A DNA stretch of 64,000 bases from Phyllosticta citribraziliensis (GCF_038025025.1 NW_027117341.1:620001-684000); one strand, 5' to 3'; shown: positions 1-64,000, counted from the stretch's first letter. Numbers and translations: made by a program. The notes: a model not told the origin generated them from the sequence alone.

Positions 1-62
1 CGCCATTCCCAGTCCCAGTCCCTCCCATCCCACCGTCCCCGTGCCGGACCTTTGACCACACT

Positions 63-3000
63 ATGGCGCTCGCAGACCTCGAGTCGCCCATGCTCCCCTC
101 CCACAACCATGGCCACTCGTCTGCCGATTCCATGGTCACCGTGCCCCTGTCGCCCACCGACCAAAACTACGACCAAGACTTCGACACTCCTTCCGCAAAG
201 ACGACTCGGGACACCACTTTCTCCCAGAGCTTGGATGCCGCCCTCGTCGACCGCCTCGACTCCCGAAAAAAGAGACCCACCACAATCATCACAAAGGCCA
301 TGTCCCCATCCCGAAGAAGTACCCTGGACTCGCTCGACGACGACGCAAACGTCGACTGGGACACTCTAGACAAGAAGGAGGGCGAAGTTGAGCGCGATGG
401 AGGCGCCGACGAGGTTTGTCTCGCCGACTCCCGTCCACTCTCCATCCTCGACCCGGCTAACCACACCAGAGCACCGCCCTGCTGCTGGAAAGACTCGAGC
501 AGGCCAACCAGGCCATAGCCACCGATCCCAAGTCCGGCCTCAAGCCCCGCGCACGCAGCCAGTCTCGCCCACCCTCCATCAGCCAGATCAAAAAGATGGT
601 CGAAAATCAAAATGCAGACCAAGTCCGCTACTCTCTGCTGCCCTCACCACCTCCAATGACCGAGCTCGACTTTTGGGCTGCCCTAGTCCGCGACTACCAC
701 GGCACCGCCCAACGTCTCCCGACCCTGACAACCAACAAGATTCGCTCTGGCATTCCTGCTCCGCTCCGTGGTGTGACGTGGGTGAGCATGGCCGGCGCGC
801 GAGACCGCCAGCTCGAGGACCAGTACGAGCGTCTGTGCAAAGAGTCGAGCCCCTATGAGAACATGATCGGCAAGGACATCGGAAGAAGCTTCCCGGGCGT
901 CGAAATGTTTAGAGATGCCGAAGGCGAGGGCCAGAAGATGCTGGCGAGAGTGCTCAAGTGCTTTAGCCTGTACGATGAAAAGATTGGTTACTGCCAGGGC
1001 TTGGGATTCCTCGTCGGCCCGTTGCTCATGCAAATGGGCGACAAGGAGGCGTTTTGCGTGCTAGTCAGGTAAGCGACCGCTCCCCCTTGGGACGCCGTCA
1101 GGTGATTGACCGTCTCCAGGTTGATGGACGACTACGACTTGAGGTCCTGCTTCTTGCCGGATCTGTCAGGCCTCCACCTCCGCATTTACCAATTCCAGCG
1201 ACTGCTCCACCAGCACCTCCCGCAGCTCGCCGAGCACCTTGACGGCATGCAGATTCATGCCGCCTATCTTTCCCAATGGTTCCTATCTTTCTTTGCCGTC
1301 ACGTGTCCGCTGCCCATGCTTTTCCGCATTTACGACGTCATCTTCGCCGAGGGTGCATCGGAGACCTTGATGCGCGTGGCGCTCGCCATCATGACGAAGA
1401 ATGAAAAGCGCCTGCTGGCGCTGGCCGAATTTGAAGATGTCATTCAGCTTTTGCTGTCGCGCGCGCTGTGGGATCCTTACGGCTGCAACGCGCAGTCGGC
1501 TGACGATCTGGTCAATGACTTTTGCAGCTTTACGGGCGTCGTCACCCGCGAAAGTCTGCAAAGTCTTGAAGTTGGCTTCAGGGAAACGCAAGGTGACGAT
1601 AATGTTGCCAAGAGCCGTTTCCTTCCCGAAGTCCAGAGCGCCGCACAACGGTTCCTGGGACGCATCTGGGGACCTGACAAGAGGGCGACTCTTACTCCCC
1701 CGAATCCCGACAAGCAATCACGTCCTGCCAGCTTCATGAAGCGGACGACTTCGAAAAACAGCATCGCCTCGACTCTAAACTCTGTCGAGGCTTCGTCGGA
1801 CAGCACAGGTAGAAGCCATGCTAGCACAGCTACCGCGCTGACAGAAATGACATCTCGCTCACGCGAATCTTCGGCAGACAATGCGTCCGTCAAGTCGCTC
1901 AAGATGGATCCGAACCGTCTTACTATTTCGGCCAAAGACCGCGATTTTCACACCCAGATTGAAGATCTCCTCACGGCACTCAGCGAAATGCAACGGGAGC
2001 AAGCCAATATCACAGCTCAACTACAGCGGGAACGCGAGGAGCGCCGCGAGGACCACCGGATCGTTCGCTCTCTTGTTGATCGCGTCAATATTGATCAGAA
2101 TGGAGATTCTCTGCGGCCTCCTTCGTCCAAGGCTGACAGGCGTCTTACTCTTCCTGTAAATATGAATGGGAACGCCGCAAACAAGCGACTTTCCACGCCG
2201 CTGTTGAGCCCTGTACAAAGCACAGACGAACTCTTGAAGGTTGTAGAAGAACGGTTCCCCAAAAAGGCGCATCATCATCGCAACTCTTCTGTATTCGAGA
2301 CGAAGCAATATCTGCGCGACGCGTTGGCACGCACGAAGGAGCAGCTGCAGCTTGAGAGCAGCCGCTCGCAGTCTCTGTCCCGCCAGCTTCTCGATGCCGA
2401 AACCGAGACTGACCGTCTGCGCAACGAACTCAACGAGGCCCGCCGTCGTCTGCAAGACTCGCATGTGGATAAGCAGCGCCTCGAGCGAGGCATCCAAGAT
2501 CTCAAGCAGCAGCAGGCAAAGGTTTCCAAGTCCAACACGTGGCCTGCGGCAGAGACTGTTCCTGAGGTCCCCACCCTGACTCGCAGCAACACGACCGAAT
2601 CTCCCAACAAGGGGCTCCGCGAACTGAAGCTTGGCCGCAGTACCTCGGGAGGCTCAGCTCGCAACAGCATGCGTGGCGGACCCATGCTCACTCGCGTCAA
2701 CACCTATAGCTCACCTACATCTGCTCCCCGCTCAAATCGTGCCTCCTCTCCCCATGGAAGTGGGACGTCTCAGTTCGATAAGCGCAGTAGCAGCGTGTCT
2801 GCACACGCTGTACTGACTCCCACTGAGCACCATCCTTTACCAGCTGAAGACAATCTCCTGGCCGATCTCGTTTCGGCCAAGACGTCAGAAGCACTCGCCA
2901 AGCAGGAGCTCGAAGAGCTCAAGGCCCGGTGCGAAGGCATGCGCAAGGAGCTCAGCAAAGCCAAGGAAGCACAAGAAAAGGCCTTGGCCGAGGCTGCTGC

Positions 3001-3178
3001 CGCGCAAGCTACGACAGCGTCGACGCCCGCCACGCCCAAGGAACTTGAGCCAGTCAAGACGTCCAAGTCAGAAAAGAAGCCCGGAAGCTCACATTCAACA
3101 ACGACGAGCAACTCGGGAGGCGGCGGCTGGTTCTGGGGGAAACGGACAATGAGCTCAACCGTTGTGGAAACAAAGTGA
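63..3178 (+). CDS. GYP5: TBC-domain Rab GTPase-activating protein (Gyp5/Evi5-like) with coiled-coil C-terminus; introns 414-469 and 1069-1119; the frame is open to the window edge, so the true start could lie upstream
   Basis: GIPAPLRGVTW, IGKDIGRSFP (Arg finger) and GYCQGLGF (Gln finger) TBC motifs; canonical introns join the three ORFs in frame. Confidence 0.88.
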
Positions 3179-4135
3179 TGTACGAGAGGTGTTTCCGGTT
3201 GTACAAAGCGTAAGTATGTGGGACACACGGATGTACGGCCTTTTGTTTTTCTTTCCTTCCATTTACCCCTTTCATCTACCCCTCTCCATCACCTTTGTCC
3301 ATCTCATTCCTCCTCTTCTTTCTCTCTCTCTCTTGTACACTGTAACGACAGGACATTCCCGGGGCGGTGTCTGGTGTTGATTATTTTCTTGTCCATTTTC
3401 TCCAAGCTTTTCTTCTTTTCCATTGTAGCTGGCACATCTGGCGAAAAGAATGATTGAGCATAGGTGGCATAGCATGGGGAGAGCAAGCGCACCAGCGAGC
3501 CGAATTTCACATTTTGGCATTTTTCTTCTTACTACATCGACCAGCTGTTTCAGCCATGTCATTGCATCTTGTGTTGAGATCTTTTTGCCGGTGTTTTCCA
3601 ATCAATTGCGCAGCGCCAGGGGCGGCGCGGCTCAGAACTGCATACCGAGCATTGCATGTGGATCATGAGCGTTGTATAGAGCTCAGGAACGAGAGGCGTA
3701 TTGGTGGGGCGCATCGTGGAGAAACATTTCCTGAAGACCAAATGTTGTGTAGAGTCTCCTGTTTGCGTCGTTGCATTTGCATACCAAGTTTTGCCAGCTA
3801 GAGCACGCGAGACTCGTTGAGACGAGCGCCATTCGATTTTCTGTACTCTATCCAGTGTAACGCAAATCTCTCCGCCACCAAGATGCCATCCTCCGTCAGT
3901 CTGGAACCGACCATCTTGATGTTTCCAACTCACGACCCGACGTTATATGTCCAACGGTTATCCAGCCGTGTGGTAGCGAGACGCCGTTGTCCAACCCGCT
4001 AGCCGCATCGGGTTAAGCGGCGACCCTTAGCGCCATCACGTCGAGATATTTTACGTCCATCAACGTACCCCACAACGCCGCCTCCGCCGCCCTACATTGC
4101 GCCATTTGCCCCAAAAAATTTACGCAGACGCCAAA

Positions 4136-5906
4136 ATGCCGCCGACCGCGCCCTCGGACTCGTCTTCGGACGCTGGAAGTGACCCGCTCGACCTGCGCAA
4201 CGAGGAGGGCTGGGAGGATGTCGAGCCCGATGCCGATGTCGAGGACGTGCGCGTCAAGGGATTGTTTGATGAGACGGTTGAGTTTAAAAGTGTGAGGGAG
4301 CTGGTGGAGGGGACGAAGAAGGCTGCCGGTGTGGATTTGGCGGAGGTGGTGAAGAGGTTTGGTGAGTTTTATTCTCCTTTTTTGCCGTCACGTGGGAACT
4401 TGCCAATTTTTCTATTGATGTTGATTGAAGAGCTTTGGGGTCAATTCTTGGATTGGGCCGGGCGTGAGCTAATTGGAGTGCAGGTCTTGATTTTTACCAG
4501 CGCATCAAGCTGGTGAACTACATTCGCAGCCAGGTCCGCGCCGGCAACTCCAAGCCGGACCTCTCATCTGCGGCTGCTTTTGCGGACGACAAGTATCTGC
4601 AACCAGTCCTCGAAGATGACGCGCTGTTGTTTTTGGTGGACGAGCTTGGGGATGAGGAAGACGCAGACCAAGACCCGCAAGAGGACCGGGTCAAGCAGCT
4701 CGAGGAAGAACTGCAAGCGCTCAAGGCCAACTTTGCCGACTACCGCGAGGCCGTGTCGCGGACGCTGGAGCAGCGTTGGACGGAAAGGGATGCTCCCAAA
4801 GAGCAAAAGAGCGAAGACAAGCAGCAAAAGGGCGTCGAGCAGGGCTACTTTGACTCGTACTCGTACAACGACATCCACGAGACGATGCTCAAGGACAGCG
4901 TGCGCACCGACGCGTACCGTGACTTCATCTACGAGAACAAGCACCTCTTTGCCGGCAAGACGGTGCTCGACGTGGGCTGCGGAACCGGCATTCTGTCAAT
5001 GTTTGCGGCCAAGGCGGGCGCCGCGCACGTCATTGCCGTCGACAACTCGACGATTGTGGAGAAGGCGATTCTGAACGTGCACGCCAACGGCTTCTCGGAT
5101 CAGATTTCGGTCCTGCGCGGCAAGATTGAGGAGGTCACGCTGCCGGTCGACAAGGTCGACATCATCGTCTCCGAGTGGATGGGCTACGGCCTGCTGTTTG
5201 AGGCCATGTTTGACAGCGTCGTCTGGGCGCGCGACCGCTACTTGAAGAGTGACGGCTTGATGGTGCCCAGCCATTGCACGCTGCGGATTGCGCCGTTTGC
5301 TGATGACGACTACGTTGCGGAGCACATCAACTTTTGGCGCGACGTGTACGCCTTTGACATGAGCGCCATGATGGACAAGATTAGGGACGACGCGCGGGTG
5401 AGGAGCCTGGTACCAGAGAGACTTGGTAAGTCGTCCAACAATTGTGCCCGTCCGCTGTCTAATGTTTTCTAGCTGCCGACTCGTCCCTCTTCTTGGAACT
5501 TCCCCTCCACACCATTACCACTCAAGAACTGGAATTCACCAAAAACTTTTCTGTTGAGCTCAGCAAGGATATTGATGCCTTGGACGGATGGTGCATCTGG
5601 TTCGACACCTTTTTCCTCACTTCGAGAGCCGCAAAGCTCCCCGCCGACGCACGGGCTGAGACGTGGAGTGGTCCTGGCGTGGCCTTTACAACCGGCCCGG
5701 GTGGCACGCCCACGCATTGGGAGTCGGTGCTGCTGCTGGCAAATCGCGATGGCAGCGACGGAGAGCTGAAGAAGGGCCAGCGGATTCAGGGAACAGTTGC
5801 GTACAAGAAGGCTGGTGCCAACGCAAGAGGTCTCGGCATTGAGATGCAGTGGGAGATTGAGGGTGTCAAAGACGGTAGACGGGGTCAATCGTGGAAGCTT
5901 GAATAG
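4136..5906 (+). CDS. RMT3: Ribosomal protein arginine N-methyltransferase 3 (PRMT3-like); introns 4362-4483 and 5426-5472
   Basis: YFDSY, IHETMLKDSVRT, VLDVGCGTGILSMFAAKAGA, DIIVSEWMGY and THW loop; PRMT3-type N-terminal LDFY..IKLVNYIR and YLQPVLEDDALL segments. Confidence 0.92.
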
Positions 5907-6444
5907 ACTACAGCGACGCCGAGTACGAGGAACAAGAAGAAGCTTGAATAGAGGGAACAAAAGGTAGACCAATAAGACGGCATGTCGATAGCAGGGGTGC
6001 ATGCGTCGGCGATTGGCGGGCCCAGGGTTAGCTACCTTAGGTCCATGTCGGGTTGCATCCAGGGCTGCATAAAAGTCGCTGGCGCCAGATGACCTCAACG
6101 TCCCGCAGGCAGTTTGCGGACGCATCTGGTTTTGTTAGCTGCATCTCCATGTCGGTGAGCTGGTTGCGTAGACTACTCGTACAGTAGCTTTTCCAAGATT
6201 CTACTCGTCATCCATCACCCACCCACATCCATCGCAGGGTCCTGTTTCGAGTCGCACGGGCCCGCCGCTTGGCCGTCAGTCCGTCCAGTCCGTCTCCAAC
6301 GGTCAGGTCAGGTCGACTCCCCCGGCCGTCCACCACCTCCAAGCTTCCCGAATGCTCGACACCTTCACATGAGCTTGCTTCTTGTTTCCGCCAGACCATG
6401 ACGACCCTGCCGTAGAGCTGCGCACAGCTCCCACGCCTTGTTCC

Positions 6445-9400
6445 ATGCGCGCCATCCTCCCCGGTCGCCCCAACGCAGAGCTCGCTGCTGTGACCACCGG
6501 GCTCTGGGAGGGAAGGCAGATCATCGTAAGCTGACGCTTGCTGCTTCGCACCGCCCTCTCTGCTCTCCAGCTTCTCGATTGACCCTGTCGTTGCTGCTCC
6601 CAGGCATACATATCCGGCAACGCCCTCATTGTCCTCGCCGGCCCGCGCTCCATCCTCCAGACCACCTACCACCAAGATGACGCCCATCTGCGGTCCGTCG
6701 TCTTTGACGAAACGACGGGAAAGCTGGCCGTGGCTTCGAAAAAGGCCGTCTATGTTTACAAGCCGTACGGCGTCGATTTTGGCGATCCGAAAGTAAGGGC
6801 GCACTCCTCTGACGGCGCGGCACCTTGATGGCTGGCTAACTAACGGTGTGCAGTGGTCCCTCCAACACACGCTGACGTTGCCCGACCCCGACGACGACAT
6901 ACGCACGCTTTCGTGGGGCATATCGGAGGAAATTCTCGTGGGCAGCTCCTCGCTCGCCCTCTACTCGACCCACAACCGCGACGCCGAACTGCTCTTCGCC
7001 ACGGCTCTCGCCTCGCCCGTCAAGTTTGCCCATTTTTCCTACGACGCCACTTTCATTGCCTCGACGGCCGACCACGACCGCCTCGTCAAGATATGGCACC
7101 GGCTTTCGTTTGGCAGCGTTGAAGAGCGCTTCGACGTTGCCTACCTCCCACACCCCACCACTATCACCGGCCTGCATTGGCGCCGCCCCAGGCACAGAGA
7201 ACAGCTGATTGAAAACGTCCTGTACACGATTTGCGCAGACAACAAGGTCAGGGTGTGGGTGGGCGGCGATTTGCAGCACGGCCCGGAGATCTTTCAGCTG
7301 TGGGCGGAGATTGACTTGGTCGAGTCCATCAAGCCGCGCGCCATACAGCCGTCTTCGCGGTCGTCCAAGCGGTACGCCTTTTTCATCGATAGCGCCGACT
7401 TTGCGCTTGCGACGGAGCGCGCGGTCCAGCAGGCGCGCGACGATGCCGACAAGGAAGAGAGCCAGGCGCTGCAGCACCTCATCGACGTCGCGAATCGCAC
7501 ACCCGAAGTCTGCGTCGTCCTCGACAACCGCGGCAACATGTCCGCTTGGGGCTTAGAAAGCGTGAGCTGCAAGGCGAGAAAAACGTCGGACATTTTCAAC
7601 ATTGCGCACGTTGAGGGATTGCGACTGCACTTTGCCCGCGAGACCATCCCGTTGGAAGACAATGTGCAGTTTTATAGCTTTTGTGGAGACGCTCACGGAA
7701 GCTCGTTCACGCTTCTCATGCACCATTTTGATGGGCGTTTGGAGTGGCTCGAAGGAAAGGTGGACCTGCTGTTTGACCCATCTCCCATCAAGGCCACGCG
7801 GATCGAGCGAAAGGCCATTTTGACTGGGCATCGCGGCGCCATCAAAAAGGTGGTCCGCACTGCGACTGGCCGCGCGCTTATTTCACGGACTGAAGATAAC
7901 GAAGGCGTTGTTTGGAGACAGGAGCATTCGGAGCATGTTGGCAATGTCCTCGCCAGGCACAGCACTGTGGATGTCAACGAGCACATTCACCGCACTTCGC
8001 TGCTACAGGAGGGAAACTTTGTGGCATTTCTGCATCACGATAGCATTTCCCTCTGGGATGCGCGAGGACCGAGAGCGAAAGAGGTGGCTCGCTGCGAGTA
8101 CACCCTCAAAGGAAAGCCGCTATGTTTGCTTCTTCTCCCAGAAGTCGAGGCTGACTCGGGCTGCGTCCACCTGGCCACCGTCTCTTCCCACATGAAGGGC
8201 ATCGCATGGGAGGTTCGCATGCCTCCAAAGAACATGTTTGCAAACGGCCGTCTCAGTCCAGCGCATCATCGCAAACCATCCATCAATGTCCACGGCAAGA
8301 TCTCAATAGAGCAGCTTTGCACCTTTACGCTTGGTTCGGATGAAGATTTGGCTTACGTTCTCCCTGTGGATCCTGCTGGTACTCCTCCCGTAATAACCGG
8401 GTTTCTCGATACTTTTGCTCGCGACGTGGCAATATCCTACACGACCTCTGGAGTGCTCAACTCCTGGACTGCCCGGCTTAACGAGGAAGAGCAGAAGATC
8501 GAGTGGCTCCTCACGTCAACAGTCGATACGGGGATCGAAAACCCCACTCTGGTCAGCGGCACGTCCATTAGGAAGGCCGCGCTCGTCGACGCGGAGAGGA
8601 CAGGGCTTACCATTTGGAACACCAGAAGTTCACAACTGGAGCACGAAGAGCGCTTCGAATCTCACGAGGTGATTCGTGATCTCGACTGGTCATCGTCGCC
8701 GGACAATCAATCCATCCTCGCAGTGGGCTTCCCGCATCGAGTCGTCATCTACGCCCAACTCCGCTACGACTATCTCAACGCAGGCCCATCCTGGACGGCG
8801 ATCCGCGAAGTGCGCATCAGAGACTTGACGCCTCATCCAATCGGGGACTCGGTCTGGCTTGGCAGCGGCAACCTCGTGATCGGCGCCGGGAATCAGCTCT
8901 TCGTGCAGGACGAGGTTGTCGAGGTTGATGACAGCCTCCTCCCGGACTTGCGATCCGTCGCCCGGCGCAAGAAGGATGTCGACTTGTTTACGCTCGTCAG
9001 CAGGCTCAATGGACCGCTGCCCGTGTACCATCCCCAGCTGCTCGCGCAATGCGTGCTCAGCGGCAAGCTGTTGCTCGTGCAGCGCATCCTCATCAATCTC
9101 TTCAAGGCGCTCAAGTTTTACACCGAGGGCGACCCTTTCGATACTTTTCTGGGGCTGTCGCCTGAGGACTTTTGCTCGGATCTCGATGTACGTTACCCCG
9201 CTTGGTTTTGGCCTAATGTTGAACTATATGTGCTAACGATTGCGCAAAGCCCACGCTTAACCCCGCTTCTCGAAAGGAATTGCACTCGTCTTATGCAGAC
9301 CTGACTGATTCGGACGTCGAGCCTGCAAGCGTCACGGAAGAGGTTGCCACTTCTCTCAATGATCTCCTGGCTGCTAAGTCGGTCCCTCTGCTGTCTAGCC

Positions 9401-11047
9401 GTGAGCAGTTCCATTTGGCGGACATTGTAGAATGCGTTGGTACGGTCGAGAAGCATCGCAGGAGCATTGACGATAATGGGTGTCGCTTTCTCTTATTCTT
9501 CCGGCAAAAGATACTGCGAGAGGGTCAGCGGGATGGCGCCGTCAAGAGAAATGGCGTCGTGACTGTCAATGGCCATCAAGAAGAGACGAGGCAGGGCGAA
9601 GTCATCAGCTGGCGAGAGATGGCATGGGCATATCACTCGGGGAGCCAAGATATCTTGCTAGACCTTGTGGGCCGACACTTCCAAGGTCGACTCGGCTGGA
9701 AGGAGGCTAGAGAGGCGGGCGTTTTCATGTGGATGACGGATCTGAATGCATTGGTAAGTGTGTACCACTCGCTTTGGGGGAAATGGTTCTGACATGAAAC
9801 AGAAAGCTCAATTTGAAGTCGTTGCCCGGAACGAATACACCAAGACGGAAGAACGCAACCCGGTCGACTGCGCGCTTTACTACCTGGCCCTGCGGAAAAA
9901 GACTGTCCTCCTTGGACTGTGGCGCATGGCCACCTGGTCGCGTGAACAGACTGCGACGCACCGACTTCTCCAAAACGACTTCTCAGAACCACGCTGGCGC
10001 ACTGCGGCGCTTAAGAACGCCTACGCACTCATGGGCAAGCGCCGCTTCCACTACGCGGCCTCCTTCTTCCTCCTCGCCGACCACCTCAACGATGCGGTCA
10101 TGATCCTCGCAAACCAGTGCAACGACCTGCAACTCGCCATCGCCGTCGCGCGCGTCTACGAAGGCGACGACGGCCCGGTCTTGACCAAGTTCCTCAAGGA
10201 GCGCGTGCTGCCGCGGGCCGTCATCGATGGCAACCGCTGGGTAGCAACGTGGGCGTTCTGGATGCTGGGCGAAAAGGACAAGGCGGTGCGGGCGCTCGTG
10301 TCGCCGCTGTCGACGCTGCTCTCGCCGCCCGACTCGCCCACGCTCGCCTCCAAGCTCTTCCTCTGCGACGACCCCGCCCTCGTCGTGCTGTACCGGCAGC
10401 TGCGGCAAAAGAGCCTCCAGACGCTGCGCGGCGCCCTCGCCGTCTCGCCGCGCGCCGAGTGGCAGTTCGTCGTCCACACGGCCCGGCTCTACGAGCGCAT
10501 GGGCTGCGACTTGCTCGCCCTCGACCTCGTGCGCGGCTGGGAGTTCCTGCTGCCCACGCCGTCGCCGGCCATCCCGGCGTCTCTCACTAAAACGACTACT
10601 GATGCTGCGGAGGACGTCGTCGCTGATCTGAGGAGCCCTGCTGCTGCGGGCTCTGGCGGTCCGACGTCGCCGTATGACTACGCTTTTGACCCGAAGAAGC
10701 TGCTGCGCAGGCGCAGTAGCCTCGTTGTGCAGGACTTGCCTATGCGCAGTGCGCTGGATGGCTTTGTCGATGGTGGTGCTGAGGTCAATGGTGGTGGTGG
10801 CGTCAATGGTGCCGCTGCAGTCAATGGACATGGTCACGAGAATGCCAACGAACAGAAGCAGAATGGCGATGGGCAGAAGAAGCAGAATGGCGACCACGCC
10901 AAGCATGAGAAGACGGCAGAGGTGGATGGAGAGACGCAGACGCAGACGCAGACGGAGACGGAAACAGAGGGCAAGAAGAAGAAACCGCCGCCGACGCAGT
11001 TTGTCGAGCCGGATGCTAATAGCTTGTTGGATTCGTTTGGGTTTTGA
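6445..11047 (+). CDS. RAV1: RAVE complex subunit Rav1 (V-ATPase assembly regulator, WD-like repeats plus Rav1 C-terminal domain); introns 6526-6603, 6793-6853, 9188-9249 (AAG acceptor), 9754-9802
   Basis: N-terminal MRAILPGRP; RLNGPLPVYHPQ, LYYLALRKK, WRTAALKNAYALMGKRRF and DLQLAIAVARVYEGD are Rav1/Rabconnectin-like motifs; introns keep the frame. Confidence 0.92.
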
Positions 11048-14000
11048 GTGGCGTGGCGTGTGGAATGGGTGGGTTGGTCGGTGTGGGTGTTAGGGTTTGG
11101 AGGGCGGTAAGGGGGGAAGAAGGAAAGTGAGAAACTGAGGTATATCCAGGCGTGAATGAAATGAATCATGCCTGATGGAGATCGAATGGACCAGTGGTCT
11201 CTTTGATGTGCTTCAGGTCTCCTGAACTGGTTGGACTATCTCTTTTCAACGGTCGTCTCTCTGACGTTGAAGAGCGGCTTTGTGTGATGCATTGTCCGAG
11301 TACGCCAGTGTCATGACTTTTGTGGCTGACCCCGGCAGCCAAAAGGAGGAAAGCCATGTTCGATTCTTCTAGCCGTGTCCGTTTATGCCAGTGGTCGCTG
11401 TGTAGACAGTCGTAAACACGTAGCTGGCTGTGGTCGTCCTTTTACAGACTCCAGAAACACCCGCCCACCGATCGCGGCGCCGTGCTACGGACACTTCGCT
11501 CGTCTGACCCGCTCACATGCCATAATACGGACCCGGGCTCGCGACGGCATCATATGCTTCCGCCGCACATGCCTAGCTGTGGAGGTATAAAGGCGACGCT
11601 TTTCTTGTTGTTCGAGGAAGCCTCTCAACCGCTCAACGTCAGTGGTTGTCGAATCCGCAAGGCGACCTCGGAAGATGAAACGCGGCACTGGGCCAGATGG
11701 GATGTGTGCGGGAAGAACTGAGACGTGGCATACTGGTTTGGCTTGGGTTGGTCTGGGTTGGATGAGTGGATGTAGAAAGGTTTGATGGTGTCGTCGTGGT
11801 TTGTCTGGTCATTTGGTGGTGGGTTTCTTCGCTGTTTTGTGAAGATGCTGCGGGTCTGTCGCGTGTTGAAGGAACAGTGAGGAGCGGCTGGCAATGGGTT
11901 TGAGCGAACGACCGCAAAGGAGTAAAATATGGTGGAAAGGTTGTTGTTTCCCCTGTCCCACCAACCAGCCGAGTGGGTGGCTTTCTCAGGTCTTGACACC
12001 TGCAGACCTCTCGTGGGTGCTCTGGAATATGTGTTGACTGCCTGGAAAGTTGCTGAGAATATATAGTCGCAGAAATCAGCACTGACCAAGCACCCGTTTC
12101 TGTGACTGCGGCGCGTGGCAGCCTTCCGACGCTGAGCTATGGCACATGCCGCTGTATTTCGTGGCATGGGGACTGGCGGTGGTGGTATAAAAGAGCAGTG
12201 CAACCTCTGCAAAGCTGTAGGGCAATCCACCGACCGTGTGGAAGAAATTCGGTTCCAGATCACTCTTTGTGTTTGGAGGATGCGTTTGTAGAAACTCTTC
12301 ATCTTTCACTTCAAAGCTGTTGTTTAAAGATGGCTATCTTACCTCTTCTTCCAATGCTGCCGTTCGGTATCCATCTTGATCAGTGGCCTTCGCCATCATT
12401 AGAAGACGGTGTCCTTCATCCCACTAAATACCGAGGCTAACACGAATACCTAGACACCCACCCGCGACCCGCGCACGAGGAGCATTGCACGCACGGCTCC
12501 CCAGTGCCATATCCACCACGCGCGACTTCCGCCCGCTCTTCACGCACATGGAGCTTTCGCGCATCTGATCAGTCGGCTGCCACCGCACGCGGGGCCTCCA
12601 CGTGCCAAGGCAGCTCACCCGGCACCAACTATAAAGTCTGCGCCGTCGACGGCTGGCTGTCCTGTTCTTCCACCAGCAATGAGCGTGCGGGCGGAGCGGT
12701 GCTGTGGGACACAGGCACAAAGGCTCCAAGTCGATCCCACTTGGGGTCTGTGTGGCGCGTGGGCGGCGAACATGGCTTGTGGCACTTGGCTGCTGTTGCA
12801 GTTTGGGGTGGGAGGAGGAGGAGGAGGTTTTGCTTGTGGCTTTGGTGAGTGGTAGAGGCGTTGGCGCTTGGTGCTGGAGTTCAGCGCTTCGCGGTTATGA
12901 TGCGCTGCGTTGATGATTGGTATTCCAGGCTCTCCAAGCAAGTAAAGATAAATAAGGAGAAAGCGCAAGAGAAAGTGTATCAAGGGAGGGAAGCGACAAG
13001 GGCAGTCGGGATCGTCTCCATCGTCCTGCCGCCAAACCAGGCGTACAAATCGGACTGGCTGGCTGTTGCTGCAAGTCTCACGTCGCAAAGAAGTATATAA
13101 ATACGCGCCGTAGCGATCAGCCGTGCGCAGTCACCTGCTCCCCGGCAAAATCACAAGCAGATCGGATTGTCACATTCCAGCCGCTACGCATGGCAAAATG
13201 GCAAATGACACTTGCTTTTCCTTGCCTGGCTGGCTTCTGACAGCACCGCAGAGCAGTCACGCTGATCCGAGCTCCGCGGCCGACGAGTATATAAACCGCC
13301 ACTGCTCCCGCTCTGAGCTTCTTTCCACGTAGGACACGAGCCCTCGCGCGGCTCAGCTGTCCGGAAGAATGAAGTCGGATTACTGTTTCCGGGTCCTCTC
13401 CATCCCTCATCAAGTATGACACTTTTGGTTTCGTTGTGGAGGGCTCGCAGTTGCGGTGGCTCAGGGGTAAGTTGATCTCTGTTGAGGCGTGCTGAAGTTC
13501 GACGTACGTGGTCAGTGATTCAGAACGTAAGGAAAAGTTCATGAGGAGGAGTTTCATCCCGCAGGAGAGCTTGCGGCAAACTTGGAGATAGTCGCAGGAA
13601 GAGTTAAAGCGATCTTTCCAGCTCCTGCCCACTTCAATCCAGGAAAAGCTTGGCTGACTTGGCTGTTCCAGTCACTTCACGAAAAAGTCGCAATTACTCT
13701 GGCCAGCCTCCTGCGCAGTCAATTCCCGTGATTACCGCTGGCAGCCGCCCGCAACTATAAAAGCTCCCTCTCTCTTCCCTCCACACATTGCCTTTCCATC
13801 GACATCGCGCTGGCACCGACGTGCAGTCAATGGACCAAACAAGGTCCAGGGGCTACACTGGAAGCGCAACAAAGTTCTACTTACTTTTCTTTTTTGCGCC
13901 CGTTGCGTCAAACCGGCAGAAGATGATGTGTCTCGAACCGTAAGCCCCAAATTTCGACGGTAAAATTCAGCACCATCGGCAACTGACGGCAAACACCCTT

Positions 14001-15662
14001 CAGATACAGTGATATCAAACAGCTCTCTGCCACCACCAGTGACCAAAAAAGACGAGAACAAGTGATTGCCTCATCAGAAGCAAGTCAGTCACCTCAGGCA
14101 GTCACTGAACTCCCTCCATGTGACTGACTGACCCCTGAATCGAACTGCGCGTGACTGCCAGCAGCAACCACTAGCAACTACATAAACCCTCCATTTTTCC
14201 CCAGTCGCTTTGTACTGTTCGCTGCATTCAACAGTGTTTTCTCGACACCTCTTCGGCGCACACATCAAGCTCACTTGGTTTCTGCCCATGTTCTGCTGCA
14301 GGACGAGCCCAAGGATTGAACATGACTTTCGTTGCGCGGGGCGTTTGGCGGAGAAAGACACTTTGGGCACGGTAGAATGGATCAACCGACGTCAGACTGC
14401 CGCATTGCCTGTGAATGATGGCGGACAGGACGAAGACGTGATGATAGAGAACAGCACTTCGCCGTCGCGCTTGCTCCGTGAGACGGTAACAGGCGAGCGC
14501 ACTATCAGAGCCAGGCATCTCAATCGCAGCACATGCCGCATGTCCCCTGACTCCCATCTATTCCGCATGACCGCCACCACCGACACACGGGCGAAGTATA
14601 AAACCTCCCTTTTCTCCCTCTTTCCACACTCAGCAGCGCAGTCTAACCACAGCAGACGAAACATTCGCCAACAGAGCCACTGCACCAGAGTCTTCATCGT
14701 CCATGCACTGTCTGTTCTCTTTTCGCCTTGCGTGGATTTCGTTTCAGGAATCGCACGGCGGCGCGTAGGAGAGAATTTCAAGCACTAGGTGCATGCAGCA
14801 CGAAGGCGTAATAATGACGGCCGACATAAAATCGTAGTGATGACAACCAACACGATCTCTAAACAATACACCGCAAAACAAAATGCGGTTGCCGCGGTGT
14901 AAGCCAATCCAAGCAGTCAAGCACCCGCGAGCAAGAAGTAAAGGAAGCCGTCCGTGAAAACGTCAAGTGTCTACCCCTCGTCCGTCCTCCCTTCCGTCCC
15001 TCTCCTTGCGTCCCCAAACAAACACGCAACAACAATGCCAACCAACGACCAACGAGACAAGGGATGGGAGAGGGCGGGTGACGTACCCACGAATTCAAAA
15101 GCTCGACCAAAAAAGCCCCTTCAGCCGGGCAGTAGCAGTGGTAGTAGTATAAGATAAGGTGAATATAGTAGTAGCAGTGTTAAAAGTAGCAACACCAACA
15201 GCGAGCGATCAACCAACCAGCCAGCCAGCCGCCCATGATCCATCCGTCCATCCGATCCGTCCATCCAACCAACCAATCCGACCAATCCTATTCCAGCCCA
15301 ATTCCGTTGTCAGCATACCATACCGCGCCTTTGCCCTGGCGATCCGATCATTGAGAAGAAAACACCTCCTTTTCCCTCTTCAGGAGAGAGGGAGAAGAGA
15401 GAAAGAGAGAAAAGGAAAGAAAAGAAGAACAAGCGAACACCATAAGCCGCAGCCGCAGCCAACGACAGACGTACAACAGACAAGACAGCCAAACAGCGAG
15501 ACAGCCAGACCGACGAGAGGAGAAAAGGAAAAAGAGAAGAAAAGAAGGGACAACAAACGCTTCATTATCAACACAGCAACGACGACGACGACACGGAAGA
15601 AGAAGAAAAATGACACGACACACGACGACCCCTTCCTCATCATCAACACCATCACGAAATTA

Positions 15663-18600
15663 CTACGGTCTCTTTTTGACCTTGCCCTGTCCGCCCAGTC
15701 CCAAGCCAGCTAGCCCGCCGCCGCCTGCCGTTCTCCCACCGCCGCCTCCTGCTCCTCCACCTGCGGTATTAGCTGCGACACCTGCGGCCAAACCGTTGCC
15801 GCCGGCGCCGACACCCATGCCAACGTGGCCCATGCCCGATGACGACGCGGCGTGGGCTTGGTGGTATTCGGCGTGCTTTGCGTCGGCGGCGGCGTCGCCG
15901 CTGCCGAGGAGGTAGCGGCGGCCGAGGCGGTGCAGGTGCGAAAAGGACGTCGATGACAGGTGGATGGCGACGAGCCAGGCGCAGAGGATGTTGGCGAGGT
16001 GGTGCAAGAGGTAGGCGTACGTGACGCCGTAGATGGCGGCGTAGCCGGCGAGGGTGAAGAGGAGGGCGTTGGTGAGGTAGCGGATGCTGGCGCCGTGTCA
16101 GTACATGCGTAGTTGAAAGACAGAGAAAGCAACGGCTTACCGGTTGGGAACCCTCGGAATCATCCGCCCCGTGCTGAGCGTCTCGACGAGGAGGATGAAG
16201 GGCATGATGGAGAGGATGTTGTGGTGTGAGGAAAAGGGGGTGAGCCAGTGAACGGCCAGATTACGGATCCAGACAACGAGGACGGGGACGTTGATGGGGA
16301 GGATCCAGATCATTAAGATGAGCATCGAGTGCGCATAATTGTAAAAGTTGTAGTTGGCCTCGGATCGCTGTCCTGGGTTAGCGCTGTATGCCAAGGAAAT
16401 AGAACTCGACTCACTGTTTCCCGCGCGATCCGGAGGGCCCTGATGCAGGTTGCTATATGAACGATGCAAAGGACCATGTACGCAAAGTGGTAGGGTATGA
16501 ACGTGGAGACCATGAAGAGCAATATGCCAGTCGTGACAACACGCTGTCTAGTAGAGCTGACGGCAAAAGCCGCGGGAGAACGTCTGCAGCAAATCAGAAG
16601 CAGTTTTTTCCAGGTCGGACGAATTACGTACCTTCCCTCATCGCATTTCAAAACAGGCTTGACGAATTGGAAAATGGCAGTCAAAACGTGCACAGTCATC
16701 AACGTCAGATAGTTCATGGCGATGCATACGCCCGTGGTGATGACGCCAAACAACGGAACGAGAAACCAGAAAAAGGAATCCTGCGTGCCGAGCAGGAGGT
16801 CGTTTTTAGAATAGTCTATGGCAGACTCAGTGGCATTGCCACTCCAGAAGGGTGACCAGCGCGAACCGTGGCGAGGGCCATGACCCGCATTCGCAAAGGA
16901 CATGCCGAAAAAGGTCAAAGCGATGAAAAGGACCGGAAGAGATGATCGCAAGCACTGGTTGCTACTCTCGGAAAAGGACATGAAGACGCCTGTCTTGGTT
17001 AGCGCGGTCAATTACAATGTGAAACGAGCTTACCAGTCTCGTCGTAGACCTTGAATTGCTTTCTCAAGATCAAGGCGACGGCAACCAGCGGGAACGTTGC
17101 AAAAACGACTCTGTACCGCATCCAAAGCTTCCCCAGACTGCCAAAAAGGTCTACATCCAGGGAGAGGTCTAGAGATCTTTCGCAGGTCGGATCGGTCCAG
17201 ATTTGAAAAGACAGTGCATTAAGGGTATCCGAGTTCTTGTTGCGCTTGAAGGGGGGTGGCATGTATGGCGCCACTCCGTGCAAGTTGATGTCGGCTTCTT
17301 GCACATTGACGTAGAATTTTGATTCGTAGACCTCCTGGATGTACTGGCGGAGCAGCGGAGTGAAGAGTGGCTCGTCCTTGCATTCCTTGTTATTGATGCG
17401 AAGCTTGTAGGCCAACAGGCTCGAATGAAGGGCCGGAATCTTGACGTCTACAACCATGGGCCGCTTTGCAGGAAGCTTCAAGTGCAAACCGCTTGATATC
17501 AGCTGTCTCAGTCCAGTGTCCGTCTTGATCAGAGAATCGGACCGCGCGCTAAACTCGGCAATGACCCAGCCGCTGGTGTGTTCTGCTGCCTTGTCGACCA
17601 CAGCCACGAATTGGTGATCTGCAAGATCTTCCACGTCATACTGGAGATAGGAAAACGGCTGCCGCTTATCAAATGGAAACTGGGACTCCTTGGTTGACGC
17701 TGGTAGCGTGACAACGTCGTCGGCCGCATTCTTGCAGGCCAAGCGTGTCGATCCTGTGCTGTCCCCGGAAAGATCCATGTCCATGGAGAAAATGGCAGCC
17801 GACTGTCCCGCTTGGAGGGGAAACACGCTGCAGAAGAGGACCTCGAGCTTCCCGCTTTGGCCAGAGGCATCGAATTGCTGATCCGTAAGAAGCGTGAATT
17901 TCCGGCCTTCTGGAGCTCCATGGGGCGGCACGGGGAGGAGGTAAGCCTTGGGTTTGCTGGTTTGGCCCAAGGATCGGAGGGACAGGCGTTCGCCCTGAGA
18001 AATGATCGAGTTTGAATTGTCCTCCAGAGTCAAGAGGGTCCTTGGATCCTTGTGCGGCAGCGTCTTTTCTGCAACATCTTCCAAGCCAGTCAAAAACCAC
18101 TTTTTGAAAATGCGCATTCTTTCCGCGCGGGGCACCGTTTGAGTTGATCTCGAAACGTCCACCACGTCGTACAAGGCCCTTATCACGCTCTTCCGTAACT
18201 GGTCGCACCAAGTGATGGCCAGATGATCCATTCCAGTCCAAACGTGGGGTATCGAAGGCGTAAATACAGTAAATCCGTGCGTCTGCGGCACCAGAGAGGA
18301 CGTGCTGGCATAGTCTGAGGGCACAACGGTGTCGAGACCTCCTCCAGCAATGGAAATGAGTGTAACGTGCCACAGAGGGTTGTCATTGGCCCACTGTTGC
18401 GAGTATGCATGTCTCCAGTAGGTGTTGATCTCCTTGTACGTGTTTACGATTTCGGCGTCAAACGAGACGGGAGGCCGCGCGTGCGGGGCGGAGAGGGTGA
18501 TGATGGTGTTGATGGAATTCGTCTGATAGTTTGGCATTGTGAGCATGGTCCGAGCTACGATGCCTCCCATGGAATGTCCGACGATGATGACGGAACTCGG

Positions 18601-19670
18601 GTCTGGTAGATTGTCGTTCCTGATGGACTTTTCCGGGTTGTGGTACAGTGACAGAATGTAGGCGATGGCATCGTTCAGGTATTCGGCTTGGTCGAGCAGC
18701 GTCTGACCGTGAAAGGCTGTAATGTCTTCGTTGAAGTCTACCGAAAAGAAGTCGAGGGCTCTCTTGCCGTTTGCGAGGGCATCCGGGTCGTTTTGGATCC
18801 AGTCGTGGTGGTAGTATGCGGCCTCGGCGGCCAGGGAGCGAACCTGGCGATAGCTGCCAGCGTTTCCGGGAATGAAGAGGACGGGCACACCCTTTACCTG
18901 CGAATGGTCAGCCTGCGATGCGCGTCGGGGGGAGGTGGCAGTGATACCCTGGCATCCTCATCGATCAAGCCCTCCCTGTACATGTATAACGAGTATTTGC
19001 TGGCGAATCGCGTGTGCTCGGTGTCGAAGTCGTCGTATTTGACGTACGCTGCCCACATTTGCGACATTGCGCAGCCCTTTGCGTCCAATTGGCGGGTGAA
19101 GAAGCTCTGGACAATAGCGAAGAGCAGGACAGCGGCCAGCACCATTGTGGCCAGAGTCAACAGGGACAGGTTCCATGGATTGCGCCATCGCGACCTGCGG
19201 CGGCCGTAACCTTCAGCCATGTCGTCTGGTGTTATGTCCCTGGTGAGCATCTTGGGTTGCAGCAGGTCCTTGTCCGACAGGGCCGAAGCGCAGCGGCAGG
19301 CTGTTGTTGAGGCGGTGTGGGAGTCGGTCCAAGCGCGCGACTTGGTCAAGCAGGGCGTGGCTTGGCCAGTGTCATGGTCTCGTCGGCGTCGCTCCTTGGG
19401 TATGTTGGTTGCGCCGTCGGTCGAGGAGCGCGGCGAGGGAGAGGGGGGAACGGGAAGGCGGTGTTGGGTGGTCAAGTCGTCGCCGCCGCCGACTCGGTTA
19501 TGGCCATGCTCCGGGTGCAGACCACGCGAACCTGGAGTCGAGGACGCCGGGACTACTCGCAGTAGGGCGGGCGCGCTTGACGTCGGTGCCGGATCCGGAG
19601 GCGAGGCGCTACTGGGGCTGGTGTCTTCGTCGTCCTCCTCGGTCGCAGAGCCGGATGGCCGTCTCCTCAT
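15663..19670 (-). CDS. BST1: GPI inositol-deacylase (PGAP1 family), five exons, C-terminal KKxx ER-retrieval motif (KVKKRP)
   Basis: PVLFIPGNAGSYRQVRS, lipase motif GHSMGG, DHLAITWCDQ; C-terminal TM region with WILPINVPVLVVW and PFSSHHN. Confidence 0.93.
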
Positions 19671-20826
19671 TTAAAGCGCGTCTTTCGAGAGCCACGCTGG
19701 GGATTTGGATGGCAGCGTAGGGATGCGGATTGGTGATTGGCCGGGAAGAGAACCGAGGAGGAGGGACAAGGAAAAAAAAAAAAATTAAAAATCCACGGAG
19801 GCGCAAAGCCAAAGCCTGAGCGTGAGGGCGGAGCGGAGGACGAGTTGACGCAGGCCAAGGCTAATGTAGGTGAACTGGAGCTGGTGGGAGGGAGTGTTGC
19901 GCGTTCTTCAAGCGGGGGAAAAGCAAACGAGCGACTCGAGGCGGTGCGGCTCTGAGGGGGTCGTCGGTGGTGGTGGTGCTGGCGCAGCAACAGGAGCAGA
20001 GTCTGGAACGGCGGCGGGTAGGTAGAGAGCGGTGATGTTGGAGGAGGAGGAGGAGGAGGATCGGGAGGACGACAAGAAGAAGAATAATCAATTCGGTTCT
20101 CTTTGACAGACGGCACACACGCACAACCATCTCACTGAGCCAGGATCGAGGGCCGCGGCGGGTGACCCGTGCTGGCTAGGTGTGCTGCACGTCGTTGTTC
20201 TCTAACCTAACCGTCAGTCTGCAAGGAGCTGCTCTTCTCTGTCTGCCTTCTCCCACGTTGGCCGTCCATTGCACCCGCTTGGCGCCGCTGTCACCCATCC
20301 TGATGCTCATCCATCCCGAATCCTGTCCATTGACTGTTGTGTCCATCTACGCAGCCTCATCTCCGTAACGTCCCATCTGAGCCACCACTCCAAAGGTACG
20401 CCGTGGCGTCCATGCGCGCCCCCATTATTGCCCACCGATGCAGCAGGATCAACGCCTGGCTGGCCCGTTTCGGCTTCTTCACCACCGCCTTGAGCATCCC
20501 GGCTATAAAAAAGATAAAAAACGCTCCCAAGGCGCCCAAGGAGGTCGCTGTCGCCGATGACTAACCCCCGGCACTTCACCACAGATCCAAAAAATACGAC
20601 ACATCAAACCTGTCAGTCTGCCTCGTCCTCTCCCTCCTCAACAGCCTCCCCCTGCTCCACGCCGCCTTCTAGCCCTTGTCTTGTGACCCCCTCGTCGCAC
20701 CTCCAAGCCGTTGCGTGCTGCCGTACCACATCGATTGATCCGTCTCGCCCCCCCTGAGTCCCGCGGCCGCCGCCGCGCCTAACACTCTTCAGGCATCACG
20801 ATTCATTCGAAACAACAACACAACGC

Positions 20827-22921
20827 TTAGTTTTGCTCTGCCGTGCGCCTGCTGCTATCACCACCCCCGGCCCCGTCGTTCAGCGGCCCAACCGTCACCA
20901 CCGGGTTGAGCTTCGCCATGGCCTGCTGATGCCGCTGCTGCACCTTTTCCTTGCGCGCGCTGGCTGCCCGCATCTTCTCAAACCGGCCCTTCGCTCCGTG
21001 CTTGATCCTGGTAATCATGTCTTGCGCCTTGCCCTTGTTGATCTCGCCCACCGCCAGCTTGCCGTCGTCGTCGCGGAACTTGTTCAAGAATTCAATCTGC
21101 GCCTCACTCGCTGCCTTTGTGCGCCAGCTCTGCCACTTTTCTATAAAGATGAGCGGAAACTTTTCCGCCGCAAACGTGTCCGCCGCACGAATCGCGTGTT
21201 CGAGCGACGGCGCTTCCGCAATTGTCTGCGGCTTAAAATACGGCGATCTAGACTTGCGGCTCAGGTAAAACGGCATGGCCTGTGTGTGCTTGACCGCAAA
21301 GAGCTCGGGCTCGTCCTCGTTTCTCTCCACGATCAAGAACCCTACCTGGTTGCACGTCAGCGCGAACCGATCCTGGCCCACGCACACCCATGCGAAGTTG
21401 CTGAGCTGCCGGACCGCTTGGTCGACCCTGGTGTCGTCCAGCAAGTCTTGGATCGAGCTGTAGTCGGTAAACGTCACGGTGCTCCTGATTTCCGTGTGCT
21501 CGCCGGCCGTCGCGGGAGCAACTTGGGCAATCCTTTCCTCTCGCACCTGCTCTTGCTCTTTGCGCTCTTTGATCTTCTTCGCATCCTCGGCACTGGTTTG
21601 TTCGAGGAGCGCGTCTGGATCCAGACCAAGCAGAGTCGGTGTCGTGAAGATGCCGGTCTGGAGAGCAGCAACCATGTCAATGATGTGGCAGTCCTTTTTG
21701 CCCGGGAATAACCGCATTCCCCGACCAATCATTTGAACGAGCAGACTTCTGGACCGCGTCGGCCGCGCCAGCAGCACGCAGTCAATGTTGGGGATGTCAG
21801 TGCCCTCGGTGAACACGCCGCAGTTGAGCAGTACCGGATACTCGTTTCGTCTGAATGCATCGACTCGCTGTGACCGAAGTTTGTTTGGTGTATCTCCAGT
21901 GACATATCTGGCGTCGATTCCGTGCCGACGAAAGGTCGCCGTCAGCCCAGTCAAATGCTCCAAGTCGACGCAAAACACAAGTGTAGAGTTGCGCTTTGCC
22001 GCCTTGACCATCCACGACCGCACCGTAATTTCGTTGATTTCGTCCGTGTTGACGGCCTGTGACAGTGAGGAGGTCTGAAAGTCACCATTCGCCCCGAGCT
22101 TGACCTGGGAAAGATCCGCCTTGGTCGAGACCGTTGTGAAGACGACGCTCGACAGCCAATTGTCCTCAATCATTTCCACGTAATCCTTGTGATAGACGAC
22201 GTGGTCGATGACGGTCCCAAGCCTCCTGCCATCGAACCGTGAAAGGGTGGCAGACACGCCGACGAGAGCGGTTTGCGGGTTTGTGTTGTTCTTGAGCCCA
22301 AACCAATCCAGCGCCTTGAGATAGGTCTCGGCGACAATGTGATGCGCCTCGTCGACGAGGACAAGTTTGAAGCGACGCGGATCGAATTTCTCAATTCGGT
22401 CTCCGGAAATGATGCTCTGCACCGATGCGACAGTGATGTCGGCCGCGCCAGACGCGTGGATGTTTCCCATTTCTATGTCAACCGTCTTGCTTGGATATGC
22501 ATTGGAGCAATGTCTTGCGGCCTGCTCGACCAGCTCGCGCCGGTGGGCTAGAATGAGCGTCTGTGTCGCATAGTCGTCCGGCGCAGGTACACGATCGATG
22601 AGTTGCGTAAAGATTACCTGCAGGTGGTTAGCGACGCGTCGAAGCAGGCGAGCCAGTATTGCACACTGTCTTTCCGCTGCCAGTGGCTAAAGACACGCCG
22701 AGTCTATTGTGACCGCGGTTGAGATAGTCCAGTACGCTCTGAATACACTCTTCCTGGTAATCGCGCAGCTGGATTGGCGTTCGCGTGGCGAGCGGCGCCG
22801 GCGGAGGTGGAATGGGCGTCTTTTGCGCTTTAGTTCGGGCGCAGCGCACGCCGGGAATGGCGGCCCTCGGGCGGGCCCCAAAGAGTACGGCTCTCAGCAC
22901 ATGGCGACCGGCTCGCAGCAT
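20827..22921 (-). CDS. IRC3: Mitochondrial superfamily-2 DExH helicase, Irc3-like; one intron near 22618-22665
   Basis: [33 protein letters not shown] and QMIGRGMR motifs; Arg-rich presequence-like N-terminus. Confidence 0.88.
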
Positions 22922-23152
22922 GAGGCCGTAATGTCATTGGAAATGCCTTTGAGGGTGGTTGAATGGTTCACACTGCGACAAGGAATCAAGGGAATTTTGG
23001 CCATAGCGTCAGTTATCTCCGGTCGGTAAGCCCGAATCCAGGAAGAGGCCCGTGCACACTGCTAGCCGAATCATCGCCGTCTCATCTTCGAGTCCAGGGC
23101 GGCCCTTCAATTGGTTGCAAACCTAGACTTGCAACCCCAACTTTTTTCCAAG
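22922..23152. promoter_or_regulatory. Compact bidirectional promoter region between IRC3-like and RRN5-like genes
   Basis: Divergent start codons about 230 bp apart. Confidence 0.55.
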
Positions 23153-25075
23153 ATGAGCGACACGGCCATCGAGACGGACAACAGTGATGACGGCGCTTTT
23201 GATCCGCATGAGGAGCGCGCCACGCCTGATTCGGATGCCGACAAACTTTCTGTCGCCAGGAAAAGAAAGAGACGTGTTGATGCTGGAACCAACAGCAGAG
23301 CAAAACGCTATCGCAAGCTCTATCACCATGGATACCGAGAGCTTTACAATTCCGACATCGCAGAGGTCGTCGACTTCGTAGCTCTGGGCCAGCCCGGTCG
23401 CCTCAAGCCCTCGCAGATTGGCGCATCACACTGGACCATCACAGAAAAGCAGCGCCTGTTCACCGCGATTGAGAGGTTTGGGAGAGACCGAATGCAAGAC
23501 TTGACATCCGCCGTAGAGACCAAGTCTGAGACCCAGATTCGAGAATACCTCTTGCTACTGGATCAAGGCATGGTAGAAGTTTTTCTCAACCAAGGAATTG
23601 ATTATCAACCGCCCCGCCCGCACGAGATCCCAGCTGCGTACGAATTGAGTGATGAATGTTGCAGCAAGCTTGATGAGACAGCAACCGCTCTATCATGGTA
23701 CCAGCATTCTTTTGAAGCCAAGCAAGAGCAGGAAAGGCATGGCAAATTATGGCTGCTCACATCGACCCTTGCCGACCAGATTGACGAGGCGTTCAAAAAA
23801 GCTGTCAAGAAACAGAAGGGTAAAAAGGACACGCGTTGGAATCGATACAAGGCATACGAAGACGAGGACGATTCTGACCAAGAGGTGGACGAAGAGTTGG
23901 GTGACGACGAGAAGGTCTTGCTGGAGTCTGTCCCCGCCGCATCACTTTTGGACTTGTCCAACTGGCTTCGGCTGTCAGATCACGTCTTCATGAACGCTGG
24001 AGGCGACAGAGCAGAAGAGAACTGGCGATCTATAGCAGAGGAAGACGATGAGCTGGGCATTTTTCACACGGCCTTTTCAGATTTCCATCGCCTCGCTGTC
24101 AGCGTCACTAAAAGACTCGTCCTGGCCGCCCTGAATCAAGCCGAGTCACGGCTTAGAGCAACGGAACGAAATTACAAGCACGCTCCCGAACCGTCTGTCA
24201 GCTCCAGCGACGTTTATACCGCGCTAGACATGCTCAATATGCCCAGAACGGCGAAGGAAACCTGGATCAAGATTCCCGAGCGTTGTGGTGTGCAAGTATG
24301 GCAATCCACCAGAAATAGCAAGGGCAGGCATCATTTTAAGGGCTATGACGAGGTTGAGCGGATGCTCGGTGGAAAGCCACCTCCAAGACGACCCGAACGG
24401 GATGCAGACGACGCAGTTGAAGAGGAGGAACTCTCGGAGGATGGAATCGCATCGCAAGACCAACACACGGGCGACGAGAGCGATGATAGTGATGACGACG
24501 GCGCAGCAATAGAGCAGGACCAGTACGAGACAAGGATGGAAGCGTACGCGGGAGAATACGACATGTATCAATCTCAGGTTGAAGAGACTCGGATTATGAA
24601 GGCCATCGGTTTGCCAGCACCAGTCAAACAAGCCGTTCTCACGGATCCTCCAAAGAGGCGAAAGTTTGCTACTGGTCTCGAAGATCTGGTCGATTGGAGA
24701 GAGCATGTCGACCACAAGGCAGCCTGGGAAAGATATGGCCGTCCCATTTCCGACACCGATTTTGCTCGGGTTCAACATGCTCTTGTTGATGGGGAGGCAG
24801 AACCAGAAGAGAACCCAGAGCCTGCGCAATTGGAGCTCAAAAGCGACGCCCCGGGAATTGACGATACGTACTCGGAGAATGAGGAGCTTGCGCAAGAAGA
24901 AGAGCGAGCGCCCGAAGAACCAACAGAAGAGGTTGTCGTACGACCCGGACGTGTTTTTAAGCCACGACAAGCTAGAACGGAAGCAACGTTGATCATGGGA
25001 GAACTGCCCCCCTACCCTGAAGGGAACGGCGATGTTTTATCCGAAGATGGGGAGTATGATGAACAAAACCAGTGA
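23153..25075 (+). CDS. RRN5: Myb/SANT-like domain protein resembling RNA polymerase I upstream activation factor subunit Rrn5
   Basis: Long intronless ORF; SQIGASHWTITEKQRLF..IERFGR...TKSETQIREYL SANT-like segment, IPAAYEL motif, acidic tracts. Confidence 0.65.
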   Translation: MSDTAIETDNSDDGAFDPHEERATPDSDADKLSVARKRKRRVDAGTNSRAKRYRKLYHHGYRELYNSDIAEVVDFVALGQPGRLKPSQIGASHWTITEKQRLFTAIERFGRDRMQDLTSAVETKSETQIREYLLLLDQGMVEVFLNQGIDYQPPRPHEIPAAYELSDECCSKLDETATALSWYQHSFEAKQEQERHGKLWLLTSTLADQIDEAFKKAVKKQKGKKDTRWNRYKAYEDEDDSDQEVDEELGDDEKVLLESVPAASLLDLSNWLRLSDHVFMNAGGDRAEENWRSIAEEDDELGIFHTAFSDFHRLAVSVTKRLVLAALNQAESRLRATERNYKHAPEPSVSSSDVYTALDMLNMPRTAKETWIKIPERCGVQVWQSTRNSKGRHHFKGYDEVERMLGGKPPPRRPERDADDAVEEEELSEDGIASQDQHTGDESDDSDDDGAAIEQDQYETRMEAYAGEYDMYQSQVEETRIMKAIGLPAPVKQAVLTDPPKRRKFATGLEDLVDWREHVDHKAAWERYGRPISDTDFARVQHALVDGEAEPEENPEPAQLELKSDAPGIDDTYSENEELAQEEERAPEEPTEEVVVRPGRVFKPRQARTEATLIMGELPPYPEGNGDVLSEDGEYDEQNQ

Positions 25076-25407
25076 CGCTCGCGGAAACGACAGCTTGCAT
25101 TCCAACTCCGACTCTCCTATCTCCGAATAGTGTTCCTGTATCACCGGAGACTTGCTTGGCTCTGTCAGCTTAAAAGCTCAATTGGGGATTGCACAGAGGC
25201 GGGGTTGAAGCGAGGGGGATCAGCCGGCGCCATGGCGTCATCCCGCCGCGATGGGATTGAACTACACAACAATATGCCAGGACGGCCGACTTTTCCGAGC
25301 TGGTATGCCAGGCTTGGGACGGCTGCACCGCCATTGAAAAGCATGGAATGGACACGTCACTTTCTCGGTTTTCCTCCTTCATCTTCGACTAGTTGAAAGC
25401 CGTGGAC

Positions 25408-26682
25408 ATGCTGGCAGTCTTTCTCTTGCTTGCTTGTGCTACCGCGCAGATTATAATTCAAGATGGCTCTGAAACGATTCTCCGCACGGACAATGGTTCC
25501 TACGGGCCCCCGCTTGAGGAAGTGCACTACTACTGGGATCAATTTCCAATAGGCCTGGCGCAGTCGAGCGCTGGTCGTCTCTTTGTGTGCTACACACGAG
25601 GCGAGTATGCCTACACGCTGGGAGAAGCCGTCAACAAGTCGGCCGAACGACCTTATCCATCTGCCGAATTAAATCTGCCAGTTTCTCAACTTGGCACCAG
25701 TTTCAATGGAATCCCCTTTGGCAGCAGCGACTCCACCGCCTTTATCAGCGTGCAGGCCCTTTACATTACACCGGAGACTCCAACCCGAGATGAGACCCTG
25801 TGGGTTCTGGACACCGGACGGCCATCCGTGAAAGACTCCAAAGGCGCCAGCACGTCGCTTTGGGCGCAACCAGGAGGCCCGAAGCTCGTGGGCATATCTC
25901 TGCGCAACGACTCGGTCTACGAGATATTCACCTTCCCCGCCGACGTCCACTATCCAGACAGCTACATGAACGACCTCCGCTTCGACCTGCGCGCCACAAT
26001 CAGCCCCGGCGGGCGCGGTGTGGCGTACATAGTCGACTCGAGCGACGAAGGGCGGCCTGGCTTCATCATGGTGGACCTAGGGACCGGCGAATCCTGGCGA
26101 CGCCTCACGCAGCACCCGTCCGTCCTGCGGGTCGAGCGCGACGTGCCGTCGTACTTCGGCCACGCCTTCTACCAGCGCGGCGTCGGCTCCGCCATCTCGA
26201 CCCTGCGCGAGGGCAACGACGGCATGCAGCTGTCTCCCGACGGCGCCACCGTCTACTACTCGGCGCTCACCTCGGACTACCTGTACGCGGTGCCGACGGC
26301 AAACCTGCGCGCGCGCGATGCCGACGACCCGCTCGCCGAGCTCGCCGCTGCCAACAATGTCAGCTGTTTGGGCCAGCGCGGCGGCAATGCCAATGGCTTC
26401 GAGGGCGACGACAATGGGCTCGTTTACATGCTTATGCCTGAGCACAACGCCATCTACTACTACGACCCCCGCGACTTGCAGACGCACACGTTTATCCGCG
26501 ATCCGCGCATCATGTGGCCTGACTCGGCCAGCGTCGCGGAGGATGGCTATCTCTATGTCAATATCAATCAGTTGCCGTTCCAGCCGCAGTGGAACAACGG
26601 TGTCGATTTGAGGATCAAGCCAGGCGCTGTGTTGAGGGCGAAGCTGCCGAATGGTGGGAAGAAGATTATGGGATTGGTGTAG
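25408..26682 (+). CDS. Secreted major royal jelly protein / yellow family beta-propeller protein
   Basis: Signal peptide MLAVFLLLACATA; LWVLDTGRP, YMNDLRFDLR, AYIVDSS, DGMQLSPDG, DPRIMWPD and YVNINQL motifs; intronless. Confidence 0.88.
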   Translation: MLAVFLLLACATAQIIIQDGSETILRTDNGSYGPPLEEVHYYWDQFPIGLAQSSAGRLFVCYTRGEYAYTLGEAVNKSAERPYPSAELNLPVSQLGTSFNGIPFGSSDSTAFISVQALYITPETPTRDETLWVLDTGRPSVKDSKGASTSLWAQPGGPKLVGISLRNDSVYEIFTFPADVHYPDSYMNDLRFDLRATISPGGRGVAYIVDSSDEGRPGFIMVDLGTGESWRRLTQHPSVLRVERDVPSYFGHAFYQRGVGSAISTLREGNDGMQLSPDGATVYYSALTSDYLYAVPTANLRARDADDPLAELAAANNVSCLGQRGGNANGFEGDDNGLVYMLMPEHNAIYYYDPRDLQTHTFIRDPRIMWPDSASVAEDGYLYVNINQLPFQPQWNNGVDLRIKPGAVLRAKLPNGGKKIMGLV

Positions 26683-27100
26683 GTGTGTGGGCTTAGGAAG
26701 GAGGAAATGGGTTGCGGCGAAGAGCAAATCATTCAAGATTATTCAGAGACGAGCCGTCAAGCAATCGAGGTTGCTCAAACCAAAGAACCAAGCACGCTCT
26801 AAATCCTAAATGAGATAGGGAGCATCAACACTCCTTAGATGAAAATGAAGCAAACATTCATTCGTACGCATGCTGAGTGATATGATCAATCTTTTCATTC
26901 TCCAATTTGTGAGCTCTTCAAAGGTCGCAAGAGTACGAAAAAGCTTTGTTATCCCAACGCCGACTAATTATTGCCTTTCATGTATACCATCAAATCAGAA
27001 ACATTTTCCCTTCCAATCCAAAAAACAATGATATCCTGATCATGAACGCCCAACCAGAGCGCCTCACTCCTCTCAAGACAAACCATGACGATTCTCCATT

Positions 27101-29378
27101 CTAATGCTTCGTCGGCACCACAGCGCGGATCCTCCTGCGATACTTTTCAGGCAACCGATAGTTGATGGGCGACTCGGAGCCCACGAAGATGAGGCCATCG
27201 TAGACGGAGCACCCAGCCAAAGCGCCCAGGCACGTGGCAATCCAGGGGCCCCAGAGCCACCACGCGCCCCACTCGGTGAACATGGGCAGCTTGTACCCGA
27301 CCATGACGCAGACGAGACGGGGGCCAAAGTCGGAGACGGGTTTGAGCGCCGCGCCCGTGTTGTAGCCTAGCGTCATTTTTTGCACCGTGATGACGAGGCC
27401 GACGATGAAGGCGTGCAGGCCAGCGCCTGGGGGATTGTTCTGGTCGTCGCCTCTGTCGGTAATTGTCAGTATGAGGCTCTATAGAGGGAAGTTGGGCGAT
27501 GACCTACAGCGAAAGGATGCACATCATCATGACAGCCGACGCCAAGAATTGTGTGAAAAATGCCGACTCCATCGACAGATAGTCTTGTGGCGATGAGTAG
27601 AATGAGCTGGCCGAGGTGACAAGACCCGGGTCCACGGAGTGTATCAAGTCATGGTAGATGGCATAGGCAAGAGCCCCGGCAACGACGCTGCCGAGAGTTT
27701 GAACGCTGGCGTAGATGCACATCTGCTTGAAGGGAAAACCGCGAAAGATCCAAAGCGCTAAGGAGATCGCCGGGTCTGAAAGACACATTAGAAACATTCC
27801 GAATTCACTGGTTGAAGACGTACTCATGTGTGCACCAGAAACACCACCTCCCAAGTAGATTCCAAAGGTGAAAGCCAAGCCCCATGCCCAACATGAGGTC
27901 TCATACGAGCCATATTGTCCGTTGGATAGATTGACTTGCAGGGTCGCACATACGCCGAAAAATATCGACACGGTTGTCTTTCAAGCAAGGGTAAGCAGAG
28001 ACACTAGCAAGTCTTTGGTCATGACTTACGCAAAGGAATTCAGCCATGGGCTCTGGATGTTTTGCTCTCAATTTGGCCCACCAATTTCTCAGCTCGTTCG
28101 GGTCCGTAGTTCCGTCCTCTGCCGCATCGGCTTCACGCTGACCGATTGGCTCCGCGTCGATAGCCCATTCGGCGTTGTCATTCTCAGCGTGTCCCAAGTT
28201 TGAGTCGTATGTTTGCATGTTGTCCGAATGAGAATGTTTTTTGGAAGATCGATCCTTGTCTTCGGGTGACTCCTTTTCTTCTGGGATTGTTTCTGCAGTC
28301 TGTGGTCTGTTACCAGGCTGTTCCTGTTTTTCGGGTGATTGTTGTGTGCTGTTTTGGGTTCCAAAAGTAACTCTGCGACCTGGATTTGGCCTCTCGATGC
28401 TGTCAGAGTCTCCGGATTTGCATCTCGATTGTTCATGGGTTAAATCTGGCTGGGGCTGGGACTGAGAGTCAGGCCGCGCATCTCTGGATGCCGTGCTTCT
28501 CGCGCTTGAACGAGGCCTCTCTTGGGTCGGTGGTCGCGAATTACCTTTTTCAAGGTCGGCCTCTTTGGCGTCTTCCTCTTGAATACGGTCTGTATTTGAC
28601 CTCCACCGAACCTTTCGAGGTAACGGCTTTCCAAGACCGAAGATCGGCTTGTCAGGACCTGCGCCATACCAGGGATTGACTTTATAGTAGTCGTCCTCGA
28701 TCTTAGGGTTGAAGCTAGCTGCCGTCGACGTACGATCTCCCATGTCTGGTCGGTCTGACCATTTCGACGCCTTGCTCGCAGTGGTCATGTAGCTGGGATA
28801 CCGAGAGCTTTTAGATCTGCCTGTGCGTATGTGAGCGGTGGTTGTTCAAGCCACTATCGACAGTCTCGTGAACTTGGAAAGAATTCGAAGCATCCAAAGA
28901 GAAATTCGACCGTACCTCCAAAGCCTGGGCGATTTGAACCTGACGAGTCGTTGGGATTCATGTTTTGAACCGCATCGTTGACTGCTTGTTGTGCTTGCTT
29001 CAGCTCCTTCATCTGCCTTTGATTCTCTTTCATCAAGTCTCGCAATTCTCCAAGCTGGTCGATGCTTTCTCCAGCGGTCGACTTTTGCTCGTCTTCCACC
29101 GGCGCCTGGCCATGATGTCTAGAAAAGTAATCCATTGAAGGTGGAGGCTCCTGGGCCTGATTAGGGGAATCGGTGTTTGAATCTTCAGTTGTAATTGTTC
29201 TGCTACTGGAAGTTTCTGGCTTAGAGTCTTCGGTAGAGTTGCTGTTGTCCGAGTCTGGACCGTCTGAGAATACTGGGCGATTTTCTGTCCAAGTCAGCTA
29301 CGCTCGACAGTTTCGCTCTGACAATGGGTTTATTGAATGAGTTTTGATGATGGACTCACCACGGTCTTGACGAGGCAT
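27101..29378 (-). CDS. Aquaglyceroporin (MIP family) with long hydrophilic N-terminus; introns approx. 29285-29359, 28821-28915, 27978-28029, 27776-27823, 27452-27506
   Basis: GGVSGAHM|NPAIS (first NPA formed across an intron), GFPFKQ, GDDQNNPP, LGYNTG..L(KPVSD)FGPRL, WGPW. Confidence 0.9.
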
Positions 29379-31284
29379 GGCTTTAGAAAGGGCCGATTTG
29401 TTGTACAGGGGTTCTCGTGGGGAAGCGACAGCGCAGCCAAAAGTTCCAACCCAAGGCGCTCCCCTCCAGCAGATATACTTTGCGATAGCATATCCATTGT
29501 TTTTGACGTCAGCATCACATAAAACGCTGTGGAATTTCAATAACGCCATCAGGTGTCCTGTGCCACCCGCATGTGGGTCCAGCCTGACGTAGATTAAGGT
29601 TCTCCCGCTGTTGTGCGTGGCACGTTTGGCGAGTGCGCCATTAAGCTGGGACGCCATGCTGGTATCTCTTTGCCAGGGAAGAATCCCATGTTGAACGCCA
29701 AGTCGAAGATCAGACACTTTGGTGGAGAAAGCGTTGCCAAGTGGCTGAGAATGCCAGAAGCACCTGCAAGGGAGGTGCAGAGCACGGATATCCAAGTTGG
29801 GTGCGTGTTCCCTTGCAATCCGTCCAAAGTATTCGGGAGAGACGGTTCCGTGCGTTCAAAGGCCATGATTCTGATCAGAGTTTGCTTTGAGCTATTTGCA
29901 AATGACTCAATGATTCAAATGCTGGTCAGAGGGCAAACGAAAATTGAGACGACGGGGATTAATGGGCGCTGTAAGCTGCAAGCAGAGTCGGCGTGCGGGC
30001 CAACGTCATGATAGGGTTTTGGGCGAGTCTCGGGAGCGAGAAGAAGCATGTCCTTGCGCATGGCTGCAGCGGAAAGGTGGAGCCTCAGAGTGGAATGCCA
30101 TGCGCCAAAACCGGATTGCCATCTCGAATTTTGCCGTCTGCAGACGAGAATTGCATGTCTCTCAGGAGAACACGAAGGCCCACCAACGTCAAACGTGGCA
30201 AATCTGCGGCCAGAGCATCGGAATGTACTACGACAATCGACGATTTGCAACGGATCAAACCGTGGACAACGGATGTTTGCTCGCAGGGACGGGTGCTGGT
30301 GCTCGACGTGTCCCTGGAAGATAGGGAACCGCGAGGTGGGACTGGATGGGGTTCTCGCGCTCGCAAGGACCAAGCAACTGATTCAAGCAGTGGGTTTCGC
30401 GCGTCGAGAGTGGGAGACGGAAAACTTGGTGGTGGAGGACGAGGGACGAGGAAGGAAACGATGGGATCCATGGGTGGCACCCGACGCCACGGCTGACGCT
30501 TGGGCCATCCATGTCTGTCAACCTCACCTCAGGTCTCGCCTTTCCTTCCTTCCTGTCCCTTCCATTCCTCAGATCCCTTGCCATCATCAACGGAACCATC
30601 TGTCCTTCTCTATCGCCCCTGGCCGTCGACGCCTTGTCCCACAGGCTCTGGTTGTTTCAAAACATTCACCGCTGCTATCCCCTCCTTGGCCCTCCCGGCA
30701 TCTCTGATTGTTTCCGTGTCGTCATGGGCCACCGCCTTCGCCTCACCCTTCGCGCATGTCGTGACGACAGTAATCCAGGACCATTGTTGACACTGCCCTC
30801 TCTTGACTACTAGATTCCAAGGGTCGTCGAGGCTTGCGGTATCCAGGCAGGCAAGCGTCCCTGAAATGTCGCGCCTGAGCAGCAACCGCCTCGTCCAGCG
30901 TACAAGTTGCATGCATACTGCGAATCTGGCGGCCGACCAGTCTTTTCCATTGCCTGAAAGAGCTAGGAAATACGGGAATATGTCTCCCAACGACAAAGTA
31001 TCAGTGGTCAGCATCACGTGTGCTAATGCGAGCGGTTACGAGAAGTCCGACGCACCTGCAACTGCGGCTGCTTCAGCAAGCCTCAACACCAAGACCCAAA
31101 CACAATTTCGCCCACTGAGAGCACCGCCTTTTGCTCCTCCAGGCAGTCATCGTCTCGTTGTATAAGAATAAGCCAAGTCTGATTCCAAATGTCGCCGTCA
31201 GTACATGCAGCACTGAGTCGCTCACATTTCATCATCTTCACATTGACTGTCACTCTTTGAAATCTTCTTCCGTCTTCTGCAAAG

Positions 31285-32592
31285 ATGCACCTCCTCTTTG
31301 GCCTGTCCACCCTCTCTCTCCTCTGCACCGCCACCCTTGCCTCTCCCTTTGCACTTGTTTCTGACCTCGACGCCATTCCCACCAATTCAAGCGACGATGC
31401 GCGTCTCAACGGAGGCCGTGGAATCCCATTCTCCGAGCCTCTGACCAAACGTGCACCTGAAGAAAGCGTCGCAGTCAACGTCGATGGCTCGACTGGCTCA
31501 GCCAACGTGACGATTGGGCCCGCACAGCCTCCAGCAGCAGCAGCCAACGCCAACAACACTGTAGCCAACAAAAACGCTGGCATTCACGGCCCCAAAGCAG
31601 CTGCCCTTGCTCTCCAAGCAAAACGCGGTGCCAGGCCCTTCTCCGACGGCATGGGCCTAATCGGCCTCAAGGAAGGCGACAACATGGCAGGACCCATGCC
31701 CCCGGGCATGGCCAACATCAATCAGGACGGTCAAGGTGAGATTGGACTGCGTCCAGGAGAGATTTCCGCAGCAGGTATTGCCACGGCCTTGGGACTTCCT
31801 GGTGGTCGCGACCACGACGACGACCGAGACAGGGACCGCGACGATAGGGACGACGACCGCGACAGAGACAGAGCCGGCCCGCCTGCACCGCCGACGCCTC
31901 CTCCTGGCCCCCGCGGCGACGTGGACAACAGGAGCGGAGCTCAAGGCGTCGGTAGCCAGCCCTTTGCCCCGTTTTCGATGCGCTACGCCGCGCCGCCGCA
32001 GCCTGAACAACCCCCGCCACAGCCACAGCAGCCTCCGCAGCGCGATCAAAGGGAAGAAGAAGAAAAGCAGCGGCAGCAACAGGAACAGGACCGACAGCGC
32101 CAGGAACAAGATCGGCAGCGGCAGGAGGAAGAACGCCAGAGACAGGACAGGGAGAGAGAGGAACAGGAAAGGCAGCGCCAGCAAGAGCAGGAAAGGCAGA
32201 AACAACAACAGGAGGACCAACAGCGTCAAGAGAGACAGCGCCAGAAATATCCGGCCATCGCCATCGGCCACGGCAACGACAACGACCGGCCGAACGAGGA
32301 CGTCAGACAGCCGCAGCCGCCGCCGCCCTCTTGGCAGCCTCCGCAGCCTCTCCCTCGTCCGGAGCGCGATATCCAGCGCGATCGCCAGATGCCCCCGCCG
32401 CCGCCGCCTCCTCCACAGGCGCAACCGCCGCCGCCACCCTCTTGGCAGCCGCCGCAGCCTTTGCCCCGTCCAGAGCGCGACATCCAGCGCGATCGCGGTG
32501 GACCGGGAGAAGCGCCGCCGCCGCCGCCGCCGCCGCCGCAACGCGCTCCGGCGTACGCAGGCGGTGGATACAGTGGGCCGGATCACCACTAG
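31285..32592 (+). CDS. Secreted Pro/Gln/Arg/Asp-rich low-complexity protein with internal repeats, unknown function
   Basis: 435-aa ORF; signal peptide MHLLFGLSTLSLLCTATLA-SP; two KR dibasic sites; duplicated C-terminal unit. Confidence 0.75.
   Translation: MHLLFGLSTLSLLCTATLASPFALVSDLDAIPTNSSDDARLNGGRGIPFSEPLTKRAPEESVAVNVDGSTGSANVTIGPAQPPAAAANANNTVANKNAGIHGPKAAALALQAKRGARPFSDGMGLIGLKEGDNMAGPMPPGMANINQDGQGEIGLRPGEISAAGIATALGLPGGRDHDDDRDRDRDDRDDDRDRDRAGPPAPPTPPPGPRGDVDNRSGAQGVGSQPFAPFSMRYAAPPQPEQPPPQPQQPPQRDQREEEEKQRQQQEQDRQRQEQDRQRQEEERQRQDREREEQERQRQQEQERQKQQQEDQQRQERQRQKYPAIAIGHGNDNDRPNEDVRQPQPPPPSWQPPQPLPRPERDIQRDRQMPPPPPPPPQAQPPPPPSWQPPQPLPRPERDIQRDRGGPGEAPPPPPPPPQRAPAYAGGGYSGPDHH
32314..32496 (+). 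repeat. Two copies of a ~72-nt coding repeat (QPPPPSWQPPQPLPRPERDIQRDR) at 32314-32385 and 32422-32496
   Basis: Direct alignment of the two copies; substitutions are synonymous, plus one extra Pro codon in copy 2. Confidence 0.9.
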
Positions 32593-33485
32593 ACCAAACA
32601 CCTACGTGTGGCTCTTTCTATCGATGTGGGTTGGGGGTCGCAGGTGGTTAGTGTAGCAGTCGCAAATCTATCTTCCTTTTTTCAAGAGAGCTGTGAAATT
32701 TCAACTGCTTTGCAAACAGCAATGCCCGCGGTCTCTGTCTTGAATGCTGGTTTACTGAACCCCTACCTCACCCCTGCCTGACTTGAAAGCAGCTCAACAC
32801 CATTGACTGGTCGGAAAAAGAGGACCAGCCATGTCATCTTGTGGCTGATGTGTGGCGGGTTAATGTGCGAGGTGGGTTGGTTGAGTACATAGGTAAATGC
32901 GTATAGACCATGTGTGTACTGGCTGGTGAGATTGGGGAAAGGCAGGCTCCATGTGGCCCGGCCTACGCTTACAAGGAGGATCCGTGGCCTTCTATAGACA
33001 GGATTGGGGAAGCGTCCTACATGTCGACAAATTACATGTACAACGGGGCTCCGTCGCAAATGCACATGCTTCGCTGTGCAGGACCACCGAGGTTTCAACA
33101 ATCCCACATCGCCAGTCCATGGGACTGTAACAACATTGGATTTGGAGACTAGCTTCTCCACTCTGCGGTATTAGGAAGACATATGCTCCCATTGAATCCA
33201 GACATAACTTTTGTCAAACTCCATGATGGCTGGTGAGAGCCGACACCAGCATGTCCTCTGCAAATCCGGCAGGACATATCGACAACAAAAGCAAGACTCC
33301 TTAACTCCCCTCCGTAGATTGGCCTGCTGGTATAAATGCGATAACGCCGGGAGAAAGACGTTCGCGGGCAGTTGTCCCGACTTAGGCCACGCTTCCGCCC
33401 CTCGTGCGCTTGCCGCCGCGCGGAGTCTCGATTTCGCCCTGTGTGCACAAAAAGTTTAGTGGCACCATCACCAGCGACGTGTCGT

Positions 33486-34602
33486 TCAGGAGACAAGGCT
33501 GACCCTGGTGCGCTTGCGGCCGGACCTGGGCGCGTCGGTGCTTATGCCAGCCAGGACCTGGGGGGCTGAGGAGCTGGGAGCGGCGTCGTCGGCCGTGGTG
33601 GTGCGGGCAGAGCGCTTCTCTCTTGCGTCCAGGACGAGCGACAGCACGTCGAAACCGAACTGCGGGTACTCGAGACACATGGCGCGGAACTCGGCCTCGG
33701 CCGCGTGGCGGAGGACGTGGGAGCGCGTCGCCCAGAAGGCCGCCACCGGCTTGCGGATGGTCGCGTCCGTGGGCGACGTCTCGGCGTAGACGAAGCGTGC
33801 GTATGCGATCTCGCCCTTGGCCGTGCTGCTCGTGCGGTGGATTTTGCCGTGCGCAAGCGACTTAAGCTCGGGCAGGCCAAACCGGTCGGCAAGTGCGTAC
33901 ACGCGTGCGTGCTTGAGCAGTGCAACGCCTTCATTGTCGGGCTCTGGAACAGTGGGATCGTCTTCGAGCGGTGAGTCTTTGGAATCGCTTGTGCGCTTCG
34001 GGAAGTAGTCTCCGTGATACAAAAACTCCAAAAGTGAGCCGGTTGCCTCGAGATCTTCGTTAGGGAGATCAATTCTTCGGGGCTAAATCATGAGCGATAC
34101 GTGAGCAAGAATCGTGCCAGATTTGGAATGGTGTGCTTTTCGTACAGTGGCTTCGTTGAACTCCGCAACTCTCTCGTTAAAGAAGGGCGACTTGGTGAGC
34201 AGAGCCTGGTGCGCCGTGAGCTGCGTCTGGGCCTCGCCTTGGCCGACCATGATCTCGACAATTGGGCTCTTGAGGTAGCTGTGTGACGAGTAAGCTCGTG
34301 TTCATCCAGATCTCCAGCGCAAGACGGGTCTGGACAACTGGCGCCGCGCAGGCGGTGCGCCAGTTTCCCCGGGTTTCTTACTCCAAGAATCGAATAATCT
34401 CAGGCGCCTCTGGCTTGACATCTGGAAGCATCGAAGCGTCCTCGCCCTCACCCTCACCTTCCCCAGCACCAGTTGTAGGCTCGTTGCTCACTTCGGCTGG
34501 CGTGCCCTCAGCGGGCGTCTCCTCAGCACCGTCCATCTCCACGTCTCCGGCAGGCGTGCCCTCTGCGGGCGTCTCTTCCGCACGCAGTTTAGAGTCCGCC
34601 AT
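33486..34602 (-). CDS. BTB/POZ-domain protein; introns 34279-34381 and 34084-34145
   Basis: SPIVEIMVG...LTAHQALLTKSPFF...IDLPNED...LEFLYHGDY and LLKHARVYALADRF are fungal BTB motifs. Confidence 0.85.
34495..34581 (-). repeat. Tandem coding duplication AEETPAEGTPA x2 in the BTB protein N-terminus
   Basis: Seen in the translation of 34378..34602(-). Confidence 0.8.
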
Positions 34603-35136
34603 TGTATCTTTGCTCTTTTATCCGGTTTTGAGGTGTTGCTCGCGCGGATTGAAGGTGGGTGAAACGCGACGAGGACGCGATGTGGGAAGACGCGTCAACA
34701 ATTTGGCGGCCAGTGAGCGTCGAAAATGTTTTCGTAGGAGTCAATTGATTGTGCCCAGTTCATCCGATGCCTGGGACAGACTTGTAAGAGCAGATGAAAA
34801 GACCGTGGTTGGTGGTGTGGAGGTGAGGTTGGGAGCAGGGTAAAGTTCTGGGTCCAAGCTTCACGCGCGCGAGCGCTCTTTCCCGACTGCGCGTGTCAAG
34901 GTGACGAGTCTTGGCAAAATTTGTACTTCACCCACTCTTGAGCCAAAGAGCTGATTGTCCCTGAGGAGCCAGTCGTATTTGTCATATTCTTAAATGTGTG
35001 CATTATCAAAAGAGTCTAGTAATAGCTAGTGCTCGCCCAGAAGCAGTTGCATCTGCCAATGGCTTAATCCAGAACGCCCGGTGGAATAGGTATTTCCTTT
35101 TGCAAGATACGCTGATGCGCCAGCCCGATGCTCAAA

Positions 35137-36490
35137 TCAGATTCGACCACCGTACTCTCTGAACCTCTCGCCAGTCGAGGGGATAGGTTTCTCGGCCCTC
35201 AATAGCCACAAAAACCAGTCCTCGAGAGGCAGGAAAACATAAAAGATCTTATTACAGGAATACGCAATGAAGACGTAGCACGCTGATACAAGCGCGTCCA
35301 TGATGTAGTGGTTCGCCGTGGCGACGATGACTGTCAGAATGAAGACGGGGTAGGCGAGTCCGACGAAAAGATAGAAAAGCTTCCAGAACGGACCCTTGCG
35401 CATCTCTCCACGCTCGAGGGTGCGTCGAAAGAGTCCGGAGTGGTAGACGAGCGTCAAGCCAATGCAAAAGGCATAGCCGAAATGCATCGACGGCATGGCA
35501 GCCAAAGAGTTGACGTACTTGCCACTCATCCAGACTGATTCGGCGTCGTCGTGGCGTACTGTGTCCAGAAATCCGTACTCCTTGGGAAGAAGGCGCGGAG
35601 GCATGCACGGATAAAAGATGAAGGTCAGGAAGGCGAGGAAGTTGGTCAAGGTCATGGTACGGCGGGCCACAGCGAAGGTAGGATGGGATGGCGCAATGTA
35701 GTAGTACCAGCAAATGAATCTGCAATACGATCAGAGACGAACGTTGCTCAAAGACGAAGTTGTCCTTACCCTACGGTTCCGGGGATATGAATGAGAGCGT
35801 ATGCCTTGTTCAGAAACGTCAGAGCATCCTGGTGGCCGCGCATGAACCACTGCTGAACCTGCCGCTCCTGGACGGGAAACAGGAAGCTCAGCCAGCTGAG
35901 ATGCTCCACTTCCAGAACCTTGATGCCATGCGCTTGGGCGACATTCCAGATACCAGTCTTGGCAAAGATTCGCTGCGAAGTGATTGCGGTCATGCGGTAA
36001 AAGGCGTAATTGATGATCCAGTAGAACATTTCAATCAAAAAGGGAAATTTTTGCAAGATGCGGCTGTGGAAGTTGTTCTTAAAGCGCGAGGTATTGGGCG
36101 TTTGCACGACGAAGCCGAAGCAGCACTTGCGCTGCTTGGGCATGTGTTTGGACGCAGCGATGGGGTCTTGCGCATCGTCCTCGTTCTCGGAATCGTAGTG
36201 CAGGAGACTGTCGCTCGAGAGGTCCGATCCAGGCTCATCGTCCAAAATGGTCTTGTGCCGGTTTCTCGACTGGCGGAATACGGAGTAGTCTCTTCGTCGG
36301 GTCATGTACATTGCGCCGAACAGGATCGAGGCCACCATCTACCAAATTGTTAGCCTTTGGCCCCCTATTGCGCAAGGCTTTTCAGCGTTCGTCGTACCAC
36401 TGGCTCCGCCCAGCCTGGCAGAACCCATGCCGGCTTGCTATTCCATACAGGATCCTCTACGGGATATGTGATGGTGTCTGGCTTCCCCAT
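35137..36490 (-). CDS. PAP2-superfamily integral membrane protein related to inositolphosphoceramide synthase/inositol phosphotransferase (Aur1/Ipt1-like paralogue); introns 36339-36397 and 35720-35769
   Basis: YPCMPPRLL, AAMPSMHFGY and ATANHYIMD catalytic-type motifs; several TM segments. Confidence 0.8.
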
Positions 36491-37348
36491 ATTCGCCTGA
36501 TGGGCTTGGGCGCGCGCTCGCGGCTGCGAATCCGGAGGTATCCGGAGTGGAGGCGGGCAGCTCGGTGGTTGAGGTCCGAGGATCGAGGGTTCGCGACGAC
36601 GTTGTGGTAGAGAGGGGCACTGGCAGCCTCTGGTGGCTCTACAGGCACAGTCGAAGTGGGCGAGGGGAAGGCGGATTGGAGTGTTCTTGACATGGACAAG
36701 AGTGCACGAGGAGGAGTTCCCTTTTGGAGCCTGGCTGGCCGGAGTCGACGGACGATGCATCCGGTCGGCAGGGATACGCGCGTGCTGACGGTCCAAGACG
36801 GACAATGCCATCTCGGGGACGGAATCTTTACCGGGCGCCTTGGCCCCCAGATGCCAAGCAACACCAACAATCCAACGCCTGTAACTGTCGTCTGCCAAGC
36901 GCAGGCTAGATGCTCTAGCAACTTGTCGCGTCCTGGTCGGCCATGTCTAGCAAGCCTCGCGAGCTAGCCGTTGGCCGGACCCTCTGCTGGGCGACCAAAG
37001 GTCAACACAACCCTGCTCCAGGGCCAGTCGCCCCAATTTGGCTTTCCAGGCACAGGGCAGCGAGGCTGTACAGTGCACCCAGCGTCAGGGAGGCATCCAT
37101 GTCACGGACCGCTGAGAAAACAGTGCCATCGTTGCGGCTGCTCTGCCACCCTTAGGTCCAATCTTGGCTGCCTATGTCCATGAGTATAAATACAGCCAAC
37201 TCCAAAATACCTGTTCAACGCTGCACAATTTGGCCCTTGGCAATGCTGAAATGCGCCATGATATCCCCACTGAGCTTTTCCTTTCGTATAACGTAAATCG
37301 TTCCCACCTTCTACGCCTGCGCCCGCCGGAGCTGGAGATGCCAAATAG

Positions 37349-37368
37349 GAAAAAAAAAAAAAAAAAAA
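37349..37368. repeat. Poly(A/T) run of about 20 nt just downstream of the C2H2 gene
   Basis: Directly visible. Confidence 0.9.
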
Positions 37369-37404
37369 ACCACACAAAAGCATATCAGTATGGCGAAATC
37401 AACA

Positions 37405-38302
37405 TTAGGAAAGATGGTCAGAATGCTTGTTCTTTACATGGCGCTGTAGGTTGTCTTTCCTGGAAAAAACCAAATCGCACGAGTCGACTGGACAAGGATG
37501 CTTTCTCGGTCCTTTCGAGTGGGTACTCTCGTGTCGTCTGAGATCTTTGGGATAAACAAAGCTCAAATCGCAGTATGCGTAGTTACACTTGTGCGGTCGG
37601 TCTGAGGCTGAGGTGTGGGATGTCTTGAAATGACGACTGGGGACATTGGTTAGCAAGAGCGAGGATATCAAGGGCGGACAACCGTGTTTGTCACTTACTC
37701 CAGGTCACACTGTCGGTCAAAAACGCTGTCACAGTCGCTGAAGCTACACGGGAACCCGTTTGTGTTGCGTCTCAGCCGCTGCTTCTTCGCCAGAGGAGCC
37801 ACAGGCGGCTCTTCGAGCCCAAACCCAAAACCGGGGTTGTACGTGTCCGAGTTCCAAGCGATCATGGCCTCGTCGTCAATTCCACTCATTGAACCTGATT
37901 GCCGAGATATTCTCGCCATTGACGCTGGGTATGGGGAAGGCTCGGCCACGTGTGGTACTTGGCTAATCGAAGGAGCGAGCTGCATGGCATCTCGAGGCCA
38001 TTCGGGGTGTTCGAGGAAGTCAGCCGCCCTAAGAACGCTTTCTATGCCTGATGAAGGCTGGCCAAGGTCAGATGGTGAACGCTACTGGGAAGACATGGAC
38101 ATACCAAGGCTCGTTGTATTCCATGTGCGCATAGAACATCTAGCCCGCAGATGGTGCAGAACGACAGCAGGCCGTCGGGGTCTCCATAAGGAGGGCCTGT
38201 CGAAGAGTCAAAGGCAAATGGGTCGAAGGGATAGTCCGGAGAGGCTTGGGCGGCATCTGCTAAGAGAGCAAAGAGCAAGAGGGCGAACAGCAGATTTGGC
38301 AT
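37405..38302 (-). CDS. Three-finger C2H2 zinc-finger protein (probable transcription factor); introns 38058-38104 and 37637-37698; start uncertain
   Basis: FPCSFSDCDSVFDRQCDLDRHFKTSH, HKCNYAYCDLSFVYPKDLRRHESTH, HPCPVDSCDLVFSRKDNLQRHVKNKH; basic KKQRLRR just before the fingers. Confidence 0.8.
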
Positions 38303-39160
38303 GGCGGACCCGCCGTTGGCGACGATGTTTGTTCGACAGAGGAAGGTTCAACGAGGAGGTAGAGCCGCAGCAGGAGAATGTGTTGCAACAGTACGAGGAC
38401 GTGCCGGGCGCCAGGTTGTAACGAGATGTCCAGAGCGCAGTGCTTGGTGTGGCATGGCCATGTTGGCTGGAGTCGGTTTAAAAGTACCAGTAACGGCGGC
38501 CTCTGACACCCGTGACTTGTAAGTGAGGCGCAGCGCAAAGATGACGGCAATGCAGCATGTTGGATATTCTGAAGGAAACGTTTGTCAATGGTATCGATAG
38601 CTGGTCAGAATCTTCGGTGAGATGAAGACGTGAAGTGTGTGTTGATAAAGCAGAATTTGAGGCATGTTCAGTGTTGTTGGGACTGACGGAGCCGCAACGG
38701 TGGGAAGCTGATTCCGAGCGAGAGAGAAGCGAGGACTGCCGGCTGGGTAGCCAGAGATGAGATTGAGGTCGGCAGAAGATGTGACTGTCTGGAGCTCAGG
38801 ATTCGTGGGCTCGGAATGCAATCAGTATGAATTGCGGCATTGACATGCGGTGATGGAGACGGTTGGAGTTTGTCGTGAGCCCAGTTGAAGGTCGAGTAGC
38901 GGCATTGCGTCATGGGGGAGAGACCCTTTGCCGGACCGGGAAGTGCCTCGAGCCTCCCGCCGGCGTCCTTGTCAGCCGCGGTAGCCCATCGGCTTCAGAT
39001 GCCGACTAGACTGTTTCGACTCGCTCTCCATCCCATCCAGATCACCAAGCTTTTTCCACATCGCCTTGGTCGCTCGACTTGGTGCCGCATTGGTGTCGCC
39101 CCTCGCCCTTGTCATGATATACTTATAGACCCCGCAATCACCGCTCCGCTCGCTCCCACA

Positions 39161-41027
39161 ATGAGGGTTACCACCGATGCCCTTCGCGGCTTGCGATTCC
39201 TGGTCCGCGAGGGACATCGACACACTGCGCCAAAACGCCGCTCGCTATGCACCCACTGCACACGATGTTTGCGCCTCGAGGGCTCTCCGCCTCGCCTAGC
39301 CATACCCAGACATGGCCGCGTGTTGGGAGCTGCCGCCACGCGAGCCTTTCACCAAACCAGCTCTCGGCGACTAGCCACTGTGGAGGCCGTAGCGAATGGT
39401 ATGGACCGAGTCCGACACGCTGCCGCGCGTGGACAAAGCTAATGTGAGCTTTGAAGAGCAACCGCACCCGCGAGGTCCCATCGCCGAGTACGATGCGCGC
39501 GTCGAAGCGGGCAAAATAAGAAATGACGAACACCAGCGGGGTATTGTGCGCCAGCCTCCTCTACCTGCGCCTAGGCTGACAATAGACAGCCATCATCGAA
39601 AATCTTCAAGCGCTTCACGAGACCCTCTCCCACTACACGCCGCCTCCTGTCAAAAAGCCAACCATCGAGTCTCTCCAACCGCAAAAGCAATCCATCTTCA
39701 GTTCCCTGTTCGGCGCCAAAAAGGAGGGCGTATGGAAACCCGAAATACCGGCAAACCTACCCAAGGGGATATACATGTATGGGGACGTTGGAAGCGGCAA
39801 GACTATGACCATGGATCTCTTCTACGAGACGCTGCCGCCAAACATCAAGACCAAGACGCGGATACACTTCCACGGCTTCATGCAGCAAGTGCACCGCGAT
39901 CTCCACAAGATGAAGATGCGCTACGGGAATGACATGGACCTGGTCCCGTTCGTCGCTGCAGAGATTGCCGAACAGGCGCAAGTCCTCTGTTTTGACGAAT
40001 TTCAGTGTACCGACGTGGCTGACGCCATGATCCTGCGCCGGCTCATTGAGTCCCTCATGTCCCACGGTGTTGTACTCGTCACAACTAGCAACCGACACCC
40101 GGACGAGCTCTACAAGAACGGGATCCAGCGCGAGTCCTTCATTCCCTGCATCCAGCTTCTCAAGAAGCGCCTGCGAGTCATCAACCTCGACTCGCAGACG
40201 GACTATCGCAAAATTCCAAGGCCGCCTTCAGGGGTCTACCACCACCCGCTGGATGCATCGGCCAAGACACACGCTGATCGCTGGTTCCGATTCCTGGGCG
40301 ACTTTGAGAATGACCCGCCGCATGAAGCCCAGCATACGGTCTGGGGGCGCGAGGTCAGCGTGCCGCGAGCCAGCGGCAAGGCGGCCATGTTCACGTTCAA
40401 CGAAATCATCGGACGAGCCACTGGCGCAGCGGACTACCTCGAGTTGATGCGCAACTACGAGGCCTTTATCATCACCGACGTGCCGGGAATGAGCCACAAG
40501 ACGCGCGACCTGGCGCGGCGCTTCATCACCTTCATAGACGCCGTTTACGAGAGCAGAGTACGTTCCGCTGCCACACCCCTGCTGCTAAGCTGTCTGGCTA
40601 ATCCAAGACATAGGCCAAGCTGGTCCTCACCACCGCCGTACCCCTGACCGAACTCTTCGTCTCGGCCGATGAGCTCTCGGAAGCTCGTTCCAACCCCTCA
40701 GTCAACATCCCGACCTCACCAACAGCATCCGCTTCGCACCAGACGTCGGCACAAACCGGCGGCAGCGGCGGCGCCGACGACAACATCTCGGACTCGATGC
40801 GCTCGCTCATGGACGACCTGGGCCTCAACCTGGCGACGCTCAAGCAGACCAGCATCTTCAGCGGCGACGAGGAGCGCTTCGCCTTCGCGCGCGCCCTGTC
40901 GCGCCTCGTCGAGATGGGCAGCCAGGAGTGGGTCGAGCGCGGCATGGGCCTCGAGAAGCTGGGCGGCCAGAAGGAGCGCGACAGCTGGCTCAAGACGAGG
41001 AGCAGATGGCGCGAGGACAGCATGTGA
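39161..41027 (+). CDS. AFG1: Mitochondrial AFG1/ZapE-family ATPase; introns 39399-39456, 39541-39589, 40558-40613
   Basis: PRGIYMYGDVGSGKT, RIHFHGFM, LCFDEFQCTDVADAMIL, TSNRHPDELY, ARRFITFIDAVYE, FAFARALSRL. Confidence 0.93.
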
Positions 41028-41877
41028 TGAGGTGTCACAGGTAGGCGGAGCGATGAAGTTGAGGGCGAGGAGCGCGCATCTTTGGTTGCATTTGAGGCGT
41101 GGCATACGTATCATATCTCTGCTGTCTGTTTCTACCATCTCGGCACCATTTCTTGCGTCGGGTAGGTCTCTGACCACACCACATAGCCAGCATTCACCCC
41201 TTTTCTGCTACTCTTCTGTATCATGCACCCATCTAAGCCATAGGCTACTTGTATAGTGCACACACGACAGGCTCCATTGCATAGAAAGCGTGCAGCACTT
41301 TTCCAAACATGTCTTTTCCGATTCATCTTTTCTATCGTGTCTCGTCTTGTCTCGCCGGTGACCCAGCTATCCCATCTTGTGTGTGTTGTCTACACTACAC
41401 CATCCATCCGACCACCATGCCGTCCTTGTCTTGTCCAGCATCCACGTTTTTCGGATCCAGCCCGAGAGTCGCAAGAGGTAGGTGGATCAAGAGGCGGTCG
41501 TGGCGGGACGAAAAGTCAAGCAACCAAAACCAAGCCAATCAAAGCAAAGAAAAGCAAAGAAAAGAAGAAAACGCACAGGAGTAGAGAAGCAGTGATCTGT
41601 ATCTACGTCTTTTCTTTCGCGGGGAAAGAGCAAAAGAGCAAGCTGTCATTATGAGAGGAGACGGTTGATTGTCCTTTTTGTTTTGTAGGAGCAGGAAAAG
41701 CAGTGTGACGCCGCCGTCGCCCGTCCGTCATCCAGTGCTCCGAGTTCATGATCCCATACAATCATCCCTGGGGATGATGTGCCAGTCGGTGCATACCCAC
41801 CATGCAGGCCAGCTTCCAGCGCCCAGCGTCACTGCTGCGAACCTCGCAGTATCACCTCCCTCGTCCGTCCTGCTGAC

Positions 41878-43403
41878 TTACTGCACCTCCTTGACGACCT
41901 TGTCGATGGCCTGCGCAACGTACGCGACGTTGTTGGTGTTGAGGCCAGCCATGGAGATGCGGCCGTTCTTGGTCATGTAGACGTGGGCGTGCTCGCGGAT
42001 AGCCAGGACCTGCTTCTCGCTGAGGCCCGTGAAGCTGAACATGCCAATCTGGTCGGTGATGTGGTTCCAGGAGCCCGGAGTGCCGGCAGCCTCGAGCTTG
42101 CTGCGTAGCGCCTTGCGCATCTCGATGATGCGGCCGCTCATGGTGCGCAGGTTCTCCTCCCATTCGGCAAAGAGCGCCGCGTCGTTGAGCACGAGCGCCA
42201 CAATGCGCGCGCCGTACGCCGGCGGGTTGGAAATCTCGCTGCGCTGCAGGATCTTGAGCTGCGAGTCGACACGCGAGACCGTGTCGACGGCGTCGGAGCC
42301 CGGCGACGTGATGAAGTGGAAGCAGCCGGCGCGCTCGCCGTACAGGCCAAAGTTCTTGGCGTAGCTCTGCGCGACAACCATCTCGAAGCCCTGCGACGCA
42401 AAGTACCGGATTGCCCAGGCGTCGCGATTCAGATCACCCGATGCGAAGCCTTGGTAGGCGGTGTCGAAGAAGGGAAAGTGATTGCGAGCGCGAATCACCT
42501 CGGCTATGGCCTTCCACTGCTCCTGCGTGGGGTCGACGCCCGTGGGGTTGTGGGCGCAGGCGTGCAAGAGGATGATGCTGCCTTCGGGCGCCGCCTTTAT
42601 GGCGGCAATCATGCCATCAAAGTCGAGACCGCGAGTCTGCGTGGAAAAGTAGGGATATGTCTTGAAGGGGAGGTGGACGTTGGAGAAGATCTGCTGGTGG
42701 TTGGCCCATGTTGGGTTGGAGAAGTAGACCTCCTTGTCGCCCTTGGTGTTGTAGAACTTGGAGAGGAAGAGAGCGCCGAGATGGACGGCTCCGGTGCCGG
42801 AGATGGTTTGAAGAGAGGTGACCTAGACGATGCCATCGAGTCAGGCGTGATTACTCGTTTGGGAACATGTCTGCAAATGTCGACACCAAAATACATACCC
42901 GCTTCTCAGCAATGACCGGACTGTCGGCGCCCAGAATGAGTTTTTGGGAAGCCGAGGTGAAGTTGGCAAGGCCAGCAATGGGCAGATACTCGTGGTTCAG
43001 ATCGGGGTCTTGACGGAGTATCTCGTCGGCCTATAGGAAGCGCTCCAGTCAGCGACGCCAATCACCAAGATCAGAGAGGCTCATGCAGATGAAGCGCACA
43101 AACCTTCTTCACGACAGGCAAAACCCATGGCTTCGCATGGTCGTCGCGATATGCGCCAATGCCCAGGTCGACCTTCTTGTCAAATGGGTCGGCACGGTAA
43201 GCTGCCATCAGACCGAACAGCGGGTCCTCAGGAGCTTTGGGCACGACGGATGCCGCAAAGGCAGAGGGCTTTGGCGACGCCATGTGTGATGATATTTGCT
43301 GCAAGCGAGCGCGGGAGGAGTGGTTGGGAGTGGAGTCTGTCGGACCTCGAGAGGAGGGCGAGGTATTTGATGAGGCAAAGGAGGAAGAGAGAGGTGGTGC
43401 CAT
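41878..43403 (-). CDS. AAT2: Aspartate aminotransferase, cytosolic type, with a 40-aa N-terminal extension (second ATG at 43283); introns approx. 43031-43103 and 42823-42898
   Basis: KVDLGIGAYRD, QTISGTGA, LLHACAHNPTGVD, DTAYQGFASG, SYAKNFGLYGERAG (PLP lysine), GRISMAG. Confidence 0.95.
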
Positions 43404-43872
43404 GATGTGTTTGTTACTCCGCGTTTAGGTACGACCTGGCAGGGCTCTGGCTGCTTATCGATACGGCTAGGCCTGCAGCACGCGAGGGAGACCAGGGCAG
43501 TCAACGGACTCCTTGCGACCGACGGACGAGTGGATGGGCGAGACAGTGGAGTAGCAGGTTGAAGAAATGGACAGCCGCAGCTCGAAGCTTATGAGGCATT
43601 CCAGCGAGGACATGACCAGCGGGGAGATCAGGGTTCGTTCGTTCTCTCCTGGACCGAGTTTCCCGAGGCTCCCGTCGTCACCGTCTGGGGAATCACTGCC
43701 GTGGGGATCTCCAACGTCATGCCGCCCACCGCCCACCGCCCACTTCCCCAGGATTGCCCTCGTCACGGGGAATGCACGCTTTGGGGCTAGCTCGCTGCCA
43801 CTCCAACAATCGTCCTCTTCACATGCAAATTCTACCTCTCTTCTACTCGCTTTTCGCTCCGCCTGATGCTTG

Positions 43873-45077
43873 TCATATGAACCAATCCCACACCACCAGA
43901 GTCGTGCATAGTGCACATGTTGCGTAAAACACCATCTGCGCTACGCTCTTCCTCTCCGACGCCCGCTTGAGCTCCTTGTTGCCGCTGCTGACATTTTCCG
44001 CCGTCAGATGCGAGTCTTGGACCAACTGGTCAATTTGCGCCGATTGCTCGAACAGATTCGTCGCCAGACTGTTTTGCAATTCAGAAATCTCCACCAATGA
44101 CCGTTCCGTCGACCTGTATCCGTTTCGTTAGACTTCAAAATTCACACCGCCTCGGATTGATCCAACTGTACTCACCGCACTTTGTCCAGCGTATCCTCGT
44201 AGTGCTTGAGCATGTCCTGGTTTTCCTCCGCAAAAAGCTGCAGCTGTTCCTCGCTTAGCTGTGGCTCCGTGAGTTGTTGGTTGCCCTCATCCCAAGTTGC
44301 GACCTGCCCGCCTGGGTTTGGTGCCGCCGCAGCGCGGCCTGCCAACTTGGACGAATCTCCAACTTCCACTGGCGGAACCATCGCACCGCGCGCCTTGTAG
44401 AGCACGCTCTTGCTCTTTTCTCGCTCTCGTTCCAGTCGGATTTCCATCATCGAAGCTTGGAAACTGCCGCACTCCTCCAACTTGCGGCCCAGGTACCATA
44501 TTACGCTGTCTCGGTGGACCCTGACTGTGTTGCGTTTTGCCTCTTCTACTTCTTCCTCTGCACTTTTGGCCGTGACTGCGCCTCCAGCCGCCCATCGTCC
44601 AATGGCTCCCAAGCCTTTCTGGGCTCGCTTCCGAAGGGCAACCGTCTCGTCTGCCGACTGCCGTACCTTTTCGGCGTCTGCGAGGTTGGTTATAGCTCCT
44701 GCCAGCTCCCGCAGGAATTGCTTCGTCTCGGCGTCGATTTGCTCGCGCTGGGCGTCGGTGAGATACTTGCGGTCTTTGTCATGGCGTGAATGTAGCGACG
44801 TGGACGAGTCGGTGCGCGATAGCTGTTTTTTCCGCGGAGGCTGGGCGACCGAGAGGTACGACTGACGTATTGAATGTAGGTACTGATTTAACTCTAAAAT
44901 GTGTCTGTTCTGCGAGGGGATTAGAACTGTTGGACGGCAAAGAGGTGGTGTCTGTCTCACTATGCGGTACGCTTCCTTCAAGAAGTCGTCCAGGTTCTCG
45001 AGCTCAAAGCCATGACGCTTGAGCGGCTGAGCATCATGTCGACGTAGTGCTTCGTTGAATATTGGCGAGAGGTCCAT
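43873..45077 (-). CDS. UFE1: ER t-SNARE syntaxin-18/Ufe1; introns 44910-44960 and 44114-44175
   Basis: DFLKEAYRI, LTDAQREQID, SNARE motif EISELQ..L..NL..Q..QID and a C-terminal TM anchor. Confidence 0.88.
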
Positions 45078-45502
45078 GAGATGGAGTGCCAGAGCTGCGC
45101 GGGACACGATGATGCAAAAGGCCAGCGCCAGCAGTGACGCGCCCTGGAGCTGCTCGGGCTTGGCGGAGGCGCTAGTGCGCTCGCCGTAAACCCAAAACGA
45201 CAGGAGCTCACCCTCTCCGACTTGTTGTCTAGCACGGAGAATGGCACCACCCTGCAATTTTTCTCCAGCTAGCGACTGCTTCGGCCTGATGCCGTTGTCC
45301 GTTTTGCAGCGGTCGTCCTCTGCCGTGCGCCGTCAGAATAGCATGATGCCTCGCCAGCCCCGCCCGCGATCTATCTGTCAAAAGGCCGCATTGCTGTCGA
45401 ATGTTGACCATCTCAGTGTCCCACATCTTAATCGACTTGAATAGATGGATTTCTCTCTATCATTGTCATTTACACTTCTGTTCTGAGAAGCCTTGTCGGA
45501 GT

Positions 45503-47370
45503 ATGAGTCAAACAACCAAAAGCAACGAAAATGACAACTCAGAATCTCTTTGCGCGTCGGACGCTTTTGCCCAAGCAGTGTCGAAGCCTTTGCCAACAGA
45601 GTCTGGAGTGCAAGATGAGCAAGAATACGGCAAAAATGAGGACGTCTCAGCCCGCCTTACCAGCATCAGCCGGGGATCTTTGGACATTTCCCAAGACAAC
45701 TGTTTTCACCAGGAGTCTCCACAGCCACCCATAAAGGAACATGAACAAGATTTAGAGGATCAAAAGTCTACAACTGAGTCCTGCCTCTACTCCATCTTCT
45801 CCCTTGGCATGAAGCGATACGTGGTCTTCATGGTTGCAGTAGCTGGATTCTTTTCTCCCCTCTCCGGTAACATCTACTTTCCAGCCCTGAACACCATATC
45901 TCGAGAACTACACTTATCAAAAGAGCTGGTCAACTTGACTCTTACTTCCTACTCAATCTTCCAGGGGCTGGCACCAACAGTGTTTGGGGACTTGGCGGAC
46001 ATGGCTGGAAGAAGACCCGCCTTTGTATGTCCTCGAGCAACACCGGAGCAAGACTGGCTGACATGCGCCTCAGATTACTGGCTTCGTGATATATATCGCA
46101 GCGTGCATAGGCATCGCTCTCCAGCACTCGTACCCAGCCCTCTTCATTCTGCGTTGTTTCCAGAGCACAGGAAGCAGCAGCACCATCGCTTTGGGCAGTG
46201 GTGTCGTGGCTGACATTGCTACGTCCGCTGAACGGGGAACGTGGATGGGCTGGGCGCAAGTCGGGCCCAGTACGTCTTCAAACCATCTAGACTGCTATCA
46301 AATTAATCAATCTGACCTCTGCCATAGTGATAGGACCAGCGGTGGGACCGCTCGTTGGTGGCATCCTCTCACAGTTCCTCGGATGGAGGAGTATCTTCTG
46401 GTTTCTCACCATCCTTGGTAGCGTTTACCTCGCAGCATTCGCCATCACCGTCCCCGAGACAGGTCGCAACGTCGTAGGCAACGGCTCCATTCCTCCTCAA
46501 GGCTGGAACATGTCGCTGCTAAACTACCTTGCCGTACGTAAAGCAGCGTCATCCACCACCAACTCTCTAACAGACCCGCACCACTCCCGCGCCGAACTCG
46601 CCCAAGCACGCAGCCTGCGCTGGCCCAACCCCCTCAACACACTCAAACTCCTCGCCGAACCCGACGTGCGTCTCCTCATCCTGCTCAACGCCCTCATCTA
46701 CACGGCCTTCATCAATGTGCTCGCCAGCCTGCCCTACCTTCTCGCCGCCACCTACCGCTTCAATGACCTGCAAATCGGGCTATCCTTCCTCCCCTTCGGC
46801 GTCGGCGGCCTCGTCGCGCCGCTCGTCAACGGCCGCCTGCTCGACGCCAACTACCGCCGCATCGCCCGTCGCGTTGGCATGCGCGTCGACACGCGCCGCG
46901 GCGACGGCGACCTCGCGTCGTTCCCGCTCGAGCACGCCCGCATCGCCGTCGCGGCCCCGCAGCTGCTGCTCGGCGTCGCGGCGCTGGCGGCGTACGGCTG
47001 GGTCATGCAGGCGCAGACACACCTCGCATGGCCGCTCGTCCTCTTGTTCGTCATGGGCGTTGCGCTGACGGGCGCTTTCAACGTGCTCAACGTGCTGCTC
47101 GTCGATCTGTATCCGCTGGCGCCGGCGACGGCGACGGCGGCGCTGAATTTGACGAGGTGTCTCTTCAGCGCGGTGGGCTCGGCGGTGATTATTTTTTTGA
47201 TTGAGGCGATGGGGCGCGGCTGGTGCTTTACGAGTCAGGCGGTGCTGGTGGCGGTTGTGAGTCCGGTGTTGGCTGTGTTGGTTAGGAGGGGTCCGGAGTG
47301 GAGGGAGAAGAGGAGGGTGAGGGAGAAGGAGAGGGAAAGGGAAAGGGAAAGGGGTGCCAAGGGGAGGTGA
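45503..47370 (+). CDS. MFS multidrug transporter, DHA1/Qdr-like; introns 46025-46073 and 46270-46327
   Basis: FSPLSGNIYFPAL, GDLADMAGRRP (motif A), LRCFQSTGSS, GPAVGPLVGG..LGWRSIFWFL, PET; about 12 hydrophobic segments. Confidence 0.9.
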
Positions 47371-48427
47371 TGTTGAGGATGAGCGGTGTGAAGTTTGCAT
47401 CTAAGGGGCGCTTTGTGTTTAGATAGCATAGCCAGTAATTGTACACGCATTGCATCAACTCAAAGACGTACAAATCGGAAAAACGTAATGGGCACTGATC
47501 GACTATCCATCGTGGATTTGACGTGTCAAAGAGGAAATTCCGACACCAGTCACGCTGGGCAATGAAAGTACCTATTCTGCACTAGGAGCGCGAGGCCCAT
47601 GATGTGCCCAAGATCACAGAAGCTGGAGCAACAGGCTCAGGCGCCAGACCAAGACAAAGGCAAGTCTGGTCTGGAGAGCCACAGGGAGTGATTGGTTCAG
47701 CAAGCAGACATCCACAAGGCCACGGCCCCGAAGGCAAGGAAGCTTTATAGTGTTGTGTAGGAGAAGCATCAATTACGTTCTCTGCGTGCGTGTGTCGACG
47801 GGCGGCCAACCAGACCAGACGAGCCGTATTCGTCTCGACTACAACCATGACCACCAATCCCACATTCAGGGGACAGGCGGGCACTGACTTTTTCCTAGCT
47901 AGCCATCTCCAACTGGCGACCCGTCTGCAACGGGCTGCCAACCAAAACACCACGTGCGTCGTCCTCCCCCCTTCCCGCGCCTAAAGTGGACCGTGATCCA
48001 TTTCCCGTTGCCCATTCGTCAGCCATTTCAACATTCGAAGGCGCCTGCGTGCGTCTTCCTCGTAGCGCGCCAGCTGCCAGCAATTAAAGAGTAAAGGTGA
48101 TGTAATAAAGAGATATGGCGAAAAGAGACGTCATGAGAAATGAATGTTGAAGATAGTGGATGAGAGAAAAGGAAAGATTCGTAACTCGTTCCATGCGATG
48201 CAGGGCGAAGCAAAAAAGGACAGAAGAAAATGGATAAGACCAGGTATTTATCCCGAAAGGAAGAAAAGGGGGGACATGAGAAGGAGAAAAGAAAGTAAAG
48301 GGGGTATAAGCTAAGCATGAAAAAAAAGTGAAGTGAAGAAAGGGCCAACGAGAAAAAGATGCGGGTGAGGGACAGAGTCTGTCTGGTCTTCCACGGCCAA
48401 AGCAACGCCCACCACCTCTTTGCTTTT

Positions 48428-50256
48428 TCAATCATCCCACACAAAGTCTCCGTCCTCGACTCGCGTGCACGTCAGATACGGCACGCTGGCCACCCCGGAA
48501 GCTCCCAGATCCAACTCCAAGTAGTTCCGCATGAGCGGCTTGACCGCGTCTGCCGCCAGATTCTTGACCATTTCCACTCTCCTTTCGAATCTCCGCAGAT
48601 TGTCACGGGTGTACAATTCAGGGCTCAGTTTCAAGAAGCGCTTGAGCTCATCATGGGTCAGGTACGCATCGCCGCCGATACCAACGAGACGAAAGACGCG
48701 GCCTGTATTGAGGGGCGGGTTCGACGAGGCTGCGGCGGCAAAGGCACCGGCAGTCGACGGAGGCGCGTCCGAGGCCGAGACGTGGGATAGCGCCGAAGAC
48801 GTGGCGTAGCTGTGGTGGGTGCTAGAGACGACGCTCCCGTTTCCCCGCGGGTTCCCGCTACGGGCCGCGTGGGCCCCTCGTGTGCCGCTGCCGGCAACGC
48901 CGAAGGTGGCAAGGCTGAGTGAGCTGCGAGCTCCAGGGTTCGCCGTGGGCCGGGATGAGCGTTGGGTGGAGGGATCTTTCAAGATGGGTGCCGGCGGGCG
49001 GGACGTGTTTTCGGCGAGCCATTGACGGAACAGGGACATGGCCATCCAGTCAAGCCACGAATTGCTTGGGGTTACGCGATCGCCGCGCGACGTGGTGAGG
49101 GTCAGCTTGAACAGTTTGGTCTCGATTTTGGTCTTGAGCTCTTCCAATTCGTCGGCTTTGTCTTCAATCACTTCCATCAGCGATTCAGGGACCTGGCCTC
49201 GAAGCTGGGTGGCGCCAACAGGCCATTGGCCAACGACATGGATCATAGCTTCGGCATAAATGACACGGCTGCGCGCAAGAAAGCCGAGCTTTAGGTAGGA
49301 GGGCGGGTATTTTGCTATTTGCTTGAAGAGGCGACCTTGGAAGCGGAGAAGATGGTGGTCTATGCGCGGGCCAATCACATCCAGAGCGTCGTACATGTCG
49401 GCGAGCTGAAGAAGGGTCTTGCATTCTACGTATGCCTGAGCAATGTTGACAGAGTCCAGCGAAGGCGGGTAATTGTAAAAGATGCGGAACAAATTGTCGT
49501 AGTCGCGAAAGATGTCCTCGTCCATGTCATTTGGAGGTGGAGGGGCAGAATGGTGGCCAATGTTGAGACTCGAGAAATTTGCCATGGTCCTGAAGAATCC
49601 ATTGGTTGGGGGAGCTGGTTTGTTGTGGACGGGTGGTGGCAGCGGCGCATGCTCTGTATACGGCGTGGGCGAGGGCGCAGCATCCTGTGTACTTGGTCAG
49701 ACGGCAAACAATTTGCAGTTGCGCAACCTACCTTTTGCAGCAGCATGGGCATGTCGTCGCCGTGCTTGCCCCAGTCGAGCACATAGCTCCACCTCTTCTT
49801 CCTCGCGCCCTCGTCCACGGCGGCGGGGCCGGCAGGCATGCGCGCCAGCGCACTGGAACTGGGGGGTGGGCGAACCTCTGCCTGGGCGCGACTCCATTCC
49901 TCGCTCGTGCCAGCCTCGAAGAAACCGCTGGCCTGCGACAGAATCAACCTGTGCAGCAGATATCGCTGCTCCCTCGGCGGTGCTTTGGAATTGGCGTAAG
50001 GGCCGACATGGTTGGAAGTAGCTCTGCGAGCGTGAGGGTTCGAAGTGATGATGATTTCGACGTCGCCGGTATGGGTAAAGACGGGGAATTCGTTTTGCGG
50101 TTGGTAGGTGGAGCCGCCGGGCTGAGAAGATCGCTGGAGGCGGCTGTGCCGGCGAGAGGTCGAGGCACGCGACGACGACGCGACGGATGGAGCGCGCGAA
50201 CTGGCGCGGACGACGACGGCGGAGCGATCCTGGAGCGTGTCCGGATACGACACCAT
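48428..50256 (-). CDS. Conserved fungal hypothetical protein with a BTB-like region; intron approx. 49682-49731
   Basis: GDVEIII...RYLLHRLILSQASGFFEAGTSEEW resembles a BTB N-terminus; LLQLADMYDAL and EAMIHVVGQW; two long ORFs joined by a canonical intron. Confidence 0.75.
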
Positions 50257-51284
50257 CTGGGGCGAGCGGGAGCTCTGGCGGCTCGGTCAAAGATGGCGGT
50301 CGAGGACGAACATTCGCAGGTCGAGGGCGAGCGAGGTTGTCTTTGGGAGAGGGCGACGAGGCTTGGGATGATGCAGTGCTGTGGCTGCGGTGCATGTTTT
50401 TTTTTGGGGGTTGGCTGGCCGGGGGGAGCTTGCGCAGAGGCCAGGAACCCCACGCATGACCTATCAGACCAACGGCACCAGCTGTCTGCATGCAGCTGCC
50501 CACCCCAAAGGCGCCCTCTCTCCGACCATCCACCGCCAGCATCCCGCCAAGCTTTGAGACGTGGTCAGACAGCCAGCCCGACGCATGCAGCCCGTCCCAG
50601 TCTGCTCACTCTCACTCGTCTGCCCACCCCCAAATCTCGTGGCCCTGCGCTGCTTCTCCACCTCACTCCTCATGCTTCACCACTCGAAGGGAGCGGGTGG
50701 ATCCTTCGACTCAACCGAGCGCGGCTCACTTGCATGTCCGTCTCCAAGCAACCGTCTTGCCGTCCAGAGCCATTGGGTCTAGCCGCCTCGTCTGTACCTG
50801 ATAGTGCCAAGTCAGTCGCCCGTTGTGAACATTGCATCATGTTGAGCATGGCAGAGGATGGAACTGGAACTTGGTTCCGAATTGCTGCTTATCAACCCGG
50901 CCTGTATACATGCACATGCAGTCCTCGGGTGCAAAGTCGTCATCGTCTCGGCGTGGCAAAAGCAGCCATCGACTTTCTCTCGAACCCCTTCTCTTCTCGT
51001 GGCCTGCGCACTGCTCAATTTGCTTTTGGACCCTGATCTGCTCTTGTGTGTTGCTCCGTCCATCGCCGTGGGACAGCGCTTCGTACTGGAACGGGCCCCA
51101 GGGTCTACCGCAACATGTCGACCCCAACCCTGGAATCTTCTCTGAAGACCACCCAGGCCGCGGCCTTCGGGGCTTGCTTCCGCCTCAATCTCACTGGTAG
51201 GTAGTCACCGCTGCTGTGGGCTGCATTGTCCAACGCATCGACCACCTCACTCTGAAAATCTTGCGAGCACCATGGCCGCCGGCA

Positions 51285-52844
51285 TCATTGCACCCGTTCC
51301 GACTGCTTCTTCTTGCTCTCAATCACTTCAATCCCACCCATCCACGGTCGAAGGACTTTGGGGATGGTGACATTCATATTCTTGTCATCCCAGTTGTTCT
51401 CCAGAATGGCGGCTAGCACACGTGGCACCGCCAACGCAGTGCCATTAAGGGTGTATGGGAATTCAAGCTTGCGGCCAGCCTTCTCCAGCCGGACCTTGGT
51501 CTGCAGCCGGCGACTCTGGTAATCTGTGCACATGGAAGTCGATGTAACCTCACCCCATCCGCCATCTTTTTCAATGCGGGATGGGAAGAAGGCTTCAATG
51601 TCTCGTTTCCTAGTGGCGCTGGCTCCCAAGTCTGTTGACGGCATTTCCAGAATGCGGCAATGGAGACCGAGGCTTTCCAAAATCTCCTTTTGGATGTCAA
51701 GCATCTCGTTGAAGATGGGTTCCGAGTATGACTTTTGCTCCTCGGCAAACGTCTCGCCTTCTGTCGTGTCGGGTAACGTCCAGGCAAACATCTCCACCTT
51801 GGTGAACTCGTGCACCCTGTACAACCCCTTTGTATCCGTGCCTCGTCCGCCCGCTTCGGCGCGGTAGCATCGGTTGACGCCAACCAGCTTGACGGGGAGA
51901 TCCACATCCTCCAAATTCTGACCTGCTTTTAGGCCTGCCAGGGGAATCTCTGCGGTGCCGGCGAGGACCATTGGTGGCTTTGCCTTGTCCTTTTCCGCTT
52001 GTTCTATTGCGTAGATTTGCTGCTCGCCATTCTGGTCGCGCGGCTGAAATCCGCAGGCAGCGGCAATGTGCGAGTAAACCATGGATGGGGGCGAAACGGC
52101 TTTCCACCCCCTTTTCCGGGCGACAGACAGCGCGTATTGAACGAGAGCCTGTTCCATCAGCGCACCCTCGTCCAGCAGATAATACCACCCGTATCCGGAG
52201 CTCGTAGCGGCTCCCGCAAAATCCAGCAACCCCAACTCTGAGCCGATGTAGACATGAGAGCGCCACACCCGGTCCGTCGAGTCCGAGTCGATCGCTGGAT
52301 GTTTGTTGATGTACCCAATAACGTCTGGCTCAGTGCCTACCGGCGTGTGTCGGCTGGTGAGATTGGGCAGTTCTAGCGCCAGGTTGTCCATCTGCTCCAC
52401 AAGCTCCTTCTCTTTTGCTTCGATGCTGCTCAGCTTCTCCTTGATCTCTTTGCCTTCGGCATGTAGCGCCCCCTTGTCCATGTCCGCATCTTTCTCAATT
52501 TCACCGCTGCGGGAAGCGACATTGGCAAGCAGGCGGCGCAGCACGTTGCCTCTCTCGCGGAGCTGGCGAGCATCGACCTGGCAGCCCTTCCACTGTTCGA
52601 AAAGCTCGAGCACCCTCCATGCATTCTTGCTCTGCGCCTTGTAGTTGCGGTCGATGCAATTTTGTTCGTAGAGACCGGGACTCAGGCGGATGTGCTTCAT
52701 GTCTAGCTGCGGTTTCGGCGCGGTCGAGGGTCTGACGTACGCGCGACGGAAGCCGGGATTGCGCTGGTTGACGCCATGGAAAGGTTTCAGAAGCCTATTG
52801 CGGCACAATGCGCAAGCGGAAGAGTAGTTTGACGGCGCCCTCAT
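51285..52844 (-). CDS. DIA4: Mitochondrial seryl-tRNA synthetase, intronless; an alternative in-frame ATG lies about 57 nt upstream
   Basis: LAGTAEIPL, CYRAEAG...GLYRVHEFTKVEMF, EVTSTSMCTDYQSRRL, TLNGTALAVPR; presequence-like N-terminus. Confidence 0.92.
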   Translation of the reverse strand: MRAPSNYSSACALCRNRLLKPFHGVNQRNPGFRRAYVRPSTAPKPQLDMKHIRLSPGLYEQNCIDRNYKAQSKNAWRVLELFEQWKGCQVDARQLRERGNVLRRLLANVASRSGEIEKDADMDKGALHAEGKEIKEKLSSIEAKEKELVEQMDNLALELPNLTSRHTPVGTEPDVIGYINKHPAIDSDSTDRVWRSHVYIGSELGLLDFAGAATSSGYGWYYLLDEGALMEQALVQYALSVARKRGWKAVSPPSMVYSHIAAACGFQPRDQNGEQQIYAIEQAEKDKAKPPMVLAGTAEIPLAGLKAGQNLEDVDLPVKLVGVNRCYRAEAGGRGTDTKGLYRVHEFTKVEMFAWTLPDTTEGETFAEEQKSYSEPIFNEMLDIQKEILESLGLHCRILEMPSTDLGASATRKRDIEAFFPSRIEKDGGWGEVTSTSMCTDYQSRRLQTKVRLEKAGRKLEFPYTLNGTALAVPRVLAAILENNWDDKNMNVTIPKVLRPWMGGIEVIESKKKQSERVQ

Positions 52845-53100
52845 TATGGCTTGCAAGCGCAAGGTTCGTGGTCGAAAGATGTGGTGATAAGGAATGGCCA
52901 TGAACTTTTTTGGCAGCTCGAGTTCCTTAGCGGCCGCAGTCGAAGCTTGCGCCAACGGGCGACCGAAGCTTCCTTGACAGCACCCGACGCGTCTCCTCCC
53001 TCGTGCCCGACACGCCAATGACTTCACGCGTCACTTGCTTTTGCATCGCGCCAGAATTCCATTTGCGCCCAATCCAGTGGATGCCATTGGCCTAACAGCT

Positions 53101-54270
53101 ATGCCAAACTCGAAACGACGATTCGACGACTTCGCGACCGATCAAGGTTCAACTTCCACTACCCAACCGGCTCCAAAGAAACCCTGCCACGCCCCAATCG
53201 AACACAGGCCTCACGCCCGATACGCGAATCATCCATATTCTGGAGTTGGCGAGAATTTCCACCATGTTCCATATCCATTGGGTTTGATGCCATTTGACTC
53301 GTGGGCATTGTTGCGCCAACCACAGGATGACGTCTCGTCTCATCATTTCTCCTGTCCGAAGTGTCGTCGACGCCGACCTCCTCCCTTACCGCACCGGCGG
53401 AAACTGTTTTTGGTCGCTGAGAGACTGTCTTGGGAAAAGGGCAAGATGCCCGTGGCCCAATTGGAGCGCAATCAAGAGATGACGTGGGAGGTGAATTTCC
53501 GACTAGGAATTTACGAGCCGTTCATCGAGGAGCTTGACCAGGTGCCGGGTGGGAAGCACAGCCAGGAAAGTCCATTCTACCCTTTTGAGGGTATGTCCGA
53601 TTTTTCCTCGGTGATGTTGCTGGTCGCCAAAGGGGAAGACCTGACGGAGGCCTCGTTCAACATGTGGCAGCGAATGTTGGATATCCTGCACTACAGCCTT
53701 GGCCCGGACGACGTAGTAGAACCTCACGAGTCGTCGGGTCCAACGGATGCTCCATCTGTCAAGCAATCCCCTGACTCACAACTCTCTCTAAGCAGGCCCC
53801 TTGAAGTGGAGGACCTGCCGACTCCACCTGGATCGTCGCAACTTGATCCTAGCCAGCCTGCCCAAGACTTTCCTCTGTCCCCTCACAATTCGAAGAAGTC
53901 GCTGGAGGAGATTGGAAGAAATAACCATTTGCCAACACCGCCAGTCTCCTCGCAACCGGGGCCAGATCTGTCCTCTGGAATTTCAACGGGGTCGCCCGGT
54001 CTCCTGGCGCAAACACCGCCATCAAGTAATTCTGGACCAAAAGCACCAATGACGCCAGAAATGGACAATGTCAGCCAGATTGACGAGACGTCCAGAAGGC
54101 CACCGCGCCGAACGCTCCCGGAGTTCTACTCCCTTCTCGACATGATTGAGAGAACATCATATGTCGGCGCGCGGTTCCTCGAGGCTTACGCTGAAGGCTT
54201 GCGGAATGACTGCTGTACCGAATGTTGGTTCACGCTCAATGTTGGGGATGTCAATGAGGATACTCCCTGA
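53101..54270 (+). CDS. Hypothetical protein (orphan-like) with one CxxC near each end
   Basis: ~389-codon uninterrupted ORF, divergent from the SerRS gene; no recognised family. Confidence 0.65.
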   Translation: MPNSKRRFDDFATDQGSTSTTQPAPKKPCHAPIEHRPHARYANHPYSGVGENFHHVPYPLGLMPFDSWALLRQPQDDVSSHHFSCPKCRRRRPPPLPHRRKLFLVAERLSWEKGKMPVAQLERNQEMTWEVNFRLGIYEPFIEELDQVPGGKHSQESPFYPFEGMSDFSSVMLLVAKGEDLTEASFNMWQRMLDILHYSLGPDDVVEPHESSGPTDAPSVKQSPDSQLSLSRPLEVEDLPTPPGSSQLDPSQPAQDFPLSPHNSKKSLEEIGRNNHLPTPPVSSQPGPDLSSGISTGSPGLLAQTPPSSNSGPKAPMTPEMDNVSQIDETSRRPPRRTLPEFYSLLDMIERTSYVGARFLEAYAEGLRNDCCTECWFTLNVGDVNEDTP

Positions 54271-55206
54271 ACGAAAATCCAGGCCGCTGTAAATGAGTGG
54301 CTGTCAATAAGTTGAGGCAACAATATTCAACGCCCGGTTGCCTTGTTTTGAAAGAGGTCCCATTCTAGTGCGGCAAACGTACGCTACGGACGGTCCATCA
54401 ACAAGGCCAAGACCACCCCCAAAAGCCACAAGGATCTGATGTGGGGGCATTCGAGTCGGGACTGGCCGCCACCAGCGACCACATCGTCAGGATGTCTCCT
54501 ACGAGCTCAGGCTCGTCTCCGTACGTAATTTGATATCCAACTATCAACCTGGGACTCTGCAGTATTGGATTTGACGTCTCCTCAAGGCCACTATGAATTT
54601 GGCACGACGTTCCAAACGGATTGGAAACAGTCATATGCTTAACGTCGTCCAGTACGGTATAGACTTGAAAACAGCCCGAAAGTAGACTTCTTCTTGTCTC
54701 AAGCCGAGCGGCTCGTTAGCCCGAGCAGCTCAACTTCATAATTCAATGCTCGCCCTTCGTCCTTTCTCCTGATGCACGCGCGGCATATCTCTTCTTTAGT
54801 GTTTTCGCAAGGCTGTGAGCCTCAATCGGGACTGACAACGCACAGGGGCCATGTTCGCAGTCCTGGTATTGTGCCATGCCTGCGATTACGGTAAAGTAAT
54901 AGGGCAGTGTTTCCTGCTGATTTATTGGGTGAAGAGGTAGCTCTGCCTGGTTGGTGAGGCGCAAGTGGGTGGGGGGCTGAGGCTGACGTGCCGGCAGTGA
55001 TTTCCCAAATGGACAACAGGGGTTTGTGCGCAACTGCGTTTTGGACGGAAAGATTTCGCTTTTCCTTAAGGCTATGAGCCTCCCATCCCCTGCTTGGCCT
55101 TCCTTCCCCGTCTCGTCAATTCGTTTCTCTCGCCACTTCCCAGTGGCGGCCTTTTGTGCAAAGCCTTTGTAGTAGCACCCTCAATCATTTCCCACCACAT
55201 TAAAAA

Positions 55207-57998
55207 ATGCCACATTCAAAACGATCGACGACAACTCGCGAGTCCAGAAGTCAGCCTCCGCCGGAGACTGGGGTTTCTCCCAAACCAACACCGGAGATGA
55301 GCCGCAGAACGTCTGCCGTAAAGTTCAAGCTCCATCTGTCCACAGACGAGCTGCACGAACAGAGCGACGGGGTGCGTGAAGGGTCCTTGTCCGCGGCTGG
55401 AAATGAATCAGGATCCTTTGGCCTAATCGTGGTCGGAAAGAACCTCGATCGAGACAAAAGAGACAAAGAGTCACCCGAAGCTGCCTCGCCTCCTGTTGTT
55501 GAGATCATCGAAGACGCAGATATTTGGATGCAGCCCCTAAGAGATCCTGAGCCGTCGCCCAAATTCTGGTCGCTAGAAACCGGGACAACACTCTCACCAC
55601 AGGATAAGATCCATCCGGAAATTCCCAAAGGAACACCGCCGCCAGCATTGCAGCTGGAAAGACAAAAGTCTGATTCAACCAATGCTACGAACGATCCTGA
55701 CAGTGGCATGCGCGCAACAAATCCGGCCAACTCGAGCGTTGCTGGAACTAGGGATCTCAATCTCCACAGACTTGCTCGAGTCGAAGACTCGCCTTCACCA
55801 CGAGCCCCGCTGATGCAATATCGCGCGACATGGTCTTACCCACTGGTGCAAAGTTCCCAAGCTCGGCCACGGGCCGGGCCTTCTCCATCAGACCAGCAAA
55901 GGCCAAAGGAAATTAGAAGCAAAAATGCTTCGAGCGGGAAATCACCCGCAGCAGACCCCAAAGAGACTTACGGCGATTTGCTTCCAACAAAATGCTCTGG
56001 AAAATCCTCGATTCAAGCGACCCAATATGGCGGGAGTACTGTGGCTTACGGTACGACTGCTCCGATGTCCCATACAGATTGGGAGACTGCTAAAAAAGCT
56101 TCCCCAACGGATCCCCCCGGTGGACGTTACCTTTCACGCCCCCACGCGCATCAATCACTGAAAATCTGTACAAAGGAGATCGCCGGATGTATCATGACAG
56201 ATTTTCAGACCGACATACTCCAAGGAGAAAGTCAGCTAGAGTGTGAAGACTTCTCTGAGGAGACCTCAGAAGCGGACAGTCCATCTTCTTGCGAATCGAA
56301 TTCAGACCGCTCGCCTATCAAGCCGAGAACAGATTATGGGTACCCCGACGAATCGGAGACTTCCGCACTTCGGTTTCCCCTCGAATCATGGCAGAAATTC
56401 GCAACTTCTCGCGGCTCGACGCCTCAGCCACCTGCGTCGGGAAATAACAGGGCCCGGATTCCGTCAACTTCTACAGCAAGCAATAAACGTGGAAGGGAAC
56501 CTTCAAAGGGCCAAAAACGCCGAAACGATGACGAAGAAGACGGATCGGGCGGCAAGAAACGTCGTGATGACCAATCTCTGGATATTCCGACCACTGAAGC
56601 CATTGACAGAAAGCTTGCATGCCCATATTACAAAAGATCAGGAGGAACGCCCAAGGCAGCATCATGCGTGCATCCTGGCTTTTCCAGCGTGTCGCGATTG
56701 AAGTTCGTATACCCACCTATGCAATCTTCGCGCAGACGTTGTTCTGATCTGCTCCAGGGAACATCTCTATCGAAATCACAGACGCCCGATTGTTTGCCCA
56801 CGATGCTACTCACAGTTCGAAAGCCAGGATGGCCTGGATACACACATCAACCAGCCCGTGAGGTGCCTGGAAGTGTTACATCGTCAGAACATAGAGGGCT
56901 TTGGACTGGACCAGGAACGGCAATTGAAGAGCAAGAGAAGGGTTGCAGGTGTGAATACCGAAGAAGATAAATGGAGGGCGGTCTATCGCATCTTGTTTCC
57001 TAATGATATTGATATACCATCGCCATGTAGGTTCCATCACGACAGTCGACTTATTGATAGAGTCAAAGCTGATCTCAATTCTAGACCAAGACTCCGAAGA
57101 TACACCTGGTCCACGCTCCATGGACTTCTCTCGCTGGGAACAAACTTTGCAGGACGAACTGCCACGGGTTGTCCGCCAGACGCTTGAGGACACCTTGAGC
57201 AGAGAAATGCAAGCGATTGAGCAGACTCTAAGGAACCAACTCCCTGATATAATCAGAAACGCACGAGAGCAGCTCTTCACGGCATTCGTTTCAGATGCTC
57301 TAGGACCAATCCAGAATCCGGCGCCTTTCGAAGACAGAACAGCGGATCAGACGCGGCCTTCTGTGGGACCCAGATCGGAGGCAATAGGGCAAGAGACCTA
57401 TCGAGCTTCTGACGGATTACCAACAGCAGACCAAACGCCGGAGGCTGAGAAAATTCGATTAGAGTCGGCGCCTGAGTTGAACACTGCTCCGGTTGATCTT
57501 GCGCCACAGCCTTTTACAGTCAACGGTGTCTCTCTTGCAGGAGATGGAGTCACTTATGATTGGGTTGACCCCATGAGGACCCATATGCAAAATCAATTCT
57601 TGAATTCAGCCTCAGGGACGACAGGCCTTGATAACAGCAGAGACGCGCCAATAACTCCCCCGGACGACCCAGAAGCAGAGGCTCAACTCCTGAAAGACTC
57701 GGACTCGCTGGAACCGACTGAGACTGAATTTCTGTGGGATTTTGGCGACTGTGGCTCATACCAAAACCCTTTCAGCAGTCTCTTCCCTGAATTCACCAGA
57801 AGGCTGCCGCCACAGTTTCCTGAATATACCACACAAAACATCAGCCAAGCGACTTCTGGTGAACTTAATGGCCCAGGCCCAAGTGTAGGCTCAACCAGCG
57901 GCTTGTACAGCATCTCGGAGTCCATATCTCCTTTCGATCCTGGCCCAAGTCTTTATGGCAAGAACGACGTCACAGCTGGTAGCTGGAGAGATATCTAA
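55207..57998 (+). CDS. Uncharacterised protein with a central fungal Cys/His (C2H2-like) domain ACPYYK..C..F..SRLKEHLYRNH..CPRC..H..C..KW..YRILFP..IPSPY; introns 56703-56757 and 57027-57084
   Basis: Splicing joins ORFs 55207, 56858 and 57003 in frame; basic NLS-like GKKRR before the domain; disordered flanks. Confidence 0.8.
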
Positions 57999-58462
57999 TG
58001 AGAGATAGCAATCTAATTCCTGTTTCGTTGGATCGGTCTCCTGTCTTTGACAAATTACTGGAAGATCTTCGTGGTACCGCTGCTACATCTGGGAGCAGTC
58101 GTTCACCGCCACGTATGATGCTAGGGAGCTGTTATCACCTCTCTACTTGCGTTTATGGAGCCTCCGTCCTCCACTGCAGCTAGACCAGGGATTATCATTT
58201 CTTTCGCCACATACTGTGATCGCATCCTTCAGGTCTGCTGAATCTCTTCACACCATTTCCGACACCCAAAAAATGGTCACGCACGACACGGCTTTGAGAT
58301 TCGAAAAGGGGACATACTCAAAATTGATACCCATAATGCTTCGTTTTGCAAAACATATTCCCACAATTTTCCAGCGCTGCTACTGAAACAAGCCACTGAT
58401 GAGGTGTTCCCATCTTTTTGTCCTGTCTGTACGCTGGGTTTGAGATATCCTTGATTCAGGCT

Positions 58463-58864
58463 TCACAAGCCATGCACGAGCAGTGAACGCCTCCAGTTTT
58501 CAAAGCTCAATTTGACCACCGAGAAATCCATATCGTCGCTTCTTTGAATAATACCATCCAAATCTGTCTCTTGGTCAAATTTCAGAACAGTGTATCCACT
58601 CTCAACGTCATCGAGCGATACGTACCAGGAGGAACCAACGCTGTGTCTCCCACATCCGTGCTTGAGCGAGACCTTTCCTTCATTTTCTAGTCGATGATTT
58701 GCAGCGGTTGCTCTTGTTACACAGCTGCTGTCTCGGACATGACTGCAGTTGATACAGGCGGGATAGAGGGCGATCATCATGGGACCGAAATTGCAGCGGC
58801 AGCAGTAGTAACTGGCATTATCTGAGTCGACTGGGGCCAGATACATGCGTGGGAGTGGTGACAT
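58463..58864 (-). CDS. Small zinc-ribbon-like protein (YYCCRCNFGPM..CINCSHVRDSSC); 3' exon structure uncertain
   Basis: ATG in ACC-ATG context; dense Cys/His motif; possible donor GTACGT at 58625. Confidence 0.65.
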   Translation of the reverse strand: MSPLPRMYLAPVDSDNASYYCCRCNFGPMMIALYPACINCSHVRDSSCVTRATAANHRLENEGKVSLKHGCGRHSVGSSWYVSLDDVESGYTVLKFDQETDLDGIIQRSDDMDFSVVKLSFENWRRSLLVHGL

Positions 58865-60108
58865 GGTGAATTTGAGAAAGTGCTTCGAAGGCGTTGCAAA
58901 CAAGAAGGTAATGGAATCAGTGGTGCTGTTTTTGGAATACACTGGATGCAGCTATTCATATGTACTTATTCTTTCATTATTTGGTCTGATATCCAGCTAA
59001 GTTTCTAAGTCTGCTTTGCTCCGCGTATTTCTTTGGGAGCTAAACATTTGCCTGGGACGATGGCCCTGCGCAAAAAGGTGCGGACTGTCAAACACCACGC
59101 GCACATGCGCACAAAGCCTTACAAAGTACCGACACTTTGGATATGCGCCATCGCAGGCCAGGCAACTGCAAGACTGTGCGCATCTACTTTTAACGGAGGC
59201 CGCCGACCGAAACTTCGACCAGACGCCATGTCTCGACAAACGCCTGTAATTCACCGCCTTACTCGGCCGCTCGAACTGGCCAGCATGCCTCCAGATGTAG
59301 AGACAGCGAGGGCAGCCAATCATCAGGAGCTCATGACCGGGGAGAACCGAGGAGGATCAGAGCCTCTGATGCTGAACCGAAAAACCGGGAAATGCGCATC
59401 GCCCAGGTCAAGCTGACGGAGGCGTTCAGATAGCAGCGACGACGTTTTCGACTGCGCGCGGCTGAGCCGTCTCCGTATTACGCGATTGCGCGCTTCGCCG
59501 CTGGCGGTACGGCGTAAGAGTCGAGCGGGCCCGCGGCGCAATGTCGATCGGGGTGTGTGGTTGACTGCTGCGGCGTAGCAGCAGCAAGAGCGAACTTCAG
59601 CCCTGACACGACCCTCTTGTTGACCGCCCTGTCTTTCTTAATACCCATACAGCCGGCACACACCCGACGTGCTGCTGACGTCCTGGTCGACCTGCTTCTT
59701 GGATGGGGGTGGGCGGGCGCCGGTCAACCGTCTTTGTGCGTGAAACCGTCTCTCTGTCTGCAAGAAATTGGCCCAGCGCCGCCCTCCACGTCGTTGGATG
59801 CCGATGATGCAGCGACTCTGCCCGCTCGCCTCAACGCCTTATAAGGAGAAACCGTTGGCCTCGCATGAGTGGCTGAAATGCCCTTTCTCTGGTTGCTCAA
59901 TAAAGGCGCGTTGTACTCAGGTTTTTGGTTCCAGTGCCTGATCCTTAGACGCGCTCTGCCGCCGGTCCAGCCAGGCCCAACGATTAATCTCTAATGAACG
60001 TCAGCAAAAGCTATTTTTGCGACCAAAAGCCCAAAAGCTACGATTCGTTCGCCGCCGGCTACTTTGTCAGGCTCGTCCCGTAGCGCGGCGATCCCGGACG
60101 GCAGCAAC

Positions 60109-61186
60109 ATGGAAAACGCAGCGTGGAACCATCAGTACTACAATAATCAATATCCGTCAGCAGCTGCTGTGCAGAGTCATCCTCCTCAGAATGAACCTGC
60201 TTTCAATTCAGTAACTTACGGACAACCTTTCAGCCAGGATGCGAATTGGGAGCAGCCGTTCAATGGATCGTCCAGGAGCTTCGAGGCCGCCGCCGCTCCT
60301 CTCATGTAGGTTCCGAGATGTTGGCCGTCACAGCGCTTGTGACACTGCTAACACGCTCCAGGGGTATTCCAACCCACCAACAACAACAAGCATGGCCAGC
60401 TCCTCCTCCTCATCAAGCGCCCAGAGAACAGCATTTTTCTTCAATTGGTGCCGGCCGAGTGCATCATGGGTCTGTTCATAATGCCAACGCAGTTCAAGAT
60501 GTTGGGCGACCGGTATATATCCCATCGACGGAGGTCACTTTCGAGCCAAATTACCCGTCTGCTCTTCCAAAGCTTCTTCAAAGGCAGGGAGAAATAATAT
60601 CGGATCGGACCGAGGAGCCAGACGAAGAAGCGGAGTCACCAATGGAAGGACCCGCCCTTCGCATCAGTTGCCCCTATTATCTGAGAGCGCCACATGCAGA
60701 ACACAGATCATCGGCATGTCGCGGACGGGCTTTCCTAGATATATCGAGGCTGAAGTGAGTTAAAAATTCTTCCCAGACCCCCCGATTCTCGCCACCCTTT
60801 TCTTTGATGTCCTCCCACACTTACTGAGTCGTTCTTGCGGTGTACCAGAGACCACCTTGTGAAGATCCACGACACACGGATCCCGAAGAGGATGACGGGG
60901 CAATCGACAGAGGCTAAATGGAAAAGCATCTGGAAGAATTTGTTTGGGGACAACTGGCCAGATAAAGAGATTCCGGTTCACTGTACGTACTGTCTCCATT
61001 CGGCTGATGGAGCGGCCCCAGCTGATCTGAATACCTTCCGCAGACTGGACGGGGATCGAAGCGTGCGAGAAGCATGTCCTGGACTGGATCGAGGAGAACT
61101 ATCCAGGCGCACCCACCGAAGAAGTCAGGAGGGCATTTGAAAGCTTCAAGTCACGTTCGCTGCCAGGCCCAGGCCCAGGTAGATAG
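60109..61186 (+). CDS. Shorter paralogue of the 55.2 kb gene (ISCPYYL..C..F..ISRLKDHLVKIH..KWKSIWKNLF..IPVHY); introns 60306-60361, 60755-60848, 60983-61043
   Basis: Three GT-AG introns give one continuous frame ending TAG at 61184-61186; N-terminus rich in Q/N/P. Confidence 0.78.
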
Positions 61187-61456
61187 ACGAGACGAAGGCG
61201 TGGAGTTCATGCGCAGGCAGAGTGGGTTAGCATTGCATTGGTGGAAATCTTGCCGAAGCTGGCTCTTGTTCCGACACATATACATATATTTGCATCAAGT
61301 AAATATACCCAAATACCGCTCTAATCATACTGCAGAGTTAGTATCCCGTCCTCAAAAGAAAGTGCTGCGCGATGTGATGAGCCATAATGCTTTGCTCATC
61401 GTAAAGGCCAACAGTGAGAACATCTCGCTCGCAAGCGGTGGTCCATTTTGAGCTTG

Positions 61457-62057
61457 TAGCACGTCTCACAGCGCGCAGCCAGCCAGCAGGGACAATCCAG
61501 TCCATTCAGCAACGGCTCACGCCGGCGACAATATGCACGTCATGGCCAGCTACGTAGCTGGTAGGTACCAGCCAACAGCCCCACACACCACGACCACCAA
61601 CCCACCGCACCGCCACGCCACGCCAGCACATCCTCACCACCTTCTCAACCCCATGTCAATTTTCCCCTCTCCCGCGCCAAACGCCTCGCGCCGTCGCGCG
61701 TTGAGGCTGCCTGGCAGGCAGTTCGCCCGCGGCGCGAAGCGAGTGCGACACGGGCGTGGCTGGCCCCGATTGGCTCCAGGCAGTGGAGGGGCAGGCACTT
61801 TCTTACAACGCATGCTTTGGCCGGCGTGCAGCGCTGGGGCTGTAGGTACCGAGGGCTTGGGTAGGGTTGTCGCGATGATGCATGTTGTTGTGTGGCTGCG
61901 CTTTGGCGCTGGAGAGGTGGTGGACGGGTGGATTTGATTGGAGCTGTGGCAGGAAGGTGTGGGAGCCGGACTGTTGGGTCGCGAATGTTAGGTGAGGTAG
62001 GTTCTTGCGTGAGCCGCGCTGGATGGCTGGCTGGCTGGCGATGTGAGAGGCTTGCTA
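61457..62057. repeat. Degenerate inverted repeat / foldback, possibly a MITE relic
   Basis: Colinear reverse-complement blocks, e.g. TCTCACA, CAGCCAGCCAGC, ATCCAG, CGGCTCACGC, CCAACAG and CCTCTCC-GCGCCAAA. Confidence 0.6.
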
Positions 62058-62984
62058 GTTGGTCGGTGACGACTGTTCGCTTCGAAAGTGTGGTTCGGAG
62101 AAGATGCAATGTTTGCAATATCCACTGCATTTCGAAACACCAAGGCCTAGGAAGAGAAAGCAGGCGGTGTCATATTGAGGACCACTGGATGATGGATCAT
62201 TTGGGTTGTTCCCCTCGACTCAAGAACGAAGCAAAAGAGCAGGAAAACACCAGAAGCAGCGGACGGTGCAAACAGCGAGACCGGCGGAATACTGAGTTCG
62301 ATTCCATCAGAATCGATTCCCAGCAAGTTCCAGCACATTCAACCGGCGTGAGAAATCAACCAGCGATCGAAGCAGAATTCGCGAACAATCTGCCGTTCAT
62401 GAACCAAAGTGCTAGCCTTACCAGCATTCAGGCCGGCAGTTGGTTGACTGTTGCGCCGGTAGTATGGGGACATCCACTTGCGTTAAATTCGCCCATGCCA
62501 ACCGGCCACCCAGGCTGTTCTGCTTCCGATTTCGAGCCACAACAGGTTTTCTCTTTCTTCGCGATCATGAATTCTCCTGCTGCATACCTGCTTATTTCTG
62601 TCAGCCTGTAGTTTTCAAATGGCGTGCTGCACCCTTTTGCTCTGTGTAAATTCAGAGGCTGAGACGATCTAGAGAAGTGAGCTAGAAGCAAAGGAGACAT
62701 CCTAAATGTAGGCAGGATCAACAGAAAGTCAAAAGCAGGCTAGTGTCTTGTTCATTCGCGATGATCAATGTACAAATGTTCCGAGCTGGCACGCTCAAGC
62801 TCATGATTGTCCTGCTCTTTTGATGTCTTTGCCTGCTCTGATTACTCGTTGTTGAAAAAAGTAGCGTTTGAATGTCACAAGGCCGAATCATAGTTTGTAA
62901 AACGCATTCAATTACCCAACATGAAGTGACGCTGTACTTTGGCCATACACGAAAGGTATCAAAGTTCGCAAAAGGAAAGATACC

Positions 62985-63940
62985 TCAAGGGAGGGTGTAG
63001 CCGCCGTCAATGACGAGGTTAGCGCCCGTCATGTAGCTGCTGGCATTGCTGGCCAAGAAGACGTATGCCTGAGGGAGGAACAAAAGTTAGAAGGATCGCC
63101 GGACCGAAAGAGGCCAGTGGGAACTTACGCCCTTGAGCTCATTGGGATCGCTGAATCGCCCGCCCGGAACCATGTCGTACCACTTCCGGCGCCATTCGTT
63201 GGGGTGGACAGAGAGCACTGTCCAGGGTCAGCTTTTCGTTCTTTGTCTCCTCTCATTGGCCGAGTGAGAACGGTGGAGAAAATAGACTTACTATCTGTGT
63301 CGATGAAGCCGGGGCTGATGGCGTTCACACGCGCAAAGTCGACCCACTCGACACTCAAGCTCTTGCACAGGTGCACCACTGCCGCTTTGCTCGCATTGTA
63401 AGCAGCCTGCTTCTGGGGAATGTTGACCAGAATGGCCGACACGCTTGCGGTGAAGATGATGTTCCCGCTGCCACCCTCCAGGGTACCAGCGGCTTTGGCC
63501 TTCTTGAAGATGTTGGCAGCCGCTTGGGCCGTCCACATGGCGCCGTCGAGGTTGACGCCCATCATCTTGGACCACGATTGCTCGCTCTCTTCTTCGGCGG
63601 GCTGGTGTGCGGCAATGCCTGCGTTGGCGACCACAATATCCAGCCGTCCAAAGTCCTTGGCCACCTGCTCCAGCGTTGCCGTGATGGTAGCTCGCTCTTG
63701 CACGGAAGATTGGTAGGCGCGCGTCGTGACGCCTGTCTTTTGCGCCAACGACTCGGCCACCTCGTTTGCGTTCTTGCTCGAGGTGTAAATGATGGCAACG
63801 TGGGCACCGGCTTCGGCCAGTGCGGTCGAGACGGCCAAACCAATGCCGCGCACGCCGCCCGTTACAGCGGCGACCTTGCCTTTGAGGGAGAAATGGGAGA
63901 GGACTGGAGCAGCGGGATCGGGGTGAGGAGCGAGAACCAT
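62985..63940 (-). CDS. Short-chain dehydrogenase/reductase, polyol type (mannitol dehydrogenase / L-xylulose or sorbose reductase-like); two introns near 63219-63291 and 63069-63128
   Basis: [17 protein letters not shown] catalytic motif, [23 protein letters not shown]. Confidence 0.9.
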
Positions 63941-64000
63941 GATGGGCAGTGATGGGATGCAGTTGACAATTGAAGCTGAACTGGTAGACAAGATGAGGAG

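Follow-up and report, generated by a model that had tools for sequence, protein, structure and literature searches.

A probable old tandem pair of Pezizomycotina zinc-finger genes flanking a small zinc-ribbon gene in Phyllosticta citribraziliensis

Classical C2H2 proteins, such as WT1, Zif268, the designed six-finger protein 2i13 and the consensus zinc finger 1mey, carry fingers of the form C-x2-4-C-x12-H-x3-5-H. Short paralogues can modulate full-length regulators, as Id proteins do for bHLH factors and as is seen with plant microProteins, and such modulators keep the dimerisation element. In fungi, the loci of heterokaryon incompatibility and allorecognition are made up of HET-domain and NLR genes. 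Here we compare these systems with a block of three genes (55207..61186) in a 64,000-nucleotide stretch of Phyllosticta citribraziliensis DNA, the window, for which a sequence-only reading had proposed an undescribed regulatory or self/non-self module. The arrangement that it described is present, with gene A (55207..57998, plus strand, 892 aa), the intronless gene B (58463..58864, minus strand, 133 aa) and gene C (60109..61186, plus strand, 288 aa) in that order. We consider it reasonably probable that genes A and C are an old tandem pair from a single zinc-finger family specific to Pezizomycotina, and that the small zinc-ribbon gene separating them is unrelated. It looks like an ordinary gene cluster, the outcome of ordinary gene-family evolution, and not like a new recognition system.

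Gene A consists of three exons (55207-56702, 56758-57026 and 57085-57998) separated by introns at 56703-56757 (55 nt, phase 2) and 57027-57084 (58 nt, phase 1), and gene C of four exons (60109-60305, 60362-60754, 60849-60982 and 61044-61186) separated by introns of 56, 94 and 61 nt. All five introns are bounded by GT..AG and are removed exactly in the transcript contigs of X1 and X2, runs from two studies with 100% identity, and the resulting splice models match those predicted from the sequence. A third run from a related organism, X13, contributes to the gene C joints: introns 2 and 3 are removed at identical positions, and the removal of intron 1 is offset by one base. Since the DNA contigs of a further run, X3, read through introns at 56254-56754 and 60656-60936, the joined forms are RNA-derived. 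Transcript contigs cover all three gene regions, and A and C are transcribed and spliced as modelled. The exon lengths also bear out the claim that the two genes are interrupted at common sites, in phase 2 within the SRLK motif and in phase 1 within the closing Tyr codon. That these sites mark out the A/C pair does not hold, since an unrelated metagenome member of the A-type family, at locus L017, has introns at the same two positions and phases; the phase 2 intron in the Lys of RLK and the phase 1 intron in the closing Tyr thus occur in 3/3 genes with readable DNA.

Gene A belongs to a family that is widespread in the filamentous ascomycetes (Pezizomycotina), and no model in the Pfam copy used reaches its cut-off on the A-type domain. 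Ten of 24 candidate proteins (P0001-P0010) are A-type relatives at E<=1e-3, spanning Botryosphaeriales, Xylariales, Pleosporales and other orders; P0001 and P0002 are orthologues of gene A, and the remaining eight are further Pezizomycotina relatives. Orthologues of both A and C were found in other Phyllosticta species. In the Atlas, 29/30 nearest clusters fall in one Ascomycota set, with scores up to 0.96. The database labels of the ten proteins read only 'C2H2-type domain-containing protein' or 'hypothetical protein', and full-text literature searches found no paper on the A-type family.

All conserved features of the family are present in gene A, namely both fingers, RxKxHL, the EGF..QE.QLK linker, KW..LFP, IPSPY and the helix. 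Directly before finger 1, the translation contains a basic, NLS-like stretch (56485..56565) of two Lys/Arg clusters around an acidic spacer; a pattern search found a similar stretch in the equivalent position of two of the ten A-type proteins, P0001 and P0003. Finger 1 (56620..56779), which is split by intron 1, is atypical and C2H2-like (C-x14-C-x13-H-x4-H); its Cys/His ligands are invariant or nearly so across 13 aligned proteins, three of them C-types, and in the same alignment RxKxHL and the K, W, L and F of KW..LF are invariant. Finger 2 (56795..56866) is a classical-type C2HC finger (C-x2-C-x12-H-x6-C) with ligands invariant in ten A-type proteins. The KW..LF helix and closing IPSPY, of the family form (I)P.P(Y), follow at 56969..57026 (pattern match at 56972), with the Tyr codon split by intron 2, and a long helix lies at 57126..57287, where P0006 and P0010 align by tblastn; all of these features are on the plus strand. 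Both fingers show short strands and then helices in the AF2 model of P0010, in which the domain (residues 78-200) has block-mean pLDDT of 58-88, mostly >70, and the matching long helix (208-267) has pLDDT of ~90. The structure matches obtained via this model are generic coiled coils with Z of ~6, the list being filled by the long helix, and the long helix of gene A possibly pairs as a coiled coil.

Based on this domain order, gene A most likely encodes a nuclear nucleic-acid-binding regulator. The protein is predicted to run from a long disordered N-terminus through the NLS-like stretch, the two fingers, the KW..LF helix and the long helix to a disordered tail; it would enter the nucleus, presumably targeted by the basic stretch, bind nucleic acid via its fingers and act as a transcription-type regulator. 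The label of regulator is drawn from domain make-up, as no member of the A-type family with a tested function was found. Like the classical C2H2 proteins, gene A has a finger that fits C-x2-C...F...L..H and a basic stretch beside its fingers. Unlike them, its finger 2 ends in a Cys after six residues, its finger 1 departs from the classical spacing, and the family has only two fingers, followed by the family-specific KW..LF helix and the long helix. It also differs in scoring below the Pfam C2H2 cut-offs and in the fold comparison: taking the gathering cut-off as the membership threshold, the best scores of the zf-C2H2 models (PF00096, PF13894 and PF13912) on gene A exon 2 are 14.1-14.4 bits, and C2H2 models reach 13.9-18.4 bits in five of six scanned relatives, in both cases below cut-offs of 25-27, and Foldseek gave no match at E<=0.001. 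In an alternative that we regard as unlikely, the family comprises protein- or RNA-binding adaptors whose fingers serve as interaction modules and not for DNA-binding regulation. The C-x14-C spacing of finger 1 is unlike that of DNA-reading fingers and may suit protein or RNA, there are only two fingers, the protein is mostly disordered, and sub-threshold weak matches to zf_UBZ (E 0.019) and zf-met (E 0.07) occur in relatives. However, the closest alignment of finger 2 is to C2H2 fingers that bind DNA, the family profile matching 2i13 at E 1e-5 and 1mey at E 0.0013 among PDB sequences, with both matches confined to the finger 2 segment. The basic stretch ahead of the fingers and the weak top rows from Foldseek, all DNA-bound C2H2 proteins with WT1 and Zif268 among them though at E>2, likewise speak against the adaptor reading.

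Within this family, gene C is a short paralogue confined to Phyllosticta. The common domain that had been read in A and C is confirmed by a BLASTP match between the respective orthologues P0012 and P0001 (E 5e-7, 31/141 identities), in which 51 gap positions correspond to the finger 2 that gene C lacks. Gene C retains finger 1 (60669-60870) and KW..LF (60916-60948, pattern match 60919), and neither finger 2 nor the EGF..QE.QLK linker of gene A is present. The termini of the two proteins had been described as unrelated, which is too strong for the C-termini: the first ~45 residues beyond the closing Tyr of gene C can still be aligned to the beginning of the helical region in A-type proteins. 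Only four relatives were found among 1144 candidates, all from Phyllosticta, with identities of 95% (P0012 and P0013), 55% (P0014) and 41% (P0015). C-types match every A-type at 20-30 of 73-78 positions and are barely closer to the A-types of Phyllosticta, and no DNA-level repeats between A and C were found. Together, the few Phyllosticta-only relatives, the even distances and the lack of DNA repeats point to an old duplication.

The earlier reading of a long form next to a truncated form is supported, and both genes are transcribed and spliced. The AF2 model of P0012 has pLDDT <50 over residues 1-160 and 59-81 over residues 160-280. Of the A-type features, gene C retains finger 1 and the KW..LF helix together with two short helices; it no longer has finger 2, the basic stretch or the long helix. 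On its own it probably cannot bind the target of gene A, and it would have either taken up a new role or come to modulate the long form. As with the Id proteins and microProteins, gene C is a shortened paralogue, here missing the finger that probably reads DNA and adjoining its long form. Unlike them, it has not kept what is likeliest to be the pairing element, the long helix, and it retains finger 1. The locus thus presents an RNA-supported full-length member beside a natural derivative without finger 2, a pair that is convenient for asking what role each finger plays.

A self/non-self locus with diverged alleles, as the sequence-only reading had suggested, is in our assessment extremely improbable. 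The genes of the block share with HET and NLR loci a lineage-restricted distribution, fast evolution and low GC3. The values of 0.49, 0.53 and 0.51 for A, B and C compare with 0.57-0.79 in seven neighbouring long ORFs and agree with the codon style noted earlier as differing from that of the GC-rich housekeeping genes. Divergence between species is fast, with 61% (A) and 55-58% (C) identity to the P. citricarpa/paracitricarpa proteins and with the first 246 residues of P0001 not aligning to gene A, and gene B looks like an orphan. Against this, neither the three genes nor their relatives contain a HET, NACHT or HeLo domain, or any other domain of death or recognition, above the Pfam cut-off, the scan of eight exon pieces and six relatives giving no HET, NLR or other family above cut-off. 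No allelic divergence appears in the runs compared: all aligned pieces from three runs (3/3 in X1, 4/4 in X2 and 19/19 in X3) are >=99% identical to the block with no variants, with X3 the only clearly independent run, as X1 and X2 may derive from the assembled strain. The genes that flank the block are housekeeping genes.

The small gene with a CCxC..GPM..CxxCxH motif between A and C is also present, and at 133 aa gene B is small but not the microprotein it had been called. Its zinc ribbon spans residues 19-48 (58810-58721, CCxC..GP..CxxCxH). A phmmer search of 1.84 billion representatives returned 66 relatives (P0016-P0081) at E<=1e-3, all matching only within residues 1-83 of the query, and the tail of ~75 residues (60-133) has no relatives. 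The match to P0016 (E 3.5e-12) places the N-terminal 40 residues in a conserved family, and gene B fits the motif [WY][YF]CCxCxxGP...CxxC.H..C and has all seven positions that are invariant in 20 ribbon sequences (C21, C24, G27, P28, C37, C40 and C48). Gene B belongs to a fungal CCxCxxGP zinc-ribbon family distinct from that of A and C, in which it is a fast-evolving member with one motif copy. It differs from the family's double-ribbon proteins, which usually carry two motif copies in ~160 aa (by strict pattern, two copies in 39/66 relatives, one in 21/66 and none in 6/66), in its single copy, the lack of the final Cys of the closing CxxC, its unique 75-residue tail and its position away from the DHHC-linked neighbourhood seen at five family loci (L003, L007, L013, L018 and L019), where a DHHC palmitoyltransferase gene neighbours the ribbon gene. 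A neighbouring Atlas cluster is named PF26652 Zn_ribbon_double (score 0.83), which serves as a lead only; PF26652 gave no match in the Pfam copy used, which may not include that model.

We think it very unlikely that gene B is no separate coding gene and that its ORF is merely an antisense stretch of an extended 3' UTR belonging to gene A. A single colinear contig, strandless in kind, runs from gene A over gene B to 58962 in X1 and likewise in X2 (57085-58962), and apart from the tail without relatives there is no annotated orthologue in a collection of 5.8 billion proteins, in which the one candidate (P0011) is gene B itself. Yet the family match and the seven invariant positions would be hard to obtain from non-coding sequence, and in X1 and X2 alike the contigs stop 97-98 nt upstream of the gene B ATG. 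A separate coding gene is the better reading.

The A-type domain and the ribbon show no general linkage. In 24 ribbon-family metagenome loci (306,657 bp), an A-type domain adjoins the ribbon gene at one, L017, and the flanks examined at the other 23 (~303 kb) hold no A-type neighbour; no ribbon occurs in the ten A-type proteins and no A-type motif in 67 ribbon proteins. The idea of gene B as a small partner of A and C is thus not borne out, and gene B is most likely only a neighbour, placed there by chance as the local gene order arose. Of the undescribed regulatory module, the pair of long form and short paralogue, both spliced, is supported; the partner role of B as first stated and allorecognition are not.

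The one locus at which a ribbon and an A-type gene do adjoin deserves separate consideration. At L017, the ribbon lies directly upstream of the A-type gene and shares its strand and reading frame, and a plausible 96-nt intron (GTAGGA...CTAAC...TAG) is predicted that would join the two into a protein of ~619 aa, such that the ribbon may be fused to the A-type gene and gene B may be more than a bystander. Because A-type genes are sparse at the other 23 loci, adjacency within <100 nt is unlikely to have arisen by chance, a conclusion drawn from one event. This lends something to the view, which we nonetheless hold to be quite unlikely, that the three genes form a functional module in which B works with the A-type domain by binding or in a complex and C tunes the pair, as do the divergent arrangement of B and C and the transcript coverage of all three regions. 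It is opposed by the linkage counts given above, by the fact that A and C have annotated orthologues and B has none, and by the fusing intron being a prediction and not seen in RNA. More specifically, and with considerable doubt, the ribbon and the CPYY/KW..LF two-finger domain might be functionally coupled across the Pezizomycotina, split in Phyllosticta and joined at L017, as a two-component regulatory unit in which gene C, without finger 2, would act as a modulator and have a divergent promoter in common with gene B. Were the link at L017 general, it would tie together two uncharacterised fungal zinc-binding families. Our preferred reading is still that of a neighbour by accident.

Genes B and C are on opposite strands with starts, as judged from contig ends, ~555 bp apart. 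The spacer between them (58963..59517) runs from the contig ends beside the start of gene B (58961 in X2, 58962 in X1) to the contig starts of gene C (59518 in X1, 59532 in X13). It is possibly a divergent promoter shared by B and C, a weak hint given that contigs cannot prove transcript ends, and the arrangement could allow their co-regulation. Downstream of this spacer, the contigs (X1 record 3 and X13 record 4) give gene C a long leader of ~590 nt (59518..60108, plus strand), which contains eight upstream ATGs opening ORFs of 3-47 codons.

We demonstrate here the gene structure, splicing, transcription and homology of a three-gene block whose layout, proposed from sequence alone, is borne out by splice models and an open reading frame. 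Gene A (55207-57998, forward strand) has three exons encoding 892 amino acids, gene C (60109-61186, forward strand) has four exons encoding 288, and gene B (58463-58864, reverse strand), lying between them, is an uninterrupted open reading frame of 133 amino acids. The sequence-only reading had also placed introns at identical positions in genes A and C, and both indeed carry a phase 2 intron in the Lys codon of the SRLK motif and a phase 1 intron in the closing Tyr codon of their shared domain. In contigs of sequencing runs X1 and X2, from two studies and 100% identical to the window, all five introns are precisely removed at GT..AG boundaries. Contigs of X13, which comes from a relative and carries many substitutions (66 of 1,563 aligned letters differ), match gene C only and have its introns 2 and 3 removed at the same sites; these three runs are taken as RNA on the sole ground that their contigs skip introns. 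The DNA contigs of X3 read through introns at 56254-56754 and 60656-60936. Coordinates of sub-features within the genes were derived by hand from rulers and match positions and may be one codon out. The transcript contigs also bear on exon 1 and intron 1 of gene C (60195-60361). They favor the splice found in P0012, the P. citrichinensis orthologue, which is 95% identical to exon 2 of gene C and has the same splice pattern. The database models of P0013 (P. citrichinensis) and P0015 (P. capitalensis), which follow another frame through or around this intron, are therefore probably mis-annotated. The codon style of the block does differ from its surroundings, with GC3 values of 0.49, 0.53 and 0.51 for genes A, B and C, respectively, against 0.57-0.79 for seven long open reading frames nearby.

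The proposal that genes A and C are paralogues holds, in that P0012 aligns with P0001, the P. citricarpa orthologue of gene A, at a BLASTP E value of 5e-7, the 51 gap positions of this alignment corresponding to a second finger and its linker. Another gene C orthologue, P0014, shares 16 of 41 residues across finger 1 with the distant A-type protein P0010 (E 4e-8), and in an alignment of 13 proteins the finger 1 Cys and His residues, the R.K.HL stretch and the K-W...L-F positions are invariant or nearly so. The C-termini, which had looked unrelated, are not entirely so, since roughly 45 residues beyond the closing Tyr of gene C can still be aligned to the beginning of the helical region of A-type proteins. 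Gene C has orthologues in three other Phyllosticta species, and these C-type proteins have 20-30 of 73-78 positions in common with each A-type protein, being scarcely closer to those of Phyllosticta; genes A and C share no DNA repeat of 25 nt or longer. Judged from such comparisons, the duplication appears to be old. Within the window, tblastn revealed no additional A-, B- or C-type copy. The longest contig is listed as 955,966 bp for both P0001 and P0014, no more than a hint that they share a location.

Of 24 candidates from a search with exon 2 of gene A, 10 proteins reached E ≤ 1e-3, comprising the Phyllosticta orthologues (75%) and family members in Aplosporella, Xylaria, Hypoxylon, Phaeosphaeriaceae, Neopestalotiopsis and Lepidopterella, and 29 of the 30 nearest Atlas clusters of the A-type fall in a single unnamed Ascomycota set. 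The conserved core of this family consists, in order, of a basic stretch, finger 1 (C-x14-C-x13-H-x4-H), finger 2 (C-x2-C-x12-H-x6-C), an EGF..QE.QLK linker, a KW..LFP helix with IPSPY, and a long helix. Pfam models all scored below cut-off on the shared domain, and none exceeded cut-off for genes A, B or C or for 12 ribbon relatives of gene B. A SAC3 helical domain in exon 3 of gene A (E 0.0053; 17.3 bits against a cut-off of 25) was disregarded as weak, as were matches to FYDLN_acid, zf_UBZ, zf-met and Prok-RING_2. The one Pfam family to exceed its cut-off, an N-terminal DUF6590 (residues 84-250, E 7e-43) in P0009, an A-type relative from Neopestalotiopsis, is unrelated to the shared domain and indicates that the two-finger core is joined to other modules in some lineages. 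Against PDB sequences, the A-type family profile aligns with classical C2H2 fingers, and does so at finger 2 only (2i13, E 1e-5). In the AF2 model of P0010 the domain is fairly confident (block-mean pLDDT 58-88, mostly above 70) and a 60-residue helix is very confident; no Foldseek match reached E ≤ 0.001, and a wide VIA search found nothing specific, only coiled-coil look-alikes on the long helix (Z ~6). In the C-type model the first 160 residues are disordered, and finger 1 and three helices are moderately confident. Our literature search found nothing on either the A-type or the ribbon family. On present evidence the locus does not represent a new kind of system; it contributes a new and well supported pair of members to an uncharacterised branch of C2H2-type zinc-finger proteins.

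Gene B matches only itself in a protein collection clustered at 90%. Exhaustive phmmer searching yielded 66 relatives at E ≤ 1e-3, with every match confined to residues 1-83 of the query, the part around the ribbon motif. These are small fungal proteins, 39 of which contain two CCxCxxGP...CxxC.H..C..C copies; gene B has a single copy and a unique tail, and no second copy was found nearby. Transcript contigs show no splice in the gene B region, the ribbon profile has no match among PDB sequences, and Rfam has none in 53000-62500. The Atlas rows for gene B, 'RanBP2-type' (0.88) and PF26652 (0.83), are both under 0.9 and serve as leads only.

Whether the trio forms a regulatory module, as the sequence-only reading had suggested, turns on the recurrent linkage of the A-type domain and the ribbon. 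As a proxy, JGI metagenome contigs were scanned with the ribbon alignment, giving 24 loci (~19 distinct; 306,657 bp), and an A-type domain HMM was run on their six-frame open reading frames. Only one of the 24, L017, contains the domain (E 4e-25 and 6.8e-8); the others have no match under E 1, and a pattern scan agrees. Likewise, the ribbon occurs in none of the 10 A-type proteins and the A-type motif in none of 67 ribbon proteins, and general linkage of A and B is absent. The exception is a 3,060-bp soil-metagenome contig in which a single ribbon immediately precedes an A-type gene and shares its reading frame (105-2233), the ribbon frame ending at 386 and the A-type frame running onward from 387. 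A predicted 96-nt intron (340-435), with GTAGGA, a CTAAC branch site and TAG, may join the two into one gene of ~619 amino acids, a single predicted event. Its A-type domain has two introns whose sites and phases match those of genes A and C, and these sites recur in all three genes with readable DNA (A, C and L017); the shared introns therefore extend beyond the A-C pair and mark no special relationship between the two. A complex prediction pairing gene B with residues 430-640 of P0001, its A-type domain, run without controls (score 0.01, mark 0.34), bears neither way. We regard a regulatory module of the three genes as unlikely. The neighbors of ribbon loci were examined by a Pfam scan of the 72 longest of 244 open reading frames of at least 130 amino acids. 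In five loci (L003, L007, L013, L018, L019) the canonical two-ribbon gene has a DHHC palmitoyltransferase gene at a distance of 2-6 kb; it also lies near lipase and KN-homeobox genes (L002, L007) or myosin genes (L011, L013), and ribbon genes occur in tandem in L003, L007 and L014. The two-ribbon CCxCxxGP gene, which encodes an uncharacterised small zinc protein, has a conserved neighborhood.

The suggestion of an allorecognition-like module finds no support. Pfam detects no HET, NLR or HeLo domain, and the block neighbors housekeeping genes (syntaxin-18, an MFS transporter, seryl-tRNA synthetase and a short-chain dehydrogenase). Allelic divergence was not seen either: all X1, X2 and X3 pieces are at least 99% identical without variant rows, though X1 and X2 could derive from the assembled strain itself.

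The reading that we consider somewhat probable is that gene A encodes a nuclear nucleic-acid binder, gene C a single-finger derivative of it and gene B an independent ribbon protein. The gene A protein would enter the nucleus by means of its basic stretch, would bind nucleic acid with its fingers and could pair through its long helix. Gene C, in which the basic stretch, finger 2 and the long helix are all missing, may be a neofunctionalised or modulating derivative, and gene B would owe its position, convergent to gene A and divergent from gene C (~555 bp), to chance.

Several features flanking the coding regions were also observed. Transcript contigs of gene C start ~590 nt 5' of its ATG (59518 in X1 and 59532 in the relative X13; leader 59518-60108), and the leader contains eight upstream ATGs opening frames of 3-47 codons, which suggests that gene C is under translational control. 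Between genes B and C, the spacer contains small low-depth contigs (X1, 59133-59436; X2, 59329-59466) that overlap a 135-codon open reading frame without a Pfam match (59009-59416, forward strand). The X2 contig with gene A begins at 55119; that of X1 reaches ~1,980 nt upstream of 55000 (~53017-55206), its upstream part spanning an unannotated 430-codon frame without a Pfam match (52978-54267), and this extension could represent read-through or overlapping transcripts of adjacent genes.
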